This document shows positions 1 to 64,000 of a stretch of DNA of 64,000 nt, in pieces. The notes beneath the pieces were generated by a model. The model was not told the origin of the DNA. It ran no database searches and worked only from the letters and a program-made list of their open reading frames with translations. How positions within the stretch are numbered: the stretch's first letter is position 1; the number at the start of each line of letters is the position of its first letter. The stretch is from contig CAXXWS020000002.1 in assembly GCA_963665325.3 (NCBI GenBank), forward strand, positions 288,001 to 352,000, in the 5' to 3' direction. A program made the position numbers and the translations under genes. This stretch comes from Alphaproteobacteria bacterium (lineage in GTDB: Bacteria; Pseudomonadota; Alphaproteobacteria; Bin95).

Positions 1-703
1 CGAACCGGGCGAGGCGGGGATCGACTGGGCCGTGCTGCCGGCGCGAGACCGGCGAAAACGCCTGCTGATTGCCGACATGGACTCGACGATGATCGTCGGC
101 GAAACGCTGGACGAACTGGCAGCGGAAGCCGGAATTGGGGAGCGCGTTGCCGCGATCACCGCGCGCGCCATGAATGGCGAGCTCGATTTCGAAGCCGCGG
201 TCCGCGAGCGGGTCGGCCTGCTGGCCGGGCTGCCGCTGGCGGCGGTGGAGCGAGTGCTCGTGCGCCTCCGTCCCGCGCCGGGCGCGCGCGCCGTCGTCGC
301 GACGATGCGCGCTTCGGGCGCCCACTGCATGCTGGTGTCCGGTGGCTTCACCCTGTTCGCGGAACCGGTGGGCGCGCGGCTCGGTTTCGACGAGGTGCGG
401 GCCAACCGGTTGGAGGTGCAGGACGGCCGGCTGACTGGCCGGGTGCTGGAGCCGATCCTCGGCCGGGACGCGAAGCGCCGCGCGTTGGAGGATCGCCGGA
501 CGACGCTTGGCCTGGCGCCCGGCGAGACGCTTGCGGTCGGCGACGGGGCCAATGACCTCGCCATGCTGGCCGCCGCCGGTCTCGGCGTTGCGTTCCGCGC
601 CAGGCCTGCGGTGGCGGCGCAGGCCCGCATCCGGGTGGACTGGGCCGGTCTCGGCGCCTTGCTCTACCTGCAGGGCTTTGCGCGCGCCGAGTTTGTAACC
701 TGA
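1..703 (+). CDS. serB: phosphoserine phosphatase SerB (5' end truncated by window edge)
   Basis: HAD motifs IADMDSTMI, VSGGF, VGDGAND; frame open from position 2. Confidence 0.92.
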   Translation, partial: EPGEAGIDWAVLPARDRRKRLLIADMDSTMIVGETLDELAAEAGIGERVAAITARAMNGELDFEAAVRERVGLLAGLPLAAVERVLVRLRPAPGARAVVATMRASGAHCMLVSGGFTLFAEPVGARLGFDEVRANRLEVQDGRLTGRVLEPILGRDAKRRALEDRRTTLGLAPGETLAVGDGANDLAMLAAAGLGVAFRARPAVAAQARIRVDWAGLGALLYLQGFARAEFVT

Positions 704-716
704 GCGCCGTCAGCCG

Positions 717-2264
717 TCAGTTGGCCTGCCGCTTGAGGAAGGCCGGGATATTGAGCTGCTCATCGTCCTCCGCGGGGGCCGGCACCGCATTGCCACTGCC
801 GATGCTTACGTCCAGAACGGAAGGCTCCTTCGAAGTTTCTTCGGTTTCCCGTCCCAGGAGGCCGGGCAGTCCGAACCAGCCGCGCCGCTGCGGCGCCGGC
901 GCCGACGGCGTTTCCTCCGGCTTGGCGACAGTGGGCCGGTTGCTGAACAGCTGCGTCTTGCGCGGCGCGACCGCCCCTTCCGGCAGGAAGGGCCTGCCAT
1001 AGGCCGCCTTGCGGGCCGGCACCGGCTCGGGATCGTCCGTCTGCGCTGCGGCGGGCTTGATCTCGGGCGTCGCCCCTTCTTCTTCCACCTTTTCCTCCGG
1101 CTCGTCCGCAGCCCCGATCGCGGCCTCCGCCGGGACCTCTTCCTCGCCGGTCCCGACAGCCGCCACTTCCTCGGCCGGCTCTTCCGGGACACCCGCCGGT
1201 TCCCCCTTCACGGTCGTTTCCGCCATGTCCTCCTCCGCAGGCAGCGGAACGGTCCCGACATTCGAGGCGACCGGATCGGTGATGCGCTTGAATTCGGTGT
1301 CGATGCCCGTCGCGACCACAGAAACGCGTATCTTGTTGTTCATGCTCTCGTCGAGTGTCGAGCCGAACACGATATTGGCGTTTTCGTCCACCTCGCGGCG
1401 AATGCGGTTGGCAGCCTCGTCCACTTCCAACAGGCCCATGTCGAAACCGCCGGTGATGTTGATGAGCACCGCCTGTGCGCCCCGCATGGACGTGTCGTCC
1501 AGAAGCGGGTTATCGATGGCGGCTTCGGCTGCATCGATGGCCCGGGTTTCTCCGTCGGCTTCGCCGGTGCCCATCATCGCCTTGCCCATCTCGCGCATGA
1601 CGGAGCGTATGTCGGCGAAGTCGAGATTCACCAGACCCGGCTTGATCATCAGATCGGTAACGCCTCGCACACCCGACTGCAGCACCTCATCCGCCATCTG
1701 GAACGCTTCGGCCAGCGTCGTCCGCGGGTCGGCGACCTGGAACAGGTTCTGGTTCGGGATGACGATCAGCGTATCGACGAACTTGGCCAGTTCCTCGATA
1801 CCGTTCTCGGCGGCGCGCATCCGGCGCGTACCCTCGAAATTGAACGGCTTGGTTACGACGCCCACCGTCAGCACACCGTGCTCTCGCGCCGCCCTCGCGA
1901 TGACCGGGGCGGCGCCGGTGCCGGTGCCGCCGCCCATGCCGGCGGTGATAAAGAGCATGTGGCAGCCTTCGACTTCCGCCATGACTTCGTCCAGCGCTTC
2001 CTCGGCGGCCGCGCGACCGATATCCGGTTCGGCGCCGGCTCCAAGACCGTTGGTCAGGTTCGCGCCGAGTCGGATGCGGTTCGGAGCGTCGGACAGGCCG
2101 AGTGCCTGAGCGTCGGTATTGGCGACGAGGAACTCGACACCCTGGAGGTCGGAGCGGATCATGTTGTTGACCGCATTGCCTCCCGCTCCGCCGACCCCGA
2201 TTACGGTGATTCGTGGCCTCATCTCGACATAGTCGGGCGGAGAGTGGAAGTTGATTGTGCTCAT
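717..2264 (-). CDS. ftsZ: cell division GTPase FtsZ with long acidic linker
   Basis: [16 protein letters not shown] tubulin signature, C-terminal [12 protein letters not shown]; start set at ATG 2264 behind a CAGGAG RBS. Confidence 0.97.
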
Positions 2265-2307
2265 CGGGTTCTCCTGTCTGGACGTCGTGCTGGCAGGGGT
2301 TTCCAAG

Positions 2308-3546
2308 TCATATGTGCTGGCGCATCCACGCGCCGAAGCGGCCGAACAGATGGGTGGAAGCGGGAGTCAGGTTCGGCATGGTCAATGTCGCCGCCGCATT
2401 CCCGCCCCCGGCGTGAACGAGCAGGCCGGCACAGGCGGCATAGGCCGGACCGGTCCGCGAGTCGGCAATTCGGAAGGGCGGCCCGACCGTTCCGGTGCGG
2501 ACCTGCCGTTCCAGAATCAGTTCGCCCAGCCGCGCGGCGCCGACCAGCTGGCTCGCTCCGCCGGTGAGGACGACCCGCCGGCCCGCTTCCAGGCGGGCAT
2601 AGGTTTCGTCCAGGCGGGCTCGAACGCGCTCGAAGGTCTGTTCCGTTCGCGGGGTAACGATCTGTCTCAAATAGGGCGGCACCACGTGGTGCCCGTTCTT
2701 CCGGAAGCTCTCTTCCGCGCCGGGCGCCTGCAGCGAATCCGTCTCGAAGGGCGAGCCGCTCAGGCAGCTTGCTTCCTTCACCTTGATTTCCTCCGCCTCG
2801 CGGAAGCTGAGCGAGAACGCGTATGCGACATCTTCGGTCAGCCGCGCGCCGCCCTTCTTCAACACATCTACGAATGTCACGCCGCGGTTGTTGAAGACCG
2901 CGATCCCCGTGGTCCCGCCGCCCATGTCCGCCACGGCTATACCGAGTTCGCGGTCCTCTTCGCCAAGCACCGCCAGGCCGGCCGTGTAGGGTGCCGGGAG
3001 TATCCCGGCGACATCGACATGGGCCGCCTTGACGCAAGCTTCGAGGTTGGCGATCGGGCCGGCTTCGGCGGTGATCGCATGCAGGTCGATTCCGATGCGG
3101 CTGCCATACATGCCGAGCGGGTTTTCGATGCCGTCCACGCCGTCTACCGCGTAATCCAGCGGCCGGACCAGAAGCAGGCGGCGGTCCTTGGTGTCGATGC
3201 GCGCATAGGCGGCGATCTGAATCCCGCGAATATCGGCGGGAACGATTCTCGGCCCGGCAACCGGGAGCTCGACGCGAATGCGCTGGCTCGCTGGGCGTCC
3301 CCCGCTGGTCGCCACATGAATCTGTTGGACTTCGACCCCGGCCATCCGCTCGGCCTGCGAAACCGCCGTGGCGATGGCCTGGCCGGCGGCGTGGATATCG
3401 ACGACCGCCCCTTCGAGGATGCCGCGCGATGCGCGATCGCCGATGCCGATAACGTCGTAACGCCCCTGTTCGGAGACCCTGGCAATGAAGCAGCAGATTT
3501 TGGTGCTGCCGACATCGAGCGCTGCGACGATGTTCTCCCGCGCCAT
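2308..3546 (-). CDS. ftsA: cell division protein FtsA
   Basis: [27 protein letters not shown]; amphipathic C-terminus; dcw position. Confidence 0.95.
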
Positions 3547-3550
3547 GGCT

Positions 3551-4336
3551 TCAGCTCCGTTCTGCGGTCGTGTTGCCGGCCATGCGCAGAACCATTCGGC
3601 CGTCGAAACGCATGTCGATATGGGCAATGTCGCCATCCAGCAGCTGCCGTTCCCGGTCTATCTGAGCCAGACGCGCCCACGCGGCCTCGGTGCCGTCTTC
3701 CGGCAGCTTGATCTCGATTCGCCAGTCGAGATGAACGTTCCAGCGCCGCCCCGACACATAGGAAAGCCCGGTGATGCGCCGCGCGATGTCGCGTTCCTTT
3801 CGCAGCATGGCAAGCATGGCGGGCGCGGCGCCGGCGGCGCCGTCGCCGCGGATCACGGGCAGGTCGGCATAGGCGCGCGGGTCCGCGGCGGCGATGGGCT
3901 TGCCTCTCTCATCGACAACCGCAAAGTCCTTGCCCCGGTCCCAGACCGCCAGCGTTTCGCGCTCGATCAGGCGAATGACCAGTACGTCGGGAAGTGCCCG
4001 TTCGACTTCGACTTCCTGCACCCAGGGCAATGCCTCGACGCGCGTTCGCGCGGCACGAATATCCACCGCGAGAATGGGCGATCCGGCGACGGCGCCGACC
4101 GCGCTGCGGATTTCCTCGCGGCTCGTCCGCTTGCGGCCGATGACCATCACTTCTCGAACCCCGAATCCGGCGCGGGCCGACAGGGCGAGCGCCCGATCCA
4201 TGGCGGTCCGGATGTGATGGGCGGCCCACTCAGTCTCGGCCGTGCGGTAGGCGGCCGCCGCCACTGCCGCAAGCAGCAGCACCGCCCCCAGGCGCCAAAG
4301 GCGCCGCCGGCCTGACCGGCCCTTCAGAAATCGCAT
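3551..4336 (-). CDS. ftsQ: cell division protein FtsQ
   Basis: N-terminal TM helix, POTRA-like LPWV..VER.LPD, RRWN, IDMR; between ddl and ftsA. Confidence 0.9.
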   Translation of the reverse strand: MRFLKGRSGRRRLWRLGAVLLLAAVAAAAYRTAETEWAAHHIRTAMDRALALSARAGFGVREVMVIGRKRTSREEIRSAVGAVAGSPILAVDIRAARTRVEALPWVQEVEVERALPDVLVIRLIERETLAVWDRGKDFAVVDERGKPIAAADPRAYADLPVIRGDGAAGAAPAMLAMLRKERDIARRITGLSYVSGRRWNVHLDWRIEIKLPEDGTEAAWARLAQIDRERQLLDGDIAHIDMRFDGRMVLRMAGNTTAERS

Positions 4337-5226
4337 CGCGCAGCCTCCGTCATCAGTTGCACGAGGCTCGGGAAATCGATGCCCGCATAAGCGGCAATTT
4401 CCGGCACCAGGGAGAGCGGCGTCAGGCCCGGCTGGGTGTTGACCTCCAGCAGGTAGAGCCCGCCGTTCTGCTCGTCGTACCGGAAGTCGGCGCGCGTGAC
4501 CGACCGGCAGCCAAGCGCCATGTGGGCGCGTTCGGCGATGTCGAGTGCCTGGGCCGCCACCTCGTCATCTACCGGCGCCGGAATCAGGTGGTCGGCGCGC
4601 TCCTCGGTATATTTCGTGTCGTAGTCGTAAAAGCCCTGGTAGGGGCGGATTTCGAGCACGCCCAGCGCCCGGTCGTCATTTACCGCAACGGTGAGTTCGC
4701 GCCCCGGAATGTATCGCTCGACCAGGGCCTTCGTGCCGAACGGCCAGGTCTCTGCTGTCAAGGGAACCGCGTTGGAACCTTCTTCGACAATGATGATGCC
4801 GACGCTGGATCCCTCTGCGACCGGCTTGATCACATAGGGCGCGGGCATCGTGTCATGCGCATCTTCGCAGGACACCACCGCGCCTTCCGGCACGGAGATG
4901 CCGGCTGTCCGGAAGACGGCCTTCGACGCCGCCTTGTCCATGGCGAGAGCGGAGGCGCGAATGCCGGAATGGGTATAGGGAATTCCCATCAGTTCCAGCA
5001 GGCCCTGGATGCAGCCGTCTTCGCCGAAGCGCCCGTGAAGGGCGTTGAACGCCGCGTCGGGAGCCGGTGTCAGGCGTGCCGCCAGGGCCGGGACATCGGC
5101 CCCGACATCGATGGGATCGACGCAGTAGCCGAGCGTCGCAAGCGCTTCGCACACGGCTTGCCCCGTCACCAGCGAGACCTCGCGTTCGGCGGAAACGCCG
5201 CCCATGAGTACAGCGATCCTATTCAT
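4324..5226 (-). CDS. ddl: D-alanine--D-alanine ligase
   Basis: GGVSAEREVSL, LHGRFGEDG, GSSVG, LEVNTQPG. Confidence 0.96.
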   Translation of the reverse strand: MNRIAVLMGGVSAEREVSLVTGQAVCEALATLGYCVDPIDVGADVPALAARLTPAPDAAFNALHGRFGEDGCIQGLLELMGIPYTHSGIRASALAMDKAASKAVFRTAGISVPEGAVVSCEDAHDTMPAPYVIKPVAEGSSVGIIIVEEGSNAVPLTAETWPFGTKALVERYIPGRELTVAVNDDRALGVLEIRPYQGFYDYDTKYTEERADHLIPAPVDDEVAAQALDIAERAHMALGCRSVTRADFRYDEQNGGLYLLEVNTQPGLTPLSLVPEIAAYAGIDFPSLVQLMTEAARCDF

Positions 5227-6131
5227 GCCGGGCACGCTCCCCGGCGGCCGACGCGCTCGATCTCCCAGTCGAGGCCGACGCCGGTGGAGGCGAGCACGCG
5301 CGCCCGGACGTCTTCGGCCAGGTCTTCGAGGTCGGCGGCGCTGGCAGCGCCGGTATTCACGAGGAAATTGCAGTGCATTTCGGAGACCATCGCTCCCCCG
5401 TGCTTCAGCCCACGGCAGCCGGCCCGGTCGATCAGCTCCCAGGCCTTGGCGCCTTCCGGGTTCCGGAAGGTGGAGCCGCCCGTGCGGGTGCGGATCGGCT
5501 GGCTCGCTTCCCGAGCGGCTGCGATCTCGGCCATGGCGGCGCGGACTTCGTCGCAGGGGCGCTTGACGCATCGGAAGCGGGCCGAGAGGAAAATACGGTC
5601 TTTCCCGAGCGCATTGCCGCGGTAGCGGAAGCCGAAGTCCGCGTTGAAGAGGCGTTCGACTTCGCCCCGGCGCGTCATCGCATCGGCGTCGATCAGCGCA
5701 TCGGCGGTTTCGCGGCCGTAGGCGCCGGCGTTCATGGCGAGCGCGCCGCCGACCGTGCCCGGTATGCCGGAAAGGAACTCGAGCCCTCCGAGCCCGGCGT
5801 CCGCTGCGGTGCGGGCGACATTGGCGCAGAGCGCGGCCGCACCGGCGGCAACGGTTTCGCCCTCGGTCCGGATGTCGGCAAAGCCGCGGCCGAGCCGCAG
5901 GACGAGGCCGTCTATGCCGCCGTCCCGGACCAGGGTGTTCGAAACAACGCCGAGCACCGTCAACGGCACGTCATCGGGCAGTCCCGCCAGCAGCACCTGC
6001 AGGTCGGCCCGGTCCACGGGGCGAGCCATCGCCTCGGCGGGCCCGCCGACCCGGAACCAGGTGATCCGGTCGAGCGGGGCCGAGCGGGTCATGCGCCCCC
6101 GAATGCAGGGCAGGGGGAAGCGCGGGGTCAT
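5223..6131 (-). CDS. murB: UDP-N-acetylmuramate dehydrogenase
   Basis: FRVGGPA, GIPGTVGGALAMNAGAYG, GSTFRNP, HCNFLVN. Confidence 0.95.
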   Translation of the reverse strand: MTPRFPLPCIRGRMTRSAPLDRITWFRVGGPAEAMARPVDRADLQVLLAGLPDDVPLTVLGVVSNTLVRDGGIDGLVLRLGRGFADIRTEGETVAAGAAALCANVARTAADAGLGGLEFLSGIPGTVGGALAMNAGAYGRETADALIDADAMTRRGEVERLFNADFGFRYRGNALGKDRIFLSARFRCVKRPCDEVRAAMAEIAAAREASQPIRTRTGGSTFRNPEGAKAWELIDRAGCRGLKHGGAMVSEMHCNFLVNTGAASAADLEDLAEDVRARVLASTGVGLDWEIERVGRRGACPA

Positions 6132-7513
6132 TGCCGGGCCTCCCGGAGCGTATCCGGCAGGGCGTGCGCCCAGGCCGTGATGGAGCCGGCGCCGAGGCAG
6201 ACGATGGTGTCGCCCGGTGCGGCCCATGATCCGGCGCAGGCCGCAAGGTCGTCGGGGCCGTCGATCGCCGCCACATCCCGGTGCCCGCCTGCCCGCGCCG
6301 CGGCCACTAGCGCATCGCGGTTCGCGCCCGCGATCGGGGACTCTCCGGCGGCATAGACGGGCGCGATCAACACCTTGTCCGCTTCGGAGAAGCAGTGCGC
6401 GAAATCGTCCAGCAGGGCGCTCAGGCGGGTGTAGCGGTGGGGTTGCATGACCGCCATGATCCGTCCGCCGCCGGCCAGGCGGGCGGTGGCGAGCACGGCC
6501 GCTATTTCGGTCGGGTGGTGGGCGTAGTCGTCTATGATCCGCACACCGTCCACCTCGCCGGCGAGCGTGAAGCGGCGCTCGACACCCCGGAACTCCGCGA
6601 GCGCGCGGCGAATGGCGTCCTCCGGCAGGCCCAGAAGATGACCGACCGAGACCGCGGCCAGTGCGTTCTCAGCATTGTGGCGACCGGGCACGCCTATCCG
6701 AAGGCCTTCGATTGTCACGAGGCCGGACACATCGAGCCTGCTGCCAGCAGGGTTCAGCGCCAGCGCGCTGGCGCGAATGTCGGCGTCGGGCGCAAACCCG
6801 TAGCGAACGACCGGCCGCCGGCACGTCTTTGCCAGCCGGCGCGAGCCATCGTTGTCCACCGAGACGATGGCGCTGCCGAAGGCAGGCACGGAGTCCGCGA
6901 ACCGGGCGAAGCAGGCCTCGATCTCGGCGAGGTCGCGGTAATGCTCCATATGCTCGGCTTCGATATTGGTGATCACGGCCAGGGTCGCCGGCAGGTTGAG
7001 GAAGGACCTGTCGCTCTCGTCCGCTTCGATGACCGCCCAGGGGCCGCTGCCGAGCTTTGCGTTCGATCCGAACCCTTCGAGGACTCCGCCGTTCACCACC
7101 GTCGGGTCCACGTTGCCGGCTTCCAGGACTGCCGCGATCATCGCGGTGGTCGTGGTCTTTCCGTGCGTGCCGGAAACGGCAATCGACCATGAGAGGGAGG
7201 CGATGGCCGCAAGCGCCTCTGAGCGGTGCAGCACGGGCAGGCCGCGCCGAAGCGCCTCCTGCCGTTCCGGGTTGTCGTCCGGAACGGCTGTCGAGACCAC
7301 GACTGCCGCTGCATCGCCGAGATTGGCGGCGTCGTGGCCGATCCGGATCGTCAGACCGAGCGTCTCCAGCCGGGCCGTGTTGGCGCTTGCCGAGGCGTCA
7401 CTGCCGCTGACCGGGCAGCCGAGCCGGTGCAGCAGTTCGGCGATGCCGCTCATGCCGATGCCGCCGATCCCGACGAAGTGGAGCGGCCCGAAAGGAAGGG
7501 GTAGAGGCCTCAT
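6128..7513 (-). CDS. murC: UDP-N-acetylmuramate--L-alanine ligase
   Basis: HFVGIGGIGMSG, GTHGKTTTT, EADESD, DDYAHHPTE. Confidence 0.96.
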   Translation of the reverse strand: MRPLPLPFGPLHFVGIGGIGMSGIAELLHRLGCPVSGSDASASANTARLETLGLTIRIGHDAANLGDAAAVVVSTAVPDDNPERQEALRRGLPVLHRSEALAAIASLSWSIAVSGTHGKTTTTAMIAAVLEAGNVDPTVVNGGVLEGFGSNAKLGSGPWAVIEADESDRSFLNLPATLAVITNIEAEHMEHYRDLAEIEACFARFADSVPAFGSAIVSVDNDGSRRLAKTCRRPVVRYGFAPDADIRASALALNPAGSRLDVSGLVTIEGLRIGVPGRHNAENALAAVSVGHLLGLPEDAIRRALAEFRGVERRFTLAGEVDGVRIIDDYAHHPTEIAAVLATARLAGGGRIMAVMQPHRYTRLSALLDDFAHCFSEADKVLIAPVYAAGESPIAGANRDALVAAARAGGHRDVAAIDGPDDLAACAGSWAAPGDTIVCLGAGSITAWAHALPDTLREARQ

Positions 7514-8547
7514 GACGCCGCCTCCCGGACTTCCGACAGGACGAATTCGGCCAGGGCGTCGGCGGCGTCCGGCCTGCCGAATTGCCGCGCGCCGGCCGCC
7601 GCGCGGACGAGTCGCTCGGGGTCTGCGATGCAGGCTTCGACGAGGTCCCGCAGCCGGTCGGGGGTAAAGTCCCGGTCCCCGATCAGCCAGCCGCCGCCAG
7701 CCTCTATGACCGCGCGGGCATTGGCGCTCTGGTGGTCGTCGGTTGCATAGGGATAGGGCGCGAAGACTGCAGGCCGGCCTGCTGCCGCAAGTTCGGCGAC
7801 TGTGGAGGCCCCGGCCCTGGCGATGACCAGATGCGCCTCGCCGAGCGCGCCCGCCATGTCTTGGATGAACGGTTCGAGCTGTGCCTCGACGCCCTCGCGG
7901 CGATAGGCGCCGCGCGCCGGCTCTAGGTCTTCCACCCGGCATTGCTGACGCACGGCGACGCGGCCGGCAAGGGGGCCGAGGGCCTCGGGCAGCACCTCGG
8001 AGAAGATGCGTGCGCCCTGGCTTCCGCCGAATACCAGCACCCTCAACGGCTCACCCGGCGCGGGAGGCGCATAGGGCCGGTTACGCAGCGCCGCGATCTC
8101 GGGCCGGACGGGATTGCCGACCAGGCGGTCGCCCATGCCGGGATAGCTGGCGGCGACCTTGACCCTGCCGCGAGCCAGCAGCCGGTTGGTTCTGCCGAGC
8201 AGGGCGTTCTGCTCGTGCAACACGGTGGTCAGCCCGAGCCACCGGGCGGCGACCACGGTCGGCGCGGAAGGATAGCCCCCGAAGCCGACGACCGCGCGCG
8301 ACCGCGTCTTTGCGAGCACCTTGCGGGCGTCGAAGATGCCGAGTCCGAGTTGCACGATGCCTCGCAGGCTGCGGGGCGGTCCGGCGCGGATGGTATGCAC
8401 CGGCGCGTCCCCGGCGAACACGGCGCCGCGACTGTCGGTGACGGCGATGGCTGCCTCGCCTCGCGCGGCAAGGCAGGCGGCGAAGGCGCGGGCGGGGAAC
8501 ACATGGCCTCCCGTGCCGCCGGCAGCGATGGCGATCGGGCCGGCCAT
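7510..8547 (-). CDS. murG: lipid II GlcNAc transferase MurG
   Basis: AGGTGGHVFP, HEQN, GNPVR, FGGSQGA, RAGAST. Confidence 0.96.
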   Translation of the reverse strand: MAGPIAIAAGGTGGHVFPARAFAACLAARGEAAIAVTDSRGAVFAGDAPVHTIRAGPPRSLRGIVQLGLGIFDARKVLAKTRSRAVVGFGGYPSAPTVVAARWLGLTTVLHEQNALLGRTNRLLARGRVKVAASYPGMGDRLVGNPVRPEIAALRNRPYAPPAPGEPLRVLVFGGSQGARIFSEVLPEALGPLAGRVAVRQQCRVEDLEPARGAYRREGVEAQLEPFIQDMAGALGEAHLVIARAGASTVAELAAAGRPAVFAPYPYATDDHQSANARAVIEAGGGWLIGDRDFTPDRLRDLVEACIADPERLVRAAAGARQFGRPDAADALAEFVLSEVREAAS

Positions 8548-9671
8548 CACAACACCTCCGCCTGTCCGTCCCTGCGCCGGTTGAGCGCGAGGACGAAGCC
8601 GAGCGTGATCGAGGCGGCGAACAGCGATGAACCGCCATAGCTGAGGAAAGGCAGGGTCGTGCCCTTGGTCGGGATCACTTCCAACGCCGAGGCCATATTG
8701 ATGAATGCCTGTAGCCCGAAACTTGCAAGCAGCCCGGAGACGGCCAGGAAGGCGAACAGGTTCTCTTCCGCCATCAGGCGAAACGCGCCCCGGCAGACGA
8801 TCAGGCCATAGAGCCCGAGCACGGCGATGCAGACCAGCAGGCCGAATTCCTCGCCCAGGACGGCGAAGATGAAATCGGCATGGGCGTCCGGAAGGGTTTC
8901 CTTGACCGTGCCTTCGCCGGGGCCTTGCCCGACGAGCCCGCCCTGCTTGAAGGACTCGAGCGACCGCCCGATCTGATAGCGGTCTCCTCCGACGCCGTTG
9001 ATGAAGGTATCGACGCGGTTCGAGACGTGGCTGAAGCCGAAATAGGCAATGACGCCGCCGGCGCCTGCGGCCAGAACGAGGCCCGCCAGCGCCAAAAGAG
9101 ACATGCCGGCAAGCGTGAACTGCCCGAACCAGACCGAGACGACCATGAAGGACATGCCGACGTCGGGCTGCAGCAGCAGCGCGCCGACGACGACGGCGAG
9201 CAGCGCTGCCGCAATCAATAGCGCGCGCGAGCCGACGACGACGCGGTAATGCGCGAACAGCCAGGCGGACACGACGGCCATGCCCGGTTTCAGGAATTCC
9301 GAAGGCTGCAAGCCGATGAAGCCGAGCGAGAGCCAGCGCTGGGCGCCCTTGTTCTCCGGCCCGACAAGCGCCGTGAAGAGCGTCAGCAGCAGCGCGCCGG
9401 CGCACACCAGGCCGGCGGTCTGAAGCACTTGGACGGGGCTCAGCAGCGCGCAGACCATCAGCAGGGCGATCGCCACCGGCAGGAACAGTGCGTGCTTGAA
9501 CAGGAAGTGGAAGCGGGGGGCGCCGTTCAGCTCGGCGACGGCCGGTCCCGCCGTCGCGATCAGGATAAGGCCGAAGACGACCAGCGCGACGACGGCGCCG
9601 ACCGTGACGCGGTCCACCGTCCAGACCCACTGGGCGGTCCAGCTCCGGTCGGTGCGGGGCAGGAGGCTCAT
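8547..9671 (-). CDS. ftsW: SEDS peptidoglycan glycosyltransferase FtsW
   Basis: GAQRW, QPSEFLKP, QPD, HADFIF, PTKG.TLPFLSYGGSS. Confidence 0.95.
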   Translation of the reverse strand: MSLLPRTDRSWTAQWVWTVDRVTVGAVVALVVFGLILIATAGPAVAELNGAPRFHFLFKHALFLPVAIALLMVCALLSPVQVLQTAGLVCAGALLLTLFTALVGPENKGAQRWLSLGFIGLQPSEFLKPGMAVVSAWLFAHYRVVVGSRALLIAAALLAVVVGALLLQPDVGMSFMVVSVWFGQFTLAGMSLLALAGLVLAAGAGGVIAYFGFSHVSNRVDTFINGVGGDRYQIGRSLESFKQGGLVGQGPGEGTVKETLPDAHADFIFAVLGEEFGLLVCIAVLGLYGLIVCRGAFRLMAEENLFAFLAVSGLLASFGLQAFINMASALEVIPTKGTTLPFLSYGGSSLFAASITLGFVLALNRRRDGQAEVL

Positions 9672-10927
9672 ACCGCGCCTCCCGCCAGCCCGCGCACGCC
9701 CTCGCGAAAGGCGTCTCCGCGTGCCTCGAAACTCTCCCACTGGTCGAAGGATGCCGCGGCAGGTGCGAGCAGCACGACTTCGCCTGGCCGCGCGTCGCGA
9801 TGGGCGGCTGCCAGGGCGGCGTCGAGGTCGTCGAGGCATTCGCATGCGGCGTAGCCCGAAAGTGCATCCGCGAATGGTGCTTGCGATGCGCCGATGAGAT
9901 ACGCCTTCGCAATCCGGCCGAACCAGGGCCGGAGCGCGTCGAGGTCGTCCGTCTTCGCCTTTCCGCCGGCGATCCAGCGCACGCGCTCGAAACTGGCGAG
10001 CGCAAAGGCCGCCGAGTCCGGGTTGGTCGCCTTGCTGTCGTTCACGTAACGGACCCCGTCGATCTCGCCCACGGTTTCCATACGGTGCGGCAGGCCCTGG
10101 AATTCGGACATGGCGTCGAGCGCATCCCGGCGGTCGATGCCGAGCGCGCCGAGCGCGGCAAGCGCGGCGGCGGCGTTGCGCCGGTTGTGGGGGCCCGGCA
10201 GGCGGGAAAGGGAAGGACCGTCGTCCCCGATTGCGGTAACGGCGCGGCCTTCCGCCCGCAGGCGCCGCGCCAGCCGACGGCACCACGGATCGCTGTCGCC
10301 GATTACAACGGCTGCCCAGTTCTCGAAGATACGCGCCTTGTCGGCGGCGTAGCAGTGCATGCCGCCGTGGCGGTCGAGATGGTCGGGAGCGATATTCAGC
10401 AGCACCGCCACATCGAAGGCGGGGCGCGGCAGGAGCGCGAGTTGGTAGGAGGAAAGCTCGAGGACATACACCCCGCCCGCACCGAGCGCCGGCAGGCCGA
10501 GAGCAGCCGGGCCGAGATTGCCGCCGACGGCATGCGGCAGCCCAAGCCTGTCGAGCGCGTGTCCGATCAGGGCCGTCACGGTCGATTTTCCGTTGGTGCC
10601 CGTGACGCCGACGAAGCGGCAGTCGGGCATGGCTTCGACGAGCAGGGAGATGTCCGCGACGGGCCTCACCCGTGCGGCGTCCGCCCGGACGGCCAGCGGA
10701 TGCGGGCGTGGATGGAGATGCGGTATGCCCGGGCTCCAGACCAGCCGGTCCAGGCCGGACGGGTCGAAGGGCTGCGCTTCGCCGAATTCCCTGCACAGGT
10801 CCTTGCGGTCGTCCCAGACATGGAGATGCGCGCCGGCAGCCGCAAAGGCCGCCGCCGCCGCCCGTCCGGACCGTCCGAGCCCCATGACGCCCACTTCGGC
10901 GCCGCGATATGCCGGCAGCGGAATCAT
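9668..10927 (-). CDS. murD: UDP-MurNAc-L-Ala--D-glutamate ligase
   Basis: [36 protein letters not shown]. Confidence 0.96.
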
Positions 10928-12012
10928 CTGAGCTTCAGCGTCGCGAGCCCGGCCAGCGCCAGAACGACGGCGATGATCCAGAAGCGGATGACGATGGTCG
11001 GCTCCTTCCACCCCTTCTGCTCGAAGTGGTGGTGCAGCGGCGCCATGCGGAAAACACGCTTGCCGGTCAGCTTGAAAGAGGCCACCTGCACGATCACCGA
11101 GACCGCTTCGAGCACGAACAGCCCGCCGACGATGGCGAGCACCAGTTCGTGCTTGGTGATGACTGCGACCGAGCCGAGCGTGCCGCCGCAGGCGAGCGAG
11201 CCCGTGTCGCCCATAAACACCATGGCCGGCGGCGCGTTGTACCAGAGGAACCCGAGGGATGCGCCCACCAGCGCGCCCAGAAGCACCGACAGCTCGCCGG
11301 CACCGGGCACCGGATGGATCTGCAGGTATTCCGCAAACACGGTGTGGCCGGCGAGATAGGCGATGAAGCCGAAGCAACTGGCGGCGATCATCACCGGCAC
11401 GATCGCGAGCCCGTCGAGCCCGTCGGTGAGATTGACCGCGTTCGACGCCCCGGTCATCACCAGCACGGCGAAGGGCACGGCTAGCCAGCCGAGGTCGATC
11501 ACGAGGTCCTTGACCACCGGGATGGCGAGCCCGTACCCGAGCGGCGCACCCACGATTTCGGCCGCTGCAATGGCCGCAACCGCGCTCACCACGACCTGGA
11601 TTCCGAGCTTCGCCTTGCCGGGCATGCCGCGGCTGTTGCTGCGCGCCAGCTTCAGGTAGTCGTCCGCGAAGCCGACGAGGCCGAAACAGAGCGTCACCGC
11701 AAGCACGATCCACACATAGGGATTGGTGAGGTCGGCCCAAAGCAGCGTGCTGGCGACGAGCGCAGTCAGGATCAGCGTCCCGCCCATGGTCGGCGTGCCG
11801 CGCTTGGTTTCCAGATGTGATTTCGGGCCGTCCTCGCGGATCGGCTGGCCGTTGGCCTGCCGGGAGCGCAGCCAGGCGATCATGCCGGGGGCGAGCAGGA
11901 AGCTCAGCGCCAGGGCGGTGAGCGTCGCTGCGCCGGAACGGAAGGTGATGTAGCGGAACAGGTTGAAGAGCTGGAAGTCTTCGGCCAGCGGTGCAAGGAG
12001 GTTGTAAAGCAT
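10924..12012 (-). CDS. mraY: phospho-N-acetylmuramoyl-pentapeptide transferase
   Basis: [35 protein letters not shown]. Confidence 0.97.
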
Positions 12013-12018
12013 GGGCGC

Positions 12019-13386
12019 TCAACCTCCTGCACCTGCGCGCCGCTCCAGCGCTTCGATAACGGGCTTCATGCCTATGCCCAGCGAGCCCTTGACCAGCACG
12101 ACGTCGCCGGGCGCCACCGCTTCGGCGACCAGGGGGGCGAGCGCGGCCGCGTCCAGGCGGTGCGCGCTGCGCCGGCCGGGCGGCAGGCGGTCGAAGAGCC
12201 GGTGCATATGGGGTCCGACGGCGAAAACCAGATCGACGGACGCGTCTTCTAACGGTCCTGCGAGTTCCTCATGGGCGCGGCCCGCGTCCTCGCCCAGCTC
12301 GAGCATGTCGCCTAGAACGGCGATCCGCCGCCCGCCAGGGCCGGGTTCGACGAGGCCGAGCACACCGAGGGCGGCGTTCATGGCGGCGGGGCTCGCATTG
12401 TAGCTTTCGTCGATCAGCGTCCAGCCGCCCAGGACCCGCCGCTTGCCGCGGCCGGCGGGCGGATGGAACACTGCCAGGACCTCGGGATCGGGGGCGACGC
12501 CGAAGGCATCCAGCACCAGCAGCGCGCCGAGCGCATTGAGCGCCCAATGCTCGCCGGGAGCTCCCAGCCGGAAGTCGAACCGCTTGCCGCGAATCTCCGC
12601 CGCAATATCGCTGCCGGAGGCATCGAGGTCGGCATGGAGCAAGACCGCGTCGCCCGCCCGGCGGGAGAACCGCAGGATATCGGCGCCGGCCCGCTCAGCC
12701 GCGGCTTCGAGGCGCTCGATATAGGGGGTGTCGGCATTGAGCACGGCAGTGCCGCCGTGCTCCAGGCCCTCGAAAATCTCGGCTTTGGCGTCGGCGACTT
12801 CGGCAAGGCCGCCGAAAAAGGCCGTATGCGCCGGAGCGATGGCGGTCACCAGCGCTACATGGGGGCGAACCAGGCGGGAGAGGGGCGCGATCTCGCCAGC
12901 ATGGTTCATGCCGAGTTCGAAGACGGCGAAGTCCGCCTCGCGCGGCAGGCGGGCGAGGGAAAGCGGGGCGCCCCACTCATTGTTGAGATTGCCGCGGCTG
13001 GCTTCCGTTCGTCCGGCGCGGGACAACAGGTTGGCAAGCAACTCCTTGCAGCCCGTCTTGCCGACGCTACCGGTGACGCCGGCGATGCGCGCATTCGAGC
13101 GCGCGCGCGCGGCGCGAGCGAGCGCATACAGGCCCACGCGCGTGTCCGGAACATGGAGCGACGGTACATCGGCGCCGCAATCGCGGCTGACCATTGCCGC
13201 GACCGCTCCGCCGGCGAGCGCCCGGTTCACGAAGCAGTGCCCGTCATGGTTCGGCCCTGCCACGGCGACGAACAGATCCCCGGCCGCAATTGTGCGGCTG
13301 TCGATGGCGACGCCGGACGCCTCCCAACCTCCGCGCGGCGCACCTCCGGTGGCGGCGGCAGCTTCGCTTGCGGTCCAGAGCGTCAT
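12019..13386 (-). CDS. murF: UDP-MurNAc-tripeptide--D-Ala-D-Ala ligase
   Basis: TGSVGKT, ELGMNHAGEI, DESYNASP, GDMLELG, LVKGS. Confidence 0.95.
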   Translation of the reverse strand: MTLWTASEAAAATGGAPRGGWEASGVAIDSRTIAAGDLFVAVAGPNHDGHCFVNRALAGGAVAAMVSRDCGADVPSLHVPDTRVGLYALARAARARSNARIAGVTGSVGKTGCKELLANLLSRAGRTEASRGNLNNEWGAPLSLARLPREADFAVFELGMNHAGEIAPLSRLVRPHVALVTAIAPAHTAFFGGLAEVADAKAEIFEGLEHGGTAVLNADTPYIERLEAAAERAGADILRFSRRAGDAVLLHADLDASGSDIAAEIRGKRFDFRLGAPGEHWALNALGALLVLDAFGVAPDPEVLAVFHPPAGRGKRRVLGGWTLIDESYNASPAAMNAALGVLGLVEPGPGGRRIAVLGDMLELGEDAGRAHEELAGPLEDASVDLVFAVGPHMHRLFDRLPPGRRSAHRLDAAALAPLVAEAVAPGDVVLVKGSLGIGMKPVIEALERRAGAGG

Positions 13387-14825
13387 GCCTCCCACCCCGC
13401 CAATTCGCGGGCGATGGCCCTGTCGTCGAAGGGGCGCACTTCCGCGCCGACGGTCTGGCTCGTTTCATGCCCCTTTCCGGCGATCAACAGCGCGTCCTCG
13501 GGGCCCAGCCCGTCTATACCCGCCGCTATCGCAGCTTCGCGGTCGCCTATTTCCGACGCGCCCGGGCAACCGGCAAGAATCGCGGCCCGGATCGCTGCCG
13601 GGTCCTCCGTGCGCGGGTTGTCGTCGGTGACGATCACCCGGTCGGCCAGTCGGTCCGCCACGGTGCCCATTTCCCGCCGCTTGCCCGCGTCGCGGTCGCC
13701 GCCGGCGCCGAATGCCAGAACCAGCCGTCCATGCACGGAGGGCCGGAGAGCGTCCAATACAGCGGCGAGCGCGCCCGGCTTGTGGGCGTAATCGACATAG
13801 ATCGGAGCGCCCGAAGGCGCGTGCGCCGCCAGTTCGAGCCGGCCGCGGACGCCGCGGAGCCCCTCCAGACAGGGGACCGCGGAATTGGGATCGTCGCGAT
13901 CGCCGGCCGCCGCGCCCAGGGCTGCGAGCGCATTCTCGGCCTGGAATGCGCCGATGAAGGGCATCCGGACCCGATGGCGCCGTCCGAGAAACCGGAACGC
14001 CACCACCTGTCCTTCTCCGGCGGGCTCTATGCTCTCGATCTCGATCTCCAGCCGGGGCCCGTTTCGCCCGATGCGCCACACCTCGTGACCGGCGGCGCGG
14101 GCCGCTTCTCCGGCTGCCCTGCCTGCGGGATCGTCCGCATTGACGACGGCGAGCCCGCCCGGCGCCATGACCCTGCGGAACAGGCCGAGCTTGGCGTCGA
14201 GATAGCTCTCGAGGTCGGGGTGGTAATCGAGATGGTCGCGCGAGAGGTTGGTGAACACGCCTGTCGAGACCTTCACGCCGTCGAGGCGGTACTGGTCCAG
14301 CCCGTGGCTGGACGCCTCCAGCGCGACATGGTCGATGCCGTTTTCGGCCAAACGGGCCAGCTCGCGGTGCAGCTCCACGGGATCCGGCGTTGTCAGCGCG
14401 CCGGCCCGGCAGCGACCGGGGGCGACGATCCCAAGCGTGCCGAGGCTGGCCGCCGACAGTCCGAGAAGGCGCCACAATTGCCGGATGAAATCCACCACCG
14501 AGGTCTTGCCGCTGGTGCCGGTAACGGCGGCTACTCCGGCCGGCTGGGCGCCGAACACCCTGGCCGCCAATTTGGCGAACAACCTGCGCGGCGCGTCGTC
14601 GAGAATGACCGGGACGCCGGCCGGCAGCGAGTCCGTCGCCGTTCCAGCAGGCGCGAGTATCGCCCTGGCACCCCTTGCAAGCGCGTCCTGGATGAAGGCG
14701 CGTCCGTCCGCCCGCGCGCCCGGTACCGCCATGAACAGATATCCCGGCCGGACTTCGCGGGAATCGGCCGTCAGGCCGCAGATGCCGAGCGCATCGAGAT
14801 CGATCCGGCATCCGGCGGTGGGCAT
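13383..14825 (-). CDS. murE: UDP-MurNAc-dipeptide--meso-DAP ligase
   Basis: TGTSGKTS, EASSHGLDQ, DYAHKP, DNPR (DAP-specificity motif), AGKGHE. Confidence 0.95.
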   Translation of the reverse strand: MPTAGCRIDLDALGICGLTADSREVRPGYLFMAVPGARADGRAFIQDALARGARAILAPAGTATDSLPAGVPVILDDAPRRLFAKLAARVFGAQPAGVAAVTGTSGKTSVVDFIRQLWRLLGLSAASLGTLGIVAPGRCRAGALTTPDPVELHRELARLAENGIDHVALEASSHGLDQYRLDGVKVSTGVFTNLSRDHLDYHPDLESYLDAKLGLFRRVMAPGGLAVVNADDPAGRAAGEAARAAGHEVWRIGRNGPRLEIEIESIEPAGEGQVVAFRFLGRRHRVRMPFIGAFQAENALAALGAAAGDRDDPNSAVPCLEGLRGVRGRLELAAHAPSGAPIYVDYAHKPGALAAVLDALRPSVHGRLVLAFGAGGDRDAGKRREMGTVADRLADRVIVTDDNPRTEDPAAIRAAILAGCPGASEIGDREAAIAAGIDGLGPEDALLIAGKGHETSQTVGAEVRPFDDRAIARELAGWEA

Positions 14826-16498
14826 TACGCCTCCTCGTCCTTGAAGAGCCGGGACAGGAGCCGTTCGGGAACGATCCGCCGCATCCATGCGTCCGAATCC
14901 GGGCCTGCCGCGGGGACGCCCAGTATCGATCCGATACGCGGGATCACGGCGCCGGCCACCGGGACGGCATTCCAGGCGGCGGTCGCAAAACCGTATGTCT
15001 CCTTGAGGGCCTTCGGCTCGTCGAGCATGACGAAGATGGCGTAGCGGGGGGCGTTTATGGGAAAGACGCCGACGAAGGAACTGAGCCGCTTGCTCCGGTC
15101 GTAGCGGCCGTTGACCACCTTTTCCGCCGTGCCGGTCTTGCCCCCGACCGGGTAGGCGATGTTGTCCGCCCGCGACCCGCTGCCCCGGAGCACGACCTGG
15201 CGCATCATCCAGCGTATCTTCTCCGAGGTTTCGGACGAAAAGACCCTCCGGGCCTTCGGCGGCACGACCCGCCTCAGGAGGGTGACCGGCACCGCCACCC
15301 CGTCATTCGCTAGCGTCCCGATGGCGGATGCGGTATGGAGGGGACTGACGGAAAGGCCGTGGCCGAAGCCGACCGTCATCGTGGTCAGGGGATGCCAGGT
15401 CCGCGGCACGATGGGGTGGCCGACCTCCGGCAATTCCAGTGGCGGGCGGCTCAGGAGGCCGAGCCCCTGGAGAACTTCCTTGAATATCTCCGGGCCGATC
15501 GCCTCCGCCATCCGCGCAGCGCCTATGTTGGACGAGTGGACGACGACCTCGGCGGCCGAAAGCACCCGCTTCTTGCCCCGGTAGTCGTCGATCCTGTGCC
15601 CGAACGCCTTGATAGGCGCGCTCGCGTCGAAACGGCTCGTCAGGCGGGCAACGCCCCGGTCGAGCGCAGTGGCGAGGGTAATGAGCTTGAATGTCGATCC
15701 CATCTCGGCAACCAGCAGCGAGGCGCGGTTGGCCTGCGCTTCATCTGTCTTTGCCTGCCGATTGGGGTCGAAATCGGGCAAAGAGACCATTGCCAGCACT
15801 TCGCCGGTGCGGGTGTCGAGCACCAGGCCGGCGCCCCCGATCGCGGAGAAGCGGTCTACCGCCCTCGACAGTTCCTCGCGAAGAACGTGCTGGACACGGA
15901 CATCGATCGAGAGCTGCACGCTCTGCGTCGGGTCGGAGAGAATGGCGTTGAACCGCTGCTCCGCGCCGGCATTGCCGACCGGGCCGGCATCGCTGGGCTT
16001 GGTGCGCCCGACGACATGCGCGGTCAGCTGTCCGTGGGGATAGATGCGCAGGTCCTCGGACTCCAGGCCGATTCCCGGCAGGCCGAGGTTGAGCACCGCT
16101 TTCTGGTCCTGGGGGGTCAGGCGGCGCGCCACGAAGACGAATTTCTGCTTCAGAGACAGCCGATGGCGCGCCTCTTCAAAGCTGAGCCAGGGCAGGGCGC
16201 CGGAAAGCCGCTCGGCGCCCCCCTGGACATCGTCGATTTGCGGCGGCCATGCGACGAGCGCGCGCGAGACGACGCTGGTGGCGAGCAGCTCGCCATTGCG
16301 GTCCACAATATCTCCGCGATCCACGGGATGTTGCGATACTGCCTTTTCGGCGGGTGGCGGACCGTCCTGGGCCACGGTGCCGAGATCGACGAGCTTGATC
16401 GTCAGGACGGCGAGGCTGACGAAGAATGCGAGCACGCCGAACGCCAGGCGGGTGCGGGCCAGCGCCAGGGCCGGCGATGCCGAACGATGCGGGTTCAT
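14825..16498 (-). CDS. ftsI: class B PBP (PBP3/FtsI)
   Basis: RGDIVDRNG, GSTFK (SxxK), SSN, KTGT. Confidence 0.94.
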   Translation of the reverse strand: MNPHRSASPALALARTRLAFGVLAFFVSLAVLTIKLVDLGTVAQDGPPPAEKAVSQHPVDRGDIVDRNGELLATSVVSRALVAWPPQIDDVQGGAERLSGALPWLSFEEARHRLSLKQKFVFVARRLTPQDQKAVLNLGLPGIGLESEDLRIYPHGQLTAHVVGRTKPSDAGPVGNAGAEQRFNAILSDPTQSVQLSIDVRVQHVLREELSRAVDRFSAIGGAGLVLDTRTGEVLAMVSLPDFDPNRQAKTDEAQANRASLLVAEMGSTFKLITLATALDRGVARLTSRFDASAPIKAFGHRIDDYRGKKRVLSAAEVVVHSSNIGAARMAEAIGPEIFKEVLQGLGLLSRPPLELPEVGHPIVPRTWHPLTTMTVGFGHGLSVSPLHTASAIGTLANDGVAVPVTLLRRVVPPKARRVFSSETSEKIRWMMRQVVLRGSGSRADNIAYPVGGKTGTAEKVVNGRYDRSKRLSSFVGVFPINAPRYAIFVMLDEPKALKETYGFATAAWNAVPVAGAVIPRIGSILGVPAAGPDSDAWMRRIVPERLLSRLFKDEEA

Positions 16499-16896
16499 TG
16501 CCGGCCTCCGGTCTCCAGGGCAAAGGACAGGCGGGACGGCTGCTCCGTCGGGAGTTCGGAGTTGGGATCGCCGTCCCGCCCGGCACGCGCCCCGGTTCGG
16601 GGCGGCTCGGGAGCGCTGGCCGGTCTAGCCGGGAGGAAACTTGACCGGTGAAGCTGATCCGCCTCGATGGGGACCAGTCCCAGGGCGCGTGCATTCTGGA
16701 ATTCGAGGGTTTGCGGTTGCGTGAGGAAGGCAAGCTCGCTGCGCAACACCTGGATGCGCTCGCGTTCGGCGAGGACCAGGCGGTTGAGTTCGGCAAGCCG
16801 GTCCTTGCGGTCGCGGACATGATCGCCGACCGCGAAGAGCCCGGCCGCCATTGCCGCCGCGCCGATGCACCAGAAGAATGTCGTCCGCGCGCTCAT
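16495..16896 (-). CDS. ftsL: FtsL-like cell division protein
   Basis: single TM plus coiled coil (ERERIQVLRSELAFL..P..L), between rsmH and ftsI. Confidence 0.8.
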   Translation of the reverse strand: MSARTTFFWCIGAAAMAAGLFAVGDHVRDRKDRLAELNRLVLAERERIQVLRSELAFLTQPQTLEFQNARALGLVPIEADQLHRSSFLPARPASAPEPPRTGARAGRDGDPNSELPTEQPSRLSFALETGGRQ

Positions 16897-17819
16897 GCCG
16901 CGAGCCTCTCGGCGGCGCGCAGCCGGGCCGACCTCGCGCGGGGATTGGCGGCGACTTCGGCCGCGCCAGGGCGGGTTGCGCGGCGATGCAGCATCCGGAA
17001 GCAAGCGGGATGCGAAGGAGACGTCGGCGGCCGGTGCCGCGAACCGCCGGGAGCACCGTCGCTCCGCTCGCGCAGGAAGCGCTTGACGGCGCGGTCCTCC
17101 AGGGAATGGAATGAGACGACGGCGAGACGCCCGCCGGGCGCGAGGAGCCTTTCGGCGGCTTCCAGGCCGCGGTCCAGCTCGGCCAATTCGTCGTTAACGG
17201 CTATTCTCAGGGCCTGAAAAGTCCTTGTCGCCGGATGAATTCGACCGTCCGACGGCGCCGCGCGCGCCACGATCGCAGCAAGACGGTCCGTCGTGCGGAT
17301 CGGCGCCTCGTTGCGCGCCCAGGCGATCGCCCGGGCGACCCGGCGCGCGCGCGGCTCTTCGCCATAGCGGCGGATGATCTCGGCCAAGCGGTCCTCGTCG
17401 AGGTTGGCCACGAGGTCGGCCGCGCTCGGCCCCTCGCCGCTCATCCTCATGTCCAGCGGGCCGGGCGCGAAAGAAAAGCCTCTCGCCGGTTCGTCGAGCT
17501 GGCCGGAGGACACGCCGAGATCGAAGGCGATGCCGTCCGCCGGCGCGAAGGCTTCGTCGGCGGCGATCCCTTCCATTTCGGAAAACTGTGCGCGGCGGAA
17601 GCGGAAACTGTCTCCGCAGTTCCGGGCGAGCTCGGCCGCCGCGCCTTCGGCTGCCGGGTCGCAATCCAGTGCGAGCACCCGGCAGGGCGCCGACGCCAGC
17701 AATGCGCGCGTATAGCCCCCGCGGCCGAAGGTGGCGTCCACATAGCGACCGCCCGGGCGCGGGGCGATGGCCGCGACGACCTCCGAAGCCATGACCGGGA
17801 TGTGCCCGCCCGCAGTCAC
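16893..17819 (-). CDS. rsmH: 16S rRNA m4C1402 methyltransferase
   Basis: HIPVM, DATFGRGGY, DLGVSS, FQALRIAVN, NPRARSARLR; GTG start overlaps mraZ TGA. Confidence 0.96.
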   Translation of the reverse strand: MTAGGHIPVMASEVVAAIAPRPGGRYVDATFGRGGYTRALLASAPCRVLALDCDPAAEGAAAELARNCGDSFRFRRAQFSEMEGIAADEAFAPADGIAFDLGVSSGQLDEPARGFSFAPGPLDMRMSGEGPSAADLVANLDEDRLAEIIRRYGEEPRARRVARAIAWARNEAPIRTTDRLAAIVARAAPSDGRIHPATRTFQALRIAVNDELAELDRGLEAAERLLAPGGRLAVVSFHSLEDRAVKRFLRERSDGAPGGSRHRPPTSPSHPACFRMLHRRATRPGAAEVAANPRARSARLRAAERLAA

Positions 17820-18325
17820 GACGCCAGGTCCGACTGCAGGAACCCGCCGAAACGGATCAAGGCCTTCGTTCCCTCGTCCAGGTCCGAGGTTACGTCTCCG
17901 ACCCACTTGTCGTGGGCGGCAGGCTTCCAGATCTCGATAATGTCCACATTGCCGATGAAGCGGACTTCGTTCTCGATGCCGCAGGCCTGACGCAGATCCT
18001 GCGGAAGCAGCAGGCGGCCCTGGCCGTCGATTTGCGTGTCGCGCGAACTGCCGACGAAAAGGCTGACGATCTTGCCGGAGTCGATCCGCTTGCCGGTCGC
18101 GGTCCTGGCTTTCTTCAGTTTCTTATGGATTTGTTTAGCCCAATTCTGCAAGTATCTCTCTTCGCAGAAGAAGATGGCGGTGCGGTCGTCGAATACGGGC
18201 GCGGCCAGCAACCGCATCTCGGCATCCTGGGGAATCACACGCCGATGAGCAGCAGGCACAATGACCCGCCCCTTTCCATCCAGTTTGGCGTCGTATTGAC
18301 CCGAGACCCGCAACGGAGGTTCCAC
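17816..18325 (-). CDS. mraZ: dcw transcriptional regulator MraZ (divergent)
   Basis: two DxxGR repeats (LDGKGRVIVP, IDGQGRLLLP), EIW motif, first gene of the dcw cluster. Confidence 0.88.
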   Translation of the reverse strand: MEPPLRVSGQYDAKLDGKGRVIVPAAHRRVIPQDAEMRLLAAPVFDDRTAIFFCEERYLQNWAKQIHKKLKKARTATGKRIDSGKIVSLFVGSSRDTQIDGQGRLLLPQDLRQACGIENEVRFIGNVDIIEIWKPAAHDKWVGDVTSDLDEGTKALIRFGGFLQSDLAS

Positions 18326-18350
18326 CTTTCACGTTTTGGCTGAAGGGCGT

Positions 18351-18415
18351 CACCCCTTTCAGCCACTTTGCCGCCACTTACAACCACTTTCTGCCACTTT
18401 ACGGTCGCTCGTCAA
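18351..18415 (-). promoter_or_regulatory. mraZ/dcw promoter with MraZ-box direct repeats
   Basis: minus strand TTGACG (-35-like, 18415-18410), then four (A/T)AAGTGG repeats and one AAAGGGG spaced 10,10,11,10 nt. Confidence 0.75.
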
Positions 18416-19007
18416 GACTTTCGCGAGAAAAAGTTTGGTGTTGCCAATCGGAAAACTCTTCGCGGCATTGGAACAAAGAGCGTATCGACTTAGCATGTCC
18501 ATGTTCGTCTTGTGGATCGCTTCAAGTTCGACTACTAAATCCAGTGTGAATCGCCCTTTCGGATCGAGCTCTGGAAGCATGGGAATGACATTGTGCCGGG
18601 TCCACAACGGTTGCGCTGTGGGCAGGGCGGGACATGCGGAAGGGCCAGTAAACTCACGACTTGGGGGAAACGGCTTTCGGCCTTCCCGCTCGATCGCCTG
18701 TGATGGAAGTCGCAAATTGTTCGGTATTTTTGAACTTTTTCCTGATAAGAGCCTGACTACAGAATAGCTGAGCTAGACTACTGGGTTCGAGGGAAGGGGC
18801 GTCCGCGGACCACTTCCCTCCCCCGGCACGGCGCCGGAACGACCCCTTCGACTCCGAAGACAACGACGAATTCGACGGCGACGACTTCGCCCCCGACCAT
18901 GACAGAACACTTCTCATGACACTTCGCGGGGTGCCGGCAGCCGCGCTGCTATGCCTCCGCCGGAACCTGGCAGCGGTTTCGTCGGTTCCGGTTACGGAAC
19001 AGCGACC

Positions 19008-20057
19008 TAGAGCGTGATGATTTCATACGGAAGCATATCCAGCGTTTTGTAGGTAGTTGGCGCATTCACGGGGTGAGAAGCGTTCGAGGAGGGTGCCGAT
19101 ACGCTGCCATGTGGTTTCGGTGGTTCGTTCGGCGGCGTCTCGCAACAGATGTTTGAGTTTGGCGAAGACCTGCTCGATCGGGTTCAGGTCGGGACTGTAT
19201 GGCGGCAGGAACAGCAAGTGGGCGCCGGCATTTCGGATGGCCTTTCTGACGGTTGCGTTTTTGTGGCTGGCAAGATTGTCCATAACGACCACATCGCTTG
19301 GGGCCAGCGTGGGGACGAGGAAGTGTTCGACATAGGTTTGGAAGGCCTTGGCGTTGACCGGTCCGTCGAGGACGCAAGGCGCGTCGATCCGGTCGACGCG
19401 CAGTGCGGCGATGAAGGTCATGGTACGCCAGTGGCCGTGCGGCGCGCGCCCGATCAGGCGTTTGCCCTTCGGCGCCCAGCCGCGCAGCGGAGCCATGTTG
19501 GTTTTGGCCCAGGTCTCGTCGATGAAGACCAGCCGGCGCGGATCAACCCGTTTCTGGTGGCGTTTCCAGCGCGTCCGTCGGCGCGCGACGTCCGGGCGGC
19601 ATTGCTCGCTGGCCAGCGCGGTTTTTTTTGAACGAGTAGCCCGCCCGATGCACCGCCGACCAGACCGTGCGGTAATCCACCCGGAGGCCGCGCGCGGCCA
19701 ACTCGCTCACCAGACCACGCAGGGTGAACGGGGTTTCGATCCGCTCCAGAAGCCAGTCCTCATACGCCCCGACGATCTTGCGCGGACGCCGCCCGCCGAT
19801 CTTCGCCGGCGCGCAACTGCCGGTCGCCCGCAGACGCTGCGACCACTTCACGATACTCGACGGCGCCACAGAGAGCGCCGACGCCACCTGACGGACGCTC
19901 TGTCCCTCGGCCAACCGGACCATCGCGCGTTCGCGCAAGTCCATCGAAATTGCACGGCTCATCGCCCAAGCCTCCACTGTCGGAAAAACAACAGTGAATC
20001 AGCTCAAGCCTGAAACCGGAATCCCCTTGCGATTCTCAATTAAATCATCCCGCTCTA
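19008..20057 (-). mobile_element. IS630-family insertion sequence (~1.05 kb)
   Basis: terminal inverted repeats TAGAGCG(T/G)GATGATTT (15/16 identical) at 19008-19023 and 20042-20057, CTAG context at both ends (TA duplication), IS630 transposase inside. Confidence 0.93.
19023..19962 (-). CDS. IS630 transposase split over two frames, joined at an A8 tract (19622-19629)
   Basis: HTH part SMDLRER...YSFKK, then +1 frame TALASEQ..RLVFIDET..VVMDNL..LPPYSPDLNPIE (DDE). Confidence 0.88.
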
Positions 20058-20070
20058 GTCCGCAAGAGGA

Positions 20071-20474
20071 CGGTCCAGAAGGCCTGTAGGCCGGGTTCTG
20101 TACCGCCCGTTTCCGGGCGGCGACGGCCATTCGTCTGGGACGCCCGTCTCCGGACGCCTCGAGCGACCAACCCGAGCAGCGGGCGCGGAGGCCGCCGGCC
20201 GGAACGATGCGTCCCGGCCTGCCGCTCCTATTCGGTCTTGCTCCCGGTGGGGTTTACCTTGCCGGCCCCGTTGCCGGAGCCGCGGGGCGCTCTTACCGCC
20301 CCGTTTCACCCTTGCCGACCGGCGGGGCGCACCCTGCGGGCCGGCGGTTTGTTTTCTGTGGCACTTTCCCTGGGGTCGCCCCCGCCGGGCGTTACCCGGC
20401 ACCGTTCCTCCGTGGAGCCCGGACCTTCCTCACCGGGCGCGATGCCCGGCGCGGCCGTCCAGCCTTCTGGACCG
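20071..20474 (-). ncRNA. rnpB: RNase P RNA, bacterial type A
   Basis: minus strand GAGGAAGGTCCGGGCTCC, GAAAGTGCCACAGAAA, TACAGAACCCGGCCTAC; 5' and 3' ends pair (GGTCCAGAAGG/CCTTCTGGACC); ends approximate. Confidence 0.95.
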
Positions 20475-20483
20475 AACCTGTAT

Positions 20484-30026: not shown

Positions 30027-30911
30027 TCAGCGGGCCTGCCGGGCGGCGATTGCCTCGGCGATGCGGAGCACGGCCTTGGCGCGTTCGGCGACCGGCACGT
30101 CCACCATCTTGCCGTCCACGGTTATCGCGCCTTCGCCGCGCGCCAGCGCCTCGTCATAAGCCTCGACCACACGCCGGGCCTCATCGACCTCGGCCTCGGT
30201 CGGGCCGAACTCCTCATTGCAGACGCGGACCTGGTTCGGGTGGATGCACGACGCGCCGCAGAGGCCCATCTTCTTCGACCGGCGGATGATGCGCCGGAAG
30301 CCCTCGATGTCGCGGAACTCGGCGATGGAGCCGACGAAACCCATCGGCAGGATGCCGGCCTCCCGGGCGCAGGCGACCACCTGCTGCTTCAGGCCGTAAA
30401 GCGTCTCCTCGTCGGCGGTCATGCCCATGGAGAGGCCGAAATCCTCCGAGCCGAGCGACAGCGAGACGCTGCGCGGGTCGGCATGCGCGATCTCGCGGAG
30501 GTTGAGATAGCCTTTCGCCGTCTCGACGGCGATGCAGAGCCGGATCTGGCCAGCCGGGATGCCGCGCTCGGCCTCCAGCTCGGCGACCGTCTGGCTGAGC
30601 GCGATCACATGCTCGGCGCTGTCCACCATCGGGCAGAGCAGGCCGGTCAGCTCGGGGATGACGATGGCCTCGAGGTCGCGCACAGCAAGGCGCCAGGGCC
30701 GGTTGACGCGCACCAGCGTGTCGATGCCCTGCGCCGCGAAGCCGCGCACGATGTCGGGCGCCGCGGCGCGGGCGGCCTCCTTGGCATTGGCCGCGACCGA
30801 GTCCTCCAGGTCGAGGATCAGCCCGTCGGCGCCGACGCCTGGGCCCTTCTCGATGAACTTTTGCGCCGTCGCCGGGACGAACAGCAGCGAGCGCCAGACA
30901 GGCAGGCTCAT
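30027..30911 (-). CDS. HpcH/CitE family CoA ester lyase
   Basis: RSLLFVP, LDLEDSV, VRVN, GSEDF, CIHPNQ, DGKMVD. Confidence 0.9.
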   Translation of the reverse strand: MSLPVWRSLLFVPATAQKFIEKGPGVGADGLILDLEDSVAANAKEAARAAAPDIVRGFAAQGIDTLVRVNRPWRLAVRDLEAIVIPELTGLLCPMVDSAEHVIALSQTVAELEAERGIPAGQIRLCIAVETAKGYLNLREIAHADPRSVSLSLGSEDFGLSMGMTADEETLYGLKQQVVACAREAGILPMGFVGSIAEFRDIEGFRRIIRRSKKMGLCGASCIHPNQVRVCNEEFGPTEAEVDEARRVVEAYDEALARGEGAITVDGKMVDVPVAERAKAVLRIAEAIAARQAR

Positions 30912-32107
30912 ATCGTGCCCTCCTCCTTGAGCCGGTCGAGGTCCAGACCGAGACCTCCCAGGATTTCCTCGTTATGCGCGCCGATTTCCGGCGCGGGCGT
31001 GCGGATGGCGCCCGGCGTGCCCGAAAGGCGCGGGATGACATTGTGCATGGGCAGGCGTCCGAGCTCGTCATCCGGCAGGTTGACGATCACGCCGCGCTCC
31101 TGCGCATGGCGGTCTTCCTTGAGTTGCGCGGCGGAATAGATCGGCCCCGCCGTCACGCCCTCGCGCTCGAAGATCTCCATCGCTTCGGCGAGCGTGCGCT
31201 CGGCGATGAAACCGCCGACGATGGCATCGACCTCCTCGCGGTTTGCCGAACGCGCGGCTTGCGTGTTGTAGCGGGGGTCGTCGCACATGTCGGCGCGGCC
31301 GATGGTGCGGAAGATGCGCATCGCCATGGACTGCATGGAGCCGCTCATGGCGATCCACTCGCCGTCCTTCGTCCGGTAGGCGTTGCGCGGCGAGGTGGTG
31401 TTGGAGGCGTTGCCGAGCCGTGCCGGCGCCGTGCCGGTCGCGCTGTGGATCGCGGCGTCGGGCCCGAGGATCGAAACCACCGGCTCCAGCAGCGAAAGGT
31501 CGATCACCTGGCCTTCGCCGCCCTTCAGCTCGACCTCCCTGAGCGCCACCATGACGCCGAAGGCGCCGTAAAGCCCCGCCACCATGTCAGCGAGTGCCAG
31601 CGGCGGCAGGGCGGGCGGCTTGTCGGGAAAGCCGTTCTTGTAGGCGAAGCCCGACATTGCCTCGACCAGCGTGCCGAAGCCCGGCTTGTGGGCGTAGGGG
31701 CCGGTCTGGCCGTAGCCGCTGACGCGCGCGACGATCAGCTTCGGGTTGCGCGCGAGCATGATGTCGGGCCCGAGCCCCATTCGTTCCAGCGCACCGGCCT
31801 TGAAATTCTCGATGAGGACCTGCGCCGTCGGCAGGAGGTCGAGCAGGACCGCGCGCCCCTTCTCGCTGCGCAGGTTCAGCGAGATGCTCTTCTTGTTGCG
31901 GGCATACACCTTCCAGCTGCAAGAGACCCCGGCGGCGGCCCAGTGGCGGAGCGCATCGCCCTCATCCGGGTCCTCGACCTTCACGACCTCCGCGCCGTGG
32001 TCGGCGAGCACATGGGAAATCGCGTTGCCGGCCACCAGCCGGGAAATGTCGAGAACGCGCACGCCTTCCAGCGCGCGGGGGGCGTCGGGTCGGTAGTCGA
32101 GGTCCAT
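30908..32107 (-). CDS. CaiB/BaiF family III CoA-transferase
   Basis: LEGVRVLD, GAEVVKVE, RNKKS, ENFK.G, SGYGQTGP, ADMVAG. Confidence 0.92.
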   Translation of the reverse strand: MDLDYRPDAPRALEGVRVLDISRLVAGNAISHVLADHGAEVVKVEDPDEGDALRHWAAAGVSCSWKVYARNKKSISLNLRSEKGRAVLLDLLPTAQVLIENFKAGALERMGLGPDIMLARNPKLIVARVSGYGQTGPYAHKPGFGTLVEAMSGFAYKNGFPDKPPALPPLALADMVAGLYGAFGVMVALREVELKGGEGQVIDLSLLEPVVSILGPDAAIHSATGTAPARLGNASNTTSPRNAYRTKDGEWIAMSGSMQSMAMRIFRTIGRADMCDDPRYNTQAARSANREEVDAIVGGFIAERTLAEAMEIFEREGVTAGPIYSAAQLKEDRHAQERGVIVNLPDDELGRLPMHNVIPRLSGTPGAIRTPAPEIGAHNEEILGGLGLDLDRLKEEGTI

Positions 32108-32210
32108 GAGAACGGGATATCCGCGTCGGGAACGCGGCCGATGGTGCGCCTTCGCCCCGCCCCCGGCAAGGCCCGGCTGTCCCCAAGTCTAGAGGCGCTG
32201 AGGCTCCGGC

Positions 32211-32435
32211 CTAAAAGACGCCGGAATCGCCCCCGTGATGATGGTCCATGGCCGAATGGGAGGCTGGGCCGGCGAAAAACGAGTCGGCAGCGGAATTGTG
32301 GACCAGGTGCTCGTGGGTCGCGACAAGGCCGGCGGACGCCAGATACAGGTCGCCCCTTTGCATTCTCTTGTAATCCCGGGAGGCAAAGACAAACAGCAGA
32401 ACGGCTATCGCGAGAATGGCAATCGCATACACCAT
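32211..32435 (-). CDS. small hypothetical membrane protein with His-rich tail (74 aa)
   Basis: GGGAG RBS, ATG 32435, hydrophobic N-terminus VYAIAILAIAVLLFVFAS, tail ..SHSAMDHHHGGDSGVF. Confidence 0.5.
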   Translation of the reverse strand: MVYAIAILAIAVLLFVFASRDYKRMQRGDLYLASAGLVATHEHLVHNSAADSFFAGPASHSAMDHHHGGDSGVF

Positions 32436-32536
32436 GAACCGTCTCCCAAGCTGCCGTCGCGTTTGAACTATGGGTCTCCGCGTCGTTTTCGACAAGGGCC
32501 CGCGATTACCGGATGTGCGAATCGTAGCGCAGTACC

Positions 32537-33790
32537 CTACCGCTCCGGGTCCAGTGCGGTGCGAATGGCTGGCAGGCGGCGGGCCAGCAGGACGAGGGCG
32601 ACCAGGCAGAGGCAGGCGCCGCCGAGAACTGGCCAGGAGAGGCCGATGCGGTCCGCAAGTGCGCCCATGGCGAGGGCGCCCAGCGCCGGGCCGGCGCGGA
32701 AGGTGAGGCCGTAAACGCTCAGCACCCGGCCCAGCATGTCGGGCGGCGTGCCCATCTGGATAAGGCTCTGCGCGCCGACGCCCATGACCAGCATGGCGAA
32801 CCCGGCGGTCCCGAGCGCAGCCAGCGCAAGGTGGAAATCTCCGATGACCGAAAACAGCGCCACCATCGCCGCGTGGACCGCCGCGCCGCCGAACACGATG
32901 ACGGCGAGCCCCCGCCGGCTGCCGCGCTGCGCCAGCCAGAGTCCGCCCGCCAGCGCACCGAGTCCGTTGACGGCGATCAGCATGGAAAAGCCTTCCGCGC
33001 CGCGCTCGAACACGACATCCGCGAAGGCAGGCAACAGGTCGACATAGGGCCGGACCAGCAGCGCTCCGGCCAGCAGGAGCAGGATCAGCGGGCCGACGCC
33101 GGCATGGCGCCCGATATAGCCGAAGCCCTCGCCGATCTCCGCGAACAGGCCCCGGCGTTCGCGCCCTGCCCGCAGGCGGGGGCTGAGGCGTAGCATCGGC
33201 AGCACCGCGAGGAAGGCGGCGAATGTCACTGTGTTGCACAGGAATGCCCAGCCCGCGCCCGTCACCGGGCCCTCATGCAGCAGCAGCGGTGCAGCCAGCA
33301 TCGGGCCGATGAAGCGTGCGCTGTTCCAGCCGACCGAATTGACGGCGACCGCCGAGGGAATGTCCTCGCGGCCCACCAGCGACGGCACCAGGGACAGGCG
33401 CGCCGGTTGTGCAGCGGCGGTCGCCGTTCCGAGCAGCAGGGTGAGCAGGAACAGCGACTCTGGTGTTATGAGGCCGGTAACGGTCAGGAGGCCGAGAGCA
33501 AGCGCCTGAACGCAGAGGAGGCCGTGCATCGCGGCGATGATGCCGAGCCGGCTGACACGGTCGGCCACCGCGCCGGCGAACGGGCCAAGGAGGATCGACG
33601 GCAGGAATTCCGCCATGGCGATCAGGCCGAGATAGAACGCCGATCCGGTCAGCTCCCAGGCGAGCGCGCCCACGCCCGTGCGCTGCATCCAGGTGCCGAC
33701 CAGCGAGACGGCATTGCCGGTGAAATAGAGGCGGTAGTTGCGGTTGGCGAAGACGCGCCTGATGCCGCCCCCGGCCGGAGGCGCCATCAA
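32537..33790 (-). CDS. MFS transporter (MFS_3/EntS-like)
   Basis: about 12 TM, GNAVSLVGTWMQ, GAVADRVSR, PARLSLVP. Confidence 0.9.
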   Translation of the reverse strand: MMAPPAGGGIRRVFANRNYRLYFTGNAVSLVGTWMQRTGVGALAWELTGSAFYLGLIAMAEFLPSILLGPFAGAVADRVSRLGIIAAMHGLLCVQALALGLLTVTGLITPESLFLLTLLLGTATAAAQPARLSLVPSLVGREDIPSAVAVNSVGWNSARFIGPMLAAPLLLHEGPVTGAGWAFLCNTVTFAAFLAVLPMLRLSPRLRAGRERRGLFAEIGEGFGYIGRHAGVGPLILLLLAGALLVRPYVDLLPAFADVVFERGAEGFSMLIAVNGLGALAGGLWLAQRGSRRGLAVIVFGGAAVHAAMVALFSVIGDFHLALAALGTAGFAMLVMGVGAQSLIQMGTPPDMLGRVLSVYGLTFRAGPALGALAMGALADRIGLSWPVLGGACLCLVALVLLARRLPAIRTALDPER

Positions 33791-34623
33791 TCCAGCCGGT
33801 AGCCCTGGCGACGCAGGAAGGCGCCAAAATCCTGGCGCTCGGTATGCGAGACCTGCCGGGCCTTGTCCTCGGACCAGCCGTAGAAGTCGGCCTCGCCATA
33901 GCGGTCGAGGTCGCGCTGCTTGTCCGCCGGAATGCTGAAAACCGCGTCGCGGCGTCGGTCATAGGCGTCGATGCCGCGGGCCAGCTTGTCATCGTCGTAG
34001 CGGTCGGTGTGCACCGTCACCGAGGGCGGCACCCGCATTGAGATGTAACCTTGGGCCGCCGGCCAGCCGACGCAGAGGCCGGCAACGGGGAACACCCATT
34101 CGGGCAGGCCCAGCAGTTCGCCCACCTGGAAGGAATGGTTGCGGACGACGCTGATCGGACAGCAGCCGAGCCCCGCCGCTTCGGCCGCGAGGATGAAGGT
34201 CTGCATGGCGAGCGCGGCGTCCACGGTCGGGTTGAAGGCAGCGTCGAAATGGTCGTTGGCGAAGGGCTTGCTGCGCAGCTCGCAAATCCGCCTGATCCGC
34301 CGCCCGTCGCCGCACCAGACCATGAACGCCGGCGCCGTGCCGATCCAGGGCATGCCCGGAATGAGCGCGGCAACCTCCGCCCGGAGCGCCGGGTCGGCCA
34401 CCCGCACCACGGAAGCCTGCTGGAGATCGGATTTGGCGCTGGCGGAGAAGGCGCAGGCGAACAGCAGGTCGAGCATATCTTCGGGCACAGGTCGGTCGGC
34501 ATAACGGCGGTGGGTGCGCCGGTCGAGGATGGTCGCGAGCGGCCCTTCGGCCGGCAGGTCTGCGCCGCCAGGGGTCTCGGGGCCGTAACGCTTCGTCACG
34601 AGATCGGCCAGGGTATCGGGCAT
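33787..34623 (-). CDS. nitroreductase family protein (NfsA-like)
   Basis: RRTHRRY, SASAKSDLQ, AAEAAGLGCC, GLCVGWP. Confidence 0.9.
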   Translation of the reverse strand: MPDTLADLVTKRYGPETPGGADLPAEGPLATILDRRTHRRYADRPVPEDMLDLLFACAFSASAKSDLQQASVVRVADPALRAEVAALIPGMPWIGTAPAFMVWCGDGRRIRRICELRSKPFANDHFDAAFNPTVDAALAMQTFILAAEAAGLGCCPISVVRNHSFQVGELLGLPEWVFPVAGLCVGWPAAQGYISMRVPPSVTVHTDRYDDDKLARGIDAYDRRRDAVFSIPADKQRDLDRYGEADFYGWSEDKARQVSHTERQDFGAFLRRQGYRLD

Positions 34624-34847
34624 CGGTTTCCTCCGGGTCGCGCGCCGGGCGGGAGTCTATGCCCACCCGACGGGCGGCGGAAGGCGCCCCCGACCTGGAT
34701 GCGGGGCGCCCTCGCTATCGGTTCCGATCAACCGCCGGCGGTATTACGACAAATTTCAAATAGTCGACCGATAACCGCGGCTCGCGGATTGCTGTTCGAG
34801 GGCGACGAATTGGACACGAGGTCCGTGGCAGCTTGGATTGGGTTCTG

Positions 34848-35603
34848 TCAGCCGAGTAGGAAACGCCCGGCAAGCACGACCCCCAACAGGATGAGCAGCA
34901 GCAGAACGGCCTTGCGGAAGCTCTCGGCGGGCAGCCGGCGGCGCAGCGCCTCACCGAGCTTCACCCCTATCCAGACCGGCAGCAGGCCCAGCACCGAAAC
35001 CGCGGCCGCCGGGCCGGTCAGCAGCCCTGCTTCCGACAATCCGACTGCCATCGCCAGGCTGGAGAAGGTGAAGACGCAATTGATAGCCTGCACGAAGCGG
35101 TTCGGATCGAGTTGCAGCGCCAGCAGATAGGGCAGGAGCGGCATCACCTGCGAGCCGGTCAGGCCGTTCACCACGCCGTTGACGAGGCCGACCGGCCATT
35201 GTAGCGGGCGCTCCAGGCCGGACGAGAGCATGAGCGGCGGGCGGGCCAGTGCGAAGGCGGCATAGCCCACGAGCACCAGCCCGAGCGCGGCGCCGGCGGC
35301 CAGCGGATTGACCCACACAAGTAGCGCCACGCCGAGCGCAATACCGGGCAGAACGGCCAGGCAGAGCGGCCAGAAGCGCCGCACCGTCTCGCGGAAATGG
35401 CCCGCGCCGCGCATGACCAGCAGGTTGCTTGCAATCGACGGCGCCAGCACGAGCGGCAGCGCCTCCCGAATGCCGATGGAGAGTGCAAGCAGCGGCAGGG
35501 CGCAGGTCGAGAAGCCGAGCCCAGTCGCTCCCTTGACGAAGGCGGCGAGCAGGAAGGCGGCGGCGACGGCGGCGAGCGTTTCCGGCGCGGCCGCGTCAAT
35601 CAT
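34848..35603 (-). CDS. TauE/SafE (TSUP) family membrane protein
   Basis: VKGATGLGF, G..NGLTG repeat, about 8 TM. Confidence 0.88.
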   Translation of the reverse strand: MIDAAAPETLAAVAAAFLLAAFVKGATGLGFSTCALPLLALSIGIREALPLVLAPSIASNLLVMRGAGHFRETVRRFWPLCLAVLPGIALGVALLVWVNPLAAGAALGLVLVGYAAFALARPPLMLSSGLERPLQWPVGLVNGVVNGLTGSQVMPLLPYLLALQLDPNRFVQAINCVFTFSSLAMAVGLSEAGLLTGPAAAVSVLGLLPVWIGVKLGEALRRRLPAESFRKAVLLLLILLGVVLAGRFLLG

Positions 35604-36486
35604 GCCGGTAGCCCTGCCGCGCGAGCGCGACAGGCTGGCCGGCACCGTCGAGAACCGTCACGCCCTCGCCGGAGACGATCCGTCCGATGGCAATGGCCGC
35701 GCTCTGCGGCGCGGTGAACACCAGTTCGTAGTCGTCGCCGCCGGTCAACGCTTCCAGCCGGGCCTCGGGCCCGAGCGCCGCGACTTCCGCCGACAGCGGC
35801 ACCTCTTCCAGGTCGATGACGGCGGCCACGCCGGAGGCATGGCAAATATGGCCGAGGTCGGCAACGAGCCCGTCTGAAATGTCGGCCGCAGCCGTTGCGC
35901 CCTCCGCCGCGCCGAAACGGGGCGACGGCAGCCAGTATCGTTCCACGAGGCGCGGTGCGTCGAGTTCGCCCCGGACGGCCTTCAGCCCGAAATACCCGTC
36001 CCCGACGGGGCCGGTGACGAATACGAGGTCTCCGGGCGTCGCGCCGGAGCGGCGCACCGGAGATGCCGCCGAACCGAAGGCGGTGACCGTGAGCGTAAGC
36101 GCGCCCGGCGTTCCCACCGTATCGCCGCCGAACAGCGAGATGGCGAATTCCTCCTGGTCCGCGGCGAGGCCGGCCGCAAAAGCCTCCAGCCACGGATCGT
36201 CGATGCGTTCGGACAGCGCCAGGTTGAGCAGGTAGCCTTCCGGCCGTGCGGCCATGGCGGCGAGGTCGGAGAGGTTGCTGCGCAGCAGCCGCCGGGCAAT
36301 CAGGCCGGGCGGGCCGTCGGGAGGGAAATGGACCCCTTCGACCATGGTGTCGGTGGTTACGGCGAGCCGCTGTCCCTCGCGGGCGTCGAGCAATGCGGCA
36401 TCGTCTTCAAGGCCGCCTGCCCCGGCAGCGGTCGCGAGCGGCGCCAGGAAGCGGCGGATCAGCTCGAACTCGCCGGATCGGCTCAT
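35596..36486 (-). CDS. thiL: thiamine-phosphate kinase
   Basis: EFELIRR, DDAA, VEGVHF, NLSDLAAM, GGDT, DISDGL, GGDDYEL. Confidence 0.95.
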   Translation of the reverse strand: MSRSGEFELIRRFLAPLATAAGAGGLEDDAALLDAREGQRLAVTTDTMVEGVHFPPDGPPGLIARRLLRSNLSDLAAMAARPEGYLLNLALSERIDDPWLEAFAAGLAADQEEFAISLFGGDTVGTPGALTLTVTAFGSAASPVRRSGATPGDLVFVTGPVGDGYFGLKAVRGELDAPRLVERYWLPSPRFGAAEGATAAADISDGLVADLGHICHASGVAAVIDLEEVPLSAEVAALGPEARLEALTGGDDYELVFTAPQSAAIAIGRIVSGEGVTVLDGAGQPVALARQGYRHD

Positions 36487-37001
36487 GCCGCCGGACCGGG
36501 ACCGCGGCCGTCGAGTTCTCCGGGCCGCGCGCTGTGGGCGATGCGGTCGAACACGGCGGTCGCGAACCGGGCTTGCGGCTCGTCGAAGAAGTCGCCCACG
36601 AGGTCGGTATATTCACGGATGGCGACGCGCGGCGGCACATCGGGCTCATAAAGCAATTCGGCGGCGCCGAGCCTGAGCGCCGCCCGGAGCACCGGCTCCA
36701 GCCGGCCGAGGCCGTTTTCCCGGCTGAGCGCCGCCGAGACCGCGCTGTCGATATCGCGCCGGTTGGCCGCCACCGCCTGAAGCAGGCGGTCGAAGAAGCG
36801 GCGGTCGGCGTCCATCCTGATGCCTTCGAGGTCCTTGCCGAGGCGGTGCCGCCGGAACTGGTCGGACACCGCCTCCGGCGTTTCGCGGTTCATTTCCGCC
36901 TGGTAAAGCGCCTGGAGGGCGGCAAGGCGCGCGAGCCTGCGCCGGCTCGGCGGCGCGTCTTCGGCGTCCCCCGCCTCGGACCCGCCCTCTGCCGGCGTCA
37001 A
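36483..37001 (-). CDS. nusB: transcription antitermination factor NusB
   Basis: RRLARLAALQALYQ, LRAALRLG..EL, VAIREY. Confidence 0.92.
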   Translation of the reverse strand: MTPAEGGSEAGDAEDAPPSRRRLARLAALQALYQAEMNRETPEAVSDQFRRHRLGKDLEGIRMDADRRFFDRLLQAVAANRRDIDSAVSAALSRENGLGRLEPVLRAALRLGAAELLYEPDVPPRVAIREYTDLVGDFFDEPQARFATAVFDRIAHSARPGELDGRGPGPAA

Positions 37002-37416
37002 TTCGCCCGCCCGAGCGCCTGCTTCAGCACGATGGTCTTGAGGCAGGCATGGGCCGCCTCGGCGCCCTTGTTCTTGCCGGAGATGCTGGCGCGGACGCGC
37101 GCCTGGTCGCCGTTCTCGCAGGTGAGAAGGCCGAAGCCGAGCGCCAGCTTGCGCTCCACCGCCAGGGTCTGCAGCGCCCGGCTCACCTCGGCGCAGAGAT
37201 GGTCGTAGTGGGTCGTCTCGCCGCGAATGACGCAGCCTATGGCAATGAAGCCGTCGAACCGCTTCGGGGAATCGAGCGCAATCGAGATCGCGACCGGCAG
37301 TTCGAACGCGCCGGCGACATTGTAGCGGTCCCAGCTATGGCCGGCCTCCTCGATAACGGCGGCGGCCCCGGCAATCATCTCGTCGCAGATGTCCTCGTAA
37401 TAGGGTGCGACGACCA

Positions 37417-37432
<16 letters not shown>
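36998..37432 (-). CDS. ribH: lumazine synthase
   Basis: VAGAFELP, GCVIRGETTHY, NKGAEAA. Confidence 0.94.
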
Positions 37433-38590
<1,158 letters not shown>

Positions 38591-38601
<11 letters not shown>

Positions 38602-39190
38602 GGCCCAATCCCTCCAATTGGCGGGCAAGGTAGCGCGCCAGCATGTCGATTTCCATGTTGACCGCATCGCCGGGCTGCAGTTCGCCCAGTGTCGTGTGCG
38701 ACAGCGTATGTGGAATGATGTTGACGCCGAAGCGCGCCCCGTCCACTTCGTTGACGGTCAGCGACACGCCGTCGAGCGTGACGGAGCCCTTGGAAGCGAC
38801 GAGCCGGGCGAGCGCTTCGGGGGCGTCGAACGCGAAGCGCACGCTGTCTCCCTCCGGGCGGCGCGACACCGTTCTCGCCAGGCCGTCCACATGGCCGGAG
38901 ACGATATGCCCGCCGAGTTCGTCGCCGACGCAAAGCGCGCGTTCGAGGTTGATCGCCGTTCCCTCGCGCCAGCCGCCGAGCGTCGTGCAGGCGAGCGTTT
39001 CGGCAGAGGCCTCGACGTCGAACGCGCCCGGGCGGACCGCGACGACCGTCAGGCAGGCCCCGGAACAGGCGATCGAGGCGCCGAGCGCAATGCCTGAGGT
39101 ATCCCAGGCGGTTGCGATCCCGAAACGGGTGTCGCCGCGCTTCTCGATGGCCTCCACGCGGCCGATGTCGGTGACTATTCCGGTGAACAT
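38591..39190 (-). CDS. ribE: riboflavin synthase (alpha subunit)
   Basis: MFTGIV, GACLTV, NLERAL, GGHIVSGHVD, DGVSLTVN. Confidence 0.95.
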
Positions 39191-40287
39191 CGTCGCCAGA
39201 CCTCCCAGATGTCGTCGCCGGCCTCGCGCCGCGCATGAAGTTGGAAACGCGGCGCCTCGCCCGGGTCTTCCGCGCCCAGCGCCGCGATGGCCGGCGCGCC
39301 GTCTCCGCCCATCACCGAGGGCGCTCGGAACCAGTGGATGCGGTCCACCAGATCCGCCTTCACAAGCGCGGCCGCCAGCATGCCGCCGCCTTCCACCAGC
39401 AGCCGGGTCAGGCCGGTCTCGGCGAGCCGGGCAAGGCCGGACGCCAGGTCCATTCGCCCTTCGGGGCCGGCGGGCAGGCGGATGAGCCGGACCCCGGCCT
39501 CCTCCAACGCGCCTGCCCGGTCCCGGTCCGCATCCTCGCGGCAGAGGACCCAGGTCGGGCGGCCGTCTGCCACCAGACGGTGCGTCGGGGGCAAGCCGAG
39601 GCGTCCGTCCGCCACGATGCGGAGCGGCGAGCGGTCCCGCAGCCCGTCCAGTCGGCAGTCGAGGCGCGGATTGTCCAGCAGCGCGGTGCGGGCGCCGACC
39701 ATGACGGCGTCGTAGCGGGCCCGCAGCCGGTGCGCGGCTGCGCGTGCTGCGGGGCCGGTAATCCATTGGCTCCGGCCGTTATACGCGGCGATCCGCCCGT
39801 CCAGCGTCGTTGCCGTCTTGAGCGCGACCAGCGGCCGGCCCGAAGCGATGCGGGCGATGAAGCCGGCATTGTCGAACCGCGCCTCCGCCTCGCCGAGCCC
39901 CTGTTCGACGGCAATGCCCGCCGCTTCGAGCCGCTCGAAACCCCGTCCGGAGACGCGCGAGTCGGGATCGCCGGTCGCGGCGACGACGCGCGTAACGCCG
40001 GCTTCGATCAGTGCGTCCGCGCAAGGCGGGGTCCGTCCATGGTGGCTGCACGGCTCCAGCGTCACATAGCAGGTGGCGCCCCTGGCGCCGGCGCCGGCGC
40101 GGGCCAGCGCTTCGGTTTCGGCATGGGGCCGCCCGTCCGACTGCGTCCAGCCCCGCCCGACGATCCGGCTTCCGTGCGCCAGCACGCAGCCGATGGCGGG
40201 ATTGGGCCAGACTCTGCCCAAGCCGCGCCGGCCGAGCGCCAGCGCCGCGCCCATATGCGCCGCATCCACGGTCCGGGCGTCAGTCAT
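39175..40287 (-). CDS. ribD: bifunctional riboflavin deaminase/reductase
   Basis: [33 protein letters not shown]. Confidence 0.95.
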
Positions 40288-40738
40288 CCCGATCGGAAAG
40301 CTGCCCGACAAATTCCTCGAAATCCTTCGCCTCCCGGAAATCCCGGTAAACGGAGGCGAAGCGCACATAGGCGACCTGGTCGAGTTCGGCCAACATCGCC
40401 ATCACCATTTCGCCGAGCCCGTCCGAGGGGAACTCGCTCTGTCCGGAGGCTTCGAGCTGACGCACGAGGCTGGAGATCATGCGTTCCAGCCGGTCATCGT
40501 CCACCGGCCGCTTGCGCAGCGCGATCGCGACGGAGCGTTTCAGCTTCTCGCGGTCGAAAGTCTCCCGCCTGCCGCTCGACTTGACGATGGTGAGGTCGCG
40601 CAGATGCACCCGTTCGAAGGTGGTGAAGCGCGCATTGCACTCCGGGCAGGAGCGCCGCCGGCGGATGACGGCATTGTCCTCGGTCGGCCGGCTGTCCTTC
40701 ACCTGCGTGTCTTCATGGGCGCAGAATGGGCATCGCAT
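40280..40738 (-). CDS. nrdR: transcriptional repressor NrdR
   Basis: [32 protein letters not shown]. Confidence 0.97.
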
Positions 40739-40742
40739 CGCG

Positions 40743-42005
40743 TCAACTCCCGCCGAACGCCCCGTAGATCGGGAACCGTGCGAGCAGCGCCTCGACCTTC
40801 CCCGCCACCTTCGCCTCCGCCGCCTCGCCGCCCTTCAGCACCTCGACGATGAGCCGCCCGACCTCGCGGAACGCCTCCTCGTCGAAGCCGCGCGTGGTCG
40901 CCGCCGGGGAGCCGAGGCGCAGGCCGGAGGTGACGGTCGGCTTCTCCGGGTCGAACGGGATGCCGTTCTTGTTGCAGGTGATGAGCGCGCGCTCCAGCGC
41001 CTTCTCCGCGACATTGCCGGTGAGGCCGAGCGGGCGCAGATCGACCAGCAGGAGATGCGTGTCGGTGCCGCCCGAGACGATCTCCAGCCCGCCTTCCTGC
41101 AGCGTCTCGGCAAGCGCGCGGGCATTGGCCACCACGGCCTCGGCATAGTCCCGGAACTCCGGCTTGAGCGCTTCGCCGAAGGCGACTGCCTTGGCGGCGA
41201 TGGCGTGCATCAGCGGGCCGCCCTGGAGGCCGGGGAACACCGCTGAATCGATACGCCGGCCGAGGCTCTCGTCGTTGGAGAGGATCATGCCGCCGCGCGG
41301 GCCGCGCAGCGTCTTGTGCGTGGTGGTGGTGACGATGTCGGCCCAGGGCAGCGGGCTGGGGTGGACGCCGGCCGCCACCAGCCCGGCGAAATGGGCCATA
41401 TCCACCATGAATTTCGCGCCCAACGCATCCGCGATCTCGCGAAAGAGCCGGAAGTCGATCTCGCGCGGATAGGCTGAGCCGCCGGCGATGATGAGCTGCG
41501 GCCGGCGCTCGTCGGCCAGCCGCGCAACCTCGTCATAGTCGATCCGGCTGTCCTGCCGGCGCACGCCGTACTGCACCGCGTCGAACCACTTGCCGGAGAG
41601 ATTCGGCGCCGCCCCGTGGGTCAGGTGCCCGCCGGCGGCGAGGGACATGCCGAGCACCGTGTCGCCCGGCTTGCAAAGCGCCATGAAGGCCGCCTGGTTG
41701 GCCTGCGCGCCGGAATGCGGCTGGACATTGACATAGGCCGCGCCGAAGAGGCGCTTCGCCCGGTCGATGGCGAGCCGCTCCGCCTTGTCCACCCATTCGC
41801 AGCCGCCATAGTAGCGCCGGCCCGGATAGCCCTCGGCATATTTGTTGGTCAGCACCGAGCCCTGCGCCTCCAGCACGGCGCGCGAGACGATGTTCTCCGA
41901 GGCGATCAGCTCGATCTGGTCGCGCTGCCGGTCAAGCTCCCCGCCGATGGCGGCGGAGAGGTCCGGATCGGCCGCGGCCAGCGGCGTCAGGAAGAAATCG
42001 GCCAT
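40743..42005 (-). CDS. glyA: serine hydroxymethyltransferase
   Basis: [40 protein letters not shown]. Confidence 0.97.
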
Positions 42006-42286
42006 GCGCGAGAGACTCCCGAATCCAACCCTCAGCCCATACCAAATCCCGGCCCCGCCCGCCATAGCGGGGGCTCCGGCCGCAAGCAGCCTCCGGTCAT
42101 ATTGTGAGGACCGGCTGATGACGGCGCCGTAGGCCGGAGAAACAACCGGAATGCACTTCAAATCGGCTGCCAGCCTGTCCGAATACGCAAGGCCACCACA
42201 GATGCTCAACAACAACGCGCTTGTTAGATTCGTTGTATGGACGCACTCTTCGCCGCGATTGATGAACGCCAGTTGGCAGGGGACAG

Positions 42287-43303
42287 ATGAAGGCGATCGG
42301 CTACACGGAGAGGGGCCCGATCTCCGCGGAGACCTCCATTGTCGAGTTCGAGACCGAGAGACCGCGGCCATCCCCGAACGACCTGCTCGTGGAGGTGCGC
42401 GGCATCTCGGTCAATCCCGTTGACGTCAAGGTGCGGGCCAACAGGCAGCCGCCGGAGGGGGAGCCGCGCATTCTCGGCTTCGACGCCGCCGGGGTCGTGA
42501 GGGAGGCGGGCGCGGCGACCGCCCGGTTCAAGCCGGGTGACGAAGTGTTCTACGCCGGCGACTTCACCCGCCCCGGCGCCAACGCCGAGTTTCAAGCGGT
42601 CGACGAACGCATCGTGGGTCGGAAACCGACCTCGCTCGGTTTTGCGGAAGCGGCCGCGCTGCCGCTGACCAGCATCACGGCGTGGGAAATTCTGTTCGAC
42701 AGTTTCGCGCTCCGCGAAGGGGGAGGCGAGGGGGAGTCGCTGCTCGTGGTCGGTGGCGCCGGCGGCGTGGGGTCGATCCTGATTCAACTGGCGAAGAAGC
42801 TCACCGGCCTGACCGTCATCGCCACCGCATCGCGTCCCGACACGCAAGCGTGGGTCGGGAAAATGGGCGCAGACCGCATCGTCAACCATCGCGATCCCCT
42901 CGACGAAGAGATGCGGGCTTTGGGCATCTCGCCACGCTATGTCGCCGCACTGACGAATACGGACGAGCACTTTGCGTCCATTGTCGAACTGATCAAGCCA
43001 CGCGGGCACATCGCAGTGATCGACGATCCCCAGAGCCTCGACATTGCGGCGATCAAGCTCAAGGCCCTCTCGTTCAGCTGGGAGTTCATGTTCGCTCGCT
43101 CAATGTTCCGGACCGACGACATGGACGTGCAGCACGAACTGTTGAACCGCGTTGCCGACCTCGTCGACGACGGCACGCTCACCGCGACAGTGAACAGGCA
43201 TGGCGGGGAGATGGGCGTCGGGAGCCTGCGCAGCGCGCTCGCACTGCAGGAGAGTGGGGCGGCGATCGGCAAGACCGTACTGGACGGATTCCGCCGCGCG
43301 TGA
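42287..43303 (+). CDS. MDR superfamily quinone oxidoreductase (zinc-type ADH-like family)
   Basis: [34 protein letters not shown]. Confidence 0.9.
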
Positions 43304-43409
43304 CGGATACCCGGCAGGAACCCGGTCCGCATGGCGCGGTTTCCGCTCACAGCTTCGCCCCGCCGCCCTTACTACGGTCGAGGTCCGGCGCCAGGCCCCG
43401 AAGCCGGTC

Positions 43410-43544
43410 AACCATGTCATTACGGTGGAGCGGGTGATCGGCTTCAGGCGCGGGACCGGCGGCAAACCCGGCGTGGAGTATCTGCGCCGGATGCCGGGCG
43501 TCGAGCTGTTTCCCGAACTGTGGCATGTGCGCGGGGAGTTCTGA
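43410..43544 (+). pseudogene. kynA: C-terminal remnant of tryptophan 2,3-dioxygenase
   Basis: [34 protein letters not shown] matches the KynA C-terminus; no space or start for the rest; stop 3 nt before kynU. Confidence 0.8.
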
Positions 43545-43547
43545 ACC

Positions 43548-44741
43548 ATGCCCACGACGCTTCCGATGAAAGAGCTTTTCGACCTTCCCGAAGGGGTGAT
43601 CTATCTCGACGGTAATTCCCTCGGGCCGCTGCCCAGGGGCGCTATCGAGCGCGCCCGGCATGTGATCGGCCAGCAATGGGGACAGGAACTCATTCGCGCC
43701 TGGAACACGGCCGACTGGATGGCGCTTCCGCAGCATGTGGGCGATCGGATCGCCCGGTTGATCGGCGCGGCGCAATGCTCCGTCGCGACGGGAGACACGC
43801 TGTCGATCAAGGTCTACCAGGCGCTTGCGGCGTCCCTGAAGCTGCGCCCAGGACGCAGGACGATCCTCTCTGACTCGGGCAACTTCCCGTCCGACCTCTA
43901 CATGGCCGAAGGACTGATCCGCACGATCGGCAAGGATTACGAACTGCGCACGCCGGCGCCGGAAGATGTCCTCTACCGGATCGACGAGAATGTGGCGGCG
44001 GTGATGCTGACGCAGGTCGATTACCGCACCGGCCGGATGTACGACATGGCCGCGGTCACGCAGGCTGCCCACGCCGCCGGGGCGGTCATGATCTGGGACC
44101 TTGCCCACAGCGCTGGCGCCGTGCCCATCGACATGGCCGGCAGCCGGGCGGAGTTCGCCGTCGGATGCACCTACAAATACCTGAACGGCGGGCCCGGCGC
44201 CCCGGCCTTCATCCATGTCCAGCCCGATATCGTCGAGGCGGTGGAGCCAGCGCTGGCCGGGTGGCTCGGCCACGATGCACCCTTCGCCATGGAGCCCTCC
44301 TACCGCCCCGCCATGTCAACCGAGCGCCTCCGGGTCGGCACGCCGCCCATCGTGCAGCTCGCCATCCTGGACCGGGCGCTGGATGTGTGGGAGGGCGTCG
44401 ATATGGCGGACATCCGCGCGGCCTCGATTGCGCTGTCCGAACTGTTCATCGCCGAGGTCGAGGCCCGCTGCCCCGGCCTCGCGCTCGCCTCGCCGCGCAA
44501 TCCGGCCGAACGCGGCTCGCAGGTGTCCTTCGCCTTCGAGCACGGCTATCCCGCCATGCAGGCGCTGATCGACCGCGGCGTGATCGGGGACTTCCGCGCT
44601 CCCGACATCATGCGGTTCGGCTTCACACCCCTCTATATCGACGAGGCGGATGTGCTCGCAGCCGCCGAAACCCTCGAAACCGTGATCGCCCGGGAATTCT
44701 GGCGCGATCCGAAATATCAGACCCGCTCGCGGGTGACATGA
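43548..44741 (+). CDS. kynU: kynureninase
   Basis: YLDGNSLG, FPSDLY, WDLAHSAG, GCTYKYLNGGPG, RGSQVS. Confidence 0.95.
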   Translation: MPTTLPMKELFDLPEGVIYLDGNSLGPLPRGAIERARHVIGQQWGQELIRAWNTADWMALPQHVGDRIARLIGAAQCSVATGDTLSIKVYQALAASLKLRPGRRTILSDSGNFPSDLYMAEGLIRTIGKDYELRTPAPEDVLYRIDENVAAVMLTQVDYRTGRMYDMAAVTQAAHAAGAVMIWDLAHSAGAVPIDMAGSRAEFAVGCTYKYLNGGPGAPAFIHVQPDIVEAVEPALAGWLGHDAPFAMEPSYRPAMSTERLRVGTPPIVQLAILDRALDVWEGVDMADIRAASIALSELFIAEVEARCPGLALASPRNPAERGSQVSFAFEHGYPAMQALIDRGVIGDFRAPDIMRFGFTPLYIDEADVLAAAETLETVIAREFWRDPKYQTRSRVT

Positions 44742-44856
44742 AACGGGAACAGGCCCGCACTCAAGCCGAATGGGGAATGCCCGCTCACGAAGCCGCGGAT
44801 TGCGGTTGGCGGTGGAGCATGAAATTGTTGCCGCAGGAATTTCGGGGGAGGCCGCG

Positions 44857-45579
44857 ATGAGCTTGGCAAGCGTTAAGGCTCTGACTTTCGACACGGGTGG
44901 GACCATTCTCGACTGGCATTCCGGCGTTAAGGGCGCATTGGCAAAGACCGGCGCCAGGCACGGGATCGAGAAGAATTGGGTTCATATTGCCAACGAGTTC
45001 CGGCGCCGCTCGCTGGGGAAGATGATCAATCTGGGCGAAAGGGAACCGCCGGCTTACAACATCGACGACGCCCACCGGATGGCGCTGGAGAGCCTCGTCG
45101 AGGAGCACGGACTCGACGCCTTCACCGAGGACGAGCGCCACGCGATTTGTTACGACACGATGCATAACTTGCAGTGCTGGCCCGATTTTCCGGGTATCCT
45201 GCCGAAGCTTCGCGAGAACTTCCTGTGCGCGTCATTCACGATCCTCAGCTTCCGGACCATCATGGACACGGCCAGGCGCAACGGGCTTGGCTGGGACGCC
45301 GTCTTCTCTTGCGAGGCGATCGGCAAGTACAAAATCCTGCCGGAAGCCTACAAAGCCGTCGCGAAGTTCCTGCAGCTGGAACCGGGTGAAATATGCATGG
45401 TGGCCTGCCACAATTTCGACCTCGATGCTGCGAAGGGCTGCGGCTTCAGAACCGCGTTCGTCAAGCGGCCCGACGAGTGGGGCCCTGAAGGCCCGCCCGA
45501 CCGGGACCCGAATCCGACCCACGACATCGTCGCGGACAGTTTCCCCGACATGGCGCGACAATTGGGCGTGGTCATCTAA
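44857..45579 (+). CDS. HAD superfamily hydrolase, haloacid dehalogenase type II-like
   Basis: TFDTGGTILDW, YK, MVACHNFDL, RP.EWG; GGGGGAGG RBS. Confidence 0.85.
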   Translation: MSLASVKALTFDTGGTILDWHSGVKGALAKTGARHGIEKNWVHIANEFRRRSLGKMINLGEREPPAYNIDDAHRMALESLVEEHGLDAFTEDERHAICYDTMHNLQCWPDFPGILPKLRENFLCASFTILSFRTIMDTARRNGLGWDAVFSCEAIGKYKILPEAYKAVAKFLQLEPGEICMVACHNFDLDAAKGCGFRTAFVKRPDEWGPEGPPDRDPNPTHDIVADSFPDMARQLGVVI

Positions 45580-45638
45580 CCCGTCCGAGGTCGCCCAAAT
45601 GCTGTGGGCGGTTCGCCTGGGTCGCGTCCCCGAACGCC

Positions 45639-46613
45639 TTACCCCCGCCACACCTCTCCCAGAAAGCGCAGCCAGTTTTCGCCGGCGATCTTCTCGATCC
45701 TTGCGTCCGTCCAGCCGGCGCGGTCCATGGCGGCGATGAGGTTCGGGTAGTCGCGCATGCCGTCGAGGCCCTTCGGGTTGGGCGGGCGGTTCGCCATGGG
45801 CGCGGAGAGCGCGCGGCCGCGACCCTTGTCGGAGCGCAGATATTCGAAGAAGCCGACGCCGTGGCCCTGGGTGAAGTCGGTGCCGATGCCGACATTCTCC
45901 TCCCCCGCCACGGAGATGGTGTGGTCGAGCAGCGCTACTACATCGTCCACTGTCGCCTCGCCCTGCTGCGCCATGAAGGGCGTGTAGGCGACGACGCCGG
46001 TGAAGCCGCCCCGGTCGGAGATCAGCTTCAGCATCTCGTCCGGCTTGTTGCGCGGGTGGTCGTAGAGCGTGTTGGGGGCGCAGTGGGTGTAGGCCACAGG
46101 CTGCTTGGAATGCAGGATGGCGTCCCGGCTCGTCCCGTCGCCGACATGGCTGAGATCGACCAGCATGCCGAGCCGGTTCATCTCGTCGATGACATCGCGC
46201 CCGAAATCGGAGAGCCCGCTGTCCCGGCTCTCCCAGCAGCCGGAGCCGACGAGGTTCTGCGTGTTGTAGGTGAGTTGGATCACGCGCACGCCGAGATCGT
46301 GGAAGAGCGGCAGGTAGTCCACCCGGTCCTCGATGGGATAGCTGTTCTGCCAGCCGAGGAAGATCGCGACCTTGCCGGCCGCTTTCGCCGCCCGGATATC
46401 GGCGACGGAGCGGGCCTGGACCAGAATGTCGTCATGGTCGCGGAAATACCCCTGCCAGGCCGCAATGTTGTCCATTGTCTCGCGGAAGTTCTCCCAGACG
46501 GCGCAGGTGCAATTGGCGGCGGTCAGCCCGCCGTCGCGCATTTCCTCGAAGACCTCGCGGCTCCAGTCGGAAACGATCAGTCCGTCCACGATTACAGGGC
46601 TGTCGAGCGGCAT
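45639..46613 (-). CDS. membrane dipeptidase (M19) family protein
   Basis: DGL, QLTYNTQN, VDLSH, HPRNK.D, GIGTDF. Confidence 0.9.
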   Translation of the reverse strand: MPLDSPVIVDGLIVSDWSREVFEEMRDGGLTAANCTCAVWENFRETMDNIAAWQGYFRDHDDILVQARSVADIRAAKAAGKVAIFLGWQNSYPIEDRVDYLPLFHDLGVRVIQLTYNTQNLVGSGCWESRDSGLSDFGRDVIDEMNRLGMLVDLSHVGDGTSRDAILHSKQPVAYTHCAPNTLYDHPRNKPDEMLKLISDRGGFTGVVAYTPFMAQQGEATVDDVVALLDHTISVAGEENVGIGTDFTQGHGVGFFEYLRSDKGRGRALSAPMANRPPNPKGLDGMRDYPNLIAAMDRAGWTDARIEKIAGENWLRFLGEVWRG

Positions 46614-46654
46614 GGATAACTCTCCCGGATACCGGATGTTCGTGCGGTTATGAA

Positions 46655-46732
46655 AGCGCCGTTGCCGGCGCTGGTATTTGCGTTGGCGCCGTCGCCGGCG
46701 CTGGTCTTTACGTTAGCGCCGTCGCCGACACC
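46655..46732 (-). repeat. 2.6 copies of a 30-bp tandem repeat, each a GNRA-capped hairpin
   Basis: units start at 46655, 46685, 46715; minus-strand hairpins (A/G)G(C/T)G(C/T)CG-GCRA-CGGCGC(T/C). Confidence 0.8.
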
Positions 46733-47148
46733 ATCGCCGCCGGCGTCCAGCGCAGGCGGCGCCTTGCAAGGCGCTGCTCTTCGTTCTCGTCGTCGTAATG
46801 CGCCGGGGCGGGATCGGGGAAGCCGTCCTGCGGCAGGTCGAGCGTGTTGACGATCAGGGTCGCCAGCAGGCCGTCCGGTTCCTCCACCAGCGCCGAGACA
46901 TAGACGCCGCAAGCCTTGCAGATGAGGAAGTCGGTGATGCCGAGGCCGAAGCGGTAGCGGTCCACATTCGCCTCGTCGGCAATTGCGATTTCCAACAGCC
47001 CTTCGGGATCGCCGGTCGCGCGCACGCCGTGCTTGCGGCAGAAGGTGCACTGGCAGGCCCGGATCGGCCAGTCCGACACGGGCTTCGCCGTGCGGTAGGC
47101 CACGCGGACATTGCCGCAATGGCAGCCGCCCCTGTGAGTCTCCGTCAT
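46708..47148 (-). CDS. GFA/CENP-V family Zn protein
   Basis: GGCHCG, CQCTFCRK, C..CG. Confidence 0.88.
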   Translation of the reverse strand: MTETHRGGCHCGNVRVAYRTAKPVSDWPIRACQCTFCRKHGVRATGDPEGLLEIAIADEANVDRYRFGLGITDFLICKACGVYVSALVEEPDGLLATLIVNTLDLPQDGFPDPAPAHYDDENEEQRLARRRLRWTPAAMVSATALT

Positions 47149-47170
47149 GGCATCCTCTTTCCGAAAAGCG

Positions 47171-48202
47171 TCAGCGCGTTTCCTTGCGGAGCATCGACAG
47201 AACGCGGTCCGCAAGCAAGTCGATGCTGCGCAGCACGAGCCGCTGGTCCATGCCGAGCCACTGGATGCGGGTGACGATGCGGTTGCAGCCGGTCGCCTCC
47301 GAGAGCGAGAGCAGTTCGTCCGCGACCTCTTCCGGCGAGCCCATCACGACCCGCCCGGCGAGCAGTTCGTCGAGGTCGGGCTCGTCCTTGCCGACCCCGC
47401 CAATGGTCCGGAACAGGCCCCACTGTCCAAAGACCCTGTAGCTGGCTTCCAGGAACGGACCGGCCTCGCGGACTGCCGTTTCCCGGTCCGGCGCGACCAC
47501 GATATTGCGCAGCATCGGGAAGCGGGCGGGCATGGGTTTGCCGAGCGCATCGAGCGCCTCGCGGAAGCATTCCGCCTGGCGCCTGACGACATTGCCCACC
47601 AGGTGCGAGGAGGCGACCCAGCTGTCGCCGAGCCTCGTGTCCGCCAGGCGGGCCGCCCGCTCGACCGCCGCTTCGACGCTGCCGCCGAACCACATCGGCG
47701 GCCGCGGCCGGCGTACGGGCCTGAGCGCGAGAGTCAGGTCGTTCGCGGTGAAATGCCGGCCGGCGAAGTTGACGGACCCCTCCGTGAACAGCCGCCGGAT
47801 CAGATCGACTCCTTCCAGGTAGCGTCCGATCCGGCGCCCGAAATCCAGCCCCATCAACTCGAACTCGTCCCGCTGCCAGCCGGGCGCCACGCCGAGCGTG
47901 AACCTGCCGCCGGAAACCGCATCGAGCAACGCTGCCTGCTCGGCAATCTGGAACGGATGGTAGAGCGGCAGGATCAGCATGCAGGTGGCGATCTGCATGC
48001 CCTCGGCTTCGGGTGCCAGATGCAGCAGCGTTTCCAGCGGCGGGAACCAGGCGGTATCGCCGTAGGAAAGGTGGTTGCCGATGGCCACGCCCTCGAAGCC
48101 GCCCTCGCGCGCGAGGCGGAGCTGCTCGACATGCTCGGCCATCTTCTCGCCCATATGCGCGTCCGGGCGATGTTCGGCGCTGATGAATAGATGCAGGTCC
48201 AT
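47171..48202 (-). CDS. LLM class flavin-dependent oxidoreductase
   Basis: LPLYHP..IAEQAALLD..SGGRF.LGV..G, P.W.GG, GSPEEV. Confidence 0.9.
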   Translation of the reverse strand: MDLHLFISAEHRPDAHMGEKMAEHVEQLRLAREGGFEGVAIGNHLSYGDTAWFPPLETLLHLAPEAEGMQIATCMLILPLYHPFQIAEQAALLDAVSGGRFTLGVAPGWQRDEFELMGLDFGRRIGRYLEGVDLIRRLFTEGSVNFAGRHFTANDLTLALRPVRRPRPPMWFGGSVEAAVERAARLADTRLGDSWVASSHLVGNVVRRQAECFREALDALGKPMPARFPMLRNIVVAPDRETAVREAGPFLEASYRVFGQWGLFRTIGGVGKDEPDLDELLAGRVVMGSPEEVADELLSLSEATGCNRIVTRIQWLGMDQRLVLRSIDLLADRVLSMLRKETR

Positions 48203-48274
48203 GGCGCACCAGATTGGCCCAAAGCGGGGCCGGACGCTACACCTGCGACGCCGCGGCGGAAGGCGGCAGGGTCA

Positions 48275-48427
48275 TTACGGCGCGACGGGGTCCCGAACGA
48301 AATCGGGCGCCTTGCGGCGCCCCTTGCGAGTATAGGCCTTGCGGTTCCGGACCCGTTGCGGGCGCAACGTGCGCAGCGCGCGTGCCATCGGATTGCGCCG
48401 TTTCGGCGGCGGCTTCCGCTTGCGCAT
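48275..48427 (-). CDS. small basic protein, ArfA-like (50 aa)
   Basis: MRKRKPPPKRRNPMARALRTLRPQRVRNRKAYTRKGRRKAPDFVRDPVAP; visual similarity to the ArfA core; weak RBS. Confidence 0.6.
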   Translation of the reverse strand: MRKRKPPPKRRNPMARALRTLRPQRVRNRKAYTRKGRRKAPDFVRDPVAP

Positions 48428-48459
48428 GGTCCCGGGCCCCGGCCTTGCAGTGCGATAGA

Positions 48460-48534
48460 TGGTGGGCGCGGCTGGGATTGAACCAGCGACCCCTGCCGTG
48501 TGAAGACAGTGCTCTCCCGCTGAGCTACGCGCCC
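48460..48534 (-). tRNA. tRNA-Val(CAC)
   Basis: GGGCGCGTAGCTCAGCGGGAGAGCA..CTGTC-TTCACAC-GGCAG..GGTTCAATCC..CGCGCCCACCA; 75 nt with encoded CCA. Confidence 0.96.
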
Positions 48535-48570
48535 GGAGGTCGGATCGTCTAGGCAGAGCGCGTCTGCCTG

Positions 48571-49710
48571 TCAAGCGCCGGCCCAGGGGTCGTCGAGGTC
48601 CAGGAGCGCGTTGTCGCCGCCGAGGCCGGGCGCGGGCGCGCGCACCGCCGGGCGCCGGCCGTCGAAGGAAATCGGCAGCGCCAGCGCCTGCATGCCTTCC
48701 CGCTCGGGCACGTCCACGATCATGTCGAGCGCCTGAACCTGCGGCTCCTCCAACGCTTCGACCATATTGTTGACCGGAGACGCAGGCACGCCTGCGGCCT
48801 CGAAGACTTCCATCCATTCTCGCACGGTGCCTTCGCTGAGGAACGCCTGCATATCCCTGACGATCTCCTCCCGCCGTTCCATGCGGGCGGCATTGCCTTC
48901 GAACGCCGCGCTCTCGGCCCAGTCCGCCCGCCCGAGCGCCCGCCCGAGGCGCTTGAAGAGCCGGTCGGTCGCAGCAGTAATCAGCAACCGCCCGTCCGCC
49001 GCGTCGAAGGCCTCGAACACGACCACGCGGGGGCTGCCGGTCGGATGGCGCACGGGCCGGAGCCCCGTTGCCATGTGCGAGACGAACTGCGTGGTCAGCA
49101 GGAACATGGCCGTCTCGAGCAGCGAGGTGTTGACCACGACGCCCTTCCCCGTCTTCTCCCGCTGGCGCAATCCCGCAAGTGCGCCGAGGGCCGTCCAGAG
49201 CCCGGTGCCCAGATCGCAAACCGCCGCCCCCAACCGCATCGGGTCGCCGTCGGGGTCGCCGGTATTGTCCATCAGGCCGGAGAACGCCTGGAAGAGGACC
49301 TCGAAGCCGGGGTCGAGGCGCTTCGGCCCCTTGTGGCCGAACGCGCCCATGTCGCAATAGACGAGGCGCGGATTCTCGCGGAGCAGCGTTTCCGGGTCCA
49401 GCCCGAGCTTTGCCGTGACGCCTGGGCGGAGATTCTGGACGAACACATCCGCGCCGCGCACCAGCTTCATCAGGCCCGCGCGGCCCTCTTCCCGCGTGAG
49501 GTCGAGCGACACCGACCGCTTGGACCGGTTGACGCCGTGGAAGGTGGGCGCCGCGCCGAACCAGACCGGCGGCGTCCAGCGGCGCGACTCATCGCCTTCC
49601 GGACGCTCGACCTTGATGACGTCGGCCCCGAGCTCCGCCAGCACCTGCCCGACGACCGGGCCGGCGATGATCTGCGCGAGCTCGACGACGCGCACTCCCT
49701 TGAGCGGCAT
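48571..49710 (-). CDS. CaiB/BaiF family III CoA-transferase
   Basis: PLKGVRVVE, GADVIKVE, NRSKRS, NLRPG, VCDLGTG. Confidence 0.92.
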   Translation of the reverse strand: MPLKGVRVVELAQIIAGPVVGQVLAELGADVIKVERPEGDESRRWTPPVWFGAAPTFHGVNRSKRSVSLDLTREEGRAGLMKLVRGADVFVQNLRPGVTAKLGLDPETLLRENPRLVYCDMGAFGHKGPKRLDPGFEVLFQAFSGLMDNTGDPDGDPMRLGAAVCDLGTGLWTALGALAGLRQREKTGKGVVVNTSLLETAMFLLTTQFVSHMATGLRPVRHPTGSPRVVVFEAFDAADGRLLITAATDRLFKRLGRALGRADWAESAAFEGNAARMERREEIVRDMQAFLSEGTVREWMEVFEAAGVPASPVNNMVEALEEPQVQALDMIVDVPEREGMQALALPISFDGRRPAVRAPAPGLGGDNALLDLDDPWAGA

Positions 49711-49822
49711 ACGGCATCCCCTCCCGGTTCAGTGGCAGGCCGGCGAACTCGCTGCTTGATGCAAGCCTGCCGGCCGCCTAACTCTACCTTGCAAGAGGAT
49801 GGCACATCCGGGGAGAGGGCGC

Positions 49823-50281
49823 ATGTTGGGCAGATGGGCACAGGCAGCCGTGATCGTGTGCATGGCGGGAACAGCGGCTGCCCTGGGCAGCAGCGGCGGC
49901 GGCAGCGACGACAAGTCCGGCCCGCTCGCGGCCATCGAGAAGAAGATCGAGGCCGGCGAATACGAACAGGCGCTCGCCGACCTGGAAATCCATATCGACA
50001 AGAATCGAACCAGCGCCGATGCGTTCAACTGGCTGGGCTACGCCAACCGCAAGCTCGGCCGCTTCGAGAAGGCGCAGAAGGCCTATGCCCGCGCGCTCTT
50101 CCTCGATCCGGACCACAAGGGCGCGCATGAATATGCAGGCGAGCTCAGGCTGTTGCTGGGAGACCTCGAAGGCGCGGAGCGGCATCTGGCGGCGCTCGAC
50201 CGCATCTGCCTGCTCGGCTGCGAGGAATATGACGAGCTGAAGGAGGAAATCGCCGCCTGGAAGAAGGCGAACGGCAAATGA
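49823..50281 (+). CDS. exported TPR protein
   Basis: signal peptide, TPR pattern ADAFNWLGYANRKLG..Y.RAL.LDP.H.GAHEY.GE, C-terminal CLLGCEEY. Confidence 0.82.
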   Translation: MLGRWAQAAVIVCMAGTAAALGSSGGGSDDKSGPLAAIEKKIEAGEYEQALADLEIHIDKNRTSADAFNWLGYANRKLGRFEKAQKAYARALFLDPDHKGAHEYAGELRLLLGDLEGAERHLAALDRICLLGCEEYDELKEEIAAWKKANGK

Positions 50282-50324
50282 CGCGGGCAGTGCGGCCGGG
50301 GTCGGCGGAGGCTTGCGAACGGGC

Positions 50325-51116
50325 ATGAGTCCGGGTCGCATCGGGGCCATGCTCGGCCGCTATTACTACCTGTTCCGCGGCTCGGTGCCGCGGATGATCG
50401 AGCTTGCCTATTGGCCCATCGTCCAGGTCGTTCTCTGGGGCTTCATCACCAAGTTCTTCCTGGAGCACAGCAGCTGGCTGGTGAATGCAGCCGGCGCGCT
50501 GCTGGCAGGTGTCCTGCTCTGGGACGTGCTGTTTCGCAGCCAGCTCGGGCTCAGCATTTCCTTCCTGGAGGAGATGTGGGCGCGCAATCTCGGCCAGCTC
50601 TTCGCCAGTCCTCTCAGGCCGATGGAACTCATGGCCGCCATGATGCTGGGCAGCCTGCTGCGCACCTCGCTCGGCCTGATGCCGGCGACGCTCGTTGCCT
50701 GGCTGCTGCACGAATACTCGATCTATTCGCTGGGCCTGCCGCTGATCGCGTTCTTCGCCAACCTGATGGTGTTCGGCTGGTCGATCGGGCTTGCCGTCTG
50801 CGCGCTGCTCATCCGCTACGGACTCGCAGCCGAGAGCTTCGCCTGGGCGTCGATCTTCATCCTGGCGCCGCTGAGCGCGGTCTATTACCCGGTCGATGTG
50901 CTGCCGGAGGCCGCGCAGACGATTGCGGCCGTGCTGCCCTCGGCGCATGTCTTCGAGGGGATGCGCGCGGTAATGATCGAAGGCACCTTCCGCACCGACC
51001 TGTTCCTGTGGGCCGTCGGGCTGAACCTCGTCTATATCGCTGTCGGCGCGGCGCTCTTTCTCTACGCCTTCGAGATCGCGCGTCGGCGCGGCCTCATCCT
51101 GCAATCGGGCGAGTAA
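50325..51116 (+). CDS. ABC-2 type transporter permease
   Basis: 6 TM, FLEEMWARNL..LFASP, YYPV..LP, LPS.HVFE.MR. Confidence 0.88.
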   Translation: MSPGRIGAMLGRYYYLFRGSVPRMIELAYWPIVQVVLWGFITKFFLEHSSWLVNAAGALLAGVLLWDVLFRSQLGLSISFLEEMWARNLGQLFASPLRPMELMAAMMLGSLLRTSLGLMPATLVAWLLHEYSIYSLGLPLIAFFANLMVFGWSIGLAVCALLIRYGLAAESFAWASIFILAPLSAVYYPVDVLPEAAQTIAAVLPSAHVFEGMRAVMIEGTFRTDLFLWAVGLNLVYIAVGAALFLYAFEIARRRGLILQSGE

Positions 51117-51159
51117 GGAGGCGATTGCCGGCCGGTAAACGGGGCATATATATGGCGGC

Positions 51160-52620
51160 GTGGACCGTCGAAAATTTCTAGGCATCGCCGGTAGTGCAAC
51201 CGCAGTCAGCTTGAGTGGCGGGCTGGGCCTGGCGCAGGCGCTTCCCGAGGTCGGCGCCCTGCATCGCCTCCTGGAGGAAACGCCCCGCGAGCGCACCGCC
51301 GCCGAGCTTGCGGCCCTGATCCGGGACGGCCTCGATCATCGCAGGACCCTGACCGCCCTGGCCGTCGCCGCGTCGCGCCGCGTCCGGCCCTTCCCCCATG
51401 TCGGCTTCAAGTACCACACGGTGCTCGCGCTGCAATCCGTCCACCTGACGGCGGTCAACCTGCCGGACAGGGAGCGTTGGCTGCCGGTATTCTGGGCGCT
51501 CGACTATTTCAAGCGCGCCCAGGAGGCGGAGCGCCGCCGGAGCGGCTGGACGATGGGTCCGCCGCCGGCCCCTGCGGTCGGCACGGCGGAGGCGGCCCGG
51601 AAACGCCTGATCGACGCACTGGACCGCTGGGATCTGGAGGCTGTCGATCCGGCTATCCTCGATTTCGCCCGCCTCGCCGCGCCGGGGCAGCTCTCCGAGG
51701 TCCTCTTCAGATACGGCATCCGGGACCTTCGGGCGATCGGCCACAAGACCATCGCGGTGCAGAACGTCCACCGCCTCCTGCCGATCGTCGGGCCCGAATA
51801 TGCGGCCCCCGTGCTTCGCTCGCTCGCCGCGGCGCTCCAGAACCACGGCTACGGCCCGAATCCCGCCACCGGCGACCTGCCTTCCGACCGGACCTGGCGG
51901 GCATTCCAGGCGATGCTGGCAGAAGTCCCGAAGACCTGGAAACAGGGCCGCCAGGACGACGGTGCGCGCAATGAGCTGGTCCGCACGCTGCGCGAGGTCG
52001 AGGAGCTCGACGTGGGCCGGGCGGTGGTCGACCTCCTGAAAGGCGGCGTGTCCACCGACTCGATATGGGAGGCCCTTTTCGCCACGGCTGCGGAGCTGGT
52101 GTTGCGGCGGCCGGCGGTGGTTCCGGTGCATGCCCTGACTTCCGCCAACGCGTTCCACTATGCGTTCCGGCACGCGCGAACCGAAACGACGCAGCTTCTG
52201 GCGCTCTTGCAGTCGGCGGCCTTCATGCCGGCCTTCCGGCGCGGGATCGGCAACAGGCGAGCCGATCTGCGCATCGAGGAGCTGGAGCCTCTCCCGGTCT
52301 CCGGCAGCGGCGCGGAAGCATTGCGCGCGGCATTCTCCGAACTGCCGCAGGACCGCACCTCCGGCGCCCGCAAGGCATTGCACTACCTGCAACGGGACGG
52401 CTCCGCCGACAGGCTCGTCGCCAGCGCCCGCCGGCAACTGGCCCGCAACGGGCGGCGGGCCCATGAATTCAAGTTCACGGAAGCCGCCCTGGAGAACTAC
52501 CGGGAAATGGCGCCCACCGCGTGGCGGGACCGGGTTCTGGCTGCCTCGATGGCATACTTCGTCGGGTCCGCAACGGCGCCGAGCCCCGTCGCCCGGGAAG
52601 CGCTGGAACTGCTCGGTTAG
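51160..52620 (+). CDS. Tat-exported hypothetical protein with repeated His-containing helical motifs
   Basis: GTG start, DRRKFL twin-arginine signal, GFKYHTVL, IGHKTI, VHALTSANAFH, HEFKF. Confidence 0.75.
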   Translation: MDRRKFLGIAGSATAVSLSGGLGLAQALPEVGALHRLLEETPRERTAAELAALIRDGLDHRRTLTALAVAASRRVRPFPHVGFKYHTVLALQSVHLTAVNLPDRERWLPVFWALDYFKRAQEAERRRSGWTMGPPPAPAVGTAEAARKRLIDALDRWDLEAVDPAILDFARLAAPGQLSEVLFRYGIRDLRAIGHKTIAVQNVHRLLPIVGPEYAAPVLRSLAAALQNHGYGPNPATGDLPSDRTWRAFQAMLAEVPKTWKQGRQDDGARNELVRTLREVEELDVGRAVVDLLKGGVSTDSIWEALFATAAELVLRRPAVVPVHALTSANAFHYAFRHARTETTQLLALLQSAAFMPAFRRGIGNRRADLRIEELEPLPVSGSGAEALRAAFSELPQDRTSGARKALHYLQRDGSADRLVASARRQLARNGRRAHEFKFTEAALENYREMAPTAWRDRVLAASMAYFVGSATAPSPVAREALELLG

Positions 52621-52736
52621 CGGCAACTGGCTGCTTCCGGACCGGCGGCGCCGGCATCGGCGGCGGTTTTCCGGGCGCGCTGTCCCTCCCGCCGACTGTG
52701 GACGAAGCGTTCCCGGTGGTGTAGCCAACGGACGCC

Positions 52737-53219
52737 ATGAACCATGACAGCTACACCGACGCCCATCTCAAGGGCGTGCTGGAGAGTGTGCGGACCATCG
52801 CGATGGTGGGTGCCAGCCCCTACTGGAACCGGCCCAGCTATTTCGTGATGAAATACCTCCAGGCGAAGGGCTTTCGCGTGCGCCCCGTCAATCCGGTTGC
52901 CGCCGGTGAGACGATCCTGGGCGAGACCTGCTTCGGCGACCTCGGCGACCTGCCGGAGCCAGTCGACATGGTCGATATCTTCCGGAACTCCGAGGCCGCC
53001 GGCCCGCTTGCCGACCAGGCCGTCGAGATCGACGCGAAGATCGTCTGGATGCAGCTGACCGTCCGCAACGATGCGGCCGCGGAGCGCGCCGAGGCAGCGG
53101 GGCTCACGGTGGTGATGAACCGCTGCCCCAAGATCGAGTATGCCCGCCTCTTCGGCGAGCTTTCCTGGAACGGCTTCAACTCGCGGCGTATCTCGTCCAA
53201 GCGCCGCCGGATCGGGTGA
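52737..53219 (+). CDS. CoA-binding protein (YccU-like)
   Basis: TIAMVGAS, RPSY.V..YL, PVNP, VDIFRNSE, WMQL, MNRCPKIE. Confidence 0.92.
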   Translation: MNHDSYTDAHLKGVLESVRTIAMVGASPYWNRPSYFVMKYLQAKGFRVRPVNPVAAGETILGETCFGDLGDLPEPVDMVDIFRNSEAAGPLADQAVEIDAKIVWMQLTVRNDAAAERAEAAGLTVVMNRCPKIEYARLFGELSWNGFNSRRISSKRRRIG

Positions 53220-53220
53220 C

Positions 53221-54504
53221 ATGACCGACAACGAACCGTCCTTCGGCTTCGAAACGCTCGCCATCCATGCCGGCGCCGGCCCCGACCCGGCCACGGGCGC
53301 GCGCTCCACGCCCATCTACCAGACGACCTCCTATGTGTTCGACGATGTCGATCACGCCGCATCGCTCTTCAACCTCCAGACCTACGGCTTCATCTATTCG
53401 CGCCTGACCAACCCGACGGTCTCGGTGCTTGAGGAACGGGTGGCGGCGCTGGAAGGCGGCAAGGGCGGCACGGCCACGGCGTCGGGCCATGCGGCGCAGA
53501 TGCTGGCGCTCTTCCCGCTCATGCAGCCGGGCTCGCACCTGCTGGCGTCCAACAAGCTCTACGGCGGCTCGGTCACCCAGTTCACGCGCACCTTCGCCAA
53601 GTTCGGCTGGGAGGCCTCGCTGATCGACTTCGACGACCTCGACGGCGTGCGCGCCGCGATACGGCCGGAGACGCGGGTCGTGTTCTGCGAGTCGCTCGCC
53701 AATCCGGGCGGCATCGTCAGCGACCTGGAGGCGCTGGCCGGAATTGCGCATGAGGCGGGCCTGCCGCTGATGGTGGACAACACCATGGCGACGCCGTTCC
53801 TCTGCCGCCCGTTCGAGTGGGGCGCGGACCTCATCGTGCATTCCATGACCAAGTTCCTCTCCGGCCACGGCAACGCCATGGGCGGCATGGTGGTGGACAG
53901 TGGCGGCTTCGACTGGGGGCAGAACGACAAGTTCCCCTCCATGACGGAGCCGGAAGGCGCCTATCACGGCCTGCGCTTCTGGGAGACCTTCGGCGACCTC
54001 GGCTACACGGTGCACTGCCATGCGGTCGGGCTGCGTGACCTCGGCGCTACCATGGCGCCGCTCAACGCCTTCCTCGGCATCACCGGCATCGAGACGCTGC
54101 CGCTGCGCATGGCCCGGCACAGCGAGAACGGGCTGGAAGTGGCGCGCTACCTCTCCAGCCATCCGGCCGTCGCCTGGGTTTCCTATGCGGGGCTGGACGA
54201 CAACCCTTACAAGCCGCTCGCCGACAAGTATCTGGCCGGCTCCGGCGGTTCGGTGTTCACCTTCGGCCTCAAGGGCGGCTACGAGGCGGGGGTGAAGCTG
54301 GTGGAAGGCGTCGAGCTTCTGAGCCATCTCGCCAATATCGGCGACACGCGCTCGCTCATCATCCATCCCCGCTCCACCACCCACCGCCAGCTCTCCGAGG
54401 AGCAGGCCGCCGCGGCCGGCGCGGGCGACGAAGTGGTGCGCCTCTCCGTCGGCCTGGAGACCGCCGCCGACATCGTCGCCGACCTGGAGCAGGCCCTGGG
54501 CTGA
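53221..54504 (+). CDS. metY: O-acetylhomoserine aminocarboxypropyltransferase
   Basis: [46 protein letters not shown]. Confidence 0.9.
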
Positions 54505-54913
54505 AGACGGGGCGCTCAACGCAGGCCTCCGCGTTCCGTTGCGCTCCCCTCCCGGCGTGACGGGCCTTCGCCGGGCTTCCCCGGCCGCCGCGCCGAACAT
54601 TACGAATGGTGGGGTTGGCCCCGCCGCTTCCGCTGACGCGAGAACGGCCCCCTGACCGTTCCCTCCGACAAGCTCAGGTAAGGCTGCTGGCGCGATCGCC
54701 ACTCAGGATGAGAGGCCGGAGGCCGCGGATGTCTCGTGGACAACACCGAACCGGCGCAACCGGACGGAGCGGAGACGGGACGCATGACAAACACTTCATG
54801 ACATTTCCCGGGTCCTTCCCTTTCCTGCCCGGCAAGGAGATATACGCAAGCGTCCGCTTGGCCTATATCCCGCTGCCGATACGACATGACCGCATGGAGC
54901 CGGAGACGAGCCT

Positions 54914-56272
54914 GTGACCCTCACCGTCCACAACACGCTGGCGCGCGCCAGGGAGCCTTTCGAGCCGCTCGACCCGGAGCATGTGCGCCTCTATGTGTGT
55001 GGGCCGACGGTCTATGACCTCGCGCATATCGGCAATGCGCGCCCCGTGGTCGTGTTCGACGTGCTCTACCGCCTGCTGAGGCGGCTCTATCCGCGCGTGA
55101 CCTATGTTCGGAACATCACGGATGTGGACGACAAAATAAACGCGCGGGCGGCCGAGACGGGCGAGCCGATAGACCGCATCACCGCGAAGACGACCGAGGC
55201 GTTCCACGCCGACATGGCCGCGCTCGGCACGCTGCCGCCGGATGTCGAGCCGCGTGCGACCGACCATGTCGGGCCGATGATCGAGATGATCGAAAAGCTG
55301 GTCGCGGACGGCCACGCTTACGAGGCGGACGGACATGTGCTCTTCCATGTGCCGTCGATGGCGGATTACGGGCGGCTGTCGCGTCACTCCCGCGAGGAGC
55401 TGATTGCAGGCGCGCGGGTCGATGTGGCGCCCTACAAGCAGGACCCGGCGGACTTCGTGCTCTGGAAGCCGAGTTCCGACGATCTGCCCGGCTGGCCGAG
55501 CCCCTGGGGCCGGGGCCGGCCCGGCTGGCATATCGAATGCTCGGCCATGTCGCGCGCCTACCTGGGCGATGCCTTCGATATTCACGGCGGCGGGGCGGAC
55601 CTGATCTTCCCGCACCACGAGAACGAGCTGGCCCAGAGCGTCTGCGCCCACGGTCCGCCTTTCGTGCGCTACTGGATGCATAACGGCTATCTGGTGGTGA
55701 ACAGGGAGAAGATGTCGAAATCCCTCGGCAATGTGCTGACCGTGCGCGAACTGCTGGCCGACACGCCGGGCGAGGCGGTCCGGCTGGCGCTGCTGCAGGC
55801 GCATTACCGCGCGCCGCTCGACTTCAGCCGCGACTCGCTGACGGAAGCCAAGAGCAGCCTCGACCGACTCTACCGGGCCCTGCGGGACGCCGGCGCGCAT
55901 GAGCCGTGCGAGCCCGTGCCGGCCGTGCTGGAGGCGCTGCTCGACGACCTCAACACGCCGGCCGCCATAGCGGCGTTGCACGAGACCGCGACCGAACTCA
56001 ACCGGTCGGAAGACCCGGATGAAAGGGCGGCGCTGGCCGGCTCGCTGCTCGGTGCGGGCGCGCTGCTGGGCCTGCTCCGGGCCAACCCGGAAGAATGGCT
56101 GCACGGCGCGGGCGAGGATGCGGACGAGATCGAGGCGCTGGTGGCCGAGCGTGTCGCAGCGCGCCGGTCGCGGGACTTCGCGCGGGCGGATGCGATTCGG
56201 GATTCGCTGGCGGCGCGCGGTATCGCGCTCGAGGACGGGCCGGAAGGCACGGCCTGGCGGCGAACGGCCTGA
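54914..56272 (+). CDS. cysS: cysteine--tRNA ligase
   Basis: [35 protein letters not shown]. Confidence 0.97.
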
Positions 56273-56283
56273 GGAGGGAAGCG

Positions 56284-56955
56284 ATGCGGTTCCGGCTTCA
56301 CCATGCGGACGGCTCCGACGACATAGAAGTCCCGATCTCCGTCATCGTCATCGCCGGCTGGTCGGGACGCGACCGGGCGGCGGTGCAGGAGCATATCGAC
56401 GAGCTCAGGGAGATCGGCGTCGTGCCGCCCTCGCAGACGCCGCTCTACTACCGGGTGGGCGCGTCGCTCGCCACACAGGCGGAGCGCATCCAAGTGCTGG
56501 GCGAAGGAAGCTCCGGCGAGGCGGAGGCGGTGCTGATCGGCTCGGCAGAGCACGGCATGCTGGTGGCCGTGGGCTCGGATCACACCGACCGGGCGTTCGA
56601 GGCGCAGTCCGTCGCGGTCTCCAAGCAGATGTGCCCGAAGCCGCTCGGGCGAGATGTCTGGCGCTGCACCGATGTCGCCGCCCGCTGGGACAAGCTCAGG
56701 CTGGAAAGCGACATGGACGGCGAGCCCTACCAGCGCGGGACCATGGCGGCGGTGCGCGAGCCGGTGGATCTGATCGCCGACTATTTCTCCGGCTACAAGA
56801 CGGTTCCGCCGGAATTCGCCATGTTCCTCGGCACCATTCCGGCGATCGGCGGTGTGCGCGCCGGCAAGAAGTTCGCGGCCCGCCTCGCCGACGACGAGAC
56901 GGGGCGCGAACTCACGCTCGACTATGAGGCCGTGACGCTGCCGATCGTTTCGTAG
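56284..56955 (+). CDS. DUF2848 family protein
   Basis: IAGWSGRD..V..HI.EL, SSGEAE, GSDHTDR..E, SKQMC.KP. Confidence 0.8.
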   Translation: MRFRLHHADGSDDIEVPISVIVIAGWSGRDRAAVQEHIDELREIGVVPPSQTPLYYRVGASLATQAERIQVLGEGSSGEAEAVLIGSAEHGMLVAVGSDHTDRAFEAQSVAVSKQMCPKPLGRDVWRCTDVAARWDKLRLESDMDGEPYQRGTMAAVREPVDLIADYFSGYKTVPPEFAMFLGTIPAIGGVRAGKKFAARLADDETGRELTLDYEAVTLPIVS

Positions 56956-56967
56956 GGTGCAGCCGGC

Positions 56968-58164
56968 TCAGGCGGTAACGCCGTCGGTCCGGAACCGCGC
57001 AATCTCCTCCGTGTCGTAGCCGAAGGCGGCGAGCACTGCGTCGGTGTGCTGACCCAGCAGGGGCGCCGCCACCGGGACGGCTGTCGGCGTGGCGGAGAGG
57101 CGGACGGGCGAGGCGAGTGCTTCGAAGCGGCCCGCCTTCGGATGATCGACCTCATGCACCATGCCGCGGGCGCGCACTTCCGGCGCGGCGAGCGCTTCGG
57201 CGATGCTTCGCACCGCTCCGGCGGGGACGCCTGACGCACGAAACTTCGCGATCCAGCCGGCGCGGGTATCGGAGGCGAAGATTTCGGCGAGCAGCGCGCG
57301 GTTCGCCTCCCGGTTGGCAAGGCGGGCGGCGTTGTCACGGAAATGCGGGTGGTCGAGCAGTTCGGGCCGTTCGACGACATCGCGGCAGAAGCGCTCCCAT
57401 TGCCGATCGTTGCCGATGACGAGATAGAGCGGCCCGTCTGCGGTCTCGACCACGCCGAACGGCTCCAGGAACGGGTGGTCGTTGCCGTAGCGCCCTGTAT
57501 CCTGGCCGGTGATGAGCGTGACCTGCGCCTGGTTGGCGAGCGAGGCGACCGCACCGTCGAGCAGCGCGATGTCGATGGCCTGTCCCTCGCCGGTGCGTTC
57601 GCGGTGGTAGAGCGCGGCGAGCACGCCCTGCAGCGCATTGTAGCCGCTGAATATGTCGGCATAGGAAATGCCGGTGCGCAGCGGCCCGCCATCGGCCTCG
57701 CCGGTAATCGCCATCATGCCGCCCTCGGCCTGTGCCACGGGATCGTAGCCCGCGACTTCCCGCAAGGGGCTGTCATGGCCGTAGCCCGAGATCGAGCAAT
57801 AGATCAGGCCGGAATTGATCTCGCGGAGGCTCTCGAAATCGAGACCCAGCCTCGCCATCACGCCCGGCCTGAAGTTCTCGACCAGGATATCGGCGCGCGC
57901 CGCGATCCGCCTTGCGATTTCCTGGCCTTCGGGCACCGCTATATTGAGTGCGAGACTCTTCTTGTTGCGGTTGGCGAAGACGAAATAGGCGCTCTCGCCC
58001 GCCAGCTCCTCGCGCACATCGAAGCGCCGCGTGTCATCGCCTCCCTTCGGGTTCTCGATCTTGACGACCTCGGCGCCGAGATCGGCCAGCGCCAGCGTGC
58101 ACCAGGGGCCGGCGAGCACGCGCGTGAAGTCGAGCACCGTGACGCCGGCAAGCGGACCCGTCAT
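56968..58164 (-). CDS. CaiB/BaiF family III CoA-transferase
   Basis: GPLAGVTVLDFTRVLAGP, NRNKKS, ENFRPG, YADIFSG. Confidence 0.93.
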   Translation of the reverse strand: MTGPLAGVTVLDFTRVLAGPWCTLALADLGAEVVKIENPKGGDDTRRFDVREELAGESAYFVFANRNKKSLALNIAVPEGQEIARRIAARADILVENFRPGVMARLGLDFESLREINSGLIYCSISGYGHDSPLREVAGYDPVAQAEGGMMAITGEADGGPLRTGISYADIFSGYNALQGVLAALYHRERTGEGQAIDIALLDGAVASLANQAQVTLITGQDTGRYGNDHPFLEPFGVVETADGPLYLVIGNDRQWERFCRDVVERPELLDHPHFRDNAARLANREANRALLAEIFASDTRAGWIAKFRASGVPAGAVRSIAEALAAPEVRARGMVHEVDHPKAGRFEALASPVRLSATPTAVPVAAPLLGQHTDAVLAAFGYDTEEIARFRTDGVTA

Positions 58165-58200
58165 GGAATACCACCAGTCGTTTCGGGAAGGATCGAAGCC

Positions 58201-59412
58201 TCAGATAATCTTGCGTTCGCGCAGGCATTCGAGCGCAGCCTCGTCGTAGCCCAGCCGGCCCAGGATTTCGGCATTGTGCTCGCCGAGCTTCGGCGCCACG
58301 CCGATCTGCGCCGGCGTCTCCGAGAAGCGCCACGGCGTGCCGTGGACCTTGAGCGTCTCGCCGGCCTCCGGATAGTGCTTTTCGGCGATATATCCGTTTG
58401 CCAGCACATCGGGATCGTTCGAGGCTTCGAGGAGCGTGTTGATCGGCGCGGAGACGATATCCGCCGCGCGCAGCAATTCCACCCAGCGCTCGCGGCTGCC
58501 AGTCGCGAACAACTCCGCCAATGTGGAGAGGATCAGCGTCTTCTTCTCCTCGGACACCAGAGCAAGCCCGAGATCGTCCGCGCCGCGTTCCTCCAGCACT
58601 TCGTAGAAACCGAGCGCTTCCATCGCGCGTTTCCAGTCGCGGTGACCGAGCTGGAAGACGAGCGGCTGCCCGTCGATGTCGTTGAAGCTGGCGGCGATAC
58701 CGGGCCGCTCGCGGGTGCCGTTGATGCGCGTGCCGGTGATCGGGTTGCGGCCGCGCCACATCGTCGTGGTAAGCGTCCAGCCCATCAACCGCACGACGCC
58801 CGCGACCAGAGAAGTTTCGACCTTCTGGCCTACGCCTGTGGTCCGGGCGCAATGCAACGCCGCCAGCAGCCCGCCGAACGCCAGGAGCGCGCAGGACTCG
58901 TCGGCGACCGAGACGATACCGGTCCGCATGGATTCGCCCGGTCCCGCATAGGCTTCCGTCACCCCGCCGAGCGCCTGCCCGACCGCATCCGTGCCCGGCA
59001 GATGGGCATGGGGACCTTCCTGGCCGTATCCGGATATCGAGACATAAACCAGGGCCGGGTTGATGGCCTTGAGTGTTTCGTAGTCGAAGCCGTTCTTCTC
59101 GGCCACGCCCGGCCGAAAGTTCTGGCCGAAGACATCCGCCTCGGCCACGAGCTTGTGCAGGATCGCGCGGCCTTCGTCGGATTTGAGGTTGAGCGTCAGG
59201 CTCTTCACGCCGCGATTATTGGTCTCGAAGAAGGAGCTGACCCCGCCCTTGATCTCGCCGGCCACACGCGAGCTGTCACCGGTGCCGGGCACCTCGATCT
59301 TGATGACCTCCGCTCCCAGGTCGGCCATCAGCATGTAGGGCACCGTGCCTGCCTGCGCGGTCGAGCAGGCGACGGCCTTGACGCCCGCAAGCGGGCCCGG
59401 GCAACCGGTCAT
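58201..59412 (-). CDS. CaiB/BaiF family III CoA-transferase (divergent)
   Basis: GPLAGVK, ADLGAEVIKIE, NFRPG, SGYGQEGP, VAD. Confidence 0.9.
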   Translation of the reverse strand: MTGCPGPLAGVKAVACSTAQAGTVPYMLMADLGAEVIKIEVPGTGDSSRVAGEIKGGVSSFFETNNRGVKSLTLNLKSDEGRAILHKLVAEADVFGQNFRPGVAEKNGFDYETLKAINPALVYVSISGYGQEGPHAHLPGTDAVGQALGGVTEAYAGPGESMRTGIVSVADESCALLAFGGLLAALHCARTTGVGQKVETSLVAGVVRLMGWTLTTTMWRGRNPITGTRINGTRERPGIAASFNDIDGQPLVFQLGHRDWKRAMEALGFYEVLEERGADDLGLALVSEEKKTLILSTLAELFATGSRERWVELLRAADIVSAPINTLLEASNDPDVLANGYIAEKHYPEAGETLKVHGTPWRFSETPAQIGVAPKLGEHNAEILGRLGYDEAALECLRERKII

Positions 59413-59457
59413 GGGAGAAGCTCCTCGTTTGAGTCTTGCACTGCCGAGGCCGGCGGG

Positions 59458-60270
59458 TCAGTCGTCCCCGGCCATGACGGATTCGAGGGTCGGCATCCGG
59501 TACCGGTCCGCGGGATCGTCCCAGCCCTTGAACCTGGGCTTGCGCTTCTCGGCGAAGGCGCGGCGGGATTCCATCCGATCCTCCAGGCAGCCATGCTCGT
59601 GCAGAGCCTCGGCCAGCCGCTCCAGAGGCGGCGACACCTGCGCGCGCATCTGGCGCATCATGTAGAGGGTGTTGACCCGCGAGGCCGGCGGCAGGCTCAG
59701 CAGGTGCTCGGCCATCTCCATCGCCGTCGGCATCAGTTCGTCCGGTTCGACCAGCCGGTTGACGAAGCCCAGTTCGTGGAAGCGCTCGGCCGTGAAGCGG
59801 AACCCGAACGCCATCTCCATCGCGACGGGATAGGGCAGGTTGGCGATGTAGCCGTGGTTGTAGCCACCGAGCAGCCAGCGTTTTGCTTCCGAAATCTCGA
59901 ACAGCGTGCCCTTGACTGCGACGCGCAGATCGGTGCGTTCCACCAGCATGAACCCGCCGCCCATCGCGAAGCCGTTGACGGCGGCAATGACGGGCTTCTG
60001 CAGGGTCCCTTCGGCGAACGGGTCGTCGAGATCGTCATCGGACGAGTCGACGTCGCCGCGCTCGACGGATTCCTTCATGTCTTCACCGGCGCAAAAGCCC
60101 CGGCCGGTCCCGGTCAGGATCGCCACCTCCAGGCCGTCATTGTCCCGGAATTCCGAGAAGGCCTCCGCCATGCCCTGGCGGATCACCCTGCTGAGCGCAT
60201 TCAGACGCTCCGGCCGGTTGAGCCGGACGACCATGGTCTGGCCGTGGATTTCCGTTTCGACAAACGCCAT
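59458..60270 (-). CDS. enoyl-CoA hydratase/isomerase family protein
   Basis: LNRPERLNAL, FCAGEDM, KPVIAAVNG.A.GGG, AFAEKRKP.FKG. Confidence 0.9.
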   Translation of the reverse strand: MAFVETEIHGQTMVVRLNRPERLNALSRVIRQGMAEAFSEFRDNDGLEVAILTGTGRGFCAGEDMKESVERGDVDSSDDDLDDPFAEGTLQKPVIAAVNGFAMGGGFMLVERTDLRVAVKGTLFEISEAKRWLLGGYNHGYIANLPYPVAMEMAFGFRFTAERFHELGFVNRLVEPDELMPTAMEMAEHLLSLPPASRVNTLYMMRQMRAQVSPPLERLAEALHEHGCLEDRMESRRAFAEKRKPRFKGWDDPADRYRMPTLESVMAGDD

Positions 60271-60478
60271 GACTTAGCCTCGCAATGCTGTGGAACGGTC
60301 GGGAGCAGACCGCCCGGAGTTTACCCTCCGAAGAGTCCGAGCGGCAACTTGGCGTCTTCGGCATGCCGTCGAACGCGGCCGCCTGTCGCAATTGCGCGGG
60401 TTCAGGTCGTGCAACTGTCTGGCGTCCCCTGCCTGCTTGGGTTATGTGCGACCGGTTCGGTCCGGGGGGCGTTGCTTC

Positions 60479-61729
60479 ATGGCGCGTTACTCGATCTTTT
60501 CGCTGGCGCGCAATGCGCTGACCGGCCACCGCGACTGGCCGGAGCTCTGGCGCTCGCCGGAGCCGCGGCCGGCTTATGAGGTCGTGATCGTCGGCGGCGG
60601 CGGCCACGGCCTCGCGACGGCCTACTACCTCGCGAAGGAACACGGTGTCACCGACGTCGCAGTGGTGGAAAAGGGCTGGCTGGCGGGCGGCAATATCGCG
60701 CGCAACACCACCATCATCCGCTCCAACTATCTCTGGGACGAAAGCGCCGCGATCTACGAGCACGGGCTGAAGCTCTGGGAGGGCCTCTCCCGCGAGCTCA
60801 ACTTCAATGTGATGCTGCGCCAGCGCGGCGTGTTGAACCTGGCGCATACCGAGCACGACGTCCGGGAGTCGATCCGCCGGGTAAATGCCAACCGGCTGAA
60901 CGGCGTGGACGCCGAATGGCTCGACGCCGAGGGCGTCAAGGCGTTCTGCCCGCCGATCTCGATCTCGCCGTCGGTGCGATACCCGGTCCTCGGCGCGACG
61001 CTGCAACGGCGCGGCGGCGTCGCCCGGCACGACGCCGTTGCCTGGGGCTATGCGCGTGGCGCCGATGCGCAGGGCGTCGATATCGTCCAGCATTGCGAAG
61101 TCACCGGCATCAGGCAGGTGCGCGGGCGCGTTACGGGTGTGGAGACGAGTCGGGGTTTCATCGGCGCGAAGAAAGTCGCGCTGGTTGCGGCCGGCCATTC
61201 CTCGGTGCTGGCGGAGATGGCGGGCCTGCGCCTGCCGGTGGAGAGCCACCCCTTGCAGGCGATGGTCTCCGAGCCGCTGAAACCGGTGCTCGACTGCGTC
61301 GTGATGTCGAACGCCGTGCATGTCTATATCAGCCAGTCGGACAAGGGCGAGCTGGTGCTGGGCGCCGGCATCGACGCCTTCAACAGCTACGGCCAGCGCG
61401 GCGGGCTGCATGTGCTGGAAGACCAACTTGCGGCGCTGATGCAGCTGTTCCCCGCTTTCAGCCGGGTGCGCCTGCTCAGAAGCTGGGGTGGCATTGTCGA
61501 TGTCTGCCCCGACGCCTCGCCCATCGTCTCGAAAACGCCGGTCGAGGGCCTCTACATCAATTGCGGCTGGGGCACGGGCGGCTTCAAGGCGACTCCAAGC
61601 TCGGGATGGACGTTTGCGCACACGGTCGCGCGCGACGAGCCGCATCCGCTGAACGCGCCTTTCGCCTTCGACCGCTTCACTTCCGGCGCGCTGATCGACG
61701 AGCACGGCGCAGCCGCTGTCGCGCATTAG
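60479..61729 (+). CDS. soxB: sarcosine oxidase subunit beta
   Basis: [51 protein letters not shown]. Confidence 0.96.
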
Positions 61730-61743
61730 GGAAGGGGCCGGCC

Positions 61744-62034
61744 ATGATGAGCATTGAATGTCCCTGGTGCGGACCTCGCGACGAGACCGAGTTCCACTAT
61801 GGCGGCGAGGCACACATAGCGCGGCCCGTCGACCCGGACGCGCTTACGGACGAGGCCTGGGCGGACTACCTGTTCATGCGCGCCAACCCCAAGGGCATCC
61901 ATGCCGAGCGCTGGATGCACGCCCAGGGCTGCCGGCGCTGGTTCAACGCGCTGCGCCATACCGCCAGCCACGACTTCGCGGCGGTCTATCCGATGGGGGC
62001 GTCCCGGCCCGAATTGCCGGAGACGGAGACGTGA
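61744..62034 (+). CDS. soxD: sarcosine oxidase subunit delta
   Basis: CPWCGPRDE.EF.YGG, NPKG...E.W.H..GC.RWF. Confidence 0.94.
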   Translation: MMSIECPWCGPRDETEFHYGGEAHIARPVDPDALTDEAWADYLFMRANPKGIHAERWMHAQGCRRWFNALRHTASHDFAAVYPMGASRPELPETET

Positions 62035-64000
62035 GCGCACCTTTCCGCCTGCCGTCCGGCGGCCGGATCGACCGGTCGCGCGAGCTCTACTTCCGCTTCG
62101 ATGGCAGGCGCTATGCGGGGCATCCCGGAGACACGCTGGCCTCGGCCCTGCTCGCAAACGGGGTGAGGCTCTTCGCCCGCAGCTTCAAGTACCATCGGCC
62201 GCGCGGGTTGATGACGGCTGGCGCGGAAGAGCCGAACGCGCTCGTCCTGCTGGAGCCCGGTCCTTTCGCGGAGCCCAATCTTCGTGCCACCGAAATCGAG
62301 CTTTACGACGGGCTGACCGCCGAGAGCGTCAACCGATGGCCGTCGCTTGGTTTCGATATCGGTGCTGTCACCGGGCTGGCATCCGGCCTGTTCGTTGCCG
62401 GCTTCTACTACAAGACCTTCATGTGGCCGCCCTCCTGGTGGAACCGCATCTATGCCCCGGCGATCCGGCGCATGGCGGGTCTGGCGCGCGCGCCGCGCGA
62501 AGCCGATCCGGAGGTCTATGAGCACCGGCACGCGCATTGCGACATCCTGATTGTCGGAGGCGGCCCGGCGGGCATCGCAGCCGCTCATGCCGCCGCGGCC
62601 GCAGGTGCGCGCGTTATGCTGGCGGACGAGCGCCCGCGCTTCGGCGGTTCGCTGCTGGACGGGGCCGCGCGCGTCGGGGACGAAGAAGGCGCGGCGTGGG
62701 CCGAGCGGATGCTGGCCGGCATATCGGCGGTGCTACTGCCTCGCACCACCGCCTTCGGCTACTACGACCACAATTTTGTTGCGCTGGCCGAGCGGCTGAC
62801 GGAAGGCGTTGCACCTTCGGAACGCGTCGGCCGGCCGCGCCAGCGCATCTGGCATGTTCGCGCCCGGCGCGTGGTGCTGGCGCCCGGCGCGCTTGAGCGC
62901 CCGCTCGTCTTTCCCGGCAACGATCGGCCGGGCGTCATGCTGGCGAGCGCCGTCTCGGCCTATATCCACCGCTATGCCGTGCTGCCCGGCCGGCGCGCCG
63001 TCTTTCTCGCCAATGACGACTCGGTCTATGCCGCCGCGCGCGAATTCGCCCGGCACGGCGGCGAGGTCACGGCGCTCGTGGACCTGCGCCGGGACGGTGC
63101 GGCAGACGGAGACGGGCTGCCGGTGCTGCGCGGCGCCCTGCCGGTGCGAAGCCTGGGCCGCCGCCATGTAAAGGGACTCGAGATCCAGTCCGCTCCGGAC
63201 GGCGGAACCCGGCGTATTGCCTGCGACCTTATTGCGATGGGCGGCGGCTGGAACCCGGCTGTGCACCTCTTCAGCCAATCGCGGGGCTTGCTCAGCTGGG
63301 ACGACGACTTCCAGACGTTCGTTCCCGGCCAGTCGGCCCAGGCGGAGCGTTCCGTCGGCGCGGCGGCGGGCCGGTACGATCTCGAAGGCTGCATTGCGGA
63401 GGGGACGGAGGCCGGATCCGCCTTCGCCCGCGAACTCGGCTTCGACGCGCCTGCGCCGCCTTCCGCTCAGGCGCCTCCGCCGCGCACGGCGCCCGCACGG
63501 ACGGTCCCGCCCGCTGGCCGCGGCAAGGCGTTCGTCGATTTCCAGAACGACGTGACCGCCTCCGATGTCGCTCTTGCCAGGCGCGAGGGGATGCATTCGG
63601 TCGAGCACCTCAAGCGCTGGACGACGCTCGGCATGGCGACCGACCAGGGCAAGACGTCCAACATCAACGGGCTTGTGCTGATGGCGGGCGGGCTGGGCCT
63701 GCCGCCGGCCGCGGTCGGCCATACCACCTTCCGGCCTCCCTATACGCCAGTGCCTTTCGGCGCGCTGGCGGGGCGCAATATCGCCGCGCTCGCCGATCCG
63801 GTGCGCCGCACGCCGATGCAGGACTGGCAGGAAGCGAACAGCGCCGTGTTTGAGCCGGTCGGCCAGTGGCTCCGGGCACGCTACTACCCCGTGGGCAACG
63901 AGACCATGCGTGAGGCGGTGGCCCGCGAATGCCGGGCGGTGCGCGAGGCGGCCGGTATCCTGGATGCGTCCACGCTCGGCAAGATCGACATTCGCGGTCC
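62031..64000 (+). CDS. soxA: sarcosine oxidase subunit alpha (3' truncated by window edge)
   Basis: GTG overlapping soxD stop; GDTLASALLANG, RSFKYHRPRG, GFYYKTF, FVDFQNDVT, GMATDQGKT. Confidence 0.94.
   Translation, partial: MSAPFRLPSGGRIDRSRELYFRFDGRRYAGHPGDTLASALLANGVRLFARSFKYHRPRGLMTAGAEEPNALVLLEPGPFAEPNLRATEIELYDGLTAESVNRWPSLGFDIGAVTGLASGLFVAGFYYKTFMWPPSWWNRIYAPAIRRMAGLARAPREADPEVYEHRHAHCDILIVGGGPAGIAAAHAAAAAGARVMLADERPRFGGSLLDGAARVGDEEGAAWAERMLAGISAVLLPRTTAFGYYDHNFVALAERLTEGVAPSERVGRPRQRIWHVRARRVVLAPGALERPLVFPGNDRPGVMLASAVSAYIHRYAVLPGRRAVFLANDDSVYAAAREFARHGGEVTALVDLRRDGAADGDGLPVLRGALPVRSLGRRHVKGLEIQSAPDGGTRRIACDLIAMGGGWNPAVHLFSQSRGLLSWDDDFQTFVPGQSAQAERSVGAAAGRYDLEGCIAEGTEAGSAFARELGFDAPAPPSAQAPPPRTAPARTVPPAGRGKAFVDFQNDVTASDVALARREGMHSVEHLKRWTTLGMATDQGKTSNINGLVLMAGGLGLPPAAVGHTTFRPPYTPVPFGALAGRNIAALADPVRRTPMQDWQEANSAVFEPVGQWLRARYYPVGNETMREAVARECRAVREAAGILDASTLGKIDIRG

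Follow-up and report, generated by a model that had tools for sequence, protein, structure and literature searches.

A small basic protein with a terminator-like hairpin inside its gene: a candidate ArfA-like ribosome-rescue factor behind tRNA-Val in an alphaproteobacterium

Introduction

Could a very basic protein of 50 residues, encoded just behind a tRNA gene in an alphaproteobacterium, be a ribosome-rescue factor of the ArfA kind, and could the hairpin that lies within its own reading frame be what governs its expression? The question was raised by a first-pass annotation of a 64,000-nucleotide stretch of DNA, called the window from here on. The proposal is an unexpected one for this class. 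The accessible portions of the published surveys place ArfA in the Gammaproteobacteria and some Betaproteobacteria, and BrfA in a few Bacillus (PMC11633108, PMC8012679). A 2021 review, in the text of it that is available, limits ArfA to some of the beta- and gammaproteobacteria (PMC8012679), and the available part of a 2024 nhmmer survey gives arfA in 0 of 2,376 alphaproteobacterial genomes (PMC11633108). From the comparisons described below, the reading that the small protein would be an ArfA-like rescue factor made from non-stop mRNA is given a probability of about 0.5.

The locus

The small-protein gene lies on the minus strand at 48275 to 48427 of the window and consists of 50 codons and a TAA stop. 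Read from 48427 to 48275, it translates to MRKRKPPPKRRNPMARALRTLRPQRVRNRKAYTRKGRRKAPDFVRDPVAP, a very basic protein of 50 residues. Its ATG is separated by 32 nt from the 3' end of a tRNA-Val(CAC) gene (48460 to 48534, minus strand), which was called by ARAGORN and scores 63.8 bits with the Rfam tRNA model; the Rfam search returned this tRNA and nothing else. The first-pass annotation had put the ORF about 32 nt behind the tRNA CCA, and that is where it is. It had also remarked that the ORF has no entry of its own in the ORF track. This is so because the frame was absorbed into a spurious 360-aa ORF that begins with TTG (48275 to 49357) and crosses the tRNA, and in the mechanical list the small frame appears only as the tail of that ORF. 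On the upstream side of the tRNA is the end of a CoA-transferase family III gene (48571 to 49710, minus strand; Pfam 395 bits), and 72 nt past the TAA of the small ORF is a gene for a luciferase-like monooxygenase (47171 to 48202).

Reading the sequence upstream of the tRNA gives a possible promoter, TTGACA-17 nt-TAGACG, at 48546 to 48574 on the minus strand, in overlap with the CoA-transferase stop codon. A promoter scan found 0 promoters and did not call this one. It has a perfect TTGACA, is conserved across the genus loci that have an intact tRNA, and is possibly the promoter of a unit made up of the tRNA and the small gene, which are probably co-transcribed. In public RNA runs, where at most 0.20 of the sampled words were recovered, the contigs cover either the tRNA alone, from a variety of organisms, or, in a single run, the downstream gene as far as position 48258. 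The small ORF lies outside all of them, which, since contigs do not show ends, counts neither for nor against the proposed transcript.

Evidence that the small ORF is a gene

Homologues were sought by six-frame search in 40 relatives and in the genome itself. Of the 17 genomes in the genus, which consists of uncultured Alphaproteobacteria, 15 have the small protein, at E<1e-15 and with 77-98% identity; the two that gave no match are fragmentary assemblies of 250 and 730 contigs. The 24 relatives outside the genus gave no convincing match in the same six-frame search. Among 5.8 billion proteins, a search by words yielded no more than 14 close relatives, and a related-locus search with the alignment of the genus proteins (A1) returned only MAGs of the same genus. 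The concern that there might be no conserved homologues is nevertheless removed by the 15 genus genomes, and by 53 profile relatives that are described below.

The pattern of change among these homologues is that of a protein-coding gene. In the 15 aligned genus loci, variable sites are distributed over the three codon positions as 14/15/29 (44 codons), and synonymous changes are found at the invariant residues K9, N12, L21, R22, Q24, R27, K30, Y32 and T33. Nei-Gojobori-type counts were made over the 13 loci with 51 codons, leaving out L001, L014 and L015 for their different lengths. In codons 1-35 the pN/pS is 0.31 (pS 0.166). In codons 36-44, which hold the hairpin and its U-rich tail, it is 0.52 and pS is at its lowest (0.107), and in codons 45-51 it rises to 1.01 (pS 0.242). 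Protein-level selection thus reaches as far as the end of the hairpin and U-tract and no further. The small ORF is a real gene, with codons 1-35 under purifying selection and the codons after the hairpin neutral; this neutral tail, codons 45-50 and the stop, occupies 48275 to 48295 on the minus strand.

The tRNA is a less constant companion. It stands intact directly upstream in 11 of the 15 genus loci, and the other four (L004, L006, L011 and L013) keep only its 3' part, so that the small gene persists there without the tRNA promoter. At one of these loci, L006, a gene for a tyrosine (phage-type) integrase (positions 1820-2851 of that locus, minus strand) adjoins the tRNA-Val remnant. The remnants, together with this integrase, show that tRNA-Val(CAC) is an integration site for a mobile element in the genus. 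The tRNA link is specific to the genus, and 26 of the 28 distant alphaproteobacterial loci of the wider protein family have no tRNA within about 1.5 kb. Linkage to a tRNA as a trait of the family was considered and rejected, as the locus includes any tRNA at all in 2 of the 28, about 1 kb or more away.

The protein, DUF7230 and ArfA

Like ArfA (PF03889; YhdL in E. coli), the product is a small, basic protein. Among the 15 genus proteins 23 alignment columns are invariant, and the conserved core, residues 9-40 (KRRNPMARALRTLRPQRVRNRKAYTRKGRRKA; 48308 to 48403, minus strand), is common to a DUF7230-like family and can be aligned to ArfA. The likeness is carried by three motifs in the same order, N-x-x-A-x-x-L, hydrophobic-R-(P)-Q-R-V and Y-x-R-K-G-basic-basic. 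The differences are several. The small protein fails the ArfA model, has a gap of three residues in place of KGKGS and has RR where ArfA has KH; its N-terminus is rich in proline and arginine (MRKRKPPPKRRNP); and its gene is alphaproteobacterial and follows a tRNA. That KGKGS is absent had been stated correctly in the first-pass annotation. The motif is invariant in 25 aligned ArfA sequences, and the small protein has NRK-AYTRKG instead.

The likeness to the E. coli ArfA core had been seen by eye, and BLASTP recovers it as 9 of 19 identities over QRV..Y.RKG, with an E-value of 0.059 (single comparison) that makes the match weak if taken alone. The PF03889 model, which has a gathering score of 25.5 bits, gave no match at E<=10 for the protein or anywhere in its genome. 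The best Pfam match is DUF7230 (PF23876) with 16.8 bits and an E-value of 0.0078, aligning residues 8-40 with profile positions 1-34; the six-frame search of the genome gave 15.1 bits. With a gathering score of 27, the small protein is at best an outlying member of DUF7230. NCBIfam and PHROGs held no match for the small protein itself, and the ESM Atlas gave unnamed clusters only, one of them with DUF7230 on 20% of its members at low recognition.

The wider family was collected by searching the profile of the 15 genus proteins (A1) against 1.84 billion representatives. This gave 53 proteins of 34-119 aa at E<=1e-3, two of them at <=1e-10, which have one collinear pattern in common, (K/R)RNP-hydrophobic-A-x-x-L-R ... 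(R/K)P(Q/K)-x-V ... K-x-Y-(T/S)-R-K-G-(R/K). DUF7230 matches 36 of the 53 and ArfA matches five (E<=0.01). KG.G(A/S)Y is found in four of them, exactly at the position of KGKGSY in ArfA, and the two of these four that were looked up bear the IMG name 'stalled ribosome alternative rescue factor ArfA'. Many other members end in Y-x-R-(K/H)-x-K-H, as ArfA does. Two members, P0020 and P0053, match the phage families phrog_6310, phrog_20887 and phrog_18092, for which no function is described, so some phages may carry relatives of the small protein.

The 53-member alignment (A3) was compared by hhalign with an ArfA alignment (A2) made from 25 of 30 ArfA loci after near-duplicates had been dropped. 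The probability was 80% (E 1.3e-5), with residues 10-39 of the small protein on ArfA positions 10-44, a gap of two residues and a gap of three at KGK. When the four KGxG members were taken out it was 56% (E 1.1e-4). Reversed sequences as controls gave 3.1% and 30 column shuffles at most 0.2%, which is far below the score of the family, and the likeness of the family to ArfA is therefore not one of composition alone, as had been feared for short basic proteins. The genus profile (A1) alone gave no alignment with ArfA, at a probability of 0.5%. The comparison with ArfA that the first-pass annotation had called for thus gives a mixed result, with an alignment for the family and none for the PF03889 model and the genus profile. 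On the evidence of these profiles, the ArfA link runs through the wider family and not through the genus proteins alone. The best explanation of the alignments is that the small protein belongs to a DUF7230-like family that would be a distant, KGKGS-less branch of the ArfA superfamily.

The contact that ArfA makes with its release factor can be placed on this alignment. According to the available text of the ArfT preprint, ArfA binds RF2 through residues 15-31, with F25 in a hydrophobic pocket (10.1101/465609). In the hhalign comparison the RF2-binding region corresponds to A-L-R-T-L-R-P-Q-R-V of the small protein, where, as a matter of speculation, the invariant L21 or a neighbour could be the candidate equivalent of F25. 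A predicted complex of the genus RF2 (A4) with residues 1-44 of the small protein (A3) had a score of 0.02, which gives no verdict either way.

Distribution in the Alphaproteobacteria

With the ArfA model, a phylum-wide sample of 401 genomes gave matches in 36, all from classes other than that of the window. The family profile A3, in 401 genomes sampled across the class, found 37 from 29 genera. Among the 28 family loci from outside the genus, three are above the Pfam ArfA cut-off, namely L087 (30.4 bits), L090 (27.9 bits) and L092 (32.4 bits), from the alphaproteobacterial genomes G702, G565 and G526 respectively, and a fourth, L068, is narrowly below it (25.1 vs 25.5 bits). L084 is above the cut-off of DUF7230 with 32.3 bits. 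L090 matches the ArfA and DUF7230 models both and has a classic terminator inside its frame. DUF7230 proper is found in only two of the 401 genomes of the phylum sample, neither of which is alphaproteobacterial.

The hairpin inside the frame

The perfect 7-bp hairpin GGGCGCC-GCAA-GGCGCCC that had been noted at the YxRKG motif, ahead of the stop, is present with its U-rich tail. It was called by a terminator scan at 48305 to 48322 on the minus strand, where it forms codons 36-41 (G R R K A P). The stem has seven GC pairs around a loop of 4 nt (dG -15.8 kcal/mol), begins 12 nt past the Y32 codon and leaves 27 nt up to the stop. With its tail, GATTTCGTTC, it is the sole terminator-like site called on both strands of 47900-48900 (one found, 0.4 expected from shuffles). 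The U-rich part, GAUUUCGUUC, covers 48295 to 48304 on the minus strand, that is, codons 42-44 and the first base of codon 45, and is interrupted and imperfect, with five U in the 8-nt window. The site has what is expected of an intrinsic terminator in sequence: a GC-rich stem, a short loop and a U-rich tract 0-2 nt from the stem. Dinucleotide shuffles of the stretch from Y to the stop produced such a site in one case of 200 and, in a second test, one of 50. The fold of the whole region (201 nt) is no better than that of shuffles (z 0.92), and the local hairpin alone stands out. A stop-less mRNA is predicted to end in the U-tail, which would place the end of its product near F43 or V44. Nor is the hairpin a mere tRNA terminator outside a gene, a possibility that the first-pass annotation had raised.

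Within the genus the stem is intact at 13 of the 15 loci, at one of them by way of a G-U pair that results from a C-to-T change. L012 and L013 have one stem mismatch each, and L013 has also lost the U-tract; four loci (L006, L012, L013 and L015) fall outside the terminator criteria. Synonymous variation in codons 36-41 is almost nil over the 15 loci, and the V44 codon GTT inside the U-tract is kept in 14 of them. No compensatory double change in the hairpin was found among the genus loci, and its conservation in the genus is therefore not fully separable from that of the peptide RKGRRKAP.

The wider family gives the stronger evidence, the hairpins of seven distant loci (L071, L076, L078, L084, L085, L088 and L090) being alike in position and unrelated in sequence. 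Their energies range from -12.5 to -26.2 kcal/mol; the distance from the Y codon to the hairpin is 4-29 nt, and 25-85 nt remain between the hairpin and the stop. At L128, a DUF7230 member from another class (45.4 bits), a classic terminator follows directly after KHKGRQ. An intragenic hairpin or terminator is thus a feature that the small gene has in common with members above the DUF7230 cut-off, L084 and L128. For counting, a site was defined by energy as a single hairpin of -8 kcal/mol or lower, followed by at least five T in 8 nt and ending before the stop, and the expected numbers came from 50 dinucleotide shuffles per locus; kin among the loci are not independent. Such a site is found at 11 of the 15 genus loci (0.62 expected), at six of the 28 distant alphaproteobacterial loci (1.64 expected) and at 13 of the 30 ArfA loci that served as a positive control (3.06 expected). 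An earlier scanner for perfect stems, which was too strict in that it missed large loops and internal mismatches, had given 0/28 for the alphaproteobacterial and 6/30 for the ArfA loci. The other 22 distant loci lack such a site ahead of the stop, and in many of them the frame simply closes 30-54 nt past the motif. The expectation that homologues would keep a hairpin before the stop is thereby borne out in part of the family, and the non-stop design, as it can be predicted from these sites, is recurrent in the family and not universal, which by the same measure is true of ArfA as well.

The position is also that of ArfA, where an in-frame hairpin or terminator comes shortly past Y-x-R-K; it begins at Y+12 here and at Y+4 to Y+9 in the Pseudomonas-like loci L059-L062. 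Among the ArfA loci L050, L051, L056, L058, L059 and L061, several have short tails that end in ...KAA, ...MAA, ...QAA or ...LLAA. Tails of this AA type resemble the C-terminus of the tmRNA tag and may be a degradation signal built into the full-length protein.

The failure of the ArfA model and the lack of KGKGS count against the first-pass idea of an alphaproteobacterial rescue factor under non-stop control as it was put, and the real gene, the ArfA-linked family and the hairpins that are kept count for it. Model failure, family link and kept hairpins, taken together, favour the wording that the gene would work like arfA over the wording that it is an ArfA, which would hold only at the level of the superfamily.

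Other rescue factors with short frames invite comparison, which for BrfA and ArfT was by description only, both being described as unrelated to ArfA in sequence. BrfA of B. subtilis is similar in its control, as a rho-independent terminator before the stop gives a non-stop mRNA that is subject to tmRNA (PMC8012679, in its accessible part). The available text on ArfT of F. tularensis describes a protein that resembles the small one in its length of about 40 aa and its basic C-terminal stretch but differs from it in having a KKGGSTNKK motif and no internal terminator (10.1101/465609). Burroughs and Aravind, in the accessible portion of their paper, place ArfT in a broad family with a charged alpha-helix that is often repeated, in one to eight copies (PMC6514570); the small protein shows no repeated charged helices. 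ArfT was rejected as a match on these points of the published description, so far as it is available: KKGGSTNKK, the repeated charged helices and the lack of a terminator.

Rescue machinery of the genus

The genome, which is 100% complete by marker genes, has a tmRNA with the tag ANDNEVALAA at positions 603515-603822 of contig G000:C4; ARAGORN marks this tmRNA with an asterisk. SmpB is present in the same genome, so that tmRNA and SmpB accompany the small gene as they accompany ArfA. Genes with an RF-1 domain are two only, RF1 and RF2, which have the PET and SPF motifs. All 17 genus genomes were without a match of the size of ArfB. Third matches of the release-factor type are explained in G002 by a split RF2 and in G008 by a second RF2-like gene. 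The latter, at G008:C3:5228095-5229030, is full-length and 69% identical to the main RF2.

Elsewhere ArfB is more common. ArfB-like matches occur in nine of the 24 other relatives, and in the class sample ArfB (NF006718, E<=1e-15) occurs in 126 of 401 genomes, a count in which G461 and G644, two genomes flagged as unpublished, are included; they are positive for ArfB and lack the family. Of the 37 genomes that carry the family, three have ArfB (G486, G699 and G702), as against 123 of the 364 without it. The family and ArfB thus rarely co-occur in the Alphaproteobacteria (odds ratio 0.17; Fisher p 7e-4, 0.004 in genomes at least 90% complete and 0.018 when counted roughly by genus), a relation that is suggestive only, since relatedness and the many small genomes confound it and the p-values overstate it.

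A proposed mode of expression and action

If the small protein is a rescue factor of this kind, its gene would be transcribed with, or from just behind, the tRNA-Val. Most transcripts would end at the in-frame hairpin and U-tract, at about 48296-48300, and would be mRNAs without a stop codon, on which ribosomes, having added about 43-45 residues, would come to a halt at the 3' end. As long as trans-translation is working, the peptide would be tagged and degraded by way of SmpB and the tmRNA with the tag ANDNEVALAA, both of which the genome has. When tmRNA runs short, a peptide of about 43-45 aa would accumulate, and its basic tail would bind the empty mRNA channel. The peptide would then recruit a class-I release factor, RF2 by analogy, for peptide release. 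As no ArfB was found in the genus, the small protein would be its only back-up rescue route.

Alternative explanations

The alternative that survives best, and that is judged rather unlikely, is a real gene with a different role, for example that of a ribosome- or nucleic-acid-binding DUF7230-like protein, in which case the hairpin would be the terminator of the tRNA-Val and small-gene unit, laid over dispensable 3' codons in a compact locus. Such a protein could well have no ArfA model match and no trace of the invariant KGKGS, but the ArfA profile link of its family exceeds the composition controls. No terminator-like site other than the hairpin lies between the tRNA and the monooxygenase gene downstream, which would suit a terminator of the unit; yet a terminator within a selected frame gives stop-less messages regardless of the role of the protein, and the position is occupied again, by terminators with unrelated sequences, in distant members as well as in true ArfA. 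This recurrence has its limit in the 22 of 28 distant members that have ordinary stops with no terminator ahead. As for the role itself, DUF7230 is a family without a described function, a full-text literature search for 'DUF7230' gave no paper that mentions it, and one family member has a weak match to Ribosomal_S21 (E 0.027); the scarcity of the family where ArfB is present speaks against this alternative.

It is still harder to believe, and is considered quite unlikely, that the protein is an ArfA-like factor made constitutively from full-length mRNA, as is reported for ArfT, with the stop codon in use and the hairpin acting as a 3' stabiliser or partial attenuator. There is a precedent for it in that ArfT is reported, in the available text of the preprint, as a rescue factor without non-stop control (10.1101/465609), and in many family members the motif is soon followed by a plain stop. 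In the genus the stop is at the same position (51 codons) in 13 of the 15 loci; it has shifted in the two most divergent ones, L014 and L015, and in both of them the hairpin has stayed in its place. The codons between hairpin and stop, which such a protein would use, are neutral (pN/pS 1.01). The U-tract is weak, as this explanation would have it, but its GTT codon has been kept in 14 of 15 loci.

Very improbable is a chance frame in the tRNA trailer whose conservation would be no more than that of an RNA or an att site, for although the ORF is directly behind a tRNA that serves as an integration site in relatives, high-GC DNA has many spurious ORFs and the named 51-aa cluster members in public records (MAGs labelled Alphaproteobacteria bacterium) are annotated only as 'hypothetical protein', the codon-position pattern of 14/15/29 and the pN/pS of 0.31 are those of coding selection, synonymous changes fall at invariant residues, and the 53 profile relatives have the same collinear motifs in unrelated genomes with no tRNA as a neighbour (26 of 28 loci).

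Significance

The reading of the small protein as an ArfA-like rescue factor made from non-stop mRNA would have a wider meaning, which is put forward tentatively. DUF7230-like proteins may be an unrecognised and widespread branch of the ArfA superfamily in which KGKGS is dispensable, and may act as a release-factor-dependent back-up in lineages without ArfB, among them many Alphaproteobacteria. In the genus studied here, tRNA processing would create the 5' end of the mRNA and the internal terminator its 3' end, so that RNA processing and termination would define the message on both sides, in place of a dedicated promoter and a stop codon.

How bacteria without ArfB back up trans-translation is a question that the surveys leave open in their accessible portions (PMC11633108, PMC8012679). 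If the reading is true, ArfA-type rescue would reach the Alphaproteobacteria, where ArfA has been reported absent, and DUF7230, a Pfam family without known function, would gain a function together with its outliers. The KGKGS loop would not be needed for the design. An intragenic terminator would then also become a signature by which rescue factors that are too short or too divergent for homology searches could be sought.
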